A DNA stretch of 64,000 bases from an uncultured Trueperaceae bacterium (GCA_963815215.1 CAWFFU010000011.1:192001-256000); one strand, 5' to 3'. Positions 1-64,000 are shown, numbered from the stretch's first letter. The notes: generated by a model from the sequence alone, not told the origin. Translations and numbers: made by a program.

Positions 1-347
1 GCGCGTCGCTGAGGCCCTGGAGACGCCAGGTGACGTCCCGCGGGGTGTGCACGGCGATCGAAATCTTGGGCAAGCACCGCGACAGCCAGCACGCCATCGC
101 CGGCATCATGAACGCCGACGCCTACAGCGGTCCCCGATGCAGACACGCCAGACGCGGCATCTCGAGATGCGCCGGGCTCGCAAAAAGGGCCCGCCCGCCC
201 TGCGACGACCTGGGCGGGCAGGCGGCCATCAGGCTGACGAGCGAGAGCGCCAACCGATCCCCGGGTTGACGAGGCCGGCGCGAAGGGACCAAACATGAGC
301 CGGTGCCCGCGTTCGCGGGCACCGGCTGGCACACGTACGGTGCGGCT

Positions 348-1907
348 CTACGCGGCGCGCTCGAGGTCCTTGAGGTAGCGCTCGATCGCAGCGTCCGCGT
401 TGCTGCGGAAGTACTCCTTCAGCACCACCGCAATGGTGTCCCCGAGGAGCTCGGCGGCGATGTAGGCGCCCTCCAGGTTGTAGCGCTTGATGGCCTCGGT
501 CGCGACCACGCGGCGGGCATCGTGGGGCTTGAAGCTGTGCCCGTGGCACTCGATGCCGAGCGCCTCCACACCCCGCAGAAACGCCGGGTGCGAGATGGGC
601 TTGTCGGGCTTGTACTCGCTGGCGAACACGTACGGGTGGGTGCGTTCGAAGTCGTCCCCGAGATAGCCGCGCAGGACCTCCCGCCACGCGTCGATCAGGG
701 CTGACGCTTCCTCGCTGTAGGTGCGCTCATAGACGTTGATGCCGTCGCGGCGGTTCGCGACCTTGAGCTCGCTGCCGGCGAACCGCACCCGCCAGCGGCC
801 GTCACGCGTGCGCGTGAGGTTGTGACCCCAGCGCATCTCCTGAAAATTGCGGGCCCGCAACGGGGTCTCCACGGCGAGCCCGTAGAACAAGCCGTAGCGC
901 TTGCGCGCAAACACCTGCCGCTGACGCTTGCTGCCCTCCCCCCGCCAGTAGCGCACGGCGGGTTCCTTGAACGCCCGCCGGGCGACCTCGAGCATGTCGT
1001 CCGGCGTCCAGGCGTCGGGCACACGCCGCTCCGGCGCCCGGCCCTGCTCCCCCGCCGCCAGACGGACCTGCGCGCCGAGGCGGTAGAAGGAGGTCCAGAT
1101 CTCCAGCCCGTCCCCACCCGCTTGCTCGATCCGCTTGCTGGCCGCCAGGTATTTGCTGATCGTGGCTAGTGTGATCGCCGTTTGCTGCACCGAGTCGTAG
1201 CCGCCGTCCGCGTCCTCGGCCAGGTACCAGTCGGCGAACGCGGGGAAGCGCTCCACGTCGACCAGGTCCACCAGGCTGACCTCCGACATGCCGAGCTCGT
1301 CCTTGAGATAGCGGACGAGCGGGCTCACCCGCTTGGCGTGCGCCTCGATGCTGATGGGCTTACACAGGCGCCGCCGCAGGTGCGCCCCCTCGCTCGGCGC
1401 CAGCACTGGCTTCGTCTTCCACGCCTGATAACTCCGCCACTCCTCAGCCAGGGGCTGGGGCCAATCCTCTCGGGCGAGGCGGACACGGATGCGGCGCTTG
1501 GGCCGCGCCTTCAGCACCTGGTTCGGAGTGAGGGAGCGCGCCGCGCGACCGTCACCGTAAACCACATCGCGCACGGCGCGGCAGCACGCCACGAGGTTCT
1601 TGATCGTCTTCTCGCTCGGCTCCACGCGACGCTTCCGGGCGTTCAACAGCTTCGCGCCCAGCTCCACCTTGCCGACCAGCGTCATCACCGGGTCCAACAA
1701 CATTGCGGCGGGTGCCTCGTCGAGGGCCAGGGCGTCACCGGCATGGCCGGCCGCCAGGCACAGGAGCGCCCGCTGGAAGTTGAGCCTGTCGCTATCGCCG
1801 CGGTCCGCGTTCGTCTTGCCCGCCTGGCGGGGGTGCGGCGCCGCCAGAAACTGCATATACGCAGCGCCAAGCGTCTCGGGTTCGGGCTTCTTGCTCTTCA
1901 TGGACAA
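348..1907 (-). CDS. Tyrosine recombinase / site-specific integrase (519 aa)
   Basis: Catalytic motifs PLRARN (R), ELKVA (K), HDARR (HxxR), LLGDT (LGH variant), KEYF (Y); RBS GAGGAGG upstream. Confidence 0.8.
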   Translation of the reverse strand: MSMKSKKPEPETLGAAYMQFLAAPHPRQAGKTNADRGDSDRLNFQRALLCLAAGHAGDALALDEAPAAMLLDPVMTLVGKVELGAKLLNARKRRVEPSEKTIKNLVACCRAVRDVVYGDGRAARSLTPNQVLKARPKRRIRVRLAREDWPQPLAEEWRSYQAWKTKPVLAPSEGAHLRRRLCKPISIEAHAKRVSPLVRYLKDELGMSEVSLVDLVDVERFPAFADWYLAEDADGGYDSVQQTAITLATISKYLAASKRIEQAGGDGLEIWTSFYRLGAQVRLAAGEQGRAPERRVPDAWTPDDMLEVARRAFKEPAVRYWRGEGSKRQRQVFARKRYGLFYGLAVETPLRARNFQEMRWGHNLTRTRDGRWRVRFAGSELKVANRRDGINVYERTYSEEASALIDAWREVLRGYLGDDFERTHPYVFASEYKPDKPISHPAFLRGVEALGIECHGHSFKPHDARRVVATEAIKRYNLEGAYIAAELLGDTIAVVLKEYFRSNADAAIERYLKDLERAA

Positions 1908-1965
1908 CCTCCTCTAGGATGTTGTGAGCGCAACGCAGGGGCGCGAGCTCGGGCATTTGGGGATA

Positions 1966-2020
1966 CTTCAGGAACATTATAATCATGAAGAGGTACTTAA
2001 CTTTATGCGTGTTCCTGAAG
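1966..2020. promoter_or_regulatory. 11-bp perfect inverted repeat around a 33-bp AT-rich spacer (operator or recombination site)
   Basis: CTTCAGGAACA (1966-1976) / TGTTCCTGAAG (2010-2020); spacer contains TATAAT; lies upstream of the recombinase. Confidence 0.55.
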
Positions 2021-2058
2021 ATGGCCTTGTCAACTGCGGACAAACCGCGCCAAAGGTG

Positions 2059-2090
2059 AGCGTCCCAGCGAGGCATCTCGCTGGGACGCT
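2059..2090. terminator. 14-bp perfect hairpin downstream of the xis-like gene
   Basis: AGCGTCCCAGCGAG-GCAT-CTCGCTGGGACGCT. Confidence 0.5.
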
Positions 2091-2166
2091 GTGACGTAGG
2101 CGGACAGGCGCGGCCAACGCTGAACAACCCGCCGTCCTGAAACCGCCCAAAACGCGCCTGAATGCG

Positions 2167-2394
2167 TCACCCACGCACTTCCGACGGAACCAGAGCAGCC
2201 GCTTCTGCGCGCAGCTTCGGTGCGAGCAGCGCCTCGATCTCCGCGCGCTGCACCAGCGCCTTCCCGGCGTGCCCGTAGCGCGTGAGGTCGCCCGCCCGCA
2301 TCCAGCGGCGGATCGTGCGCGGGTGGCAACGGGCGTACTCCGCTGCCTCCACGACGGTGAGAAAGGGACTCGAACCGACTTCAGATTGCTCCAC
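2167..2394 (-). CDS. Excisionase-like helix-turn-helix protein (~75 aa)
   Basis: FLTVVEAAEYARCHPRTIRRWMRAGDL is a MerR/Xis-type HTH; GTG at 2394 preceded by GAGGAG. Confidence 0.8.
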   Translation of the reverse strand: MEQSEVGSSPFLTVVEAAEYARCHPRTIRRWMRAGDLTRYGHAGKALVQRAEIEALLAPKLRAEAAALVPSEVRG

Positions 2395-2705
2395 TCCGAC
2401 TCTCCTCTCAGGCCGCCAGGTCGCGCGAGGCCGGCGAGACAGGCGCATTCACGCGAAGCGACTTGAGCTCGCTCCATCAACCGCAACAGCAGTCGCGCTC
2501 AACGCGTCACGAGCCTTCGGCCATCACGACTGACCAGACCTCGAACCCAATCCGGCCAACATTGCGACAGTCCACAGCGTCTCACATCGGCGACGTTGGA
2601 TCCGGCAAACAAACTGGATCGCGTCTGACAAGGACCGCAGCGACCATCGTGACCAGCAGGTCAATCACTCGGCCCTTGTACGCAGCATGATACAGTCAGC
2701 CCAAC

Positions 2706-3884
2706 ATGGCCCGCAAGGGCCGCATCACACGAGAGGACCCGACCGCCATGACCACCCCACCAACCACCCCGCCGAACGCCAGCCAGGCCCTACGCCACCA
2801 ACGGCGGATCGTCAAAGGCGTCGGGCTGCGCTACGTCGCCGACCAGAGCCGCGCCCTCGCCGAACAAGACCCCACCCGCTACAGCTACGTCTCCCACGGC
2901 ACCCTCTCCCGCATCGAACGCAGCCAAGGAGCCTGGTTCCGCACCAACGTCGACATGGGCATGCTCGAGGCCCTCGTCCAGATCCTCTGGAACGGCAACC
3001 ACCACGCCTTCGCGAACGACACCGGACTCCAACTGGTCTTCCCCCACAACACGCAACTGGCAGCCGACCGACCAACGCCGACGGTAGAGCTCCCCTACTA
3101 CCTCGAAGGCGAACACCCCAGCCTCCACCAACGCCGCCGTCGCCTACACGAAGCGCCGGACCAGCACGCCGACTTCCTCTACCAACACCACAGCCACGAC
3201 ATGGAACCAGCCGTCAGCACCCACCACCTGCTCACATGCCAACACGCCACCCATGCACCGGCCGGCCAACTCGCCGTCCTCCAACGCACCACCGGACTCA
3301 CCCTCGCCTGGAGCGCCGGCAACGACACCTACCTCACCGAACAGAACTCCGACCCCTTACCGCTGACCCGCAACGAATCCGTGTACGGCATCGTCGTCGC
3401 CCTCCGACCCCACCGACCCGACCTCGACCGCTCCCGATCTCGAGGAACGGAGGCAGACGACGAAGCACGACAGGAACTCACCGACCTCCTTGCACAAAAC
3501 GCGCCGCGCCAGCGCGAACCCATGAAGCCACTGACCATCAGCTGCCCAGCACAGCTCCAAGAGGCGCTACGAGACGAGGCACGGCGCCTACGAATCCCCT
3601 TGCAGGTCTACCAGGAGACAGCGATCGAAGGACTCCTCAATCGCTACCGCGCCGACGCAAGCCAGCTGCCCGACCCACTAGTCCGACCAAACTCTGACGA
3701 CCCCAACTTCACCGCACGAATGCCGACCAACCTACTCGCACGCCTCGACGCCTTCGTCACCAACGTGCGTCAAATCACCACGCGCACCGACAGGCCAACC
3801 AAGGCCGCCGTCGTGCTCCTCGCCTACCGCCAACTCCTCACAGCAACCCGCGAAACCGAAGCAGAACAGACCCCCGCCGGATAG
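2706..3884 (+). CDS. Multi-domain regulator: XRE-type HTH, degenerate S24-like domain, and C-terminal ribbon-helix-helix-like segments
   Basis: VSHGTLSRIERS (HTH); SHDMEP resembles the S24 GDSMEP motif; LTISCPAQLQEALRDEARR and FTARMPTNLLARLDAF are RHH-like; divergent from xis. Confidence 0.55.
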   Translation: MARKGRITREDPTAMTTPPTTPPNASQALRHQRRIVKGVGLRYVADQSRALAEQDPTRYSYVSHGTLSRIERSQGAWFRTNVDMGMLEALVQILWNGNHHAFANDTGLQLVFPHNTQLAADRPTPTVELPYYLEGEHPSLHQRRRRLHEAPDQHADFLYQHHSHDMEPAVSTHHLLTCQHATHAPAGQLAVLQRTTGLTLAWSAGNDTYLTEQNSDPLPLTRNESVYGIVVALRPHRPDLDRSRSRGTEADDEARQELTDLLAQNAPRQREPMKPLTISCPAQLQEALRDEARRLRIPLQVYQETAIEGLLNRYRADASQLPDPLVRPNSDDPNFTARMPTNLLARLDAFVTNVRQITTRTDRPTKAAVVLLAYRQLLTATRETEAEQTPAG

Positions 3885-4159
3885 CGGGAAGGAACTAGCC
3901 AAGCGCTTCACGCGAGGCGCGCCGGTAGCACCAGGAAGGTCGACGCCGATCAGCCAGCGGGCGACAAGCATTGTTATCACCGGCTCCCGTGGGGCCTGAT
4001 AACGCTCGATTGGCGTGCCGGAGTGCGCGGGGACAGGGATGAGCGCAAACTGCACGCGTTTATCCTGTTGTGCCCCAGGGGCGGCTCTTGGAATCGGCCT
4101 GCCCCTGGCCGGGTTGTCCAGCCGACCGTAGCCACACGCAGAAGCCGAGAACACAACAC

Positions 4160-5095
4160 CTAATCGGAGGCCAACTCGAGGTAATGGTCCTCCAGAGACT
4201 CACCGAGGTGGAGTCGGAAGGCGCCTCGGGTTTCGGGGAAATTCTCCGACGTGACCCGATATGCCAATTCATACGTTCCGGGCCCAGGTAGGCGGGGCGC
4301 GAAGCGGGAGGACCTGGTGTGAAGGTGGAACAGCGGATCCGCAGGCGCGTCGTGGCGGACGCAGAAGGCGTCGATATCGCGATATGCCTCCGGCGCTATC
4401 GTGGCGTTCGGGGGGTCGTAGGCGCGCCACGAGACCTCGATTGGCTCCACCGGGACGTCTTGCTCGCGAGTCAAGTCCCGGATGTACTGGATGTAGGCGT
4501 AGCAGTTGAGCGCTGGCTTGCTGCGATGGCGATTTCGTACACGGACATGGAACCAGGTTGCCCGGGGGCCATCGGGCTTCTCTAGCCCTACAGTGGCGGG
4601 AGACGCGAACCCTTCCCCCGCCATGGGAAGCTGGAGGCTGAGCTCGTTTCGCCAATCGCAACGCCACTGGGACTTCACCCGTTTGGCGATAGCCTCGGGT
4701 AGCAGCCGTCGATCAGAGAAGGGGATGGGATTGGCCTGGATGGGTTGCAGCACGCCGTCCAGCGGGATCACGCCGTCCTCTTGCCACAACATCGCGGGGA
4801 CCTCGAGGAACGAAGCGATGGCGAGCTCTTGTTGGCAGAACAGCGATCCACGGTGCCTGTGGGGCGGACCGTCAGCGCCTATAAGTTCTTCTCTTCGGAA
4901 GTCGACGAAGAGGAAGTATTCCGTTTCGACGAGCCTTCGGAAGATGTTCTCCCGAAGCCCCAGCAGCGTCTGCTCCTCAACCGCGATATACGGTTCGTAA
5001 TGGAGCGCTTCTAGCCGCGCAGCGATCTCGTTGGCTAGCTGTTTTTCCCCGGTGTCTTCGCGCTGCCCACAGCTGATGAATACGCGAGCCCCCAC
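4160..5095 (-). CDS. TIR-like / nucleoside-deoxyribosyltransferase-fold protein with a beta-rich C-terminal domain; possible anti-phage defence protein
   Basis: N-terminal RVFISCGQ strand, YFLFVD strand and SLFCQQELAIA helix carrying the TIR-type catalytic Glu; leaderless TATTCT-N5-GTG. Confidence 0.6.
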   Translation of the reverse strand: MGARVFISCGQREDTGEKQLANEIAARLEALHYEPYIAVEEQTLLGLRENIFRRLVETEYFLFVDFRREELIGADGPPHRHRGSLFCQQELAIASFLEVPAMLWQEDGVIPLDGVLQPIQANPIPFSDRRLLPEAIAKRVKSQWRCDWRNELSLQLPMAGEGFASPATVGLEKPDGPRATWFHVRVRNRHRSKPALNCYAYIQYIRDLTREQDVPVEPIEVSWRAYDPPNATIAPEAYRDIDAFCVRHDAPADPLFHLHTRSSRFAPRLPGPGTYELAYRVTSENFPETRGAFRLHLGESLEDHYLELASD

Positions 5096-5185
5096 GCTTC
5101 AGAATAGCGGAGGTTCCAGTGCTAGTCGACTGACGTCGCACAACGTCCCTAATGCGACCCCCTCTTGGCAGTAGCGGCTCGGGTG

Positions 5186-5311
5186 GTGGAGCGTGGCACC
5201 CTCAAGCATGCCCAGCGCATCGCCGCGCATGCCAGCCCCAGAACGACGAAGGTGCACGACCGCACCGATGACAGGAATTCCATAGACGAAGTGGAACGAA
5301 TCTTGCTGTGA
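5186..5311 (+). pseudogene. C-terminal remnant of a tyrosine recombinase
   Basis: Translates as VERGTLKHAQRIAAHASPRTTKVHDRTDDRNSIDEVERILL*, matching the GTLExAQxIAAHxSPRTTKLYDR integrase C-terminus; catalytic Tyr replaced by His; no upstream body. Confidence 0.75.
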
Positions 5312-5346
5312 TAGGTCGCGCGAGCCCTCCTGGTCGGCTCGTCTCG

Positions 5347-5436
5347 TGAGGAGTGGCTGAGTGGCCGAAGGCGCCCGCCTAAGAAGCGGGAGACTGCGCA
5401 AGTAGTTCGGGGGTTCGAATCCCTTCTCCTCCGCCA
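5347..5436 (+). tRNA. Atypical class II tRNA: serine-type body with Leu anticodon AAG (5381-5383)
   Basis: Full cloverleaf: acceptor TGAGGAG/CTCCTCC (U1:C72 mismatch); D-arm TGGCTGAGTGGCCGAAGGC; anticodon stem CCCGC/GCGGG with loop CTAAGAA; variable arm GACTGC-GCAA-GTAGTT; T-arm GGGGG-TTCGAAT-CCCTT; G73 and encoded CCA. Confidence 0.85.
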
Positions 5437-5439
5437 GCT

Positions 5440-5462
5440 GGGGCGCCCCACTAGGGCGCCCC
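5440..5462. terminator. GC hairpin between the atypical tRNA and the convergent membrane-protein gene
   Basis: GGGGCGCCC-CACTA-GGGCGCCCC, 3 nt after the CCA. Confidence 0.55.
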
Positions 5463-5497
5463 CGGCGCGTTATAGGGTTGCGCCCCACTTGACGAGG

Positions 5498-6130
5498 CTA
5501 TTTCGTGATGATGACAGCTCCGTCGTAGGCCTTCGGCATGGGCGCTGGGTTGGGGAACACCGTGGGGGCGTCGTTGATGAATAGGCCCAGGAGGTCGCCC
5601 TCGGAGAGTGACTCGCCCGAATAGCCGAGGTCCTTGCGCAGGATGTAGAGGAGGCGTTCGAAGCCACCAATGAGGTCACGACCAAGCGCTTCTTGTGGGG
5701 CTTGCTCGTTGAGCCGGGCAGCGGACTGCGTGCGCCACCGAGACCACTCCCGCACAGCGTCATCAGATGCCCAGAGGATGAGGTCTGGCGTAATCTTGGC
5801 GAAAGCGTCCTGCAGCCGGTTGGGGGTCATGACCTTGTTTCCCGAGCCGGGCATCAGGGTCGCCATGAACGTCTTGACAAGCTCGGCGTATACGGGGTTG
5901 CGTTTTTCGCGTAGCTCTTCCTCGATTTGGAGCTTGCTTTGTTGAATTCTCCCGTTCACGTTGGCAATGACTGCAGCGAGAACGAGGGCGCCCGCCGAAG
6001 CTGAGCCGACGAGGATGTTGGGGTCAAAGGGCTTTCCTGAGATCCAGGCATAGACCAACCACGCCGGCGTCAAAGCAAGCAAGACGAGAGCGACGTACGG
6101 AAGGGCACGGATGAGCCAGTTGCCTTGCAT
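5498..6130 (-). CDS. Hypothetical membrane protein with two N-terminal TM helices (~210 aa)
   Basis: Hydrophobic segments ALPYVALVLLALTPAWLVYAWI and ILVGSASAGALVLAAVIA; start placed at ATG 6130 behind TACACT. Confidence 0.65.
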   Translation of the reverse strand: MQGNWLIRALPYVALVLLALTPAWLVYAWISGKPFDPNILVGSASAGALVLAAVIANVNGRIQQSKLQIEEELREKRNPVYAELVKTFMATLMPGSGNKVMTPNRLQDAFAKITPDLILWASDDAVREWSRWRTQSAARLNEQAPQEALGRDLIGGFERLLYILRKDLGYSGESLSEGDLLGLFINDAPTVFPNPAPMPKAYDGAVIITK

Positions 6131-6346
6131 TTGGCTCAAGTGTACCGGACGCGCGCGCCAGTTGCGGAGGAGCCCGGGTGTGGTCCCGCCGAGAGGTGCG
6201 AGGTAGTCGGTGCGTGCCTTGTAGGAGCGATTATCCAAGGTATGGACCCAGTCAATCTTGGCGGAACCGTGCGACAAGAGAAGTTGTCGGGTGGCCCAAT
6301 ACAGGGCCAACCCGGCACTTGGTATCCAGTTGGGCCCGACCGCTGC

Positions 6347-7090
6347 TCATGCCCCGCGATTCAAGCGAGCCCGATATCCACGCATCTTGCAGGCACTAGA
6401 GCAGTACTCTTGCCGACCGTGCCGTTGCTCGAAGACGTGGTCGCAAGACGGGCACACGCGCAACTTCCCTGGGTGCGCCAGCGAGTGGAGCGTCCATAGG
6501 AGCAAAAAGGCATAGAGGCTGGCCTCGATGCACATGGTCGCTCCGTCCGGCGTGGCGCGGCGCTGATCGGCGGACGCCACGCGCAACGGGCCGGTCACCT
6601 CGCCCTGTCGGGCGCAGAGCTCTAGCTGCCTACCGAGCCACCTCGTCAACACGTGCCGGCGCTCGCTCATCCGTTGCTCGCGTAGCAGCGCGTCGAAGGC
6701 GGTGCCCTCCCGGCCCGCGGGGAAGCCCTCCCCTCGCACCTGGATGTGCTGCGGGTCGGTCGCACGCCTCAGGGCACGGGGCGGGACGCTCTCGACCCCC
6801 TCGGCGATGGTACGGAGCGCGAGCTGGGCGAGGACAATCGCGTCGATCCACGAAACCAGCTCGGGTTGTGTAGGGGGACCGCCCAGCTCACCAAACTGCG
6901 CGGGCAGCGCTTCGAGTGCCTCCCGGTCCAGATCTACGGTGTGTGGTCCAAAGATGCTCGCTGCCCCGGCGGCGTGAGCCAGGCCGACCACGAGCGACGT
7001 ACTACCAGGCCTCAAGCCGGAGGACTGCTCCTCGCGCGCCCACCTTCGAACGGCTATCGGAAAGGCCAGTGTTACGAAATCATCTTCCAT
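6347..7090 (-). CDS. CGNR-type zinc-finger protein (putative regulator)
   Basis: C-terminal LRVCPSCDHVF...RQEYCSSACKMRGYRAR. Confidence 0.65.
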   Translation of the reverse strand: MEDDFVTLAFPIAVRRWAREEQSSGLRPGSTSLVVGLAHAAGAASIFGPHTVDLDREALEALPAQFGELGGPPTQPELVSWIDAIVLAQLALRTIAEGVESVPPRALRRATDPQHIQVRGEGFPAGREGTAFDALLREQRMSERRHVLTRWLGRQLELCARQGEVTGPLRVASADQRRATPDGATMCIEASLYAFLLLWTLHSLAHPGKLRVCPSCDHVFEQRHGRQEYCSSACKMRGYRARLNRGA

Positions 7091-7301
7091 TACGTAACAA
7101 GGCTAGCACCGCTGAAGCAGCAATAGCAGCCCCTCACAGCGGTTCTGTTCCAGACATGCGTAGAGGCGGCACCCGACAAGCCCACCGCATCCGCCGGGAT
7201 CCTGGCCCCATGGACAATCAAATCAGCCCCGCATGGAGAGTCCCCATCCCCAGGTCGCCCTCAACCCCTGTCCCCGCAACGGCAACACCGAGGTGCGCTA
7301 A

Positions 7302-7514
7302 GTGACCAGCCTGTTGACGGCGGAGGAAGTAGCCGCGCGCATGAGCATCACAAAGGCAAGGGCATATGAGCTCGCGCGGCTCGGCATCGTCCCCTGTGTC
7401 AGGCTCGGGCGCCAGGTCAGGTTTGACCCGCTCAAGATCCAGGCGCTCATCGAATCCGGGGGGCAAGCGCTGCCCGGCGGATGGCGGAGTAGCGCCTCCG
7501 AAATCGACGCCTAA
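7302..7514 (+). CDS. Excisionase-family DNA-binding protein
   Basis: LLTAEEVAARMSITKARAYELARLGIVPCVRLGRQVRF; RBS GAGGTG. Confidence 0.85.
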   Translation: MTSLLTAEEVAARMSITKARAYELARLGIVPCVRLGRQVRFDPLKIQALIESGGQALPGGWRSSASEIDA

Positions 7515-7711
7515 CGGCGCATCCGGTAGCCGGCGCCCATGTGGACGTATCCGCATGGGCGCCAACATCAATGTGGAGAGCAGCAGTCGCAAACCGACCG
7601 GGACGGACCCCCTTCTACCGGCACCACGATGTCCACATATTGCACATATGCATAGTTTCTGGTAAGCATATCCCCATGAGATTATTACCGCACAGTGATA
7701 GATTAGGGTAC

Positions 7712-7942
7712 GTGCCCGTTCATTGGATGATTCGTCCCCTGCTCGAGCGCCACAACATCTCCACCTATCGGCTCATGCGCGAGTCAGGCCTCGCCCAAGG
7801 CACCGTTTACCGCCTCGTAAACGGAGAGACCCAGAGTCTGAACGTCGAGACCCTGGATCGCGTCATGGCGGCGCTACAGCGCCTCACTGGCGAGCGGCTG
7901 GAGATCTCCGACCTACTCCGCTATGACGAACCCAATCCGTGA
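7712..7942 (+). CDS. Cro/C1-type HTH transcriptional regulator (~76 aa)
   Basis: ISTYRLMRESGLAQGTVYRLVNG...LETLDRV-type motif; leaderless TAGATT-N7-GTG. Confidence 0.8.
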   Translation: MPVHWMIRPLLERHNISTYRLMRESGLAQGTVYRLVNGETQSLNVETLDRVMAALQRLTGERLEISDLLRYDEPNP

Positions 7943-7992
7943 GCCTTCGCCGTCACACTGACAATCTCGGCGCTACAGCCTGAGGAGGAAGC

Positions 7993-9231
7993 GTGAACCA
8001 ATACGAACGGGTGGATGAAGGCGTTAGCGCTCACGGCGGCCAAATCCTGAAGCATGTCCAGGACCCGAAGCGCTGGCTGGTCAAGGTGTTCATCGGGCGG
8101 GATGCCAAAGGCCGGAAGAAGTATGCCTCGAAAGTAGTTCACGGAACGAAGCGCGAGGCGCGGGCGGTGCTGATCGAGTTGCAGCAGCAGAAGCATCATG
8201 GCCGGCTGGCACCGCGCGGGGCCACCCGTCTCGCCGACCTCGTGGAGGAGTGGGAGCAGCACAAGGCCCGCGACGTCTCGCCGCGCACGCTCAAGGGCTA
8301 TGTCGACGCCCTCCACTGGTACGTGCTTCCCACCCTCGGTCGCCGCCGCTTGCAGGACATCAGCCTTCGTGAGATCGACGCGCTCTATGGGGACATGGCC
8401 GCCGGCACCTTGCCGCCTCCCGAGGCCAACGAGGAAGGCCGTATCGAGGGGTGGCAGGGTGGCGCGCTGAGCGCCCGGACCATCCGGCTTACCCACGTCG
8501 CGCTTTCCCAGGCACTCAAGCAAGCGGTCAAGTGGGGGCTCATCGCATTCAACCCGGCCGCCGAGGCGACGCTGCCGACCAACAAGCCAAAGGAAATGCG
8601 ACCCCTGACGCTGACCGAGCGTGAAGCCTTCATCGCCGCCAGCCAGGGCAGCTTCCACCACCCGCTGTTCCTCACGTTGCTAGGTACGGGTCTGCGCCCC
8701 GGAGAAGCCTGCGGCTTGATGTGGTCCGATCTGGACTTCGCCAACGAACGCATCCACGTTCGGCGCGCTGTTACCCGGGGCGCAGACGGCCAGCGCATGA
8801 CCGCTCACCCGAAGACCTCCAAGAGCCGCCGCGCCCTACCGATGTTCGACCTGCGCGACCCGCTGCTAGCCCACCACGCGTGGCAGACCGAGCGCGGCCT
8901 CGATGCCGGCGGCTACGTCTTCACCAACCAGGACGGCGGCATGCTGGCGCCGTGGGCCTTCAACAAGCGCGAGCTCCTACGCATCGGGACGGCCGCAGGC
9001 ATCGACTTCCCCATCACCCCCTACACCTTCCGGCACACCTTCGCGACCGTTCATCTGCAGCTCGGTACCCCTCTGAAGGTCGTGAGCGAGTGGCTCGGCC
9101 ACTCCACCATCCAGCAGACGGCCAACACCTATCAGCATGTCTCCGACGAGATCGCGACCGATTACGCGGAGCGCTACCTTCAGCGCCTCACGGAAGCCAC
9201 GCAATCAGGGGCCAAGACCGCACCAAATTGA
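7993..9231 (+). CDS. Phage/ICE-type tyrosine integrase
   Basis: N-terminal arm-binding region; TGLRPGE, KTSKS, YTFRHTFAT, LGHS and YQH motifs; RBS GAGGAGG; adjacent to tRNA 3' end. Confidence 0.95.
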   Translation: MNQYERVDEGVSAHGGQILKHVQDPKRWLVKVFIGRDAKGRKKYASKVVHGTKREARAVLIELQQQKHHGRLAPRGATRLADLVEEWEQHKARDVSPRTLKGYVDALHWYVLPTLGRRRLQDISLREIDALYGDMAAGTLPPPEANEEGRIEGWQGGALSARTIRLTHVALSQALKQAVKWGLIAFNPAAEATLPTNKPKEMRPLTLTEREAFIAASQGSFHHPLFLTLLGTGLRPGEACGLMWSDLDFANERIHVRRAVTRGADGQRMTAHPKTSKSRRALPMFDLRDPLLAHHAWQTERGLDAGGYVFTNQDGGMLAPWAFNKRELLRIGTAAGIDFPITPYTFRHTFATVHLQLGTPLKVVSEWLGHSTIQQTANTYQHVSDEIATDYAERYLQRLTEATQSGAKTAPN

Positions 9232-9263
9232 GCGACACAACACTGACACAATATGGCAAGAGA

Positions 9264-9288
9264 AGCGGCCCCGGATTCCGGGGCCGCT
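9264..9288. terminator. Hairpin between the integrase and tRNA-Arg
   Basis: AGCGGCCCCGG-ATT-CCGGGGCCGCT. Confidence 0.6.
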
Positions 9289-9321
9289 CTCTCGTTCTCG
9301 CCGTCTCTGACGGCCTTTCTG

Positions 9322-9398
<77 letters not shown>

Positions 9399-9423
9399 GC
9401 GCGTTGTGAACGCGGGAGCTGCT

Positions 9424-9516
9424 TGGCGGAGAGGGAGGGATTCGAACCCTCGATGGAGGTTTTGCCCCCATACTCCCTTAGCAGGGGAGCGCCTTCAGCC
9501 GCTCGGCCACCTCTCC
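9424..9516 (-). tRNA. tRNA-Ser(GCT)
   Basis: GGAGAGGTGGCCGAGCGGCTGAAGGCGCTCCCCTGCTAAGGGAG...GGTTCGAATCCCTCCCTCTCCGCCA. Confidence 0.97.
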
Positions 9517-9539
9517 CGACTGTACTCCGACCGGACGCT

Positions 9540-9629
9540 TGGCGGAGGGTGAGGGATTCGAACCCCCGGACGGGTCGCCCCGTCAACGGTTTTCAAGACC
9601 GCCGCTTTCGACCACTCAGCCAACCCTCC
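9540..9629 (-). tRNA. tRNA-Ser(TGA)
   Basis: GGAGGGTTGGCTGAGTGGTCGAAAGCGGCGGTCTTGAAAACCG...GGTTCGAATCCCTCACCCTCCGCCA. Confidence 0.97.
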
Positions 9630-9739
9630 GGTCAGCGGCAGCTCACGGCCGAACCCTCCGAATGGTGCCGCCACGGCAACCCTTCGGGACCGGCCATCCG
9701 GTCAGCGTCGGGTAGTATACCCAGCCATCTTTCCCGGTG

Positions 9740-10504
9740 TCAACGCTCTTCCTCGCGCTCACCGAGCCGCTCCGGCGGCTGTTCGGCGGCCCACATCACC
9801 TGGCTCACCAGACCCCGCAAGGTCGCCACCTCGCGCGATGTGAGCGCCAACCGATCGAACATCCCACGGTAGACACGCATGATCGCCCGCTCACGTTGGG
9901 CGTCGGTGTAGCCGATGTAGTGGAACGCCTCGACGAGCTGACCGTAGAACCGCTCGAGCTGCTCGCGCGGCGCCCGCTCCGCGGTGGACGGCACCGCCGG
10001 ACCCCGCACCGGCTCCCCTGCCGTTGCGGCGGGGCCCTGGCGCGCGAGCCGTACCTCGTACGCCACCAGCAGCACCGCCTGCGCCAGGTTGAGCGAGGCG
10101 TACTCGGCCGTCGGGATCGACACGTAGCCCTGGCACAGATTCAGTTCCTCGTTGCTCAGGCCGTGATCCTCGGGGCCGAACAGCACTGCCACTCCATCGT
10201 CGAGCAGCATCGGCGCCGCCTGGCGCGGGGGCCAGGTGGGGAGCGTGTCGGTGCCGCGTCGCCGCGCGCTGGTGCCGAGGACGAAGCGGCGGTCGGCGAT
10301 GGCCTCTTCCACCGTGTCCACCACCCGCGCCGCCGCGAGCACGTCTCCGGCATGCGACGCCAGCGCGCGGGCGCGGTCGTCGATCCTGCACCGTGGCGCC
10401 ACCAGCACCAGCTCCTGCAGGCCGAAGTTCTTCATGGCGCGCGCGGCCGCGCCAACGTTGGCGGACTCCTTGCTACGGACCAGTACGATGCGGGGTTCTG
10501 CCAC
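9740..10504 (-). CDS. trmJ: TrmJ/TrmH-family (SPOUT) RNA methyltransferase
   Basis: NVGAAARAMKNFGL, LFGPEDHGLSNEEL and SLNLAQAV motifs; leaderless TAGCTT-N5-GTG. Confidence 0.88.
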   Translation of the reverse strand: MAEPRIVLVRSKESANVGAAARAMKNFGLQELVLVAPRCRIDDRARALASHAGDVLAAARVVDTVEEAIADRRFVLGTSARRRGTDTLPTWPPRQAAPMLLDDGVAVLFGPEDHGLSNEELNLCQGYVSIPTAEYASLNLAQAVLLVAYEVRLARQGPAATAGEPVRGPAVPSTAERAPREQLERFYGQLVEAFHYIGYTDAQRERAIMRVYRGMFDRLALTSREVATLRGLVSQVMWAAEQPPERLGEREEER

Positions 10505-10624
10505 GACCCAAGCTACCAGGGGCGCGCCGGCCGCACCCTTCGGGCCCCCGGACCGGTATCCCGAGAAGCCGGGATTCGTCGTTGGGGACACGGTTACCCG
10601 CACCCCGCGTGCTAGCGTGTAGGC

Positions 10625-11209
10625 ATGACTCGCCGGTTGTTCTCCAAGCGCCCCGACGACCCGCGGCTTCCGCCCGGGCAGAGCCTCACCCAGGGCTTCC
10701 CGGTGCTGACGTACGGGCCCACCCCACGACTGGCGAAAGAGGACGCGACGCTCACCATCAGCGGCCTTGCGACGGCACGCACCTTCGGCTGGGACGACCT
10801 CATGGCGCTACCGCAGAGCGACGTTCGGCGCGACTTCCACTGCGTCACGCGCTGGTCGAAGTACGACGTCGGTTGGACGGGCGTCCTCACGCGCGACCTG
10901 ATCCAGCAACTGGAGGTCGATCCCACGGCCACTCACGTGATGTTGCGCTGCTACGGCGGCTACACCACCAACCTCGGCCTGGAAGACTTCCTCGCCGACG
11001 GCTGCCTCCTCGCCCACCGCCTGGAAGGCGAGGACATCCCGACCGAACACGGTGGGCCGCTGCGCGCCATCGTCCCCCATCTGTACGCCTGGAAGAGCGC
11101 CAAGTGGGTCTCCGAGCTGTACTTCATGAACCGGAACGAGCCCGGCTTCTGGGAGCGGAACGGTTACCACATGCGCGGCGAACCGTTCGCCGAGGAGCGC
11201 TTCAGCTGA
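10625..11209 (+). CDS. Sulfite oxidase-like molybdopterin oxidoreductase
   Basis: RLPPGQ, DFHCVTRWS, EHGGPLR, YAWKSAKW and GFWERNGYH motifs. Confidence 0.92.
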   Translation: MTRRLFSKRPDDPRLPPGQSLTQGFPVLTYGPTPRLAKEDATLTISGLATARTFGWDDLMALPQSDVRRDFHCVTRWSKYDVGWTGVLTRDLIQQLEVDPTATHVMLRCYGGYTTNLGLEDFLADGCLLAHRLEGEDIPTEHGGPLRAIVPHLYAWKSAKWVSELYFMNRNEPGFWERNGYHMRGEPFAEERFS

Positions 11210-11244
11210 CGTCGGGTCGGGCCCCGGACCCACCGACGCACGAA

Positions 11245-11279
11245 GAACGGGCGCCGTCCTCAGCGGACGGCGCCCGTTC
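11245..11279. terminator. Bidirectional hairpin between convergent genes
   Basis: GAACGGGCGCCGTCC-TCAGC-GGACGGCGCCCGTTC, 15-bp stem. Confidence 0.7.
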
Positions 11280-11301
11280 AAGAGCCTCGCGTTCAGGGGC
11301 C

Positions 11302-11583
11302 TCAGGAGCTCAGGCGGGCTTCCTTGATCGCACTGAGGTGACGCGCCAGGCGCGCCTTCTTGCGCGCGGCGGTGTTCTTGTGGATCGTGGACACCTTGAT
11401 GGCCTTGTCGACCAGGCTCTGCACGACCTTCTGGTACTTGGCCGCGGCATCGAAGTCGCCGGACTCGGCCGCCGCCACCGCCTTCTTGGTGAAGGTGCGG
11501 ATGGTGCTCTTGCGCGCCCGGTTGGCGAGGCGGGCCTTCTCGGATTGGCGATGGTACTTCATCGCGGACGGGTTCCTGGCCAT
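11302..11583 (-). CDS. rpsT: 30S ribosomal protein S20
   Basis: SAMKYHRQSEKARLANRARKSTIRT...IHKNTAARKKARL. Confidence 0.95.
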   Translation of the reverse strand: MARNPSAMKYHRQSEKARLANRARKSTIRTFTKKAVAAAESGDFDAAAKYQKVVQSLVDKAIKVSTIHKNTAARKKARLARHLSAIKEARLSS

Positions 11584-11837
11584 GGTTCTCCTTCGAGTCT
11601 CTCCAGGCGCGCCTTCGCAGGCACGCGGACGTTATCACGACGAACGGTCCGGTACGGGACCGGCAGCCTTTGAATGCTAGCACGGCGCGGCGTCCATGGC
11701 AACGGGCCGGGCGGCGTCCCCCCCGAGTGACGTGTCGCTGCAGACGCTGTCCACGCCCCCGACAGCGTAGACTGCCGAAGCTATGTCCGCTCGGTCTTGA
11801 GGTCCTCTCGGCCGGTGGTTAGCCAGAAGGGATCCCT

Positions 11838-13316
11838 TTGAGTTTCGAACCGTACAACCTCGATGCCCGCATCCAGTCGGGCATCCGAGCGGCGGGCTAC
11901 GTCAGCCCGACCCCGATCCAGGAGCGCGCGCTACCGCCTGCGCTCGAGGGACGGGACGTGCTGGGCCTCGCCCAGACCGGCACCGGCAAGACCGCCGGCT
12001 TCGTCCTCCCCATCCTCCAGCGCTTGCTGAGCGGCCCCCGCGGCCGCATCCGGGCGCTGATCGTTGCGCCCACCCGCGAGTTGGCGGAGCAGATCCACGG
12101 CGAGATCACCAAGCTCGGTCGCCAGACCGGTCTTCGCAGTGCCACCGTCTACGGCGGCGTCGGCTTCGCCCAGCAGGAGGCAGCGCTGCGCGGCCGCGCG
12201 GAGATCATCGTGGTGTGCCCCGGCCGTTTCCTCGACCATCTGGGGCGCGGCAACGCCGACCTCCGGGCGCTCGAGGTCGTGGTGCTCGACGAGGCCGACC
12301 ACCTGCTGGACATGGGCTTCCTGCCCGACGTCCGGCGCATCCTGGCGAAGGTCCCGGACGACGCTCAGCGCATGCTCTTCTCCGCCACCATGCCGTCGGA
12401 GTTGGGCGGCCTGGTCGAGGAGATGCTGGACGACCCCGTGACCGTCGAGGTCGACCGGCGCGAGCCCGCCAAGACCATCGATCAGGCCCTCTACCCGGTG
12501 CACGGCACCGAGAAGACCGACCTGCTCAGGCACTTCCTGAAGGAGCACGACCCGCGCTCGACGCTGGTGTTCACGCGCACGAAGCACCGCGCCAAGAAGC
12601 TGGCGGCGCAGCTCGACCGCGAGAACCACTTCGTCACCGCGATCCAGGGCAACCTGTCGCAGAACAAGCGCCAGAAGGCGCTCGACGGCTTCCGCGACGG
12701 GCACTATCACATCCTCGTGGCGACCGATATCGCCGCCCGCGGGATCGACGTCTCGCGCGTCTCCCACGTGATCAACTACGACATGCCGGACACCGTCGAC
12801 GCGTACATCCATCGCATCGGCCGCACCGGCCGCATGGAACGCAGCGGCCAGGCGCTCACCTTCGTGACGCCGGAAGACGGCGCCATGGTGAAGGCGATCG
12901 AGCAGCGCCTGGGTCGGCGTATCGAGCGGGTCAGCATCGACGGCTTCGGTAAGGGCGCCGACATCTCGACCTCCGACCGGCCCGCCCAGCGCGCGCCCGG
13001 CAGGTCCTCACGAACCGGCAGCGGGCGGCAGCGCTCCAACGGCGCAGGTCGGAGCGGGGCTCCGGGTCGTTCCAACGGAGCGGGCCGTTCCAACGCAGCC
13101 GATCGGTCCACGAGTCGGTCCACGGACCGCTCCAACGACCCTGCGAGCACCAGCGGCGCGCAGCGCAGCACGCAGCCTGTCGACAGCGCCGGCGGGAGCG
13201 GCTCCAAGCCCGCGGCGAACGGCTCGCGCCGCCGTCGGCGGCGCGGCCGCGGCCGCTCGCGCGGCGGCACCGGGCAGGGCGCCTCGGCGCCCGAAGGGGG
13301 CGGCCGGGACCGCTAG
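11838..13316 (+). CDS. DEAD-box RNA helicase (RhlE-like) with a low-complexity basic tail
   Basis: AQTGTGKT, PTRELA, DEAD, SAT, ARGID and HRIGRTGR motifs. Confidence 0.95.
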   Translation: MSFEPYNLDARIQSGIRAAGYVSPTPIQERALPPALEGRDVLGLAQTGTGKTAGFVLPILQRLLSGPRGRIRALIVAPTRELAEQIHGEITKLGRQTGLRSATVYGGVGFAQQEAALRGRAEIIVVCPGRFLDHLGRGNADLRALEVVVLDEADHLLDMGFLPDVRRILAKVPDDAQRMLFSATMPSELGGLVEEMLDDPVTVEVDRREPAKTIDQALYPVHGTEKTDLLRHFLKEHDPRSTLVFTRTKHRAKKLAAQLDRENHFVTAIQGNLSQNKRQKALDGFRDGHYHILVATDIAARGIDVSRVSHVINYDMPDTVDAYIHRIGRTGRMERSGQALTFVTPEDGAMVKAIEQRLGRRIERVSIDGFGKGADISTSDRPAQRAPGRSSRTGSGRQRSNGAGRSGAPGRSNGAGRSNAADRSTSRSTDRSNDPASTSGAQRSTQPVDSAGGSGSKPAANGSRRRRRRGRGRSRGGTGQGASAPEGGGRDR

Positions 13317-13326
13317 ATCCTTACTT

Positions 13327-13357
13327 CGGCGCCGGACGGACGGTTCCGTCCGGCGCC
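13327..13357. terminator. Hairpin after the helicase gene
   Basis: CGGCGCCGGACGGA-CGGT-TCCGTCCGGCGCCG. Confidence 0.6.
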
Positions 13358-13449
13358 GAGGCCCGTCGAGGGGACGGACGGCCCTATGGGGACCGCCCGA
13401 CAACGGACAAGATGGACGCGGTAGTCTGGGGTCGCTGGAGACGTACCGC

Positions 13450-14175
13450 ATGGAAGTGACGCGCCGGCAGGAGACCTTCATCCGCACCCTGGTCGACCTC
13501 TACCGGGAGCATGCCGAGCCCATCCACTACTCGCGTCTCGCCGAGCAGCTCGGGGTGAGCCCGTTCACGGCGTACGACATGTTGCGGCTGCTCGAGGAAC
13601 GTGGCTACGCCCGCTCCGAGTACTACCTCGACGAGGGCAAGCGCCAGCCGGGGCGTTCGACCATCGTGTTCACGCCGACCGCCAAGGCCCACGGCCTGAT
13701 GGCGGAACTCAGTGCCGACGTCCCCCCCGGTGACTGGGAGAGCGTCAAGGAGGCGCTGGTCGAGCGCCTCCGGAGCGGTAGCTTCCCCGATCCCGACCTG
13801 GTGGTAGGGGTCCTGGCGAGCGTTCCGCAGAGCGACACCCCAGTGCTGCGCTACTGCACCGAAGTCGCGACGGTGTTGATGCTCCGGCTGTGGCGGGCCG
13901 GACGCATCGACGACGCCCGTGGCTACCTCCGTGGCTTCCTGCGGCCGGCGAGCGGCGAGACCCGGCAGATGCTGCTCCTGCTCGTGGGCTTCGCCGCCGG
14001 CGTGCTGGCGGGTCCGTCCGCGGACGAGGCCGACGGCTTCGACGAGGTGCTGCAGCACGCGACCGGCTACCTGGGCTTCGTGAGCGCCATGCCGGACGAC
14101 GAGTGCGACCAGCTCGCGGTCAATCTCCAGGAAGCCCTGGGCCCGCTGCTGGACGCACCCGGCCCGAACACCTGA
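13450..14175 (+). CDS. Winged-helix transcriptional regulator
   Basis: PIHYSRLAEQLGVSPFTAYDMLRLLEERGY wHTH; precedes the transporter operon. Confidence 0.7.
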   Translation: MEVTRRQETFIRTLVDLYREHAEPIHYSRLAEQLGVSPFTAYDMLRLLEERGYARSEYYLDEGKRQPGRSTIVFTPTAKAHGLMAELSADVPPGDWESVKEALVERLRSGSFPDPDLVVGVLASVPQSDTPVLRYCTEVATVLMLRLWRAGRIDDARGYLRGFLRPASGETRQMLLLLVGFAAGVLAGPSADEADGFDEVLQHATGYLGFVSAMPDDECDQLAVNLQEALGPLLDAPGPNT

Positions 14176-14496
14176 TCGTAGCTCCCGTCCGGGCACGCCG
14201 CCCGAGGGCGTTGTGCGCTCCCCTTCCCCTTCCGACCGTCCACTCCGCTGCATCGCCGGCCCCCCGCTCGGCCGGGCCTCGGGACAACTAGCCCTGGTCC
14301 GTCGGCGGGCGGCCCCGCTAGTATTGATTGGTTATTTTGGATTCTTGGGTCTTTGTGCCCCCAGGAGCGTGAGCAGCGTGGACACCCACGACGTACCCGT
14401 CCGGCCGCCGCGACGCCGGCCGCGGAGCCGCGCACGCGCCACCCCGGTACCGTCCCCGATCGCTCCCGACATCGGCCTCTCGGGAGGCCCCCAGTG

Positions 14497-16773
14497 ATGA
14501 CCGCGCTGATGGACCGGATCGCCGACCTGGCCCTGAAGCGGGGCCGCGTTGTCATCGCCGTCTTCGCCGCGCTCACGCTCCTCGCCGGAGCGGGCCTGGT
14601 GCGGTTGCGGCTCGACAACTCCATCACCGCCATGTACCCCGACAACTCGACGGCGGCGGCGCTGCAGACCCAGGCCGAGAACACCTTCGGCGGCGGCAAG
14701 CTGCTCATCGCGGTGGTGGAAGGCGACATCTACTCGCCGAAGGGGCTCTCCGACCTCCACCGCCTCACCGCCTCGCTCACGGCCGTCGACGGCGTGCGCC
14801 GCGTCACCAGCGCGGCCAACGCCCGCGTCATGACGGACGACGACGGGTTGCTGCGCATCGACGCTCTGGTCGATCCCCAGCATCTCGGACCGGAGGACAT
14901 CGCGCGCATACGCGCCTTCCTGGCCACCTCCGACCTCTACGGCCACGAACGCTTCGTCAACCGGGCCGGCACGGCGGCCTCGATCGTGATGCAGATCGAC
15001 CCCGCGGCCGACGCGGGGCCCGTCCTGCGTTCCATCGACGGGGTGCTCGCCTCCGACTGGCCCGGCCCCGCCCATGTCGCGGGCAACGCCCTCGTCGAAG
15101 TCGAGATGGGCCGCACCGTGCGGCACGACTTCCCGGTGCTGGTGTCGTTGGCCGCCGTACTGATCCTCGCCATGCTCTTCCTCAACTTCCGCAGCGCCCA
15201 GGGCACGGTGCTGCCCCTGTTGACGGTCGTCCTCGGTCTGATCTGGTCGATGGGCGCCATGGGGTGGCTGGGGCAGGGCATCACCACCCTCAACATCGTC
15301 GGCCCGGTGGCCATCCTGGCCGTCGGCAGTTCGTTCTCGCTCCACCTGCTGGGCCGCTACTACTTCGACCTGGCGCACGGTCGCGGCAAGACCGACGCCA
15401 TCCGCCTGGCCGTCCGCGAGACCGGGCTCGGCGTGCTGATCTCGGGCGTGGCCATCACTGCGGCCATGTGCACGCTGTTCCTGTCGTCCATGCCCACCGT
15501 ACGTGTGCTGGCCCTGTTCACGGGCGGTGGCGTGTTCACCTCGCTGGTGGCATCGCTGCTACTCCTGCCCGCCATCCTCGCCCTGCTCCCGGCACCGAAG
15601 CACGTCCCCGACCCGGCTTCCCCGATGTTCCTGGAGCGCCTGTTGCGGCGTCTGGGTACCTTCGTCAGCCGCCGGCGTCGGGCGATCCTGGTCACCGGCG
15701 GGCTGCTGGCGGTGCTCGCCGCGGTCGGAGCGGCGCGCATCGTGCCAGACACCGCGGTGCTCTCCTACTTCGGCAAGAACTCCGCTGTGAGGCAGAGCTA
15801 CGACGTCGTCGAGCGGACCTTCGGCGGCTCGAGCCAGATCGAGGTGCTCGTTACCGGCGACCTCAACGACCCCGGCCTGCTCGCGGCGATGCTCGCCTTC
15901 GAGCGCGGGGTCGACGCGCTGCCGGCCATCGGCTCCAGCACCTCCATCGCCGACGTCATCCAGACCATCCACGGCACCCTCACCGGCCAGAGCGGGCTTC
16001 CGCGGACCCGCCAGGCGGTCGCCCAGGAGCTGCTCGTCTACCAGATGTCCGGCGACGTGAGCGACATCACCCAGTTCATGACCCTCGACGCCAGCCAGGG
16101 GATCGTCGAGATCACCACCAGCGCGCACTCCACGGCGGCGCTCCACCAGGTCTTCGGCGAGGTCCAGAGGATCGCGGCGGCCACCATCGGGAACCGCGCC
16201 GAGCTCGGCTACACCGGCCTGGCGCTCCTCCAGCTCGCCATCGAGAAGGCGTTGCTGCACGACTTCATCCTCAGCCTCACCCTCGCCATCGCCGTGGTCA
16301 TCGTCATCGACAGCCTGGTGCGCTCGCTCTCCGCCGCCCTGGTCACCATCCTGGCACTGCTGCTGACGATCGTGCTGCAGTACGGCGTTCTCGGGTTCCT
16401 CGGCATCCCACTCGACCTCGCCACCATGCTCCTCGGCGCGCTCGCCGTCGGCGTGGGCGACTACGCCATCCACCTGACGGTGCGCTACTTGGAGGAGCGC
16501 CGCCACAGCTCCAGCGCCGAGGCGGCCATGGAGGAGGCGCTGGCGACCTCAGGTCGCTCGATCCTGTTCACGGCCCTCACGCTCGGCGCCGGTTTCGCCT
16601 CGATGATCACCAGCAGTTTCATCCCGATCCGCACGCTCGGATCGCTCATGACGTTCACCGTCGCTTCCATCGGGATCGTGTCCCTCACGCTGCTCCCCGC
16701 TGCGTGCCTGGTCTTCCTCCGGGATCCACGGTCCCCCCGCTCCATCCACCGGGAGGTGTCGCACCGTGCCTAG
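14497..16773 (+). CDS. MMPL/RND-family transporter
   Basis: Two repeats of a TM helix, periplasmic loop and 5 TM helices; GVGDYAIH motif; RBS GGAGG. Confidence 0.9.
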   Translation: MTALMDRIADLALKRGRVVIAVFAALTLLAGAGLVRLRLDNSITAMYPDNSTAAALQTQAENTFGGGKLLIAVVEGDIYSPKGLSDLHRLTASLTAVDGVRRVTSAANARVMTDDDGLLRIDALVDPQHLGPEDIARIRAFLATSDLYGHERFVNRAGTAASIVMQIDPAADAGPVLRSIDGVLASDWPGPAHVAGNALVEVEMGRTVRHDFPVLVSLAAVLILAMLFLNFRSAQGTVLPLLTVVLGLIWSMGAMGWLGQGITTLNIVGPVAILAVGSSFSLHLLGRYYFDLAHGRGKTDAIRLAVRETGLGVLISGVAITAAMCTLFLSSMPTVRVLALFTGGGVFTSLVASLLLLPAILALLPAPKHVPDPASPMFLERLLRRLGTFVSRRRRAILVTGGLLAVLAAVGAARIVPDTAVLSYFGKNSAVRQSYDVVERTFGGSSQIEVLVTGDLNDPGLLAAMLAFERGVDALPAIGSSTSIADVIQTIHGTLTGQSGLPRTRQAVAQELLVYQMSGDVSDITQFMTLDASQGIVEITTSAHSTAALHQVFGEVQRIAAATIGNRAELGYTGLALLQLAIEKALLHDFILSLTLAIAVVIVIDSLVRSLSAALVTILALLLTIVLQYGVLGFLGIPLDLATMLLGALAVGVGDYAIHLTVRYLEERRHSSSAEAAMEEALATSGRSILFTALTLGAGFASMITSSFIPIRTLGSLMTFTVASIGIVSLTLLPAACLVFLRDPRSPRSIHREVSHRA

Positions 16774-17536
16774 GCGCCCGTTGCTCTCGTTCTTCGCCGC
16801 GCTGGTCGTGATCGCGGGTCTTCCCTGCGCTCTCGCCCAGAAGTACAGCACCGCCGACCAGGTCATGGACGCCGTGGACGCGAGGCCGGTCCCGTCGGAC
16901 CTCGTCTCCACCATGACCATGACCGTCACCGCCAAGTCCGGCCAGAGCCTGACCCGCAGCATGGACATCTGGTCGGCCGGCGACGGCGACAGGCAGGTCA
17001 TCAAGTTCACCGCGCCGGCCGACATCAAGGGCTCGGGCTTCCTGTCGATCACGATGCCCGACGGCGCCACCCAGTCGATGATCTACCTGCCTGCCCTGGA
17101 CCGCACGCGGCGCATCGCCGGCAGCCAGAAGCAGGAAGCGTTCTTCGGCTCCGACTTCTCCTACGAGGACATCAGCGACCTGCAGAGCGGCACTCGCAAG
17201 AACTACGTCAACGAACTGCTGAAGGTCGAGCCCGGCCCGGTCTACGTGGTGCAGTCCACCCCCAAGGCCGACGCCGAGACCAGCTACGAGAAGCTCGTGC
17301 TCGAGATCCCCGAGGCCAGCCTGCTGCCGCGCCGCATCGAGTTCTACCGGAACGGCGCCCTGCTCAAGGTCATGACCATCAGCGAGACCGCGGAGGTGGG
17401 CGGCTACGTCCTCCCCAGCGAGCTGCGCATGGAGACCGTCGCCCGCGGCTCCTCCACGACCATCCGGCAGAGCGACTTCGCCGTGGAAGAGACCATCCCC
17501 GACGAGGTGTTCACCGAACGATTCCTGAGGAGGTGA
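16766..17536 (+). CDS. Outer-membrane lipoprotein-sorting (LolA-like) protein
   Basis: Signal peptide; FTAPADIKGSGFL, IYLPALDRTRRIA, FFGSDFSYED and VFTERFL motifs. Confidence 0.88.
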   Translation: MPRRPLLSFFAALVVIAGLPCALAQKYSTADQVMDAVDARPVPSDLVSTMTMTVTAKSGQSLTRSMDIWSAGDGDRQVIKFTAPADIKGSGFLSITMPDGATQSMIYLPALDRTRRIAGSQKQEAFFGSDFSYEDISDLQSGTRKNYVNELLKVEPGPVYVVQSTPKADAETSYEKLVLEIPEASLLPRRIEFYRNGALLKVMTISETAEVGGYVLPSELRMETVARGSSTTIRQSDFAVEETIPDEVFTERFLRR

Positions 17537-17538
17537 GC

Positions 17539-18798
17539 ATGCGTCGCACCCTGGGAATCCTCCTGCTCTTCGCCCTCATGGGCCAGACCGCCGCCCAGGT
17601 CACGTACCAGTTGGGAGGCGAGACCCGCACCACCTTCGGCGTCGCCATCGACGGCACGCTGCCGGTGGCGTCGGCCGGCCTGACCCTCCGCGTCAGCGGC
17701 GAAGTCGGCAGCGGAGTGCTGCCGGACGCCAGCTTCGAGGCCGAGCTCGTGGCCCGCTACGACGCCGCCACCGGCAGCGCCGACGTGCACCTCGGCAAGG
17801 CCTTCGCCACGGTCTACCTCGGCGACACCGACCTGATCGTGGGGCAGCAGATCGCCTTCTGGGGAACCACCGACGCCGTCAACCCCGAGGACGTCCTCAA
17901 CCCCCGCGACCTGACCTACCCGGTGGCCGACCCCTCCGAGCAGCGCATCCCCACGCCGATGATCCGCGCCGTCGTCCACGACCGGGCCGACGGGATCAAG
18001 CTCGACTTCGTGCTGGTGCCCGTGTTCCGCGCCTCCGAGCCACCCGCGACGCGCTGGCAACCTGCGGCCGCCGCCGGCGGTCCGCAACTCCCGGCGGGCG
18101 TCGTCATCGTGGGCCAGGCGTCAACCCTCGACCAGGTCCCGGCCGCGGAGCTCGGCAACGTCCAGTTCGGCGCCCGCGCCACGCTGGACCTCGGCGTCCT
18201 GAGCGGCGGCGAGGCCAGCCTGGCCTACGTCCACGGCATCCGCGCCACCCCCACCGTCAGCGCGCAGCTCGTGCCCACACAGACGCCGGGGCAGGTCCTG
18301 CTGCAACCGGTCCTGAGCTACGACCGCTACGATCTCGTGGGCGCCGATGCCTCCGTCGCCACCGACTGGGCGGTGTTCCGCAGCGAGGTCGCCTACACCT
18401 TCACCCACGACCCCGCCGGGACCGACCCCGCCATCGGCAACCCGGTCTTCCAGGCCGTCCTGGAGGTCGAGCACACCTTCGACAGCGGCGCCGTCGCCAC
18501 GCTCGAAGGCATCGTCGAGCACACCAACGCGGACCAGGGGCAGGACAACGCCGTCACCGCCGTCAGCGCGCTGGCGACCATCCACTACGAGGCCAGCGCG
18601 CGCCTGACCGCCGAGGCCGCCTGGTTGCACGACTTCAGCGACGGCAGCGGCATGCTCCGCCCGCGGATGACCTACACGTTCGCCGACGGCGTCCGTGGCG
18701 AGGCCGACCTCGCCGTGTTCTACGGTCGAGACGCCAGCCGCTACGGGGCCTGGCGGGACAACAGCCAGCTCAGGCTCAGCCTCGTCTACGCCTTCTGA
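17539..18798 (+). CDS. Outer-membrane beta-barrel protein (DUF1302-like)
   Basis: Signal peptide; GQQIAFWGTTDAVNPEDVLNPRD motif; C-terminal beta-signal LSLVYAF. Confidence 0.75.
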   Translation: MRRTLGILLLFALMGQTAAQVTYQLGGETRTTFGVAIDGTLPVASAGLTLRVSGEVGSGVLPDASFEAELVARYDAATGSADVHLGKAFATVYLGDTDLIVGQQIAFWGTTDAVNPEDVLNPRDLTYPVADPSEQRIPTPMIRAVVHDRADGIKLDFVLVPVFRASEPPATRWQPAAAAGGPQLPAGVVIVGQASTLDQVPAAELGNVQFGARATLDLGVLSGGEASLAYVHGIRATPTVSAQLVPTQTPGQVLLQPVLSYDRYDLVGADASVATDWAVFRSEVAYTFTHDPAGTDPAIGNPVFQAVLEVEHTFDSGAVATLEGIVEHTNADQGQDNAVTAVSALATIHYEASARLTAEAAWLHDFSDGSGMLRPRMTYTFADGVRGEADLAVFYGRDASRYGAWRDNSQLRLSLVYAF

Positions 18799-18834
18799 CG
18801 CGCTCCCCGGCCCCACAGCTCGCGCCGGAGGCCC

Positions 18835-19597
18835 TCACGGGGCGGACGGCGCGAGCTCCCGTAGCATCGTCACGGCCCGCTCCCGCTCGTAGCGATCCAC
18901 GGCCGTCGGCGTCGGCAACGTCAGGGCCTCATGGAGCTGCTCTACGGCGCGCGCCCGGTCGCCTGCGTCGCGCAACGCCGTCGCGTACTGCACCCGCAGG
19001 TTCACGCGGCGTGGAGCCAGGGACACGCCCTTGGCGACCAGCTCCAAGCGCTCCCTCGCGGCGCGCGCCGTAGAGCCAGCCGACACCGCGGTCGCTGACC
19101 CCGAGGTTCCACATGCCGAGGCCGACCAGGGCGTCGGGATCGTCCGGCGCCGCGGCCACCGCCCGCTTCAGCAGATCGCCGATCTCGCCCGCGGTGGAGA
19201 GGTTGTCGAGCGCGCTCGTGCGCAGCGCCATCTCACCCTTGGCCTGCGCCAGCGCCAGCAGCGCCTGCGGCGCATCGGGCAGCAGCGCCACGGCGCGGCG
19301 CCCCGCATCCTGCGCGCGACGCAACCAGATCAGGCGATCGGCGTCGGGAAGATCCCGATAGATGGCCTGCGCGATGGCGGCGTTGGCGGCCAGCGTCTGG
19401 GCAGCACCGTCGTCCTCGGCCGCCGCGAGCTGGTAGGACTCTTCGAACGATCCATTGTCGTACAGGGCGCGCGCTTCCTCGAGGCCGGCCCCCCGGACGG
19501 CGCCCGCCCCAGCGAGCAGGAGCAGCGCCGCAACGAGCGCCACCCCGGACAGCGGGTGTCGATCGGCGCGCCGCGGGCGCACGTTACGACACATCAT
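18835..19597 (-). pseudogene. Exported TPR-repeat protein, frameshifted
   Basis: ORFs 18929-19597 and 18835-19086 join (GWLYGARREGA|LELVAKGVSLAP) if one base is removed near 19047-19050. Confidence 0.7.
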
Positions 19598-19748
19598 GGC
19601 TCATATTACTCCGCCCTCCCCCACCACCCGTGTCCCCGGACGGAACAGCGCTCCGGCGCCCGGCCAGGCGCCCAGCCGGAGGGCGAGCCCGGCTGCGCGC
19701 GCCCGCCGAAGGGCGACCCTGCGGAGCCCTCCCGGCTCCCGCGCACGA

Positions 19749-19777
19749 TATAATGACCACATGGCTAGAATGGTCAT
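19749..19777 (+). promoter_or_regulatory. -10 box and TetR-type palindromic operator
   Basis: TATAAT at 19749-19754 overlapping ATGACCA-N11-TGGTCAT, upstream of tetR. Confidence 0.6.
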
Positions 19778-19807
19778 AACGTCATTCCGTTCGAAGAGGC
19801 GCTGAAC

Positions 19808-20418
19808 GTGCCCCGCATCTTCTCCGAGGCCGACCGCCGGGCCCTCCGGCAGGCGCTCATCGACGAGGGGCGCGTCAGCTTCCTTCGTTTCGGGCTGCGC
19901 AAGACGGGCGTGGAGCAGCTCGCCCGGGCAGTGGGCATCGCCAAGGGCACCTTCTACAGCTTCTTCGAGTCCAAGGAGGACCTGTGCGCCGCGATCTTCG
20001 AGCAGGAGGAAGCGCAACGCCACGACGAGCTGGAGGCGATCCTGACGGCGACCGGCGACCCCAGCGAGATCCTGCGAGCCTTGCTGCAGCTGGGCCTGGA
20101 CTACGTCCGGGGCGACTCGCTGGTGACGGCGCTGCGGGAGAGCGGAGAGCTCGCGCAGGTTACCCGCGGGTCGAACCGCGAACGCTGGTCCGAGCACTTC
20201 CGCCACGACACGGACTTCGTGCGCAGCGTCCTGGAGGAGTGCGCCCGCCGGGGGGAAGCTGCGACCTCGACCCCGAGGTCGCGACCGGCGTGTTCCGCGC
20301 CGTCGTGACGCTCGGGTTCCACGAAGCGGAGATCGGACCGGACGTCTTCCCCGCCGCGATCGACCGGATCGTAGCCTGGGTCGCCCAGGGGATGACCGGA
20401 GCGGAGATGAGATCATGA
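19808..20418 (+). pseudogene. TetR/AcrR-family regulator, frameshifted
   Basis: GLRKTGVEQLARAVGIAKGTFYSFFESKEDL HTH; the natural C-terminus DLDPEVATGVF...AQGM is in another frame after ~20250-20262 (G6 run). Confidence 0.75.
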
Positions 20419-21380
20419 CCGGGGCAGCCGCCCGCACGAGGCGCGACGCCGGTGCGATCGAGTCGCCGGCGGCAGATAGCCCCGCCATCGCCACCCATGA
20501 CCTCGCCAAGCATTTCGGCCGCGTCTCTGCCGTGGAGGCGCTGTCGATGTCAGTCGCCCGCGGGGAGATCTACGGCTTCCTGGGCCGCAACGGCGCGGGC
20601 AAGACCACCACCATCCGGATGCTGGTCGGGCTCGTGCGTCCGACGCGCGGGAGCGTGTCGATCTTCGGACGCGACGTGGCCGGGCATCGCAGACGGGTCG
20701 CCGAAGACGTCGGCGTGCTGGTGGAGACCGCCACGTCCTACGGCAACCTCACGGTGCTCGAGAACCTGGAGATCCAGCGTCGCCTCACCAGAGCGCCGCG
20801 GCCGGCGGTCGACCGGGTGGTGGCGTTGCTCGACCTGGAGGAGCTCACCCACCGACGCGCCGATCGCCTGTCGCTGGGGAACAAGCAGCGTCTCGGCATC
20901 GCCCGCGCCATGCTCGCGCGCCCGAGACTCCTCGTCCTGGACGAGCCGGTCAGCGGGCTCGATCCGGTGGGCATCGTGGAGATCCGGCACCTGCTGAGAC
21001 GCCTCGCCGACGACGAGGGCGTGACCGTGTTCCTGTCGAGCCACAACCTCGGCGAGGTCGCGCAGCTCGTGGACCGGATCGGGATCATCCATCGCGGGCG
21101 CCTCGTCGAAGAGATCGACATGAGCGCGGCATCCGGCGAGGTCCGCATCGAGCTCGTCGTGTCGGACGCGGCCGCGGCGCGCGGGGCGCTCGCGTCGAGG
21201 TGGCCGCTCGTCGAGGTCCGCGAGCTGGCGCCGGACAGGCTCGAGGCGGCATGCGGCGACGTCGCGCCGTCGGCCGTGATCCGAACGCTGGTCGAAGCGG
21301 GGATCGAGGTCGGCGCGGCCTGTCCACTGCGCAACGGCCTCGAGACGCACTTCCTGCGCCTGACGGGAGGGGAGCCGTGA
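20415..21380 (+). CDS. ABC transporter ATP-binding protein (BcrA/lantibiotic-immunity-like)
   Basis: GRNGAGKTT, LSLGNKQRLGIA, LDEP and SSH motifs. Confidence 0.93.
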   Translation: MTGAAARTRRDAGAIESPAADSPAIATHDLAKHFGRVSAVEALSMSVARGEIYGFLGRNGAGKTTTIRMLVGLVRPTRGSVSIFGRDVAGHRRRVAEDVGVLVETATSYGNLTVLENLEIQRRLTRAPRPAVDRVVALLDLEELTHRRADRLSLGNKQRLGIARAMLARPRLLVLDEPVSGLDPVGIVEIRHLLRRLADDEGVTVFLSSHNLGEVAQLVDRIGIIHRGRLVEEIDMSAASGEVRIELVVSDAAAARGALASRWPLVEVRELAPDRLEAACGDVAPSAVIRTLVEAGIEVGAACPLRNGLETHFLRLTGGEP

Positions 21381-22156
21381 TGCTGCTGCAGGCGTTCTAC
21401 TGCGAGCTGCTCAAGCTCAAACGCGCACGGATCACCTGGATCGTGACCGCCGTCTACCTGTTCGCGCCGCTGATGCTGGGGCTCATGATGGCCGTGCTGA
21501 TGCACCCCGATCTCGGCCGCAGCATGGGGCTGCTCACCGCCAAGGCGCAGCTCACCATCGGCGTCGCCAACTGGACCACCTACCTCACCTTCACCGCCGC
21601 CCTGTTCGCGGGCGGCTTGATCGTCCTGGCGGTGGTCGAGGCGTTCGTGTTCGGGCGCGAGTACGCCGATGGCACGGCCAAGAACCTGCTGACGCTGCCG
21701 GTCGGCCGCGCGACCCTGGTCGCGGCCAAACTCGCCGTCTCGGCGGTCTGGTTCCTGTTCATGGCCGTCCTGGTGTACGCGGCCGCGCTGGCCGTCGGCT
21801 TCGCGATCGGCCTTCCCGGTTTCACGCCGGCCCTCCTCGCGCACAGCGTACGTACGGTCGCCAGGCTGATGCTGCAGGTGCTGCTCGCAGGCAGCGCCGG
21901 CGCCTGGCTCGCCGTCGCCGGCCGCGGCTACCTCGCTCCGATCGGCGTGACGGTCCTGCTACTGCTGATCGGGAACCTCTTCTCGCACACCGGCTGGGGC
22001 CCGTGGATCCCCTGGTCGATCCTTCTCATGAGCGCCGGAACGGTGCCCGGCGCGGCTCCCGTCGGCGTCGGCTCGACGCTGGTCCTCGCGCTCTTCTTCC
22101 TGGCCGCCGCGCTCGCTACCTACCTCGCCATGGATCGCTCGGATAACACGCAGTAG
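21380..22156 (+). CDS. ABC-2 type permease
   Basis: ELLKLKR start, FGREYADGTAKNLLTLPV motif, 6 TM helices. Confidence 0.88.
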   Translation: MLLQAFYCELLKLKRARITWIVTAVYLFAPLMLGLMMAVLMHPDLGRSMGLLTAKAQLTIGVANWTTYLTFTAALFAGGLIVLAVVEAFVFGREYADGTAKNLLTLPVGRATLVAAKLAVSAVWFLFMAVLVYAAALAVGFAIGLPGFTPALLAHSVRTVARLMLQVLLAGSAGAWLAVAGRGYLAPIGVTVLLLLIGNLFSHTGWGPWIPWSILLMSAGTVPGAAPVGVGSTLVLALFFLAAALATYLAMDRSDNTQ

Positions 22157-22180
22157 GCTCGCGTCCGGCGGCCGGACGGC

Positions 22181-22209
22181 GGCAGGGCGCGGCAGGGCGC
22201 GGCAGGGCG
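22181..22209. repeat. 10-bp tandem repeat, ~3 copies of GGCAGGGCGC
   Basis: GGCAGGGCGC GGCAGGGCGC GGCAGGGCG in intergenic DNA. Confidence 0.8.
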
Positions 22210-22325
22210 GGGCGCGGTCGCGGCGGAGGCCGCGTCCGGACGGCGGCCCCGGAACCCGATCCAAGGCCACGTCGGGGATCGCTGAACGCTTCGTTCCGCA
22301 CAAAAGGGTTACGCTTCAGGCAACG

Positions 22326-23786
22326 ATGACGCTCTCCAAGGTAATCCAAGGCGGTATGGGAGTCGCGGTGTCCGACTGGCGGTTGGCGCGTGCGGTCTCG
22401 TCGCTCGGGCAGCTCGGCGTAGTCTCAGCCACCGGCATCGACACGGTTCTGGTGCGGCGCCTCCAGGACGGCGATCCGGAAGGCGTCGTCCGCAGGGCGA
22501 TGGCGGCGTTCCCGTTCCAGGAGCTAGTGGCGTCCGTACTCCGTCACTACTTCCTGCCGGACGGCCGCGCGCCGGGCACCCGCTACAAGCTCGCCCCCAA
22601 GCCGACCGTCGCCGGCCGCCGCTCGTCGCTCCAGCAGGCGCTCAGCATGTTGGGCGCCTACGTCGAGGTCTTCCTCGCCAAGGAGGGGCATTCCGGCTCG
22701 GTCGGGGTGAACCTGCTCACCAAGATCCAGCTGCCGAACCTGGCATCGCTCTACGGGTCGATGCTGGCCGGCGTGAACTACGTCCTGATGGGCGCCGGCA
22801 TCCCGCGTGAGATCCCGGGCGCCCTGGACCGGCTAGCCCAGCACCTGACGGCGTCGCTCAAGCTCGATGTCACCGAGCTGCAGCAGGGCCCAGGGGCCGC
22901 CGCCGGAGCCTCCACCGCGGCCTCCACCTTCGACTTCGTGCCCGCGGACTTCGGGGGCGACGCGCTCGAGCCGTTGCGGCGACCGGACTTCCTCCCGATC
23001 GTCGCCTCCCACTCGCTGGCCGGAGTGCTGAAGAAGAAAGCCACCGGCTCCATCGAAGGCTTCGTGGTGGAGGGGCCCACGGCCGGAGGGCACAACGCCC
23101 CGCCGCGCGTGAAGAGCGTCTTCGACGATCGCGGGCAACCGGTCTACGGCGAGCGCGACATCGTCGATCTCGACAAGATGCGGGAGCTCGGGCTCCCCTT
23201 CTGGCTGGCCGGCGGCTACGGCTCGCCCGAAGGGCTCGAGGATGCGCTCGCGCACGGAGCGGCCGGCATCCAGGTGGGAACGCTGTTCGCGTACTGCCGA
23301 GAGTCCGGGATCGCCGCCGAGTTGAAGGAGCGGGTCCTCAAGCAGGTCGCCGGCGGCGGCGTCGACGTTCGCACCGACCCGCGCGCGTCTCCGACCGGCT
23401 TCCCGTTCAAGGTGGTGTCGCTGCCCGGCAGCGCCTCCCAGGAGGACGTCTACGACGCGAGGCGACGCGTGTGCGACCTCGGCTACCTGCGCGAGGCGTA
23501 CCGCATGGAAGACGGCAGCCTCGGTTACCGTTGCGCGGCCGAGCCCGTCGACGTCTACGTCCGGAAGGGCGGCGACGCCGCCGACACCGTCGGCCGGAAG
23601 TGCCTGTGTAACTCGCTCATGGCGAACGTGGGCCTGGGTCAGGAGCGCCTGGGGGGCCTCACGGAGGCGCCCCTGTTGACGAGCGGCGACGACTTCGCCT
23701 CGGTGGCACGTCTCATCGGCCCCGAGCGGTCCTCGTACACGGCCGCCGATGTGGTGGCGTACCTGCTCGGCGACCTCGAGGCGTAG
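22326..23786 (+). CDS. Nitronate monooxygenase family flavoprotein
   Basis: IQGGMGVAVS, EGPTAGGHN and AAGIQVGT motifs. Confidence 0.88.
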   Translation: MTLSKVIQGGMGVAVSDWRLARAVSSLGQLGVVSATGIDTVLVRRLQDGDPEGVVRRAMAAFPFQELVASVLRHYFLPDGRAPGTRYKLAPKPTVAGRRSSLQQALSMLGAYVEVFLAKEGHSGSVGVNLLTKIQLPNLASLYGSMLAGVNYVLMGAGIPREIPGALDRLAQHLTASLKLDVTELQQGPGAAAGASTAASTFDFVPADFGGDALEPLRRPDFLPIVASHSLAGVLKKKATGSIEGFVVEGPTAGGHNAPPRVKSVFDDRGQPVYGERDIVDLDKMRELGLPFWLAGGYGSPEGLEDALAHGAAGIQVGTLFAYCRESGIAAELKERVLKQVAGGGVDVRTDPRASPTGFPFKVVSLPGSASQEDVYDARRRVCDLGYLREAYRMEDGSLGYRCAAEPVDVYVRKGGDAADTVGRKCLCNSLMANVGLGQERLGGLTEAPLLTSGDDFASVARLIGPERSSYTAADVVAYLLGDLEA

Positions 23787-23868
23787 GCCGGGACGGCGGC
23801 CCGTCGGCGAGGGTCGGTCCGTGCCGGCACGCATCAGCCGGCAGGGGCCGTCAAGCGCCCTTGCCGCC

Positions 23869-25254
23869 TCACCGGAACTGCGGCGCGCGTCCGTAGCTCG
23901 ACACGTCCAGGCTGAAGGCCAGGCCCTGCCAGGCGGGATCGCCCTCGGCGAGCCATTCCCGGTTCTCGCCGGCGATGCGCCGGAACACGCGTAGCGCCGA
24001 GCGGTCGTCCAGCCCCGACGTGTCGATCCCGAGGTGCTCGGCGAACAGGGCCACGCGGAAGCCGCGAACGAGCTCCGGCGCCAGGACGGCCGCATTCAGC
24101 TCACCGTTGCCGAACAACGAGTAGCGGTGCAGGTTGGCAGAACCGATCGTCGCCCACGTGTCGTCCACCAGCATCAGCTTGGAGTGGACGTACACCGGTG
24201 CGCGGCGACCGTCGGCGGTCGGGCCGGCGATGCCGCAGAGCGTGAAGTTGGCGTGGCGACCTAGCTTCGAGCGCGCCTCGAAGAAGGCGCTGCGTTCCGG
24301 GGCGTCGTACGCGGTGGGGGCCGCGTCCGGCACCGCGGGCATCAGCAGCACGACGTCGATGCCGCGCACGAGCGCGTCATCCAGCGCCTCCACCATCTCG
24401 AGCACGTCCAGGTACTGGTTCTCCAGGTACAGCGTTCGACGGGCCGATCGGATCGCCCAACGGTACTGCTCGAAGATCGTTCGTTCGCCCGCCGCGACGT
24501 CGAACGCCCGTCCACCGACCGGCGCGCGTCCGTCCCGGTAGCGGCCGGGATGGGTGGTGCGCTGGATCTGGACGGTGGCCGTGCCCCGCTCCGCCGGGAC
24601 GGCGCAGGGAAACGGCAGCTCGGCTTCGCCGCTCTCGCCCCAACCGCCGCCGCTTGCCCGGCGCTCGCTCGCTTCGTTCCAGCGCTGCACGAAGTTGTGG
24701 TGCACGTCCGCCACCGCGGGCCCGCTCAGCTCGAGGTAGACGTCATGATGCTGGCCCTCCCCGACGTGTCCGGGAGCGACCAGGGCGTGCGGGTTGAGGT
24801 TGAGGCCGCCCACGAAGGCCACCTCCGCCGGGTCGCCGGCATCGATGAGCCAGCTCTTCTGGTGCTGGCAGAACCCCGGATGAGCGCGGTCCCAGCGCAC
24901 CCGCACCGGAGCCGGAAGGCCTTCGAGCAACGCGATGTGCTCGGGCGCGCCCCAGAACGCATTGCGGCGGTGTCTGGCCGTCTCGGTATCGGGGCGCCAG
25001 AACAGCAGGCGGACGTCCACCCCGCGCGCAGCCGCACGGCCCAGCACGCCCAGCGCGCTACCCCGCCCGCCCGGCATCACGAACTCGGGCCACATGAAGG
25101 TGATCGTCGCCCATACCCGATGCCGCGCCGCCTCGATCGCCTCGCACACTCGCTCGAAGGCGGGTTCGCCATCGATCAGCAGCCGTGCGGCGTTCCCTCC
25201 ACGGACCGGATACGGGCCAGTCGTAACGAAACGAGTTCGAGCCTCGTGGGACAT
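23869..25254 (-). CDS. Phospholipase D / cardiolipin synthase-like protein
   Basis: Two HKD motifs: HQKSWLID and HSKLMLVD...GSAN. Confidence 0.9.
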   Translation of the reverse strand: MSHEARTRFVTTGPYPVRGGNAARLLIDGEPAFERVCEAIEAARHRVWATITFMWPEFVMPGGRGSALGVLGRAAARGVDVRLLFWRPDTETARHRRNAFWGAPEHIALLEGLPAPVRVRWDRAHPGFCQHQKSWLIDAGDPAEVAFVGGLNLNPHALVAPGHVGEGQHHDVYLELSGPAVADVHHNFVQRWNEASERRASGGGWGESGEAELPFPCAVPAERGTATVQIQRTTHPGRYRDGRAPVGGRAFDVAAGERTIFEQYRWAIRSARRTLYLENQYLDVLEMVEALDDALVRGIDVVLLMPAVPDAAPTAYDAPERSAFFEARSKLGRHANFTLCGIAGPTADGRRAPVYVHSKLMLVDDTWATIGSANLHRYSLFGNGELNAAVLAPELVRGFRVALFAEHLGIDTSGLDDRSALRVFRRIAGENREWLAEGDPAWQGLAFSLDVSSYGRAPQFR

Positions 25255-25448
25255 CACGGCATGCTACAGGGAACACGAGCGACGTCCGTCCGGGGGGGCC
25301 GGGCCCAGATCCATCTCGCCCCAGAGGGGTCGGCGAGTGAGCTGGTACGTCGCTCTGTTACCTCACCCTGTGGGGCGTGACCCCATCCCCGTCTCTTGGT
25401 CCCTTCGTTGAGGTGGAGAAATCGGGGATGTTACCGACGGACAACGAA

Positions 25449-25486
25449 CTTGGGACAACTGACAGCTGACTGACAGTTGTCCCAAG
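25449..25486. promoter_or_regulatory. Long AT-richer inverted repeat (terminator or operator)
   Basis: CTTGGGACAACTG...CAGTTGTCCCAAG with 13-bp arms, between the pilC 3' end and the PLD gene. Confidence 0.5.
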
Positions 25487-25517
25487 AGACGGACATCTTG
25501 TTCTGGAACTCTCAGGC

Positions 25518-26747
25518 CTACTGGCTGAGCTGACCGATGATCGAGAACATCGGCAGGAACATCCCGGCCACGATGAAGCCGACGATGACACCGAGGAACA
25601 CGATGAGGGCCGGCTCGAGCGCCGCCGTCAGGCTGTCGACGGCCTCGTCGACCTCGCGCTCGTAGAACGACGCGATCTTCTGCAGCATGGTGTCCACGGC
25701 GCCGGTCTCCTCGCCGATGGAGACCATCGAGCTGACCAGCGGCGGGAACACCAGCGGGTACTTCGCGAGCGTCTGGCTGATCTGCTCACCGCGCTGCACC
25801 GCGTCCTTGGTCTCGTCCAGGATGTCCTCGACGATGATGTTGCCGGCCGTGCCCTTGGTGATCTCGATCGACTCGATGATGTTCACGCCCGAGTGCAGCA
25901 GCAGACCGAAGGTGTTGGAGAAGTTGGCGATGGCGGTCTTCTGGATCAGGGGGCCGAAGATCGGCATCTTCAACAGCAGGCGGTCGATGGTATGGCGCCC
26001 GTTGTCGGTGCGGTAGTACAGGTTGATGCCCACCACGATCGCCACGATGACGCCGATGAGGATGTACCAGTCGAAGCGAAGGAAGTTCGACACGCCGATC
26101 AGGATCTGGGTGATGGCCGGTAGCTTCCCGCCGAGCTGGCCCAGGATGCTGGCGAACTGCGGCACGATGCCGGTCAGCAGGAAGTAGGAGACGCCCAACG
26201 CGATGAAGAGCACCACCACGGGGTAGGTCAGCGCGGTGCGGATCTTGCCGCGCAGCTCGGCCTGTTTCTCCTGATAGCTGGCGATGCGCTCGAGGATGCC
26301 GTCGAGGTTGCCCGAGACCTCCCCGGCCCTCACCAGGTAGACGTAGAGGCTGTTGAACAGCCGGGGGAACTTGGCCAGCGAGTTCGACAGCGGCTGCCCG
26401 GTCTCGACGTCCTCACGCACGCGCCGGATCGCGTCCTTGAGGCCATCCTTGGGTGACTGGCGCTGCAGGATGGCCAGCGACTGCACCATCGGCAGGCCGG
26501 CGTTGATGACGGTAGCGAACTGGCGCGAGAAGATGGTGATGTCGCGGACGGTGGGCTTGCTGCCCAGGTCCAGCCACTTCGGTAGCTTGAGCTCGGCGTT
26601 CAGCCCGGCCTTCGGGGCCTTGATCTCGCTGATGAAGTAGCCCTTGTTGCGCAGAGCGGAGGCCACGTCTCGCTGCGACGCCGCCTCCATGGTGGCAGCG
26701 ATCACCTTGCCGGAGCGGTCGCGCGCCTTGTACTCGAATACGGGCAT
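25518..26747 (-). CDS. pilC: Type IV pilus assembly protein PilC (T2SS F family)
   Basis: MPVFEYKARD, FSRQFATVINAGL, GEVSGNLD, GEETGAVD and LEPALIV motifs. Confidence 0.93.
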   Translation of the reverse strand: MPVFEYKARDRSGKVIAATMEAASQRDVASALRNKGYFISEIKAPKAGLNAELKLPKWLDLGSKPTVRDITIFSRQFATVINAGLPMVQSLAILQRQSPKDGLKDAIRRVREDVETGQPLSNSLAKFPRLFNSLYVYLVRAGEVSGNLDGILERIASYQEKQAELRGKIRTALTYPVVVLFIALGVSYFLLTGIVPQFASILGQLGGKLPAITQILIGVSNFLRFDWYILIGVIVAIVVGINLYYRTDNGRHTIDRLLLKMPIFGPLIQKTAIANFSNTFGLLLHSGVNIIESIEITKGTAGNIIVEDILDETKDAVQRGEQISQTLAKYPLVFPPLVSSMVSIGEETGAVDTMLQKIASFYEREVDEAVDSLTAALEPALIVFLGVIVGFIVAGMFLPMFSIIGQLSQ

Positions 26748-26760
26748 CCTGTCTCCTTCG

Positions 26761-26790
26761 CGCACCATACGGGCGCGCACCATACGGGCG
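26761..26790. repeat. 15-bp tandem duplication in the pilC 5' UTR
   Basis: CGCACCATACGGGCG x2. Confidence 0.8.
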
Positions 26791-26919
26791 GGGCCCTACG
26801 GAGTCCTCCGCAGTCTACCGAAGGGCGCCTCGCAGATACTGGCGAATTGCTCACTTCGCGTCCCCGGCACGGTCTCCGGCCCTGCGACGCATCCCGTGCG
26901 GGACGCTATGATGGCCCCC

Positions 26920-27570
26920 ATGCCGCGCGAGAGCCAGGTCCGCAGACGCGAGCGCGCCGCCCGGGTCCTGGCCGGCCTGAGGGATCTCTATCCGGACGCC
27001 GCCACCGAGCTCGCCTTCCGCACCCCGTTCGAGCTGCTGGTCGCGACCGTGCTCTCGGCCCAGGCCACCGATGTCAGCGTGAACCGCGCCACGCCCGCGT
27101 TGTTCGCGCGGTTCCCGGACGCCGCCGCGCTGGCGCTGGCGGAGCCCGTCGAGGTCGAACCCTTCATCCAGACCATCGGGCTGTATCACTCCAAGGCGAA
27201 GAACCTGACGGCCGCCGCGCGGCTCCTGGTCGACCGCCACGGCGGCGCGGTCCCTGCCACCCGGGAAGCGCTCATGGCGCTCCCGGGCGTCGGCCGCAAG
27301 ACCGCCAACGTGGTCCTCGCCAACGCCTTCGGTCAACCCACCATCGCCGTGGATACGCACGTGGGGCGGCTGGCCCGCCGCCTGCGTTTCAGCCGCCACG
27401 ACGACCCTGACAGGGTCGAAGCCGACCTCGAGAAGCTGTTCGATCCGAACGACTGGGTGTTCGTGCACCACGGCCTCATCCTGCACGGCCGGCGTGTGTG
27501 CAAGGCGCGCAAACCGGCGTGCGAGCACTGCCCACTGTGCGTCGACTGCCCCGCGTGCGCTGTGCCCTAG
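26920..27570 (+). CDS. nth: Endonuclease III
   Basis: LSAQATD, HhH LPGVGRKTANVV, VDTHV and CKARKPACEHCPL..C [4Fe-4S] motifs. Confidence 0.95.
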   Translation: MPRESQVRRRERAARVLAGLRDLYPDAATELAFRTPFELLVATVLSAQATDVSVNRATPALFARFPDAAALALAEPVEVEPFIQTIGLYHSKAKNLTAAARLLVDRHGGAVPATREALMALPGVGRKTANVVLANAFGQPTIAVDTHVGRLARRLRFSRHDDPDRVEADLEKLFDPNDWVFVHHGLILHGRRVCKARKPACEHCPLCVDCPACAVP

Positions 27571-27625
27571 GCAGGTGTCGCAGACGGTCCGCGACCGCCG
27601 GAACGGGTCTGCTAGGGTAGTCGGC

Positions 27626-28627
27626 ATGGTTGATCTGGCCATCGTGGGCGCCGGCCCCATCGGCATCGAAACCGCCATCCTCGCCAAGCGCGCCGGGTTG
27701 GACTACCGGCTCATCGAGAAGGGTTGCATCGTCAACGCCATCGCCGGCTACCCGACCTACATGACCTTCTTCACCACCTCCGAGCGGCTCGAGGTGGGCG
27801 GGCACCCGCTGGTCACCGCCACCGACAAGCCGACCCGCAAGGAGGCACTCGACTACTACCGCAAGGTCGTCCAGAACGAACGGCTCGAGCTCGCCTCCTA
27901 CACCGAGGTCAGCGCCATCGAGCGGGCCGACGAGGGCTTCACGGTCCGCACGCGCTCGCTGGCCCCCGGCGACGACGGCGAGAGCGTCCTCGAGGCACGC
28001 TGCGTCGCCCTGGCCACAGGCTACTTCGACAACCCCAAGCCGCTCGGCGTTCCCGGCGAGGACCTGCCGAACGTCAGCCACTACTACAGCGAGGCGCACC
28101 CGTTCTTCGAGCGCAACGTGACCATCGTCGGAGCCGGCAGCTCGGCCGCTGACGCCGCGCTCGACCTGTTCCGCGGCGGGGCGCACGTGAGCATGGTCCA
28201 CCGCGGTGTGGACTTCCGGCACAGCCTCAAGTACTGGATCCGCCCCAACCTGGTCAACCGCGTCAAGGAGGGCTCCATCGCCGCCCACTTCGATACCGTC
28301 GTGCGCGAGATCCGGCCCGACCGCGTGATCGCCGAGACGGGTGGCGTTCGCTTCGAGATCCCCACCGACCAGACCTTCGTGCTGACCGGCTACTATGCCG
28401 CCCCTGAGCTCCTGCGATCGGCCGGCGTGACGCTCGACGGTTCGACCCTCGCCGCCCGGCTCGACGCCGATTCCTTCGAGAGCGACGTCCCCGGCCTGTT
28501 CGTGGTGGGCTCCGCCGGGTTCGGCACGCGCACCAGCGACGTGTTCATCGAGAACGGCATCGTGCACGCCCGCAAGGCCATGGCCGCCATCACCCGGCGG
28601 CTGCAACGCGTCGCCAGCGTCGCCTGA
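27626..28627 (+). CDS. ypdA: YpdA-family putative bacillithiol disulfide reductase
   Basis: GAGPIG, YPTYMTFFTT, KPTRKEALDYYR, KYWIRP and FIENG motifs. Confidence 0.9.
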   Translation: MVDLAIVGAGPIGIETAILAKRAGLDYRLIEKGCIVNAIAGYPTYMTFFTTSERLEVGGHPLVTATDKPTRKEALDYYRKVVQNERLELASYTEVSAIERADEGFTVRTRSLAPGDDGESVLEARCVALATGYFDNPKPLGVPGEDLPNVSHYYSEAHPFFERNVTIVGAGSSAADAALDLFRGGAHVSMVHRGVDFRHSLKYWIRPNLVNRVKEGSIAAHFDTVVREIRPDRVIAETGGVRFEIPTDQTFVLTGYYAAPELLRSAGVTLDGSTLAARLDADSFESDVPGLFVVGSAGFGTRTSDVFIENGIVHARKAMAAITRRLQRVASVA

Positions 28628-28739
28628 ATCTGCGCACCGGGCGCGGCTCGGCCGGCACCGGTCGGGCGGCGCCCGTTGCGACGTCCGCGGCAGACCCCGC
28701 GCCGCTCGCCCGTAGACTGGAGCGAGGAGGCACGTGGTC

Positions 28740-29258
28740 ATGAGGAATCGCAATCAGGTCATCGGCATCATCCTGATCGTCGTCGGCATCCTCGTCCTGA
28801 TGGGGCGCATGGCCGGCGCCGGCAACATCGGTTGGCCGTTGTTCGTCCTTCTACCGGGCGTCGCGCTGCTGGCGTGGGCGTTCCTGGGAGGCGAGGAAGC
28901 AACGACGCTGGCCATCCCCGGCAGCATCGTCACCACTGTCGGCCTGATCCTGTTCGTGCAGAACCTCGGCGACTACTTCCAGTCGTGGTCCTACGCCTGG
29001 GGTCTCATCGTGTCGGGGGTAGGCTTCGGGATCTTCCTGCAAGGGGCCCTCACCGCCGATCACGACCGTGAGCGCGAGGGCATGCGCGTCGTGACGGTGG
29101 GTCTCGCGCTGTTCGCCGCCTTCGGCGCCTTCTTCGAGTTCTTCGTGTTCGACAACTGGGCGGGGAGCTGGGTCGGCCGCTGGCTGCTGCCGCTGGCCCT
29201 CATCGCCGCCGGCCTGGTGCTCTGGGCCCGCCGCGGGGGCGACCGCGCCGAACCGTGA
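28740..29258 (+). CDS. Multi-pass membrane protein (LiaI/LiaF-like)
   Basis: GIILIVVGILVL...WPLFVLLPG pattern; about 6 TM helices. Confidence 0.65.
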   Translation: MRNRNQVIGIILIVVGILVLMGRMAGAGNIGWPLFVLLPGVALLAWAFLGGEEATTLAIPGSIVTTVGLILFVQNLGDYFQSWSYAWGLIVSGVGFGIFLQGALTADHDREREGMRVVTVGLALFAAFGAFFEFFVFDNWAGSWVGRWLLPLALIAAGLVLWARRGGDRAEP

Positions 29259-30268
29259 GGTCCGGCCGCGCACGGCGCGACCTGTTGCCCGCCCTGCTGA
29301 TCGCCGGCGGTGTTCTGTGGCTGCTGGTCCAGATCGGCTTCGTGCCGGTCCGGGTGCTGTCGGCGTTGGCGTTCACCTGGCCGCTGCTGCTGATCGGCGT
29401 GGGCCTCGACCTGCTGCGCGTCCGGCGCCCCTGGGCGCTGCCCTACACCGGGCTCGCGGCGGTCGTGGTGGTGCTGGCGGCGCTCGTCGTCCCCGCCGGC
29501 AGCGCGGGGCCGCAGGCAACCACCTTCCACGCTCCGGTGGGGGCGGCGCGGAGCGCCACCGTGCGCCTCGAGCTGTCGAGCGCGCCCACCCGCGTGTCCG
29601 CCGCAACCGACGGCGCCGCACTGCTCGACGCCCAGATCCAGGGCCGGCCGGCCGCTGCCTTCCAGGTGCGCGGCGATCGTGACAAGACCGTGACGGTGCG
29701 CGCGCAGAACCGCGCGCCCTGGCTCGGCTTCGGCACGAGTCGTTGGCAACTCGCGCTGGGACGCAGCCTCCCGCTCGACCTGACCGTCGAGGGCGGTTCG
29801 GGCAGCGCCACGCTCGATCTCGACGGCCTGCAACTCAGTGGCCTGCGGGCCGACGTGGGTTCCGGCTCGATGACCCTGGCCCTGCCCGGCCAGGTCGATC
29901 GCTACCGCGCCAGCATCGACGGCGGCAGCGGTGCAACACGCGTCACCGTCGCCGCCGGCGCGTCGCTCGATCTGGCGCTCGACCTGGGATCGGGCCCGAC
30001 CGATCTCGCCCTACCGCCCGGCGGGCGCTCGAGCGTGACCCTTCGCGCCGGTAGCGGCCCGGTCACCATCGACGTTCCCGAGACTGCGGCGGTGCGCCTC
30101 GAGGTCCGCGACGACGGGTCCGGTCCGCTCCGGGTAGCGCCCTTCCTGACGAGACAGAGCGGCTCGGGCGACACCGGAGTCTGGGAATCGGCGGCCGGCG
30201 CGGGTCCCGGCGGCGAGATCGCGATCACGGTGATGGGCGCCGGATCGGGCAGCCTCACGATCCGCTGA
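29255..30268 (+). CDS. Membrane protein with a C-terminal toast-rack/DUF4097-like beta-repeat domain
   Basis: N-terminal WPLLLIGVGLDLL TM helices; repeated GSG-x-x-x-L motifs. Confidence 0.7.
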   Translation: MRSGRARRDLLPALLIAGGVLWLLVQIGFVPVRVLSALAFTWPLLLIGVGLDLLRVRRPWALPYTGLAAVVVVLAALVVPAGSAGPQATTFHAPVGAARSATVRLELSSAPTRVSAATDGAALLDAQIQGRPAAAFQVRGDRDKTVTVRAQNRAPWLGFGTSRWQLALGRSLPLDLTVEGGSGSATLDLDGLQLSGLRADVGSGSMTLALPGQVDRYRASIDGGSGATRVTVAAGASLDLALDLGSGPTDLALPPGGRSSVTLRAGSGPVTIDVPETAAVRLEVRDDGSGPLRVAPFLTRQSGSGDTGVWESAAGAGPGGEIAITVMGAGSGSLTIR

Positions 30269-30297
30269 GGGAGGCGGGCGGCGGTATGCTGCCCGCC

Positions 30298-31347
30298 ATG
30301 ACACTCGACCTCTCCTTCCTCCGGGAGCTGACCTCCGCGGCCGGCACGTCGGGCTTCGAGGCGCGCCCCGCCGCGGTCTGGCGTTCGCACGCCGAGGCGG
30401 CCGGCGCCCAGCTCGCGACCGACGCCTACGGCAGCGTCTTCGCCACCTTCCGGCCCGGCGGGAAGCCGCGCGTGATGCTCGCCGGGCACATCGACGAGAT
30501 AGGGCTCATCGTCAGCTACGTCGACGACAACGGCTTCCTCTACGTGCGTCCGGTCGGCGGCTGGGACCCGATGCAGCTCATCGGGCAGCGCGTCCGCGTG
30601 CTCGGGCACGCCGGCGACGTGCTCGGGCTGGTCGGCAAGAAGGCCATCCACCTGATGAGTGCCGACGATCGACGCAAGGTGCCCAGCATGGACGACCTGT
30701 GGATCGATATCGGTGCGACCTCCCGCGAGGAGGCCGCGGCCCACGTGCGAGCGGGCGACACCGCGGTCATCGAGCAGCCGTTCCTGGAGCTGCTCAACGG
30801 CCGGGTGGCGAGCCGCGCCATCGACGATCGCATCGGCGCCTACGTGGCGTTGGAGGCGGCCCGCCGCGCCGGCGGCTCGGCCGAGGTGGTCGCAGTGGCG
30901 ACCGTGCAGGAGGAGATCGGAGGGGTGGGCGCGCGGGCCGCGGCATTCGCGCTCGAGCCCGATGTCGCCATCGCCATCGACGTCACGCACGCCATCGACA
31001 CGCCCGGTCTGGAGAAGAAGCTGCACGGAGACGTAACGCTGGGCGGCGGCCCGGTGCTGACCGCCGGTTCCTACGTGCACCGCCGCGTGATGGAGGGCCT
31101 GCGCGCCACCGCCGAGCGCGAGTCGATCCCCGTGAGCATCGGGGTCTCGCCGCGACGCACCGCCACCGACGCCGATCACATCGCTCCGACGCGGGCGGGT
31201 ACGCCCAGCGCCGTGGTTTCGATCCCCAACCGCTACATGCACTCCCCCAACGAGATCGTCGACCTGGCAGACGTGGAACGCACCATCGAGCTGCTCGCCG
31301 CCTTCATCGGCAGCCTCGACGAGGACACGCGCTTCCTGCACGATTGA
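30298..31347 (+). CDS. M42-family metallopeptidase
   Basis: AGHIDEIG, DDRIG, QEEIG, IDVTH and RYMHSP motifs. Confidence 0.92.
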   Translation: MTLDLSFLRELTSAAGTSGFEARPAAVWRSHAEAAGAQLATDAYGSVFATFRPGGKPRVMLAGHIDEIGLIVSYVDDNGFLYVRPVGGWDPMQLIGQRVRVLGHAGDVLGLVGKKAIHLMSADDRRKVPSMDDLWIDIGATSREEAAAHVRAGDTAVIEQPFLELLNGRVASRAIDDRIGAYVALEAARRAGGSAEVVAVATVQEEIGGVGARAAAFALEPDVAIAIDVTHAIDTPGLEKKLHGDVTLGGGPVLTAGSYVHRRVMEGLRATAERESIPVSIGVSPRRTATDADHIAPTRAGTPSAVVSIPNRYMHSPNEIVDLADVERTIELLAAFIGSLDEDTRFLHD

Positions 31348-31364
31348 CCCGGCGCGGCGGGCGC

Positions 31365-31859
31365 TCAGCGGCCACCCTCGAAGCCGACCTTCTCCCAGGT
31401 CAGGTAGAGGGCGGCCGCCACCGCCGCCGACAGGTTGAGCGAGCGCGTTCCCGGCCGCATCGGCAGGCGCAGTGGCGTGGTCTCGTCGAGCACGGCCTCG
31501 GGCAGGCCGCGCGACTCCGGCCCGAAGAGCAGCAGCAGGTCGCCCGGCGAGGCCGCCGCCCGCGCCAGTGCATCGGACCCCGCCGGCCCGCCCCCGGACG
31601 GGCCCCGTGTCGAGAGCGCGAGCACGCGGCCCCGCTCGAACAGCGGGGCGAGGTCGGCCCGGAACGCCGGGTAGCCGGCGTGCACCCGGACGTCCACCCG
31701 TTCCCAGTAGTCCATGCCGGCGCGCCGCAGCGCGCCGGCGTCGAGGCGGAAGCCGAGCGGGCGGATGAGGTGGAGAGCGCTCCCGACCGCCAGGCAGGTG
31801 CGCGCGATCTGGCCGGTGTTCCCGGCGATCTCGGGCTCGAGCAGCGCCACGTGCAGCAC
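31365..31859 (-). CDS. trmL: tRNA (cytidine/uridine-34-2'-O)-methyltransferase TrmL
   Basis: PEIAGNTGQIARTC, RRAGMDYW, FGPESRGL and RSLNLS motifs. Confidence 0.92.
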   Translation of the reverse strand: MLHVALLEPEIAGNTGQIARTCLAVGSALHLIRPLGFRLDAGALRRAGMDYWERVDVRVHAGYPAFRADLAPLFERGRVLALSTRGPSGGGPAGSDALARAAASPGDLLLLFGPESRGLPEAVLDETTPLRLPMRPGTRSLNLSAAVAAALYLTWEKVGFEGGR

Positions 31860-31929
31860 GGCGCCAGTGTGACATACCGGTGCGCGACCCGGCAGCGCGC
31901 TCAGCAGCCGCTACACTGACGCCAGGACC

Positions 31930-34416
31930 ATGCGGCTCATCGTCACCCACGAGCAACCCGATTTCGATGCCCTGGCCAGCCTGGCCCTGGCGGGGCTGCT
32001 CTTCCCCAACGCCACCGCGACCGTGCAGGGCGCTCTGAGCCCCGGCCTCACCGCCTTCCTGCGGCTCTACCGCGACCAGCTCGAGCTCGCCGACCCCCAG
32101 GCCGTCGACCTCGACACCGTTACCGAGCTCATCGTGGTCGACACCGCCGACGCCAGCCGCATCCGCCCCTTCGATCGCCTGGTGGGCACGGTCCCGACCA
32201 CCCTGTACGACCACCACCCTGCCCCCGCCATACCGATCCCCGCGGCGCGCGGCCTGCGTGAGCAGCTAGGTGCCACCGCCACCCTGCTCACTCGCGAGCT
32301 GATGGCCACCGGCATCGTCATCCCCCCGCCGATCGCCAGCCTGGCGCTGCTGGGAATCCACGAGGACACCGGCAACCTCAGCTACGACCTCACGCGGCCC
32401 GACGATTACCGTGCCGCGGCCCATCTGCTGGCCAGCGGCGCCAGCCTTCAACTCGTGAGGCGCTTCACCGTCGATGCGATCTCGCCCGAGCACCACGCGT
32501 TCAGGGACGCCATGCTCGACGCGGCCCAACCGGTGTCGGTGGCGGGGCGCCGCGTCAGCGTGGCGGCCTTCGACTACCCCCACTACGTTCCCGGCGTCTC
32601 CGGGCTCGCCAACGACCTGCTCGAGGTCCACCACGCCGATGCGGCCGTCGTCGCAGTACGCATGCAGGGCAAGACGCTGGTCTTCGCGCGCGCCTCGGAG
32701 CGCTTCGACGTCGCCGCGGCCCTGCACGACGCCCTCGGCGGCGGCGGCCACCCCGGCGCCGCCTACGCCAAGGCCGACCTCGACCCAGACACGGCGGCGC
32801 AGCGCGTGCTGGACGCGCTGGCGCTGCATGCTACGCCGGTGCTAACCGCCGCAGACCTGATGAGCGCTCCCGTGAAGACCGCACTCGAGAGCGCCACCGT
32901 CGCCGAGGTCCAGCAGCAGCTCCAGCTCTACGGGCACAACGGTATGCCGGTGTTGAGCGACCAGGGAGCGCTCGTCGGGGTGGTCTCGCGCCGCGACCTG
33001 GAGCGCGCGTTGCGGCACGGCCTGGGGCGCAGCCGGGTCTCGGGCTTCATGAGCCGGAACGTCGTCACGGCCGGCCGGAACGCGGTCCTGGTCGAGCTCG
33101 AGGAGCTGGTGCTGCGCCATAACATCGGCCGCATCCCCGTCCTGGACCGTGGCAACCTGGTCGGCATCGTCACCCGCACCGACCTCATCGCCGCCCGTCA
33201 CCGGCGGCCCAGCTCGGAGGATCCCGCCCGCGGGCTCCTCGAACGGCTCCCGCCCAGCGCCCAGCAGGCGCTCCGAGCGGCTCGTGCGGTGGCCGGCGAC
33301 GCGTCGCTCTACCTCGTCGGCGGTACCGTGCGCGACGCGTTGCTCGGTGCGGGCTTCAAGGACCTCGACCTGGCGGTCGAAGGGGGCACCGCCGAGCACC
33401 TCGGCTCACGGCTGAACGCCCGTCTGGGCGGCACGCTGTCCTGCCACGTTCCCTTCGGGACCTGCACGCTCACACTGGAAGACGGGCTCGTGATCGACCT
33501 GGCGACCGCGCGCGAGGAGATCTACGACCACCCCGGCGCGCTGCCGGCCGTCACCCCCAGCACGGTCCGCAAAGACCTCTCGCGGCGCGACTTCACCGTC
33601 AACGCGCTGGCCCTGCGATTCCACCCGGACCCGCCGGAGTTGATCGATCCCTACGGCGGCACCGACGACCTGCGCACCAAGCAGCTGCGCGTGCTGCACC
33701 CGTTGTCGTTCATCGAAGACCCTACGCGGGTGCTGCGCGGGGCGCGGCTGGCGGGGAGGCTCGGCTTCCACTTCGAGCCCACCACGGCGGAGCGCGCCCA
33801 CGACGCGCTGGCCCCCGCCATCATCGACAACGTCAGCGGCGGCCGACTGCGCGGCGAGCTGGAGCTCACCCTGGCGGAGCCGAGGGTGACACCGGCGCTG
33901 CGCAGCCTGCACGACGTCGGCGGGCTGGCCGCGCTGTTCGGGCTCCAAGCGGATTGGTCCCTGCTGAAGGCGCTAGACGAGCAGCGCCACGAGCGCGACG
34001 TGCCCGACGAGGCCTACCTGCTGGCGCTGTTGCTGTCCAGCGACGACAGCGCGGCCGCTTCGCACCTCGAGGCTTTCCACTGGCCCCGGCGCTACGGTCA
34101 CCTGCGCGACCGGCTCCGCGCCATGCTGCGAGCAGAGCACGTTCGAGACGAAGATCTCGAGGGGCTCGACGACGCCGCCCGCGTCTTGCTGCGCTGCCTC
34201 TCCCCCGAGCTCTCCAGCCGCCTGACGCGGCTAGAAGAGGGGCCGCCCCGCCGCCGGCTGCGCGGGAGGGACGTGTTAGACTTGGGCTTGGCGCCTGGAC
34301 CGGCCGTGGGACGCGTTCTCGACGAGGTCGCGCGCGCTCGCGCCGACCAACGGGTGCGGACGTTCGAAGACGAGGTCGAGATGGCCAGGCAGCTCGTTGA
34401 AGAGCTGCAGTCGTAA
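31930..34416 (+). CDS. DHH-CBS-domain tRNA nucleotidyltransferase (A-adding/CCA type)
   Basis: DFDA/DHH N-terminus, GGGHP, tandem CBS domains, VGGTVRD..DLD, RRDFTVNA and EDPTRVLR motifs. Confidence 0.92.
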   Translation: MRLIVTHEQPDFDALASLALAGLLFPNATATVQGALSPGLTAFLRLYRDQLELADPQAVDLDTVTELIVVDTADASRIRPFDRLVGTVPTTLYDHHPAPAIPIPAARGLREQLGATATLLTRELMATGIVIPPPIASLALLGIHEDTGNLSYDLTRPDDYRAAAHLLASGASLQLVRRFTVDAISPEHHAFRDAMLDAAQPVSVAGRRVSVAAFDYPHYVPGVSGLANDLLEVHHADAAVVAVRMQGKTLVFARASERFDVAAALHDALGGGGHPGAAYAKADLDPDTAAQRVLDALALHATPVLTAADLMSAPVKTALESATVAEVQQQLQLYGHNGMPVLSDQGALVGVVSRRDLERALRHGLGRSRVSGFMSRNVVTAGRNAVLVELEELVLRHNIGRIPVLDRGNLVGIVTRTDLIAARHRRPSSEDPARGLLERLPPSAQQALRAARAVAGDASLYLVGGTVRDALLGAGFKDLDLAVEGGTAEHLGSRLNARLGGTLSCHVPFGTCTLTLEDGLVIDLATAREEIYDHPGALPAVTPSTVRKDLSRRDFTVNALALRFHPDPPELIDPYGGTDDLRTKQLRVLHPLSFIEDPTRVLRGARLAGRLGFHFEPTTAERAHDALAPAIIDNVSGGRLRGELELTLAEPRVTPALRSLHDVGGLAALFGLQADWSLLKALDEQRHERDVPDEAYLLALLLSSDDSAAASHLEAFHWPRRYGHLRDRLRAMLRAEHVRDEDLEGLDDAARVLLRCLSPELSSRLTRLEEGPPRRRLRGRDVLDLGLAPGPAVGRVLDEVARARADQRVRTFEDEVEMARQLVEELQS

Positions 34417-34437
34417 CGAAGTGGCCGGGAGTTTGCC

Positions 34438-35070
34438 ATGATCCTGAGGTACTACAACGACCCCACCGTGCTGGTGATCAGTGCCGTCGTCATGGTCATC
34501 GCGCTGATCTTCCACAACATCGTGCAGAGCTTCGTCGCGGCGCGTATGGGGGACAGCACGCCCCGCTTCTCGGGCTTCATGGCCTTCGATCCGCAACGCC
34601 AGCTCGATCCCTTCGGGGTGCTGTTCCTGTTCCTCCTCGGCTTCGGATGGCCCAACGCGGTGCCGGTGAACGGCCGCAACTACCACGGGCGCGGCCGCCG
34701 GGAGGCGTGGGTGTGGCTGTCGGGGATCGGCGCCTACCTGGTGATCGGGTTCTTGAGCCTCGCGGCCTCGGTCGCGTTCGTGAGCCTGGGCCAGGTGCAC
34801 CTCGCTGTCGCCTTCCAGGCCGCTGCTGCCTATGCCGTCGTGCACGCCGTGATCAACCTGTTCCCGGTGCTGCCGCTCGACATGGCTCACGCGGCGTTGG
34901 CGTGGGGCAACCCCAGCGTGCGCCGCGTCATCCAGCAGATCGCCGGCTTCGGCGTCCTCGGCTTCATGGTGTTCTTCTTCATCCTGAGCTTCCTGGGCGT
35001 GATCAGCGGGCTGGTGCGCCTGTTCCTTCAGATCTTCCTGAACATCATCGCCGCGCTGACCGGCCTCTGA
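34438..35070 (+). CDS. Site-2 protease (M50)-like membrane protein with a degenerate active site
   Basis: GDSTPR, DPFG, FGWPNAVPVN and NLFPVLPLD motifs; HExxH replaced by HNIVQ. Confidence 0.8.
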   Translation: MILRYYNDPTVLVISAVVMVIALIFHNIVQSFVAARMGDSTPRFSGFMAFDPQRQLDPFGVLFLFLLGFGWPNAVPVNGRNYHGRGRREAWVWLSGIGAYLVIGFLSLAASVAFVSLGQVHLAVAFQAAAAYAVVHAVINLFPVLPLDMAHAALAWGNPSVRRVIQQIAGFGVLGFMVFFFILSFLGVISGLVRLFLQIFLNIIAALTGL

Positions 35071-35115
35071 TCGGCCCTATTCTCCGGCCCCGGACCGGAA
35101 CCCGCACCCGGCCGC

Positions 35116-37169
<2,054 letters not shown>

Positions 37170-37170
<1 letters not shown>

Positions 37171-37934
37171 CAGGCGACCTCGGCGATCACGAGGGTGATG
37201 TTGTCCGGCCCCCCGCGGTCGTTGGCCAGCGAGATCAGGTACTCGACACTGAGCTGACGGTTGGCGGTGCGCTTGATCTCGCCGAGGATCTCCTCGGGTT
37301 TCACCAGCCCGTGAAGGCCGTCGGTGGAGATGACGAACACGTCGCCCGGCTCGACGCCGATCTCGATGACGTCGGGGGCGACCTGAGGGCGGGTGCCCAG
37401 GGCACGAGTGATGAGGTTGCGCCACTCGTGCTGCTCGGCCTCGTCTTCGCTGAGGAGCCCCTTCTCGAGCTGCTCCTCGACCCACGAGTGATCCTTGGTG
37501 AGCTGGTAGATCTTGTTGCCACGAACCATGTAGGCGCGCGAGTCGCCGACGTGGCCGACGTGAGCCCTGCGCCCCAGCACCGCCACACAGGTGAGGGTGG
37601 TGCCCATGCCCCGACGCCCCTGGTTCTTGATGGCAGCCGCGTAGACGCGCCGGTTCGCCAGGCGCATCGCCTTCACGGTCAACTTGTCGATCCCGACGAC
37701 CGGGTTGCCGGCGCGCATCTCCTCGACGTAGCGGCTGAACGACTCGTCGAGAACCTCCATCGCCAGCTTGCTCGCCACCTCGCCGGCGGCAGCGCCACCC
37801 ATCCCATCGGCCACGGCAAGGAGCGTCAACTCCCCATCGGCGAGCGGGAACTGCCAGACGCGGTGGTAATCTTCGTTGAGGGGGCGGATCCGACCCACAT
37901 CTGATCCGTGCCCCACGTTCTGTCCGAGCCGCAC
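37170..37934 (-). CDS. PP2C-family Ser/Thr phosphatase (Stp1-like)
   Basis: GRIRPLNED, VADGMGG, MGTT, VGDSRAY, TDGL and GGPDNIT motifs. Confidence 0.95.
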
Positions 37935-38008
37935 GGCGTCAGTCTACCGCGAGCGCATCGTGCCCCGAAAGACAATTCCCACACATGCCGTCAGGCACGT
38001 ACAAGCTG

Positions 38009-38626
38009 TCAGTTCCTCTTGGCTCTGGGGCGCCGCACGGTCTCCAGGTACGGGTAGCTCTCGAGCAGGTGTCGGTAGTCCTGGAACAGCTTCACGGCCT
38101 CGTCCTGCCCGGCCGGGAGCTCGCGGATCCGAAGATAGGCCGTCTCCCCTCCGGGAAGCACGAACGTCGGCGTGCCGAACACGTCGCGCGCGGCGGCGTA
38201 GTGGTGCTCCTGAGCGAGGACGGTGCGGCACTCGGGGTTGGCCAGATCGTCGTTGAAACGCGGCATGTGGAGACCGGTACAGTCGGCGACCTCGTCGATG
38301 ATGCTGCGCGTCAGTGGGCGATGGTCGCGATGGCGCGCCCTCAGCAGACCCAGCCGGAACGCGCCGAAGGCCTCGGAGCCCTGCTTGCGGGCCGCCTGCG
38401 AGGCGAGGAACGGCAGCAGCCCTTTGGTGCCCATGTCGTCCTCCGGGTCGATCGGTTCGTTCCAGAGCTGCCAGCGCTCACGCGGGTCGTGGTTGAACTG
38501 GTAGAGGCTGAAATGGCGCCACTCGAACGCCAGGTCGAGAGGACCGGCCACCCACTCCACCAGCTCCGCTGCGCGCCACGAGTACGGGCAGGTGTAGTCG
38601 AAGAAGACCGTGACCTCTTCCGGCAT
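38009..38626 (-). CDS. DsbA/thioredoxin-fold protein (CxxS)
   Basis: FFDYTCPYSW and VFGTPTF motifs. Confidence 0.8.
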   Translation of the reverse strand: MPEEVTVFFDYTCPYSWRAAELVEWVAGPLDLAFEWRHFSLYQFNHDPRERWQLWNEPIDPEDDMGTKGLLPFLASQAARKQGSEAFGAFRLGLLRARHRDHRPLTRSIIDEVADCTGLHMPRFNDDLANPECRTVLAQEHHYAAARDVFGTPTFVLPGGETAYLRIRELPAGQDEAVKLFQDYRHLLESYPYLETVRRPRAKRN

Positions 38627-38746
38627 GGAGCCATTACAAACCGCCCTCCGGCCGGGACGGGTAGCGCCCGTGACAGCCGTCCTGGCCGTGCGCAATGCGC
38701 ACCCCGGGAGGCCCGACAGAGCACCGCCTACCGCTCGGCAGCGCGC

Positions 38747-39016
38747 TCAGTTCGACTCGTCGGGATCCGACCGCGGCGGCTCGGGTATGGGCCCGTGGTG
38801 CTCCTCGAAGCGCCGGATGTTCTCCTCGAGGCTGCGCAACAACGCCTTGGCGTGACGCGGGCTGGTGATCACGCGGGTGGTGACGACCGGCGACTGCTGG
38901 GGGTAGGCCAGCGCGAAATCCACGATGAACTCGTCGTGGGTGTGGGTGATGACGGCGAGGTTCGCGTAGTGCCCCCCCGCCACCTCCGTTGGGATCTCCA
39001 GGTGGAACTCGTTCAC
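38747..39016 (-). CDS. DUF3467-like small protein
   Basis: GHYANLAVITHTHDEFIVDF...RVITSPRHAKALL..LEENIRRFEE. Confidence 0.8.
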   Translation of the reverse strand: MNEFHLEIPTEVAGGHYANLAVITHTHDEFIVDFALAYPQQSPVVTTRVITSPRHAKALLRSLEENIRRFEEHHGPIPEPPRSDPDESN

Positions 39017-39042
39017 GCCCCCAGCCTACCCGTCGCGCGCGC

Positions 39043-39462
39043 TCAGGGCGACTCGAGACGCCTCAGCGCCTCCGCCAGCAAGACCAGGCGCCGCTTGAGC
39101 TGGAAACGCACGCGCCCCAGGTCCGTGACGTCGGCGAGGCCCACCACCAAGACGTGGACGCGGTCCTCGCTCGCCCCACCATCGATGGGGGCGAGCAGGA
39201 CCGGGCCTTCCTGATACTCCACCAGCGTCTGCTGCACCGCACCGTCACCCAGCAGCCCGCCCAGCGCCCGGCTCGACGCCAGCGCGGTCGGCACCAGCTC
39301 CTGCAAGGCCTGCAACGTGTCCTCGCCCGGCATCACGCCCTCGACCGGCGTCATGCCTTCGACCAACGTGCCATCAGCACCTGCGACGGCCACACTGGTG
39401 ACTCCACGGATCGCCAGGAGTTCGCGCAGGACGTCCTGCAAAGTCCGTTCCGGGATCGTCAC
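39043..39462 (-). CDS. Roadblock/LC7 (MglB-like) protein
   Basis: LLAIRGVTSVAVAGADGTLVE...LGRVRF; GTGA coupling. Confidence 0.8.
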   Translation of the reverse strand: MTIPERTLQDVLRELLAIRGVTSVAVAGADGTLVEGMTPVEGVMPGEDTLQALQELVPTALASSRALGGLLGDGAVQQTLVEYQEGPVLLAPIDGGASEDRVHVLVVGLADVTDLGRVRFQLKRRLVLLAEALRRLESP

Positions 39463-39824
39463 GCGCCCTCTCCGAGCGCCTCGCGCAACTTCCCGACGGT
39501 CGCCCGCGCGGCGTCGAGCGCGCCGCCGGCCTCGTCGCCCGCCAGCACCAGGGCCAGGGCATGATCCCCGAGCAGCAGACATGTCAGGCGGTAGCCCGGC
39601 GCCCGCAGCGTGACCTCATCGGCTTCACCGAGCATCAGGCGGTTCGCGGCCGAGCGACACGCCTCCGCCAGCGCGCCCCCCTCCGCCGCCAGCACGTCGG
39701 CCCGCACGCCGTGGCCGATCATCTCCACCGGGAGGCCGTCGCGCGTCAGGACCAGCGCAGCGACCACCCCGCCCTCCTCGCCGAGCGGCGCCAGCGCTTC
39801 GCGCAGGCGCGCCTGCACGCTCAT
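39459..39824 (-). CDS. Roadblock/LC7 (MglB-like) protein
   Basis: GVVAALVLTRDGLPVE motif; ATGA coupling. Confidence 0.8.
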   Translation of the reverse strand: MSVQARLREALAPLGEEGGVVAALVLTRDGLPVEMIGHGVRADVLAAEGGALAEACRSAANRLMLGEADEVTLRAPGYRLTCLLLGDHALALVLAGDEAGGALDAARATVGKLREALGEGA

Positions 39825-39938
39825 GCGAAGCTCCCTTCGATCTTTCGGGCCGCGTCGCCGGTGAGCAGGCGCGCCTGGGCACTCATGCGAAGCTCCCTTC
39901 GATCTTTCGGGCCGCGTCGCCGGTGAGCAGGCGCGCCT
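39803..39938. repeat. 62-bp tandem duplication bounded by a 12-bp microhomology
   Basis: GCAGGCGCGCCT at 39803, 39865 and 39927; the two 62-bp units differ at 3 positions. Confidence 0.9.
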
Positions 39939-40245
39939 TGCCGACGTTCCCGTGACGGTTGAGGACCAGCAGGCAGAACAGGCCGCCCTCCAGCAGCCGC
40001 GCGTAGGCGACGCGCCGCTCGCTGGTGACGATCACCTCGTGCAACGGTCCGCCACCGAGATGTTCGCTGACGGTGCTCGAGAGCCCGCTCAGAGCGTTGG
40101 TGAGTTCGGCCACCACACCGGCGAGCTCGACGCTCTCCCGGGGCGACTGCTCGATCACCAGGCCGTCCATGCCGGCGACGGCGGCGGCCAGGCAACCGTC
40201 CACCCCATGAACGAGCTGCGCGAGTATCTCCTCCATGTCCTGCAC
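39883..40245 (-). CDS. Roadblock/LC7 (MglB-like) protein
   Basis: VDGCLAAAVAGMDGLVIE...GNVGKARL; leaderless TAGACT-N7-GTG. Confidence 0.85.
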   Translation of the reverse strand: MQDMEEILAQLVHGVDGCLAAAVAGMDGLVIEQSPRESVELAGVVAELTNALSGLSSTVSEHLGGGPLHEVIVTSERRVAYARLLEGGLFCLLVLNRHGNVGKARLLTGDAARKIEGSFA

Positions 40246-40377
40246 AGGCGGGAGTCTAGCACGCCACCGCAGTACGCTCCCGTTCAACCTTTCATAGTTG
40301 ATCGTTGGCCCCGCTCCGTGTCCACTCGGAGCCGCACCGCGAAGCTCGCGCTGCGCAGCCTCTGGTATCGTGACGCG

Positions 40378-41103
40378 ATGACACCGCTGCACGTTCGCGC
40401 CCGCCAGGACGACGTCGCCCCTTTCGTGCTGCTACCCGGCGACCCGGACCGGGCGCGGCGTATCGCGGAGCGTTTCTTCGACGACGCCCGCCCCATCAAC
40501 AGCTATCGCCAGCTGCTCGGCTTCAGCGGCCGCTACAAGGGCATGCCGGTGACCGTGCAGACCACGGGGATGGGCTGTCCGAGCCTGGCCATCGTGGTCG
40601 AGGAGTTGATCCAGCTCGGCGCCCGAACACTGGTGCGCGTTGGAACCTGCGGCGCCATCGCCAGCAGCATCGCTCCCGGCGACCTGGTGGTGGCCGTCTC
40701 GAGCACCCCCCGCGACGGCACCACCGCGATGTACCTCCACGGCCAGCCCTACGCTCCGACCGCAGATTTCACGGTCACACGCGCGCTGGTCGAGGCGGCC
40801 GAGGCCGCTGGCCGGCACCCTTTCGTCGGCATGATCCAGACCGAGGACGCCTTCTATGCCACCGCGCCCGACGACGTACCCGCCCTCGCGGCGAAGGGCG
40901 TGCTGGCCGTGGAGATGGAGGCCTCGGCCCTGTTCACCCTGGGGGCGTTGCGCGGTGTGCGCACGGGCTGCGCGCTGGTCGCCAGCAACGCCATCGGCGA
41001 CCCCAGCTTCGTGGGTCCCGACGTGCTCGGCCGCGCCGTCGACGCCATGGTGGAGACCGCTCTGGAAGCCGGGCTGGCGCTCAGCTTGCGCCAAGAGGCA
41101 TGA
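40378..41103 (+). CDS. deoD: Purine nucleoside phosphorylase (DeoD-type)
   Basis: LLPGDPDRA, GMGCPS, RVGTCG and VEMEAS motifs. Confidence 0.88.
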   Translation: MTPLHVRARQDDVAPFVLLPGDPDRARRIAERFFDDARPINSYRQLLGFSGRYKGMPVTVQTTGMGCPSLAIVVEELIQLGARTLVRVGTCGAIASSIAPGDLVVAVSSTPRDGTTAMYLHGQPYAPTADFTVTRALVEAAEAAGRHPFVGMIQTEDAFYATAPDDVPALAAKGVLAVEMEASALFTLGALRGVRTGCALVASNAIGDPSFVGPDVLGRAVDAMVETALEAGLALSLRQEA

Positions 41104-41194
41104 GGCAGGGACGGCAGATACGCCGTCAGTACGATCGTCGCTGCGTGCGGGGGGCAGGGCGCACGCCCGCCCTCGCGCTGGGAAAGGACAGGCC

Positions 41195-42037
41195 ATGAAC
41201 GTAGCCGTGATAGGAGCGGGAACGATGGGAGCCGGGATCGCGCAGACCTGTGCGGTGGCCGGCCACGACGTGGTGCTGAGCGACGTCGCTCCCGGCGCGC
41301 TGGACCGCGCCGAGCGATCGATCGCCTCCAGCCTCGGTCGGCTCGTGAAGAAGGAGGTGCTGGGCGAGCGCGAGTCCGAAGAGGCACGCGGCCGCATCGC
41401 CATGCGAGACCGCCTCGAGGGACTCGAGGAAGCCGGCGTCGTCATCGAAGCGGTGTACGAGTCGGTCGCCGTCAAACGCGACGTCTGGAGCCGGCTCGCC
41501 GCCGCCACCAGCGAGGGCGCCCTGCTGGCCACCAACACCTCCAGCCTTTCGGTCACCGAGGTGGCCGGCTTCAGCGGTCGACCGGAGCGCTTCTGTGGCC
41601 TGCACTTCTTCAACCCGGTGCCGATGATGGCGCTGGTCGAAGTCGTCCGTGGGTTGCGCTCGTCCGACGAGGCCGTCGAGCAGGCGCGCGCCTTCGCCGA
41701 GGGGATCGGCAAGACCCCCATCGTGTGCGAGGACAAGCCCGGCTTCATCGTCAATCGCCTCCTCGTCCCCTATCTCAACGACGCCGTGCACGCGCTCTCC
41801 GAGGGCGTCGCATCCGCCGAGGACATCGACCGTGCGATGAAGCTCGGCGCCAACATGCCCATCGGACCGCTGGCGCTCTCGGACCTGGTGGGGCTCGACG
41901 TCGGGTTGGCCGCGACCGAAGCGCTGTTCGCCGAGTTCGGTGACCCCAAGTATCGACCCGCGCCCCTCATGCGTCAGATGGTGCGCGCCGGGAAGCTCGG
42001 CCGCAAGAGCGGCGAGGGCTTCTTCCGCTACGATTGA
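41195..42037 (+). CDS. 3-hydroxybutyryl-CoA dehydrogenase
   Basis: GAGTMGAGIA, NTSSLS, GLHFFNPVP, PGFIVNR and GRKSGEGF motifs. Confidence 0.93.
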   Translation: MNVAVIGAGTMGAGIAQTCAVAGHDVVLSDVAPGALDRAERSIASSLGRLVKKEVLGERESEEARGRIAMRDRLEGLEEAGVVIEAVYESVAVKRDVWSRLAAATSEGALLATNTSSLSVTEVAGFSGRPERFCGLHFFNPVPMMALVEVVRGLRSSDEAVEQARAFAEGIGKTPIVCEDKPGFIVNRLLVPYLNDAVHALSEGVASAEDIDRAMKLGANMPIGPLALSDLVGLDVGLAATEALFAEFGDPKYRPAPLMRQMVRAGKLGRKSGEGFFRYD

Positions 42038-42074
42038 GAAGCACCACCGCCCTCTCCAACCACCGGAGGTCCGA

Positions 42075-42878
42075 ATGAGCGACCAGGAACCGTACGAGGA
42101 CGTCACCTTCGAGAACCTGCGCTACGAGGTGGACGACGGTATCGCCGTCCTGACCGTCGACCGCCAGGAAGCCCTCAACGCGCTCAACGACGAGGTGATC
42201 ACGGAGCTGGCGATCGCCTTCGAGATGGCCGAAGCCGACCTCGCGGTGCGCGCGCTGGTCCTGACCGGCGCCGGCCGCGCGTTCGTGGCGGGCGCGGACA
42301 TCGCCGCGCTGCAACGGCTGGCCGACACCTTCGCCGGCCGCGAGGCGTCGCTCGCCGGCCAGGACCTCGCCAACACCCTGGCGGCGCTCCCCATCCCCAC
42401 CATCGCCGCGCTCAACGGCTTCGCGCTCGGCGGCGGGCTAGAGCTGGCTCTCGCCGCCGACCTGCGGGTGGCGTCGCCCCACGCCCGGCTGGGCCTGCCC
42501 GAGGTCGGCTTGGGCCTCATCCCGGGCTACGGCGGGACGCAGCGGCTGCCGCGCCTGATCGGGCAAGGACGCGCTCTGGACCTCATCTTCACCGGCCGCC
42601 ACGTCGAGGCCGAGGAAGCGCTGGCCATGGGGCTCGTCAACCGCATCGCCGACGACGCCCTCCAAGGCGCCAAGGAACTGGCGCGCCTCACCATGCGCAA
42701 GGCGCCCATCGCGCTCGGCCTGGCCAAGGAGGCGGTGGTACGCGGCCTGGACGTGACCTTGAACCAGGGGCTGGAGATCGAGGCCGACCTGTTCGGCATG
42801 GCGGCCACCACGGAGGACATGAAGGAGGGCATCAGCGCGTTCCTGGAGAAGCGCGACCCGGACTTCAGCGGGCAGTGA
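42075..42878 (+). CDS. Enoyl-CoA hydratase (crotonase)
   Basis: AFVAGADI, GFALGGGLEL and PEVGLGLIPGYGGTQRL motifs. Confidence 0.93.
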   Translation: MSDQEPYEDVTFENLRYEVDDGIAVLTVDRQEALNALNDEVITELAIAFEMAEADLAVRALVLTGAGRAFVAGADIAALQRLADTFAGREASLAGQDLANTLAALPIPTIAALNGFALGGGLELALAADLRVASPHARLGLPEVGLGLIPGYGGTQRLPRLIGQGRALDLIFTGRHVEAEEALAMGLVNRIADDALQGAKELARLTMRKAPIALGLAKEAVVRGLDVTLNQGLEIEADLFGMAATTEDMKEGISAFLEKRDPDFSGQ

Positions 42879-42985
42879 TGCCCCACCCGTGACGCGCGGG
42901 CAGTGACGCGCGCGCGGTGGCGGCAGCGAGCACGTTGGGACGAGCGCGCGTTGAGTGCTGACGAGCCGGCGGCCGCTCCCCGGCC

Positions 42986-43849
42986 TCAGCCCGGGTACTG
43001 GCGCTCCAGGTGCTCGAGCGCCAGGCGATCGATGCGATCGTCGCGGGTGAGCCGCTCCTCGAGGTTCTCGGCGCCCGCCAGCGCGCGCAACGCGCGCGGC
43101 GCGGCGTCGTCCCAGCCGGCCGCGGCGGAGTGGCGCCCGGACCGCTCCAGCACCGCAAGCAGCCTGGCCAGCACCTCGCCCTCGAGCGGCAGAAGATCCT
43201 CGTCGCGCGGACGCTCGAAGTAGAGCTGGTGGAGTGCGAGCAGGTCCTGCAGGCGCGACACCGGGGTCTCGTGGTCGTCGACCCGCAGATCGATGTAGCG
43301 ATCGTTGAAGCCGCCGTACCCCCCCTCGGCCCGGACCACGAGCAGCGCCGCGCCCTGCCGGCCGCGCCGGTCGCCGCCTGCCGCGTCGCCGGCCGCCAGC
43401 GCGGCCAGCAGGCGCTCCGCCAGCGGGCCGTGGCCGGCCTCGAAGGTCTCGACCAACGCCTCGACCACCTCGGGTCCGGCCAGTAGGTTGCCCTGAGCGG
43501 CCAGGCCCGGGCGTGCCGTGCCACCGGCCCACGGGTGGCAGGCGTCGCCGGTGAAGCTCAGGCTCCGACCCGATGCGTCCACCAGGCCGTACTGGCGCAT
43601 GGCGTGCTGATCGTCGGTCGCCGCGAAGGACTCGTGGATCAGATCGATGGGGATCCCCGCCCGCAACGCGGCGATGGCCCGCGGCCCATAGCTGGTGTTG
43701 GCGTAGCTCTGGGTCGCGACGGCGCCGATTTCGGCCTCCGCGAACGGGACCACCGCACCCACGGCGAGGAACTTCGACGCCACGGCGATACCCAGATCGC
43801 CGCTGTCCGCATCGCGGGCCACGATGGAGAACGTGCTCACGGGTCGCAT
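42986..43849 (-). CDS. DUF1028 (Ntn-hydrolase-like) protein
   Basis: TFSIVARD, GAVATQS, AGGDRRGRQ and DLRVDDH motifs. Confidence 0.88.
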   Translation of the reverse strand: MRPVSTFSIVARDADSGDLGIAVASKFLAVGAVVPFAEAEIGAVATQSYANTSYGPRAIAALRAGIPIDLIHESFAATDDQHAMRQYGLVDASGRSLSFTGDACHPWAGGTARPGLAAQGNLLAGPEVVEALVETFEAGHGPLAERLLAALAAGDAAGGDRRGRQGAALLVVRAEGGYGGFNDRYIDLRVDDHETPVSRLQDLLALHQLYFERPRDEDLLPLEGEVLARLLAVLERSGRHSAAAGWDDAAPRALRALAGAENLEERLTRDDRIDRLALEHLERQYPG

Positions 43850-43923
43850 GCATGTCAGCCTACCACCCGTTCGTCACGGTGATCGGAGTGCTCGGCAAGC
43901 ATCCAGGCGGTAGACTCGTCGGC

Positions 43924-44967
43924 ATGGAAACTCTCGAACGCCTCTCGGAGCTGGCCGGCGTGCCCGGTCGCGAGGAGCGCGTGCGCGCCTTCATCGAGGA
44001 ACGCATCCGCGACCATGTCGACGCCCTGGAGACCGACGCGCTCGGCAACCTGCACGCGGTCAAGCGCAGCGCGCGGGCCGGAGCCAGAACCGTGATGGTC
44101 GCGGCGCACATGGACGAGATCGGCTTCGTGGTGCGCTTCATCGATGATCGCGGCTTCCTGCGCCTCCAGAACGTGGGCGGCTTCGATCCGCGCAACCTGT
44201 TCGCGCGTCAGGTCACGGTGCACGGCTCGCTCGTCGGGCGCGAGCTCGTCGGCGTCCTCAACCCGGCCGGCAAGCCCATCCACCTCTCCACCGCCGAGGA
44301 GCGCGCCAAGGTGCCGCAGCTCGACACCTTCTTCGTGGACCTGGGCCTCGACGCCGAGCGGGTGCGGGAGCAGGTGCGCGTCGGCGACATGGTGACGCTG
44401 CGTCAGCCCTTCGCCGACCTGGGCGACGTCGTCACGGGCAAGGCGCTGGACGACCGGGCGGGCTGCTGGATCCTGATGGAGGCGCTCGAGCGCGTGAAGG
44501 ATCCTGCCATGGAGCTGCACGCGGTCTTCACCGTGCAGGAAGAGGTCGGCCTACGCGGCGCCGGCACCGGCGCCTTCAAAGTCGCTCCCGACGTAGCGAT
44601 CGCGCTCGACACGACATTGGCCGTCGACACGCCCGACAGCCGCGACGACCTGCGCGTCACCGAGCTCGGCAAGGGCACCGCTATCAAGGTGATGGACAGC
44701 GCCAGCATCAGCACGCGCTGGCTCGTCGACGCGCTCATCGCCCTGGCCGAGCGCCGTGAAGTGCGCTACCAGCTCGAGGTGCTGCCGCTGGGCGGCACCG
44801 ACGCCGCGGCCATCCAGCGCTCGCGCGAAGGCGTTCCGTCGATCACCATCTCCACCCCGTCGCGCTACGTCCACACCGTCACGGAGATGGTCTCCAAGGC
44901 GGACCTCGAAGCCGCCGTCGCGCTGCTCACGGCCGCCATCGAAGAGGGGCTCGACGCCGCCGCGTGA
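43924..44967 (+). CDS. M42-family metallopeptidase
   Basis: AAHMDEIG, KALDDR, QEEVGLRG, GGTDA and RYVHT motifs. Confidence 0.92.
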   Translation: METLERLSELAGVPGREERVRAFIEERIRDHVDALETDALGNLHAVKRSARAGARTVMVAAHMDEIGFVVRFIDDRGFLRLQNVGGFDPRNLFARQVTVHGSLVGRELVGVLNPAGKPIHLSTAEERAKVPQLDTFFVDLGLDAERVREQVRVGDMVTLRQPFADLGDVVTGKALDDRAGCWILMEALERVKDPAMELHAVFTVQEEVGLRGAGTGAFKVAPDVAIALDTTLAVDTPDSRDDLRVTELGKGTAIKVMDSASISTRWLVDALIALAERREVRYQLEVLPLGGTDAAAIQRSREGVPSITISTPSRYVHTVTEMVSKADLEAAVALLTAAIEEGLDAAA

Positions 44968-45049
44968 GGCTCCCGGCCGGACGCCGAAGGGGGCGCCGTC
45001 CCCTACCGCCTACCGTGGCAGCGCCGGGACGCGGTGCTAGACTGACGCC

Positions 45050-45787
45050 GTGATCGTCGGCATCATCAGCGACGTCCACGCCAACGTCATCGCGCTGGAA
45101 GCGGTGCTCGAGCAGCTGAAGCTGCGTGGCGTGGAGACCGTTCTATGCCTCGGCGACCTGGTCGGCTACGGCCCGGCGCCCAACGAGACCATCGACCTGG
45201 TTCGCCGCGAGAGTGTGTTGTGCACGCTCGGAGCGGCGGACGAGCGCATCGCCTACGCCTTCGCCCGCCGTAAGCTGCCGCGTCGCGGCGTCGCCGACGA
45301 GATCCTGGAGTGGACGCGTGAGGTCATCGAGCCGCGTCACGTCCACTTCCTGCAGACACTGCCCGTTCAGCAACGCATCCACACTCCGGCCGGCCGCCTG
45401 CGGTTCTTCCACGGCAGCCCCGAGGACCCTTCCGAGACGCTCAACCTGAACCAGGACCCCATCTCGCTGTCGAAGATGCTGCAGCGCCACCGCTGCACCA
45501 TCCTCGCCAGCGGCTCCACGCACGTCCCGTTCTACCGGAAGCTCGCCAACGGGCTGGTGATCAACCCGGGCTCCGTGGGGCTCTCGCTCAACGGCGAGCC
45601 CGGCGCGGACTACGCCCTGCTCACCATCACCGAGGACACCATCGATGTGAAGATGGACAAGGTCGAGTACGACTTCGCCGCGGTCGCCTTCGACATCGTC
45701 GCGTGGGGCCTGCCGGCGATGGTGGCTGAAGCGATCCAGATGGGCCGCCTGCCGGAACCGATGGATTCCGAAGGCGAGGGCCACTGA
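45050..45787 (+). CDS. Calcineurin-like metallophosphoesterase with degenerate motifs
   Basis: SDVHAN, GDLVGYG, HGSP and NPGSVG present; GNHD is GAAD and GHTH is GSTH. Confidence 0.85.
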   Translation: MIVGIISDVHANVIALEAVLEQLKLRGVETVLCLGDLVGYGPAPNETIDLVRRESVLCTLGAADERIAYAFARRKLPRRGVADEILEWTREVIEPRHVHFLQTLPVQQRIHTPAGRLRFFHGSPEDPSETLNLNQDPISLSKMLQRHRCTILASGSTHVPFYRKLANGLVINPGSVGLSLNGEPGADYALLTITEDTIDVKMDKVEYDFAAVAFDIVAWGLPAMVAEAIQMGRLPEPMDSEGEGH

Positions 45788-45799
45788 GCCGCACTCTGC

Positions 45800-46975
45800 T
45801 CAGGCGATCTCGATCCCCATCGCCAGCGCTTCGCCCCCGCCGATGCAGATCGACGCCATGCCGCGCCGTCCGCCGCCACGCTTCAAGGCGCTCAGCAGCG
45901 TCACCAGGATGCGGGCGCCCGAGGCCCCGATGGGGTGGCCGAGCGCTACGGCCCCACCGAGGACGTTGACCCGATCCTCGTCCAATCCGAACTCCTGGAT
46001 GGCCGCCATCGGCACCACGCTGAACGCCTCGTTGATCTCGTAGGCGTCGACGCTGTCCGGCGTCCAATCGAGGCGGGCGAAGAGCTTGCTCATCGCCTCG
46101 ACCGGGGCGACGGTGAACCATTCCGGATCGAGCGCGTGCCCACTGTAGCCGCGGATGTGCGCCAGCACCGGCATCCCGCGCTCCCTGGCGATCTCCTCGC
46201 TGGTGACGACCAGCGCCGCGGCACCGTCGTTGAGAGTCGAAGCGTTCGCCGCCGTGACGGTACCGTCCTTGTCGAAGGCGGGCCGCAGGCCGGGCACCTT
46301 GTCGAAGTCGACCTTGGTCGGGCCCTCGTCCTCGCTCACGGTGGTGACGGCGCCGCGCCGGCCCGGGACGTCGACGGCAACGATCTCCCCGGCGAAGGTG
46401 CCGTCGGTCATGGCGGCCTGAGCGCGCCGGTAGGAGCGCACGGCGTAGGCGTCCTGCTGCTCGCGGCTGAAGTGGTAGCGGCCGGCGCACAGCTCGGCGC
46501 ACGCACCCATGTGGCGGTCGCTGTAGACGTCCCATAGCCCGTCGAACACCATCGAGTCGATCAGGCTCTGGTTGCCCATGCGCAGCCCGCCGCGGGCGCC
46601 GGGGAGCAGGTAGGGGGCGTTGGTCATCGATTCCATGCCGCCGGCCACCACCACCTCGGCATCGCCCACGGCCACCGCCCTGGACGCCTGGATGACCGCT
46701 TCCAGACCGCTGCCGCACATCTTGTTGAGGGTGACCGCCGGCGTGCCCTGGCTCAGGCCGGCATACAGGGCGGCCTGGCGCGCGGGCGCCTGGCCCATCC
46801 CGGCGGGCAACACGTTGCCCATCAACACCAGGTCGACGGTATCGGCCTCGATCCCTGCACGCTCCACCGACGCGCGCACGGCCGCGGCCCCGATCTGCGA
46901 GGCCTTGAGCGGCGAGAGGGCGCCCTGGAAGGCGCCCACCGGCGTGCGTACGGCGGATGCGATGACGATTCCCAT
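45800..46975 (-). CDS. Acetyl-CoA C-acetyltransferase (thiolase)
   Basis: NKMCGSG, GGMESM, NEAF, GHPIGASG and CIGGG motifs. Confidence 0.95.
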   Translation of the reverse strand: MGIVIASAVRTPVGAFQGALSPLKASQIGAAAVRASVERAGIEADTVDLVLMGNVLPAGMGQAPARQAALYAGLSQGTPAVTLNKMCGSGLEAVIQASRAVAVGDAEVVVAGGMESMTNAPYLLPGARGGLRMGNQSLIDSMVFDGLWDVYSDRHMGACAELCAGRYHFSREQQDAYAVRSYRRAQAAMTDGTFAGEIVAVDVPGRRGAVTTVSEDEGPTKVDFDKVPGLRPAFDKDGTVTAANASTLNDGAAALVVTSEEIARERGMPVLAHIRGYSGHALDPEWFTVAPVEAMSKLFARLDWTPDSVDAYEINEAFSVVPMAAIQEFGLDEDRVNVLGGAVALGHPIGASGARILVTLLSALKRGGGRRGMASICIGGGEALAMGIEIA

Positions 46976-47128
46976 GCTTGACCTCCAACGTCCGGCGTCG
47001 GACCCGACATCGGCCACTGCGCCGGTCTCGACTCCCAGTATAGGAAGGGCCGGCCTCCCGCCCGGGCCGCCGCGGACCGCTTGCCGACACTGCGGGGGCG
47101 GGGCTCGGGACCCGCGCTGGCGCACGCC

Positions 47129-47983
47129 TCAGCGCCGGAAGGTAACGGTGGCGCGAACGCCCTGCCAGCCGATGGTGATCGGACGATAGAGGTCGAACCA
47201 GGACGGCAGCAGCAGGACCGCGGCCGCCGGCGCATCGGGACCGACGCGACTGCTGGACCCCTGCACCATACGCATGCGGTAGGGGTAGCGCACCACGAGG
47301 CTTCGCCCCCCCTGCTCCAGCGTGAACGACGCTTCCCAGGTGCCGGCCTCCAACGACGACACCAGCACCAGCAGCGGTTTGTCGCTCCCGATGCGCTCGA
47401 GCGCGCCGTCGATGGCGTCACGCTGGGCCGGCTCGATCAGGGGCAGCAGGTCTAGATCGGCGATCGCCACCGCGACGCCGTCACCTCCGGAAGCGTTGGC
47501 CGCGAACAGCCGCAGGGCGGGCACGCCGTGGCCGAGATCGTCGATCTCGCTGCGACCGTCGCTCCCCGCCACCGGCGGCGCCGGCACCTGCAGCGTCAGG
47601 GTGCGCCCGTCCCGCAGGCGCAGCACGTCACCCTCCAGGCGTATGCCCAGCGTGTCGAGCGCGTCCGCCGGGAGGTACCAGGCGCCGTCGCGAAACAGCG
47701 CGGGCGCCGACAGGTTGAGATTCACCGAGCTCGCCGCCCCCGTAGCCTGCCACAGAGCATCGGGCGACCCCGCGAAGACGGTGAGCGTGCCCGTCGCGGC
47801 GCGCCAGGTCAGGCTTCCCTCCCCCGCCGTCAGGATGTCGCCCAGCGACCGGGCCACCGGAGCGGCCGGCGTGTAGAGCACGCCGGCCACCCGGATCGCG
47901 GACACGGGATCGGCCTGCGCGACGCCGAACGCCGCGCCCGCCAGCAACGCCAGCACGAGGGAAGCGAGCCGGAACGGGCCCAC
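47129..47983 (-). CDS. Exported hypothetical protein
   Basis: Signal peptide (LASLVLALLAGAAFGVAQA); host-like codon usage. Confidence 0.6.
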   Translation of the reverse strand: MGPFRLASLVLALLAGAAFGVAQADPVSAIRVAGVLYTPAAPVARSLGDILTAGEGSLTWRAATGTLTVFAGSPDALWQATGAASSVNLNLSAPALFRDGAWYLPADALDTLGIRLEGDVLRLRDGRTLTLQVPAPPVAGSDGRSEIDDLGHGVPALRLFAANASGGDGVAVAIADLDLLPLIEPAQRDAIDGALERIGSDKPLLVLVSSLEAGTWEASFTLEQGGRSLVVRYPYRMRMVQGSSSRVGPDAPAAAVLLLPSWFDLYRPITIGWQGVRATVTFRR

Positions 47984-48080
47984 GTCAGCGAGCGTAGCAC
48001 GCGCCCGAGACGGCCTCCCACCGCGCCAGGAGGTGCCCCCGTGGGGCGTGCCGCGGCCGCTGCCGCCGGCGTCGATGCGC

Positions 48081-48300
48081 TAGAATAGGGGCCTGTGAGC
48101 ATCGTTCGAACCTCACCGGGCACGGGCGGCGGTCTCCTCTGAGACGCGGCACGGCCACCTTGCGAGCCCCCCACTCGACAACCTTCGCCGGCCGGGTTCC
48201 GGTCGTACCCCCTGCGCCAAGTGGCTGGGGCCGGACGGGCTCAGCTACCGGCCGTCACGGCGCGCCGACGCTCGACGCCCTCGAGGAAGGGAGCCGCCGC
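48081..48300 (+). other. Promoter (-10 TAGAAT) and ~200-nt structured leader or ncRNA upstream of hflX
   Basis: Long-range complementarity TGAGC..TCGTTCG / CGGACGG..GCTCA, GGCACGG/CTGCGCC and ACGGCC/GGTCGT; possible uORF 48095-48142. Confidence 0.35.
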
Positions 48301-48301
48301 C

Positions 48302-50005
48302 ATCGACAAGGTCCACGGTAAGCTCTCCGGCCTGAAGGTCGGACAGGTCAAACGCCTGGGGAACCTCTACCGGCGGCGCGTCCCTCCGGACGCAGTCGTC
48401 ACTCAAGAGTTGGCGCGGGCGTTGACGGAGCTCAGCGCCGATCTCGGCCGGCAGGTGAGCGTGCTGGTGGACCGGCGCGGCCGGGTGGTCACGGTAGCCG
48501 CAGGCGACGCCGCCGATACGCCGTTGCCACCGCCATCGGGGGAGGCCGCGTCGCGGCTGTACGGGTTGCGGCTCGTCCACACCCACCTCAAACCCGTCGG
48601 CCTCAGCGGTGACGACCTGACCACGCTGTTCCTCAACCGTCTGGACGCCATCGTGGCGGTGGAAGCGAGGAGCGACGGGCTCCCGGGGCAGGCGCACATG
48701 GCACAGGTCGCCCCCCCGACGAGCGCGGAGGAGGACTGGATCCTCGAACCGCCGATGACCGTTCCCGAGCTCGAGCGCATCGACTTCGGCGAGCGCCTAC
48801 GGGCGCTCGAGGAGGAGCTGGCACGCCAGGTCCGCGCCCGCGAGGTCACGCGCAGCAGCGCCGAACGCGCCGTGCTGGTGGGGCTGGAGTCGGGCGAAGG
48901 GCTGCTGGAGGCCGAGTCGCGCCTGGAGGAGCTGGCGGAACTGGTCCGGAGCGCCGGCGCGACGGTAGCCTGGAGCAGCCTCCAGCAACGCCACCACGCC
49001 GACCACAAGACGGTGATCGGCCGCGGCAAACTCAATGAGCTGGTCTCCAAGGCCTACCACGAGGACGCCGATCTGCTGGTCTTCGATCGCGAGCTCTCCC
49101 CCGCCCAGGCCCGCGAGATCGAGGGCCTCACCCAGCTCAAGGTGCTGGACCGGACCCAGGTCATCCTCGATATCTTCGCCCAGAACGCGCGCGGCCGCGA
49201 GGCACAGGTGCAGGTCGAGCTGGCGCAGCTGCAGTACCAGCTCCCGCGGCTCGCGGGCCGCGGTCGCGCGATGAGCCGGCTCGGCGGCGGGATCGGCACG
49301 CGGGGGCCCGGCGAGACCAAGCTCGAGGTCGACCGGCGCCGCATCCGCGACCGCATCGCCAGCCTCGAGAAGGCCGTCGACGAGATCAGCCAACGCCGCA
49401 CCGAAACCCGCAAGAGCCGCACCGGGTCGAACACCCCGGTCATCGCCCTGGTCGGTTACACCAACGCCGGCAAGTCGACGCTGTTCAACGCCCTGGCGAA
49501 GTCCGACGCCGTCAGTCGCAACCGCCTGTTCGCCACGCTGCGGCCGACGACGCGCGAGGGCTGGCTGCCAACGCTCGGCCAGTGGGGCGGCAAGGCGTTG
49601 TTCACCGACACGGTGGGGTTCATCCGCGACCTCCCCGAGGAGCTGGTCAACGCCTTCCGAGCCACCCTGGAGGAGCTGCACGACGCCGACCTCTTGCTCC
49701 ACGTGGTCGACGCGGCGGCACCCGGCGCGCCGGAGCGAGTCGACGCGGTTCAGCGCATCCTCGACGAGCTCGGCCTGGAGCCTCCTCGCCGCGTAGTGCT
49801 GAACAAGATCGACACCGCGGACCGGCAGGTGCTCGATGAGCTGGTGCGACGTTTCGACGCCACCGGTGTCTCGGCGCGGACCGGCGAGGGGCTCGACTCG
49901 CTCAAGGCGTCGCTGGCGTGCGCGCTCGAGGGCGATGGTGGGACGGTCCTCCCCGAGGACGCGGCGCTCGCCTTCGGCCTGGCCGGCGTCCGGCAAGGCG
50001 ACTGA
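48302..50005 (+). CDS. hflX: GTPase HflX, long form; probable ATC start codon
   Basis: LDRTQVILDIFA, GIGTRGPGETKLE, GYTNAGKS, LFATL, DTVGFI and NKID motifs; RBS GGAAGGGAG 8 nt before ATC. Confidence 0.93.
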   Translation: MDKVHGKLSGLKVGQVKRLGNLYRRRVPPDAVVTQELARALTELSADLGRQVSVLVDRRGRVVTVAAGDAADTPLPPPSGEAASRLYGLRLVHTHLKPVGLSGDDLTTLFLNRLDAIVAVEARSDGLPGQAHMAQVAPPTSAEEDWILEPPMTVPELERIDFGERLRALEEELARQVRAREVTRSSAERAVLVGLESGEGLLEAESRLEELAELVRSAGATVAWSSLQQRHHADHKTVIGRGKLNELVSKAYHEDADLLVFDRELSPAQAREIEGLTQLKVLDRTQVILDIFAQNARGREAQVQVELAQLQYQLPRLAGRGRAMSRLGGGIGTRGPGETKLEVDRRRIRDRIASLEKAVDEISQRRTETRKSRTGSNTPVIALVGYTNAGKSTLFNALAKSDAVSRNRLFATLRPTTREGWLPTLGQWGGKALFTDTVGFIRDLPEELVNAFRATLEELHDADLLLHVVDAAAPGAPERVDAVQRILDELGLEPPRRVVLNKIDTADRQVLDELVRRFDATGVSARTGEGLDSLKASLACALEGDGGTVLPEDAALAFGLAGVRQGD

Positions 50006-50061
50006 GGGGCGCACGGACCCGCTCGCAGCGAACGGTACGCGCCCGGCAGTACCATGGGCCC

Positions 50062-51951
50062 ATGGATGAAGGCCACCTCCGCGAGTTGCAGGGGCTGAAG
50101 GATCTGCGTGGCTTCCTGGCGTTCCTGGAGAGCCGCGGCGAACTCCTGCGTGTCCAAGAGCCCGTGTCCGCCGCGTTCGAGATCACCGAGATCGCAGACC
50201 GCGTCGTGAAGCGGGGTGGGCCGGCGTTGCTGTTCGAGAACGTCGAAGGCTCGGACATCCCGGTCGCCATCAACCTCTTCGGCAGCCGCCAGCGCACCGC
50301 CTGGGCCCTGGGCGTCGACTCGCTCGACGCCATCACCGACCGCATCCGCAACCTGCTCGACGTGCGCCTCGGCGGCGGCCTGATGGGGCTCATGTCGAAC
50401 CTGCCGAAGTTGCGCGAGGTGGCCTCGCTGCCGCCGAAGCGGGTACGCAACGCCCCCGTCCACGAGGTGGTGTGGCAGGGCGACGAGGTCGACCTGACGC
50501 GGCTGCCGGTGCTGACGTGCTGGCCCAACGACGGCGGTCCCTTCGTGACGCTCCCCCTGGTCGTGACCCGCGACCCGGAACAGGGCGACGTGAACGTCGG
50601 CATGTACCGGATGCAGATCTTCGATCGCGCCACCACCGGCATGCACTGGCAGCGCCACAAGACAGGCGCGCGGCACCTCGAGAGCGCCCGCCGGGCCGGA
50701 CAGAAGTTGCCGGTGGCGGTGGCCCTGGGAGGCGATCCTGCGCTCACGTACGCGGCCACCGCGCCGCTGCCGCCCGTTCCCGGTCTCAACGAGTACTCGC
50801 TGACCGGCTTCCTCCGGGGCCGGTCGCTGGAGGTCACGCGCGGGATCACGGTCGACCTCGACGTCCCCGCTCACGCCGAGTTCGTGCTGGAGGGTTACGT
50901 CGATCCCGAGGAGCCATGGCGCCCGGAAGGGCCCTTCGGGGACCACACCGGCTTCTACACGTTGACCGACCTCTACCCGACCTTCCACGTCACCGCCATC
51001 ACCATGCGCCGCGACCCCATCTATCCGGCCACCATCGTGGGCCGCCCCCCGATGGAGGACGCCTATCTCATCGAGGCCAGCGAACGCATCTTCCTGGTTC
51101 CCGCCCAACTGGTGATGCCCGAGCTGATCGACTACCACATGCCGCCGGCCGGCATCGCACACAACCTGGTCAACGTCCGGATCGACAAGCGCTACCCGGG
51201 CCAGGCCTACAAAGTCGCCAACGGGCTGCTGGGCCTCGGCCAGATGATGTTCGCCAAGGTGCTGCTGGTGTCGGACGAAGAAGTGAGCGCGACCGACTCG
51301 CTGGCCTTCTGGCGCACGGTGCTCGCGCGGGCGTTGCCCGGTCGCGACGAGCAGTTCGCGCGCGGGCCGATCGACGTGCTGGACCACTCCAGCCGGTCGT
51401 GGAGCTTCGGCTCCAAGATGATCATCGATGGCACCCGCAAGCATCCGGAGGAGGGCGACGAGGTGGCCTGGAGCCCGAACGTCGAGCGCCCGGCGAGGGT
51501 GCTTCCCCACCATGCCGAGATCGCCGATCAGCACCAGGTCGCTGGGGGCTTCTGGTTCATCACCACCCGCAAGACCCGGGCCGGCCAGGGACGACATCTG
51601 GGCGAGTGGGCGGCGCGCCAGGCGGCGTGCCGCGGGGTGCGGTTGATCGCGGTGCTGGACGACGAGACCGATGCTACCGACTTCGACGACTGCATGTGGA
51701 CGCTGCTCAACAATATCGACCCCGAGCGCGACGTGCAGGTGGTGGAGGGCGGCTTCGGCGGTGCCCCGGTGTACGTCATGGACGGGACCCCCAAGCTGGC
51801 CGAAGAGGGCTTCACGCGCGCATGGCCCCAGAAGATCCGCATGTCGGACGACGTGAAGCGCCGCGTGGACGCCATCGCCGAGCGCCTAGGGCTCCCCTCC
51901 GAGACGGCCACCCCCGGCCGCGACGCCGTTGCCCTGGAACGCGACGCCTGA
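50062..51951 (+). CDS. UbiD-family decarboxylase (menaquinone/futalosine-pathway type)
   Basis: EITEIADR, GGPALLF, NVGMYRMQ, EGPFGDHTGFY and GPIDVLDH motifs. Confidence 0.92.
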   Translation: MDEGHLRELQGLKDLRGFLAFLESRGELLRVQEPVSAAFEITEIADRVVKRGGPALLFENVEGSDIPVAINLFGSRQRTAWALGVDSLDAITDRIRNLLDVRLGGGLMGLMSNLPKLREVASLPPKRVRNAPVHEVVWQGDEVDLTRLPVLTCWPNDGGPFVTLPLVVTRDPEQGDVNVGMYRMQIFDRATTGMHWQRHKTGARHLESARRAGQKLPVAVALGGDPALTYAATAPLPPVPGLNEYSLTGFLRGRSLEVTRGITVDLDVPAHAEFVLEGYVDPEEPWRPEGPFGDHTGFYTLTDLYPTFHVTAITMRRDPIYPATIVGRPPMEDAYLIEASERIFLVPAQLVMPELIDYHMPPAGIAHNLVNVRIDKRYPGQAYKVANGLLGLGQMMFAKVLLVSDEEVSATDSLAFWRTVLARALPGRDEQFARGPIDVLDHSSRSWSFGSKMIIDGTRKHPEEGDEVAWSPNVERPARVLPHHAEIADQHQVAGGFWFITTRKTRAGQGRHLGEWAARQAACRGVRLIAVLDDETDATDFDDCMWTLLNNIDPERDVQVVEGGFGGAPVYVMDGTPKLAEEGFTRAWPQKIRMSDDVKRRVDAIAERLGLPSETATPGRDAVALERDA

Positions 51952-52005
51952 GCCGCGGGCCCGGGCCGACGCGTTACCCGGCCGGCGCCTCGCCGGCCGC
52001 GACGA

Positions 52006-52857
52006 TCATCTCCGGGCCACCACCGCGGCGACCAGGAACAGCGCGGCCTGCGTGAGCACGATGGTCGAACCGCTGGGAACGTCGGCCAGGTAGGACAGTC
52101 CCAGTCCGACGACGGTTGTGACCACCGCCAGCACCACGCTCAGGACCGTCATCTGCGCCAGCGAGCTCGCCAGCAGTCGGGCGCTCGCCGCCGGGATCAC
52201 GAGGTACGCCGCCATCAGGATGATGCCGACCACCACCGAGCTCACGGCGATGACCAGGGCGGCGCACGCGAACAGCAGGTACTCCAACAGTCGTGCACGG
52301 ACGCCGTCGGTGCGTGCCAGCTCGTCGTCGAAGGTGGCGTAGGCCAGGCGCCCCCACACTCCGAGCAGGAACGCCACCGCCACCACCGCCACCACGGCGA
52401 TGGCGGCGAGGTCCGGCCTGGTGACGGCCAGGATCGAGCCGAACAGCAGGTCCATCAGCGACAACCCGAGGTTGACGTCGGGCGGGATGAGCGAGAAGAA
52501 GAGCACGCCCAGCGCCACCGACACCGCGAAGAACACTCCGATGGCGGTATCGCTGCTGAGTCGCGTGTGCTCCCGCACCCAGGCGATCGCCAGGGCGGCG
52601 AGCAGACTGAACGGCGCCGCGATCCACAGCGGGTGCTGCAAGAGTCCCACGCCGCTCGCCAACAATCCGCTCGACACGATGATGAACGCGCCCAGGCCCA
52701 TCCCCCCGAAGGCGGCGTGCGCGAGCCCTGCCCCCAGGAACGACAGCCGCCGCTGAACCACGAACACCCCGAGCAGACCCGACATCACGGCGATCAGCAC
52801 GCCCGCCGCCAGAGCGCGCTGCATGAACGCCAGGTGCAGGGCGTCGAGCAGGCTCAC
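52006..52857 (-). CDS. Metal (Zn/Mn) ABC transporter permease, ZnuB-like
   Basis: FMQRAL, GLAHAAFGG, LLFGSIL and VVGIILM motifs. Confidence 0.9.
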   Translation of the reverse strand: MSLLDALHLAFMQRALAAGVLIAVMSGLLGVFVVQRRLSFLGAGLAHAAFGGMGLGAFIIVSSGLLASGVGLLQHPLWIAAPFSLLAALAIAWVREHTRLSSDTAIGVFFAVSVALGVLFFSLIPPDVNLGLSLMDLLFGSILAVTRPDLAAIAVVAVVAVAFLLGVWGRLAYATFDDELARTDGVRARLLEYLLFACAALVIAVSSVVVGIILMAAYLVIPAASARLLASSLAQMTVLSVVLAVVTTVVGLGLSYLADVPSGSTIVLTQAALFLVAAVVARR

Positions 52858-52884
52858 CGGGCGCCCGTCTCGCCGCGTGGGGAC

Positions 52885-53640
<756 letters not shown>

Positions 53641-53694
53641 CGCTGCGCGCTCCGGTGCAACGCCGCCGGGCGCGGGATGCCGGAGGCGGCGGCG

Positions 53695-53715
53695 AATCGA
53701 GAATGGGTTCTCATT
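53695..53715 (-). promoter_or_regulatory. Fur/Zur-family box-like palindrome
   Basis: Minus strand AATGAGAA-CCCA-TTCTCGATT, ~55 bp upstream of the metal ABC ATPase. Confidence 0.55.
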
Positions 53716-53794
53716 AGGGGATCACTCTACCCGGACACACCCTCGCTGCCAAGGCCTGACGACACCGGGCGGCCCCGACCGAGCCCATGGCAAG

Positions 53795-53828
53795 GCGGCG
53801 GCCGCCCGGATGTCCGGGCGGCCGCCGC
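53795..53828. terminator. Hairpin downstream of rpmB
   Basis: GCGGCGGCCGCCCGG-ATGT-CCGGGCGGCCGCCGC. Confidence 0.65.
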
Positions 53829-53861
53829 TCGAAACGCCGTCCACGGCGTCGTCTGCTCGCG

Positions 53862-54107
53862 TCAGATCTTGTTCGGGTTGACGAAGACGGTGGGGTCGAG
53901 CTGCCGAAGGGCCTTGGCGCTGATCCACACCTTCTGGGGCTTGCCGTCGACCCATAGGGTCTTCTTCTGCAGGTTGGGCTTCAACTGGCGCTTGTGCACA
54001 CCCACCTGCTTCACACCGACCCCGCCCCGCTTCTTGGGCGAGCCCTTGCGCTTGCTGGTGGTGGTGCTGTGCGTCTTCTTCCCTGTGATGGCACACACAC
54101 GCGGCAT
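53862..54107 (-). CDS. rpmB: 50S ribosomal protein L28
   Basis: MPRVCAITGKK...KKRGGVG...KPNLQKK..W...ISAKALR; RBS GGAGG. Confidence 0.92.
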   Translation of the reverse strand: MPRVCAITGKKTHSTTTSKRKGSPKKRGGVGVKQVGVHKRQLKPNLQKKTLWVDGKPQKVWISAKALRQLDPTVFVNPNKI

Positions 54108-54268
54108 GTTCACGTCCTCCGTCGCGTCGGTCTGGCGTTGACGTCGCGTTCGATTCCGGGGGTCGCGCGCCGCCGACGGGCGCCGCGCCTACCCAAACAC
54201 TGGATAGTAGCACAGACCCTCCCACGAAAGCCACCACCAAGGCTCCCGCAACCCCATAGAATGCCCGC

Positions 54269-54802
54269 ATGACGCGCGACGAACTGGCCGCCCTCATCCA
54301 CCGCCGCTCGCTCCTGCACGGCCACTTCGTGCTGCGCTCGGGCACCACCAGCGACCGCTACTTCGACAAGTACCTGTTCGAGTCCGATCCGGAGCTGCTG
54401 CGGGCCATCGCCGAGGCCATGGCGCCACTGGTCCCGGACGGCATCGACGCCATCGCCGGGCTCGAGCTCGGCGGCGTCCCGCTGGCGGTGATGCTCTCGC
54501 AGCTAACCGGCCTGCCGACCCTGTTCGTTCGCAAGAGGGCCAAGGAGTACGGCACCCGCCGACTGGCGGAGGGCGGCGACATCGCGGGCCGGCGCCTGCT
54601 GGTGGTCGAGGACGTCATCACCTCCGGCGGCCAGGTGGTGCTCTCCACCCGCGACCTGCGCGAGCTCGGCGCCAGTGTCGAGCAGGCCCTGTGCGTCATC
54701 GACCGGGAGGCCGGCGGAGCGGCCAACCTGGCGGAGGCCGACGTGCGCCTCACCCCGCTGTTCACCATGAGCGCGCTGGAGCGCGCCGCCGATCCGGGCT
54801 GA
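54269..54802 (+). CDS. pyrE: Orotate phosphoribosyltransferase
   Basis: [22 protein letters not shown] and [10 protein letters not shown] motifs. Confidence 0.92.
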
Positions 54803-54836
54803 GCCCACGGGCCGGGGCCGGGGGCTATCCTCGGCT

Positions 54837-55199
54837 ATGGCAGACTCCGAGCGTCCCACAGACACCCTGTTCGAGAGGATCGTCCGGCGCGAGGTGCCCG
54901 CCGACATCGTCTATCAGGACGAACGCGTCACCGCCTTCCGAGACATCCGGCCGCAGGCGCCGGTACACGTCCTGATCGTCCCCAACGAGCGCATCCCCAC
55001 GGCCGCCGACGTCACCGACGACGACGAGGCCGTGCTCGGCCACCTGTTGGTGGTGGCCGCGCGGGTGGCCGAGCAGGAGGGCCTGCAGAAAGGTTACCGC
55101 CTGCTGGTGAACTGCAAGGAGCACGGACACCAGGAGGTCTACCACCTCCACGTCCACCTGCTCGGCGGCCGGCCGCTCGGTCCCATGCTCTGCCGCTGA
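54837..55199 (+). CDS. HIT-family (histidine triad) nucleotide-binding protein
   Basis: [14 protein letters not shown] and [13 protein letters not shown] motifs. Confidence 0.95.
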
Positions 55200-55252
55200 C
55201 GCGACGGCGCCCGACACGCGGGACGGAACCGAACGCGTGTTAGCTTCGAACC

Positions 55253-55861
55253 ATGCACGGCCTCGCGCTCGTCGGGAACGCGCTCACCCTCGACCGGCAG
55301 GCCTTCGTCCTGCTCGACCAGGGAGTGACCGGCCTGCGCCTGTCGCTGGCGGTGGTGTTCGTGGCGGGCGTCTCCGCCGCCATCGGGCAGAGCGTCGTGC
55401 TGTTCGCGAACCGCGTCTCGCAGCGCCGCTTCCTGTTCAGCCTGCTGCTCTCGGGCGCCGTGTACGTGCTGGTCTTCCTGTTCTGGTCCACATCGGCGTG
55501 GCTGATCGCGGTGTACGTCTTCGGTCACCCGCGGCCCTACCTCAACGCCCTGCGAACCGTGGGGCTGGCGTACAGTCCGCAACTCTTCGGTTTCCTGGTC
55601 CTCACCCCCTACTTCGGTTCCTTCATCGCGGCCGCCCTGTCGGTATGGAACCTGCTGGCCATCGTGGTTGCGACGCGCGCCGTGTTCCACCTCACCACCC
55701 TCGAAGCGGTCGCCAGCGCCGCACTCGGCTGGGTCCTGCTGCAGCTCCTGCAGCGCACCATCGGGCGGCCCGTGATGGGCCTCGGCCGGCGCCTGCGGAT
55801 CGTCGTGGCAGGCCGGCGCCTGGTCCCCTTCAAGGAGGCGGTCGAGGAGGGCGAGGGCTAG
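55253..55861 (+). CDS. Yip1-like multi-pass membrane protein
   Basis: About 5 TM helices; LRTVGLAYSPQL..L...PYFG motif. Confidence 0.65.
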   Translation: MHGLALVGNALTLDRQAFVLLDQGVTGLRLSLAVVFVAGVSAAIGQSVVLFANRVSQRRFLFSLLLSGAVYVLVFLFWSTSAWLIAVYVFGHPRPYLNALRTVGLAYSPQLFGFLVLTPYFGSFIAAALSVWNLLAIVVATRAVFHLTTLEAVASAALGWVLLQLLQRTIGRPVMGLGRRLRIVVAGRRLVPFKEAVEEGEG

Positions 55862-55862
55862 C

Positions 55863-56828
55863 ATGCGTCTGTTCGACGTCTGGCTGCTGGTCGGGCTGGC
55901 GTTCCTGGCGCTGCTCCTGGCCGGGGCGCTGGCACCGCTCGAAGCGCTCGGTTGGTGGGCTGGCTGGTACGGGCGCCGTTCCGAGGAGCAACCCGTGCGG
56001 CTCGCGAGCAGCGCGCCCGCGCCGCAGCATTTCATCGTCTTCCTGTCCGGGATCCACAGCGTCGCCGAGCACGCGTTCGCGCGCCGCGAGGTGGTGCTGC
56101 TGGAGCGCCTGCGCGAGCGCCTGCCCGACAGCCGCATCCTCGAGGTCTTCCCCTACTCGGTGACGAACAACGCCCTGACCGGGCAACGCGCCTTCGCACG
56201 CTTCTGGCGTTGGGCGTTGCGCATGAAGCTCAGCCGCCGGACGCTGGCCAACATGGCGGGCATGCTCATCAACTTGCGCAATCTGTGGCAGGTCGCGGTA
56301 TCGGCCGACCGGCGCTACGGCCCGATCTACAATCACGGCAGCGCCGAGCTCATCACCGAGGCGCTGCTGGCGGCGGGCTACGTCCCGGCCAGCGGCACCC
56401 GCGTCACGCTCATCGGCTACAGCGGAGGGGGACAGATCGCGCTGGGCGCTGCGGGCCACCTCGACGAGATCCTGGGCACGCCCGTCGACGTCATCGCCCT
56501 CGGCGGCGTGATGGCGTCGGATCCGGCCGCCTTGCAGGTGAGGCACCTCTATTACCTCTACGGCGATCGCGACGGCATCCAGCGTGCCGGCTTCATCTTC
56601 TTCGCCGGTAGGTGGCCGTTGCTACGCTACTCCCCCTGGAACCAGGCCCGGGCCAAGGGGCTGATCACCCGCCTCCGTCTGGGTCCGATGGGGCACACCG
56701 GGCGCGACGGCTACCTGTCCACCACCGCCACGCTCCCCGACGGCCGCAGCTACCTCGACGCCACCGTTGACGCCATCGCGGCGATCGTCGAGCGCGGCGC
56801 CAGCGCGGCCGAGCCCTCGGCCGCCTGA
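55863..56828 (+). CDS. Membrane-anchored alpha/beta-hydrolase-fold protein
   Basis: N-terminal TM helix; nucleophile elbow LIGYSGGG; late GH motif. Confidence 0.65.
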   Translation: MRLFDVWLLVGLAFLALLLAGALAPLEALGWWAGWYGRRSEEQPVRLASSAPAPQHFIVFLSGIHSVAEHAFARREVVLLERLRERLPDSRILEVFPYSVTNNALTGQRAFARFWRWALRMKLSRRTLANMAGMLINLRNLWQVAVSADRRYGPIYNHGSAELITEALLAAGYVPASGTRVTLIGYSGGGQIALGAAGHLDEILGTPVDVIALGGVMASDPAALQVRHLYYLYGDRDGIQRAGFIFFAGRWPLLRYSPWNQARAKGLITRLRLGPMGHTGRDGYLSTTATLPDGRSYLDATVDAIAAIVERGASAAEPSAA

Positions 56829-56856
56829 CGTTCGCTCCCTCGCCCGGACCCGGGCC

Positions 56857-58389
56857 TCAGCGGTACTCGCCCCACTCGTTGCGGAGCACGCCGGCGATCT
56901 CCCCCAGCGTGGCGTGGGCCCGGAAAGCGTGGAGCACGGCCGGGAACAGATTCTCGTCGGTCCTCGCCCGCTGCGCTACGGCGTCCAGCGCCGCGGAAGC
57001 GGCGGCGCCGTCGCGACGCTCGCGGAACGCACGCACTTCGGCCACCCGTCGCTGCTGCAACCCTGGATCGATGCGCTGCACCGGCACGGCGTCTCCGGCA
57101 CTATCGTCGACGAAGCGGTTGATACCGACCACCACGCGTTCGCCGTCCTCGACATCACGTTGCTGCCGGTACGCCGACTCCTCGATCTCGCGCTGCACGT
57201 AGCCTGCCTCGATGGCTTCGACGGCGCCCCCCAGGTCCTCGATGCGCTGCATCAACTCCTGCGCCTCGGACTCCAGCGCGTCGGTGAGGCGCTCCAGGTA
57301 GAAACTGCCACCGAGCGGGTCGATCGCGTCGGGGACGCCCGTTTCGTGCGCCAGGATCTGCTGCGTGCGCAGCGCCAGCCGCGCCGAGCTCGGCGTGGGC
57401 AGGCCCAGCGCCTCGTCGAGCGCGTTGGTGTGCAGGCTCTGGGTGCCGCCGAGGACTGCCGCCAGCGCTTGGAACGCGGTCCTGACCACGTTGTTGTCCG
57501 GCTGCTGCGCCGTCAGCGTGCTGCCGCCGGTCTGGGTGTGGAAACGCAGCATCAGGGCCTTGGGCTCGGTGGCGCCGAACTCTTCGCGCATGATGCGCGC
57601 CCACATGCGCCGCGCGGCCCGGAACTTCGCCACCTCCTCGAACAGATGGCTGTGACAGGCGAAGAAGAACGACAGTCGAGGACCGAAGGCATCGACCTCG
57701 AGGCCGGCGCGCTGGGCGGCGCGCACGTACGCACGCGCGTTGGCGAGCGTGAAGGCGACCTCCTGGGCCGCGCTCGCGCCCGCTTCGCGGATGTGGTAGC
57801 CGGAGATGGAGATGGTGTTGAAGTTCGGCAAGCGCTCGGCACAGTACGCGAACAGGTCGGTCACCAGCCGCATGCTGGGAACGGCCGGATAGATGTAGGT
57901 CCCGCGCGCCACGTACTCCTTCAGGATGTCGTTCTGCACGGTCCCGCCCAGGCGCTCCCCGGACACCCCCTGCTCCTCGCCCACCAACTGATAGAGCGCG
58001 AGCAACATCATGGCCGGCGCATTGATGGTCATGGAGGTGGTCACGCGCTCCAGCGGGATCCCCTCGAACAGGCGGCGCATGTCCTCCACCGTGGCGATCG
58101 ACACGCCGACGCGTCCGACCTCCCCCGCGGCCAGCGGATCGTCCGGGTCGAGGCCCAGCTGGGTGGGCAGGTCGAACGCCACCGACAGACCGGCTACGCC
58201 CTGCTCGAGCAGGTAGCGGTAGCGCTCGTTGGACTCCTCCGCGGTCCCGAAGCCGGCGTACTGCCGCATGGTCCACAATCGACCCTCGCTGTACATCTGC
58301 GGGTAGACGCCGCGCGTGAACGGATAGGCGCCGGGACGCCCGAGCCGCTCCGGGAGCCCGTCGGGAGGACCGTCGTAGATGGGCTTCAT
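56857..58389 (-). CDS. Methylmalonyl-CoA mutase, N-terminal (substrate-binding) subunit
   Basis: [47 protein letters not shown] and QSLHTN motifs; no B12-binding domain. Confidence 0.93.
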
Positions 58390-58473
58390 GCCGCGATGAT
58401 AACGGAGCCGGGCGCACCGGACGGTGGGGCGGCGGCCCCCCGGGCGCCGCCAGTGCGGCGTTAGACTGACGCT

Positions 58474-59958
58474 ATGAGGCTCTACAGCGCAGCGCAGATG
58501 CGCTCGGCCGACGCCGCCGCGGCCGCTGCAGGCATGCCGACCCAGCTGCTGATGGAGGCCGCCGGCCGCGCGGTGGCCGAGGCCACGCGCGAACACTACC
58601 CGAACGCGCGCCGTGTGCTGGTGCTGTGCGGCACGGGCAACAACGGCGGCGACGGCTACGTGGCCGCGCGCTTCCTGCTGGCGTCCGGCGCCTCCGTCGA
58701 CGTGCTGGAGATGACCTCCGAGCCCTCCGGCGACGACGCCGCCGGCGCGCGGCGCGCCTTCCTCGCGCACGGGGGCCGGCCGGCCGCGCTCGATGGCGAC
58801 GGGCTGGACGCCGCGCTGGCGCGCTGCGACGTGGTGTTGGATGCGCTCCTCGGCAGCGGACTGGATCGCCCTCTGCACGGTGTGCTGCAGCGACTCGTCG
58901 AACAGGTGACGGCGAGCCGCCGGCCGGTGGTGGCGGTCGACGTGCCCACCGGAGTCTCCGCCGACGCGGCCACGCCCCCCGGCGCCCACCTGACCGCCGA
59001 GCTGACGGTCCAACTCGCCGGGCCCAAGCGCGCCAGCGCCTTCTACCCCGCCCGAAGCGCGTTCGGCCGTAGCGTGGTGGTCGACATCGGCGTCCCGGGC
59101 TCGGTGCTGGAGAGCGCGTCGCCGGTGGTGCTCCTCGGCGCCACCGACGCGGCGCGTTGGCTGCCGGCTCGAGCTCCCGACGCCCACAAGTACAGCGCCG
59201 GCACCGTGCTGGTGGTGGCCGGCTCGGAGCGCTACCTGGGCGCGGCCGAGCTGGCGTGCCGCGCCGCCTACCGGGGCGGCGCCGGGCTGGTAACGCTGGC
59301 GGCCGCGGCGCGCGCGCCCGCCGCCTGGCCCGAGGTGGTGTTCGAGCCGCTGCGCTGGAGCGACGACGATCCACTGACCGCCCTCGAGGGCATCGACCCG
59401 AAGCGGGCTCAGGTCGCCGTGGTCGGGCCCGGCCTCGATCCCGCGGCGCTGAGGTGGCTTCCGCGGCTGCTCGAGGGCCTGAAGGGCCCGCTGGTGCTCG
59501 ACGCCGGCGGGCTCGAACCCGGCTCCGAGCTGCGGGATGCGGTACGGGCCCACGGCCGCGCCGTCCTCACGCCGCACATCGGGGAGGCTTCGCGGCTGCT
59601 GGCGACGCCGGCCGGGGAGGTGCTGGCCGACCCGCTGGCTGCGGCAGCGACCCTGGCCGAGCGCTACGCCGCGGTCATCGTGCTGAAGGGCTCGAGCACC
59701 GTGGTGGCGGCGCCCGACGGCCGTCAGGCGGTATCGACACGGGGCCACCCCGGCATGGCCGTCGGCGGCACCGGCGACGTGCTGGCCGGGCTGCTCGGGG
59801 CGCTGTTGACGGGCGGAGATCCGTTCGAGCGAGCCTGCACCGGTGTCTACCTGCACGGGCGGGCGGGCGAGCGCGCCGCCGCCGAGCGCGGCGTGGGCCT
59901 GGTGGCCGACGACGTGGTGGATGCGCTGACCGGCGCCGTGGACGAGCTAGCGTGCTAG
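58474..59958 (+). CDS. nnr: Bifunctional NAD(P)H-hydrate epimerase/dehydratase
   Basis: [33 protein letters not shown] and GGTGDVLAG motifs. Confidence 0.93.
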
Positions 59959-59968
59959 ATTGCGGCCT

Positions 59969-60865
59969 ATGCTGCAGGTCCGCGTCCCCGCCACGAGTGC
60001 CAATCTCGGGCCCGGGTTCGACGCGCTGGGCATCGCGCTCGACCTCGACCTGACCGTCCGCGCTCTGCCGAGCGAGCGCGACCGTTTCACCTACCGGGGC
60101 GACGGCCACGTCGCCGATTCCCCCCATAATCTCGTCCACCAGGGGTTCCGGGCCGCCTACCACGAGCTCGATCTCGATCCTCCGGGGATGGCGTTCGAAG
60201 CCGACAACCCGATCCCATTGGCACGCGGGTTGGGCTCTTCGTCGGCCGCGCTGGTGGCGGGCGCCGCCCTGGCCGACGCCATGCTGGGCGAGCGCCTGGG
60301 CCGCGAAGCGGTGTTCCGGCTGGTGGCCCGTCTCGAGGGGCACCCCGACAACGTGGCTCCCGCGGTCTTCGGCGGCTTCACGGTGTCGGCGGCCGACGAG
60401 GCCGGAGCCTTCGTCAGCGCCAGCCTGCCGCTGCCGTCGAGCTGGCGGCTGCTGTTCGGCGTGCCGGACTTCGAGCTGCCGACTGCCAAGGCGCGCGCCG
60501 TGCTGCCGTCGAGTTATCCGCGCACCGACGCGGTCCGGACCTCGGGCCGGGCGGCGCTGTGGGCGGTCGCAGTGGCGACCGACCGCCCCGAGCTGCTGCG
60601 CGTGGCATCGCTGGATGTCGTCCACGAGCCCTATCGCGCCCCACTGGTGCCCGGCCTCGACGAGTGCCGCGCGGCGTTGCGCGCCGAAGGCGCCTTCGCC
60701 GCCTACCTCTCAGGCGCCGGGCCCACGCTTGGAGTGGTGGTCGACGACGCCCGTGCCGAACCCTGTCGTGTGCTGCTGGAGGACTTCGCCGGCGAGGGCG
60801 GGCGCGTGCTCGACCTCGGCGCCGGGTTCGGCTACCAGGTGGGGACCGCTCCCGAGCTCGACTGA
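59969..60865 (+). CDS. thrB: Homoserine kinase
   Basis: VPATSANLGPGFD, PLARGLGSS, EGHPDN and SGAGPT motifs. Confidence 0.95.
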   Translation: MLQVRVPATSANLGPGFDALGIALDLDLTVRALPSERDRFTYRGDGHVADSPHNLVHQGFRAAYHELDLDPPGMAFEADNPIPLARGLGSSSAALVAGAALADAMLGERLGREAVFRLVARLEGHPDNVAPAVFGGFTVSAADEAGAFVSASLPLPSSWRLLFGVPDFELPTAKARAVLPSSYPRTDAVRTSGRAALWAVAVATDRPELLRVASLDVVHEPYRAPLVPGLDECRAALRAEGAFAAYLSGAGPTLGVVVDDARAEPCRVLLEDFAGEGGRVLDLGAGFGYQVGTAPELD

Positions 60866-60953
60866 GCCCGGCAGGGTCCATCCTGCCGGGGCCCGCCACA
60901 GCTACGCCCGCGACACCGGGCCGGGACTCCCTCGCCGGCGATGCCGGGCAGCG

Positions 60954-62135
60954 CTAGACCCAGGCGCGCAGCACCTTGAAGCCGGCGTCCAGCCGCACGG
61001 TCTCGAAGCCCTTCCAGGCGTCGAGCTCCCGTTCGTACGGCAACGCGCGGTTGGCGACGATCCAGGCGCTCCCGCCGGCGCGCAGCCGCTCACGGGCTGT
61101 CCCCAGGAAGGCGCGCGCCAGCTCCAGGCGCACCTGCTTGCCGAGGTGGAAGGGCGGGTTGACGAGGAACGCGTCGAAGCGCGCTTCGGGCGCCAGAGCA
61201 GCATCGAGATCCGAGTGAAGGACGGTCGCCCGGTCCGGGAGGTTGCGCCGCGCGCTGCGCACGGCGCCGAGATCGTCGTCGAGAGCCGTCACCTGCGCCG
61301 CGCCGGCGCGAAGCGCGGCGTCCGCGAGGATGCCGGTACCACACCCCAGGTCCGCGACGGCGGCGCCATCGAGCTCCCGTCCGGCCCCGGCGTCGAGCGC
61401 CGCCAGTAGCAGCGCCGTGCCCGGGTCGACGGCGCGGGCGGCATGGACCCCCGGTAGCGACCACCAGCTCCTGCCGAGCGCCTCGAAGCTGCGCCAGGGA
61501 TCGGATTCGGGCGCGCCGCCGCCGGGTCGTCCGTCGTCGCGCGCCTCCGCCTCCGGGTCGACGCCCGGCTCCCGCGCTCCCTCCAGGCGAACCACCCGCC
61601 AGCCCCGGCTCCTGCGCACCACACTCACCCCGTGGAACCAGGCTGCGGCGTCGCGCTCGTAGCGCTTCGCGCCCTGGTCCTTGTGCATGGCGGCGTAGAC
61701 GACGCCGCCCGGCGCCAGTGCCCGGGCCGCGGCCGCCAGCTCGACGCGCACGCGGTCGTTGCCCCGGTCGGTGGGGGGCAGCAACAGCACGGTCCGCCAG
61801 CCGCCCCGCTCCAGGTCCCAGGGAAGCCCGGCAACGACGTCGATGCGTTCGTCGTCCTCGAAGCGCGCGTGGGCAGCACGCGCGGCCGCGAAGGAAGGCT
61901 CCAGCACCGCGACCCGGGTCGCGGTCGGAGCCGCCAACGCGCCCCCGCCGGCGCTGCCGGTCGCGTCGGCGACCTCTCCGACGGGGGCCGGGTCCTCGGC
62001 GGCGACCGCATCGAGCAGCTCGCCGAGGCCGGCCGCCGGCCCTGGGAAACCGCGCACGCCGGCCGAGCCGAGCAACTCGCCGTGCCCGTCGACGCCGAAG
62101 CGGACGAGGTGGTGGTGCGAGGTGGTGACGCTCAC
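60954..62135 (-). CDS. Class I SAM-dependent methyltransferase (RsmC-like)
   Basis: PGVH..VDPGT, DLGCGTG, NPPFH and IVANRALPYE motifs. Confidence 0.85.
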   Translation of the reverse strand: MSVTTSHHHLVRFGVDGHGELLGSAGVRGFPGPAAGLGELLDAVAAEDPAPVGEVADATGSAGGGALAAPTATRVAVLEPSFAAARAAHARFEDDERIDVVAGLPWDLERGGWRTVLLLPPTDRGNDRVRVELAAAARALAPGGVVYAAMHKDQGAKRYERDAAAWFHGVSVVRRSRGWRVVRLEGAREPGVDPEAEARDDGRPGGGAPESDPWRSFEALGRSWWSLPGVHAARAVDPGTALLLAALDAGAGRELDGAAVADLGCGTGILADAALRAGAAQVTALDDDLGAVRSARRNLPDRATVLHSDLDAALAPEARFDAFLVNPPFHLGKQVRLELARAFLGTARERLRAGGSAWIVANRALPYERELDAWKGFETVRLDAGFKVLRAWV

Positions 62136-62185
62136 GAGCCGCAGTCTACCCGCAGCCCGCCTCCCCCCGGTGGTAGCGTTGGGGC

Positions 62186-63199
62186 GTGCCCCTCGTGCTC
62201 GGGATCGACACCTCCTGCGATGACACCGGCGTCGGCGTGGTCGACGGCGGTCGCGTACTGGCCAACGAGGTCGAGTCGCAGACGGCGCTCCACGCGCGCT
62301 TCGGCGGGGTCGTTCCGGAACAGGCCAGTCGCGAACATCTCAGCGTGATCGACGCCGTGGTTGAGCGCGCCCTGGAACGAGCCGGTGTGAGCGTCGGCGA
62401 CCTCGACGCGGTGGCGGCCACGCGCGGACCCGGCCTGGTCGGTGCGCTGCTGGTCGGACTGGGGTACGGCAAAGCGTTGGCCTGGGCGCGGGGCGTCCCC
62501 TTCGTGCCGGTGCACCACCTCGAGGCTCACATCGCCGCGGCGGTGGCAGGCTCCGGCCTGACCCCGCCCTTCCTGTGCCTGATCGCGTCCGGCGGCCACA
62601 CGGCGCTGTTCGCGGTGCGCGCGTGGGACGCCATCGAGCAGCTCGGCCGCAGTCGCGACGACGCGGCGGGCGAAGCGTTCGACAAGGTGGCGCGCCTGAT
62701 CGGTCTCGGCTACCCGGGCGGGCCGGCGCTGGCCGCGCTGGCCGAGCACGGCAACGACCGCGCCGTGACGCTGCCGCAGCCGATGCGGCGCCAGCACGGC
62801 TTCGACTTCAGCTTCAGCGGTCTGAAGACGGCAGTGGCCATCGCGCTCGAGCGCGAGCCCGGCCTGGCGCCCGAGGACGTGGCGGCCAGCTTCCAGCGCA
62901 CTGCCGTCGAGGCCCTGGTCGACGTCACGCGCAGGGCGGCACAGCACACCGGTTTGGAGCGTCTGGTGGTCGCAGGGGGCGTCGCCGCCAACGCGCGCCT
63001 GCGTTCGGCCATGGCGGCCGCCGGCCTGCACGCCACCTTCCCACCGCCGGCACTGGCGACCGACAACGGTGCCATGGTCGCGCTGGCGGCCGAGCGCCGG
63101 TTGCCCGACGCCCGCCGCCATCAGGCGCAGGCGCTCGCCACCGACGCCGTTCCCTACCTGCCCCTGGCCGCCACCGGCGAGCCCAGCGCGTCGGCGTAG
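62186..63199 (+). CDS. tsaD: tRNA threonylcarbamoyltransferase TsaD
   Basis: GIDTSCDDT, GGVVPE.ASREH, HHLEAH, SGGHT, FSFSGLKT and TDNGAM motifs. Confidence 0.96.
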   Translation: MPLVLGIDTSCDDTGVGVVDGGRVLANEVESQTALHARFGGVVPEQASREHLSVIDAVVERALERAGVSVGDLDAVAATRGPGLVGALLVGLGYGKALAWARGVPFVPVHHLEAHIAAAVAGSGLTPPFLCLIASGGHTALFAVRAWDAIEQLGRSRDDAAGEAFDKVARLIGLGYPGGPALAALAEHGNDRAVTLPQPMRRQHGFDFSFSGLKTAVAIALEREPGLAPEDVAASFQRTAVEALVDVTRRAAQHTGLERLVVAGGVAANARLRSAMAAAGLHATFPPPALATDNGAMVALAAERRLPDARRHQAQALATDAVPYLPLAATGEPSASA

Positions 63200-63999
63200 G
63201 CGCGCGCCACCAGCGGCATCACCCGCTCCTCGGAGAACTCGCGCACCGCGCGTTGGCGGGCAGCCTGCGCGTAACGCGCGTGCTCTTCGGGGTCCGACAG
63301 CAGCTCCACGGCGGCGCGCGCCATGCCGTCGATGTCGCCGGGCTCGAGCAGACGCCCGCTCACGCCGTCCTCCACCACCTCCGGCAGCCCGCCGATGCGG
63401 CTGGCCACCACCGGCACGCCGCTGGCCATCGCCTCGAGCGCCGATAGGCCGAACGACTCCTGGATGCTCGGCAACACGAAGAGGTCACCGACCGCCAGCA
63501 CGTCCTCGATGCGCGGGAAGCTGCCCAGGAAGGACACGCGACCGGTCAACCCGAGCTCCGCGGCGAGCGCCACCGCGGCAGGCCTGTCGGGCCCGTCGCC
63601 GACCATCAGCAGCCGTGCACCCAGCTTCTGCGACACGACTCCGAACACCCGGATGACGTCCTCCGCCCTCTTCACCGGGCGGAAGTTGGAGATGTGCACC
63701 AGTAGCTTCTCATCGCGGTGCGCGAAGCGTTGCCGCCGGTCGAGCGCGCCCGGGAGCGGCACCGGCGCGGGGTGGAAGCGCTCGTGATCGATGGCGTTGG
63801 GGATCACCCGGATGGGCGCTCGCACCCCCATCTCGCGGTTGGTGTAGTCCGCCAGGTAGCGGCTCACCGCGGTCACCACGTCGGAACGCTCGATGCTGTA
63901 CTGCGTGGCGCGGAGGTACGCCCGGTCGAGCCCCACCAACGTCACGTCGGTGCCGTGCAGCGTGGTGACGACCACCGGTCGCCGCGCGCTGTGCACCAT
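63154..63999 (-). CDS. bshA: GT4 glycosyltransferase BshA (bacillithiol biosynthesis), 5'-truncated by the window edge
   Basis: TTLHGTDVTLVG, HISNFRPVKR and ESFGLSALEAMA motifs. Confidence 0.88.
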   Translation of the reverse strand: MVHSARRPVVVTTLHGTDVTLVGLDRAYLRATQYSIERSDVVTAVSRYLADYTNREMGVRAPIRVIPNAIDHERFHPAPVPLPGALDRRQRFAHRDEKLLVHISNFRPVKRAEDVIRVFGVVSQKLGARLLMVGDGPDRPAAVALAAELGLTGRVSFLGSFPRIEDVLAVGDLFVLPSIQESFGLSALEAMASGVPVVASRIGGLPEVVEDGVSGRLLEPGDIDGMARAAVELLSDPEEHARYAQAARQRAVREFSEERVMPLVARAYADALGSPVAARGR

Positions 64000-64000
64000 G

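Follow-up and report, generated by a model that had tools for sequence, protein, structure and literature searches.

The window, a 64,000-nucleotide stretch of the genome of an uncultured Trueperaceae bacterium (GCA_963815215.1 CAWFFU010000011.1:192001-256000), takes in part of a mobile genomic island that holds a tRNA gene with a serine-type body, the leucine anticodon AAG and an acceptor stem open at its outermost pair. The pairing of a foreign leucine anticodon with an open acceptor end recurs in other serine-bodied tRNAs. Our best reading, put forward tentatively, is that the gene encodes a throttled serine-accepting decoder of CUU, which would work much as an allo-tRNA does without being one. 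The candidate gene and the features needed to follow its fold are listed here.

5347..5436, plus strand: candidate class-II tRNA gene of 90 nt, with anticodon AAG, G73 and an encoded CCA (ARAGORN; Rfam)
5381..5383, plus strand: anticodon AAG of the candidate, in the loop C-U-A-A-G-A-A with U33, A37 and A38 (sequence, ARAGORN)
5347..5347, plus strand: U1 of the candidate, unpaired with C72 at 5432 (NC line of the cmscan and cmsearch alignments)
5433, plus strand: G73 of the candidate, followed by CCA at 5434-5436 (sequence)
5440..5462, plus strand: G+C-rich hairpin with a 9-bp stem and a 5-nt loop, 4 nt 3' of the candidate CCA (sequence)
9540..9629, minus strand: host tRNA-Ser(TGA), also of 90 nt and 73% identical to the candidate (ARAGORN, Rfam)

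ARAGORN reports four tRNA genes within the window, the candidate among them, and the Rfam tRNA model RF00005 matches the candidate from end to end at 43.9 bits (gathering threshold 29, E 4.8e-06). The acceptor stem consists of U1xC72, G2:C71, A3:U70, G4:C69, G5:C68, A6:U67 and G7:C66, with 1:72 as the sole non-standard pair of the cloverleaf in both the Rfam and the Ser-model alignments. End-to-end alignment to the same covariance models gives a 7/5 acceptor/T layout. The D arm has a 3-bp stem and a D loop as in ordinary tRNA-Ser, CCCGC pairs with GCGGG in the anticodon stem, six pairs (two of them G:U) make up the variable stem, which has a GCAA cap and a direct junction to C48, and two of the five pairs of the T stem are G:U. 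While all three positions of AAG differ from the host Ser anticodons TGA, GCT, CGA and GGA, the loop flanks C32, U33, A37 and A38 are kept, and no conserved base of the D loop or T loop has been lost. The RNAfold energy is undistinguished (z -0.45), so the structural support comes from the covariance models and not from energy. The first-pass annotation, made from this DNA alone, had described a complete 90-nt cloverleaf with CCA in the layout of the host tRNA-Ser(TGA), and every detail that it listed was correct. The D-arm and T-arm strings that it gave as common to the two tRNAs agree with the sequence, the anticodon and variable stems pair as it stated, and its Ser-type identity elements (G73, G2:C71 and the long variable arm), AAG anticodon and A37 are all present.

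To place the body among isotypes, covariance models were built from 25 distinct Ser tRNAs of relatives (R1) and from 17 distinct Leu tRNAs of relatives (R2), with the following scores.

Candidate: Ser model 79.3 bits, Leu model 40.9 bits
Host Ser tRNAs: Ser model 104.9 and 102.7 bits, Leu model 40.8 and 42.2 bits
Host Leu tRNAs: Ser model 52.2 and 48.1 bits, Leu model 111 bits

From the difference between 79.3 and 40.9 bits we conclude that the candidate body is Ser-type and not Leu-type, its long variable arm and D arm being in Ser layout. This is the outcome that had been predicted for a serine body with a leucine anticodon. The candidate has U1xC72 where tRNA-Ser usually has a fully paired acceptor stem including G1:C72, and AAG where a Ser anticodon (NGA or GCU) would stand; A73 and the Leu-type D arm and variable arm that characterise tRNA-Leu are absent from it. 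The host set of Leu tRNAs is complete (CAG, CAA, TAG, TAA and GAG, all with A73) and so is its set of four Ser tRNAs, which makes the candidate a surplus tRNA. It might nevertheless be proposed that the gene is an ordinary leucine tRNA serving CUU decoding of the island genes, as it has the AAG anticodon, as CUU has roughly double its genome-wide frequency in these genes (6.9 against 3.5 per 1000) and as true Leu(AAG) tRNAs occur in phage arrays and in Bacilli (PMC13249217). We find this scarcely credible, because the candidate has G73 and not A73, a D arm and variable arm in Ser layout, and a Leu-model score that is level with those of the host Ser tRNAs, far from the 111 bits of host Leu tRNAs or the 63-75 bits of Leu-type AAG tRNAs. 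As a component of the throttled-decoder reading, and with the same reserve, we favour descent from a serine tRNA whose anticodon was changed to AAG and which is now carried as island cargo.

The first-pass annotation called the gene island-borne, and the surroundings bear this out. A perfect 45-bp direct repeat of the 3' end of tRNA-Arg(ACG) is present at 9322-9366 and at G000:C11:169493-169537, and a tyrosine integrase gene lies at 7993-9231. As the left copy of the repeat is 31.9 kb away, outside the window, the island measures roughly 32 kb, and the candidate sits about 4 kb inside it. The relevant features in the window are as follows.

9322..9398, minus strand: tRNA-Arg(ACG), the integration target, whose 3' 45 nt (9322-9366) are the right repeat copy (ARAGORN, Rfam)
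7993..9231, plus strand: tyrosine integrase of the island (Pfam Phage_integrase 80.3 bits; phrog_1 integrase 223.9 bits)
7302..7514, plus strand: excisionase-like HTH_17 gene of the island, L233:13302-13514 (Pfam PF12728, phrog_66)
348..1907, minus strand: second, weak integrase-like gene in the island, 519 aa (Pfam Phage_integrase 30 bits)
2167-2448, minus strand: second excisionase-like gene, near the weak integrase-like gene (HTH_17, phrog_66)
4160..5095, minus strand: divergent neighbour of the candidate, 311 aa, of a widespread unnamed family (448 homologues; AF2 model)
5498..6310, minus strand: convergent neighbour of the candidate, 270 aa, without known family (family searches)

Among the island ORFs scanned against PHROGs there was no phage structural or replication family, and the element therefore appears to be a genomic island and not a prophage. 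Its G+C content is 61-67% in the part that lies within the window, against about 70% further along the window. In a genome of the same genus (G001), a 541-bp segment (L009) is 92% identical to the 3' end of the island integrase and lies beside that genome's own tRNA-Arg, which points to tRNA-Arg(ACG) as an integration hot spot in the genus. Besides the candidate, the island cargo includes type I restriction-modification genes, assorted genes and a tRNA-Glu(CTC).

The candidate occupies a 400-bp gap between two minus-strand ORFs and is oriented against both. PADLOC and NCBIfam searches returned nothing for the nine ORFs around it and no toxin family beside it, and neither neighbour has a viral relative. 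The 311-aa neighbour has 448 homologues at E<=1e-5, no Pfam match, and no counterpart in 151 Acidobacteriota genomes. In its AF2 model (pLDDT 88.9), residues 1-145 align with 7o62, 7un8 and 4ohr at Z scores of 13.7, 13.4 and 13.2, so that the N-terminal domain is predicted to adopt a nucleoside 2'-deoxyribosyltransferase / TIR / MilB fold, with a modelled beta-sandwich after it. The protein may be an undescribed defence-type effector.

Searches for homologues were made in several collections. Among 60 relatives there is no close copy of the candidate, only ordinary tRNA-Ser at 70-75% identity, and conservation of the candidate gene itself thus cannot be shown; the nearest Ser tRNA in the whole sample is 79% identical. 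Four pattern scans of viral contigs also gave no close copy, the first having two matches (both ordinary tRNA-Ser(TGA)), the second 48 matches of which one is a tRNA (L146, Leu-type), and two further scans none. On plasmids, 18 records were retrieved, all at 80% identity or less. A scan of genome contigs with the anticodon left free yielded at least 121 matches and, among the matches listed, 120 Ser anticodons and one CAA. The Acidobacteriaceae MAG G061 holds a tRNA with the anticodon CAA (L125/L242, G061:C13:330726-330815) that scores 73.6 bits with the Ser model and 34.2 bits with the Leu model. Beyond position 70 its 3' acceptor strand is diverged and lacks CCA; alongside it, the genome encodes a normal Leu(CAA) and four ordinary Ser tRNAs. 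A single match in 401 Acidobacteriaceae genomes, located in an unpublished genome, was discarded as chance-like, the reversed control pattern having matched four times.

A metagenome scan with a pattern for the AAG loop and T arm detected 12 loci, which were assigned as follows.

Five Ser-type AAG tRNAs (L193, L194, L197, L198 and L200), with 66-75 bits for the Ser model against 28-40 bits for the Leu model
Four Leu-type tRNAs in phage-like tRNA arrays
Two fragments
One ambiguous sequence (L192)

The pattern demanded AAG but not the acceptor stem, and the recurrence of AAG in these analogues is therefore partly by construction. For comparison, the Leu-type AAG tRNAs L190, L191, L199 and L146 from viral and metagenome contigs score 63-75 bits with the Leu model against 44-54 bits with the Ser model. 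Three of the analogues adjoin mobile or toxin-type genes: an IS200-type transposase lies upstream of L198, a Fic/DOC gene upstream of L200, and a DUF3800 gene and an IS1595-type transposase near L193. A long hairpin and T run follow directly 3' of the CCA in L194, L198 and L200. The first-pass annotation had proposed conservation of the neighbouring genes as a check, and here no ORF was found in common between the island and eight of the 12 metagenome loci (L192-L198 and L200). As a separate observation, DUF3800 genes (L193:1558-2586 and L195:750-1448) abut two distinct metagenome AAG-loop tRNA-like sequences, and in L193 the end of this gene overlaps the diverged 3' end of the tRNA.

The acceptor ends of these tRNAs were then compared with those of ordinary serine tRNAs, with U8 and the T loop as anchors for the acceptor strands and with the exclusion of duplicates, tRNAs below 82 nt and those lacking either anchor. 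The acceptor top is fully paired in 98 of 99 unique Ser-anticodon tRNAs. The seven Ser-bodied Leu-anticodon tRNAs other than the candidate (six with AAG, the ambiguous L192 included, and L125 with CAA) have neither 1:72 nor 2:71; in the candidate, which was counted separately, only 1:72 is missing. Six of the eight have changes on the 5' strand alone, at position 1 in the candidate and at positions 1-2 in L192, L194, L197, L198 and L200, with C71-C72-G73-CCA retained on the 3' side. The other two, L193 and L125, have no CCA and a 3' strand that is diverged beyond position 70; the loss of their acceptor top in this way looks like truncation. The recurrent link of a foreign anticodon with an open acceptor end is new and specific. 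A full-text literature search, with subscription journals outside its coverage, turned up no account of a bacterial tRNA-Ser that combines canonical shape and an anticodon for Leu, and likewise none of the acceptor-top rule. The only exception among the 99 Ser-anticodon tRNAs is a tRNA-Ser(GCT)-like sequence from a Myxococcota MAG (L067), which has C1xC72 as a mismatch and whose D arm is unusual.

Outside the acceptor top, the AAG tRNAs are largely paired. In the alignment of the seven AAG tRNAs 91% of cells pair compared to 72% in shuffles, none of 500 shuffles reaching the observed value, and both-side changes are seen in 16 of 26 pairs. Helices 2-5 are 90-100% paired, while 1:72 forms in none of six and 2:71 in one of six. 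As this covariation may come from different Ser ancestors, it indicates that each gene is undecayed and not that it was selected after gaining AAG. The first-pass annotation had taken the pairing of the candidate's anticodon and variable stems as a sign of structural selection instead of decay. In a FastTree of 112 sequences, one clade (support 0.978) unites L194, L200, L197 and L198; the closest sequences to the candidate are two Myxococcales tRNA-Ser(TGA), and L193 is closest to a tRNA-Ser(GGA). AAG tRNAs hence fall in at least three places among the Ser tRNAs, although trees of such short sequences (~90 nt) are weak. The tree mask covered U33, A34 and A35 and left G36 in; as this base could only draw AAG sequences together, their separation is a conservative result.

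These comparisons also bear on whether the candidate is a silent relic, that is an island-acquired copy of a tRNA-Ser whose acceptor end has been disabled and which is drifting, with AAG without function. We regard this as unlikely, though it deserves serious consideration. The candidate was found in a single genome when 60 relatives were searched, its scores fall short of those of host tRNAs (43.9 against 58.8-69.9 bits with Rfam, 79.3 against 103-105 bits with R1), it contains several G:U pairs, and a consensus scan of 5050-5650 detected no sigma-70 promoter and no terminator. L193 and L125 look 3'-truncated, and pseudo-allo-tRNAs are known (PMC5389517). Several features speak against drift. 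First, the candidate is at most 79% identical to any sampled Ser tRNA, yet all its helices pair except for 1:72, and the conserved bases of its D loop and T loop are intact. Second, all three anticodon bases have changed with C32, U33, A37 and A38 kept around them, a place where drift would not concentrate its changes. Lastly, the same two features recur in separate lineages. With the acceptor top open in all eight Ser-bodied Leu-anticodon tRNAs and their other helices paired, U1xC72 does not look, as judged from these sequences, like the early pseudogenisation that the first-pass annotation had considered.

We return to the throttled-decoder reading and to how such a tRNA might act. We infer that the candidate is transcribed, and postulate that the host's one anticodon-blind SerRS would read its long variable arm, G73 and G2:C71 and charge it with serine. 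The charged tRNA would then read CUU, and if the host TadA were to convert A34 to inosine, CUC and CUA would be read too, with Ser replacing Leu at these codons. In E. coli, SerRS uses G2:C71 as an identity pair, and in initiator tRNA mispairing at 1:72 makes EF-Tu binding weaker. On these grounds the open acceptor top is taken as a throttle: the open 1:72 would be part of a recurrent design and not damage, rendering miscoding tolerable because charging or EF-Tu binding is weakened or 5' processing is altered. The argument cuts both ways, since the 1:72 mismatch, and the loss of G2:C71 in the analogues, may abolish charging instead of reducing it. The genome has a single serS (G000:C3:734542-735801), off the island; it was the one match above cut-off, and the island ORFs scanned contain no synthetase domain. 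A single TadA-like gene, also off the island, scores 148.8 bits, just below the family cut-off of 150.

Published work provides precedents for parts of this scheme. SerRS does not read the anticodon (PMC5389517, PMC11415595), and an allo-tRNA(GAG) inserts Ser at CUC in E. coli, where it is toxic and growth stopped (PMC5389517). Streptococcal TadA deaminates tRNA-Leu(AAG) in vitro, and AAG without inosine is expected to read CUU only (PMC13249217). Codon usage, computed from 1630 long ORFs of the genome, gives 3.5 CUU and 39.4 CUC per 1000, such that the load would be light without inosine and heavy with it. CUU is thus rare in the host, as the first-pass annotation had expected. The idea that the tRNA would harm invaders alone fits badly, as the island genes themselves use CUU at about twice the host rate (6.9 per 1000). 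The overall proposal of a mistranslating tRNA is partly supported, by the Ser body, the rarity of CUU and the precedent of the allo-tRNA(GAG) as reported in PMC5389517; U1xC72 looks unlike early decay, and charging, expression, I34 and a role in phage poisoning or addiction are predictions.

In the region 5050-5650, where the consensus scan was made, the hairpin at 5440..5462 lacks a T run and is only a possible terminator or processing signal. The sequencing runs that hold the stretch include no RNA run. Two salt-marsh metagenome DNA runs gave short low-depth contigs of the island, one of them covering 5307-5457 (151 nt) with two differing letters; these runs may be the assembly's own source, and they lend no independent support to the anticodon. 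Separately, MFE folds suggested a 5' leader that sequesters the 5' half of the tRNA. This was rejected, as the duplex energies (z -1.74 to +0.88 at seven loci) were no better than those of shuffled leaders or of 176 ordinary Ser tRNA loci.

If the open top blocks charging or EF-Tu binding altogether, the product could be a tRNA-shaped RNA that is made but delivers no amino acid. It might act as an uncharged A-site reader of CUU/CUC that signals starvation, as an RNA antitoxin or decoy against a toxin aimed at tRNAs, or as some other regulator that mobile elements carry. We consider this a minority possibility that merits attention. It would account for an acceptor top open in eight of eight Ser-bodied Leu-anticodon tRNAs with the rest of the cloverleaf kept, and for analogues adjoining a Fic/DOC gene and transposases. 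The candidate itself adjoins a protein with a modelled TIR/NDT fold, typical of defence loci. Mukai et al. (PMC5389517) describe translation-inactive allo-tRNA(UAU) forms near toxin-antitoxin genes, and irregular tRNAs that are charged yet non-decoding. However, G2:C71, G73, CCA and every tertiary-contact base are retained in the candidate, beyond the needs of a mere decoy, no protein partner is conserved between the island and L192-L198 and L200, the neighbours are without viral relatives, and PADLOC and NCBIfam detected no toxin family beside it.

The position of the changes raises another possibility, that of conditional activation. Mismatches on the 5' strand only, facing an intact 3' strand, are the signature of 5'-edited tRNAs, and in the candidate, L192, L194, L197, L198 and L200 the mismatches indeed stem from the 5' strand alone, within acceptor pairs 1-3. 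The mismatched 5' nucleotides would be removed and rebuilt against C71/C72, as by Thg1-like 3'-5' polymerases in mitochondrial 5' tRNA editing, restoring G1:C72 and G2:C71 and switching serylation on. Six of the eight cases have this form, with changes at positions 1-2 and the C71-C72-G73-CCA strand retained. Against this, PF04446 (Thg1) has no match in the host genome G000 (97% complete) or in G061, the Acidobacteriaceae source of L125, where a control genome was matched, and no other repair enzyme was identified. We therefore hold such activation to be very improbable.

A broader proposal, which we regard as doubtful, takes in all these tRNAs. Ser-bodied AAG/CAA tRNAs of canonical shape, with the acceptor top deliberately opened, would form a recurrent, undescribed class of mobile-element cargo that originated on several occasions, from different serine tRNAs. 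With 1:72 and 2:71 open as a safety lock, a toxic Leu-to-Ser miscoder would be kept at low dose or off until 5' processing or repair, and islands would gain a switch for remodelling or poisoning the proteome.

To our knowledge, natural bacterial tRNAs with mismatched body and anticodon are known from only a few families (allo-tRNAs and tRNAProX). Like the candidate, allo-tRNAs such as the Silvibacterium bohemicum (8/4) allo-tRNA(GAG) combine Ser identity elements with an anticodon of the Leu CUN family (Mukai et al. 2017, PMC5389517). The allo-tRNA(GAG) has the loop context C-U-N-A-G-A-A in common with the candidate, and both kinds occur in mobile or toxin-antitoxin neighbourhoods and are predicted to place Ser at Leu codons (PMC5389517). 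Their architecture differs: allo-tRNAs have an 8/4 or 9/3 acceptor/T layout and a tRNA-Sec-like long D stem with a tetraloop, whereas the candidate has 7/5, a 3-bp D stem and an ordinary Ser D loop, and the acceptor tops of the allo-tRNA(GAG) listed are fully paired, unlike those of the candidate and its analogues (PMC5389517). In one supplementary file of this paper, AAG has no whole-word match against seven for GAG, and the 10-letter loop motif is absent. By analogy, the candidate would resemble the Leu-anticodon allo-tRNAs in function while its 7/5 layout and ordinary Ser D arm set it outside that group.

Other systems have single features in common with the candidate. The tRNAProX of Streptomyces and Kitasatospora, with its ProRSx, has a disagreement of body and anticodon and A34, which all tRNAProX mistranslators are reported to carry; it differs in its Pro-type body, its A33 and its dedicated co-encoded synthetase, where the candidate has U33 and no extra synthetase (PMC11415595). 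A34, common to both, is rare in bacteria outside Arg(ACG). The tRNA-Ser(CAG) of CUG-clade yeasts is, like the candidate, a Ser tRNA with a Leu CUN anticodon, which it could take because SerRS ignores the anticodon, and its CUG-Ser2 form has A37 as well (PMC11415595). The yeast tRNA is eukaryotic and chromosomal and represents a fixed code change, whereas the candidate is strain-specific island cargo in a host with all its CUN Leu tRNAs present. Lastly, the tRNA-Leu(AAG/IAG) of Lactobacillales and of phage arrays has the AAG anticodon, and TadA can make I34 on such a loop (PMC13249217), but these genuine leucine tRNAs have a Leu body, A73 and a Leu D arm, the reverse of the candidate.

The candidate would extend the mismatch of body and anticodon to the ordinary 7/5 serine tRNA shape, on a genomic island, and adds a structural rule by which a foreign anticodon goes with an unpaired acceptor top. 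If this rule holds database-wide, it would show by what means a miscoding tRNA can be tolerated, dosed or gated by cells or mobile elements, and simple constructs, comparing the wild type with repaired 1:72 and 2:71, could probe natural regulated mistranslation. Should the candidate prove silent, an isotype-anticodon mismatch alone would be insufficient to call a mistranslator.

Two further parts of the island cargo are of note. Its other tRNA, Glu(CTC) at G000:C11:174324-174399 (L232:6324-6396), to the left of the window, scores 43.8 bits with Rfam; it is the only Glu(CTC) of the genome by ARAGORN, and its T loop looks one base short by eye. The type I restriction-modification genes (L233:341-1666, L232:16487-17905 and L233:4079-5376), which lie partly to the left of the window, seem split, with the N- and C-terminal parts of HsdR on separate ORFs ~2.4 kb apart and HsdM as two adjacent ORFs.
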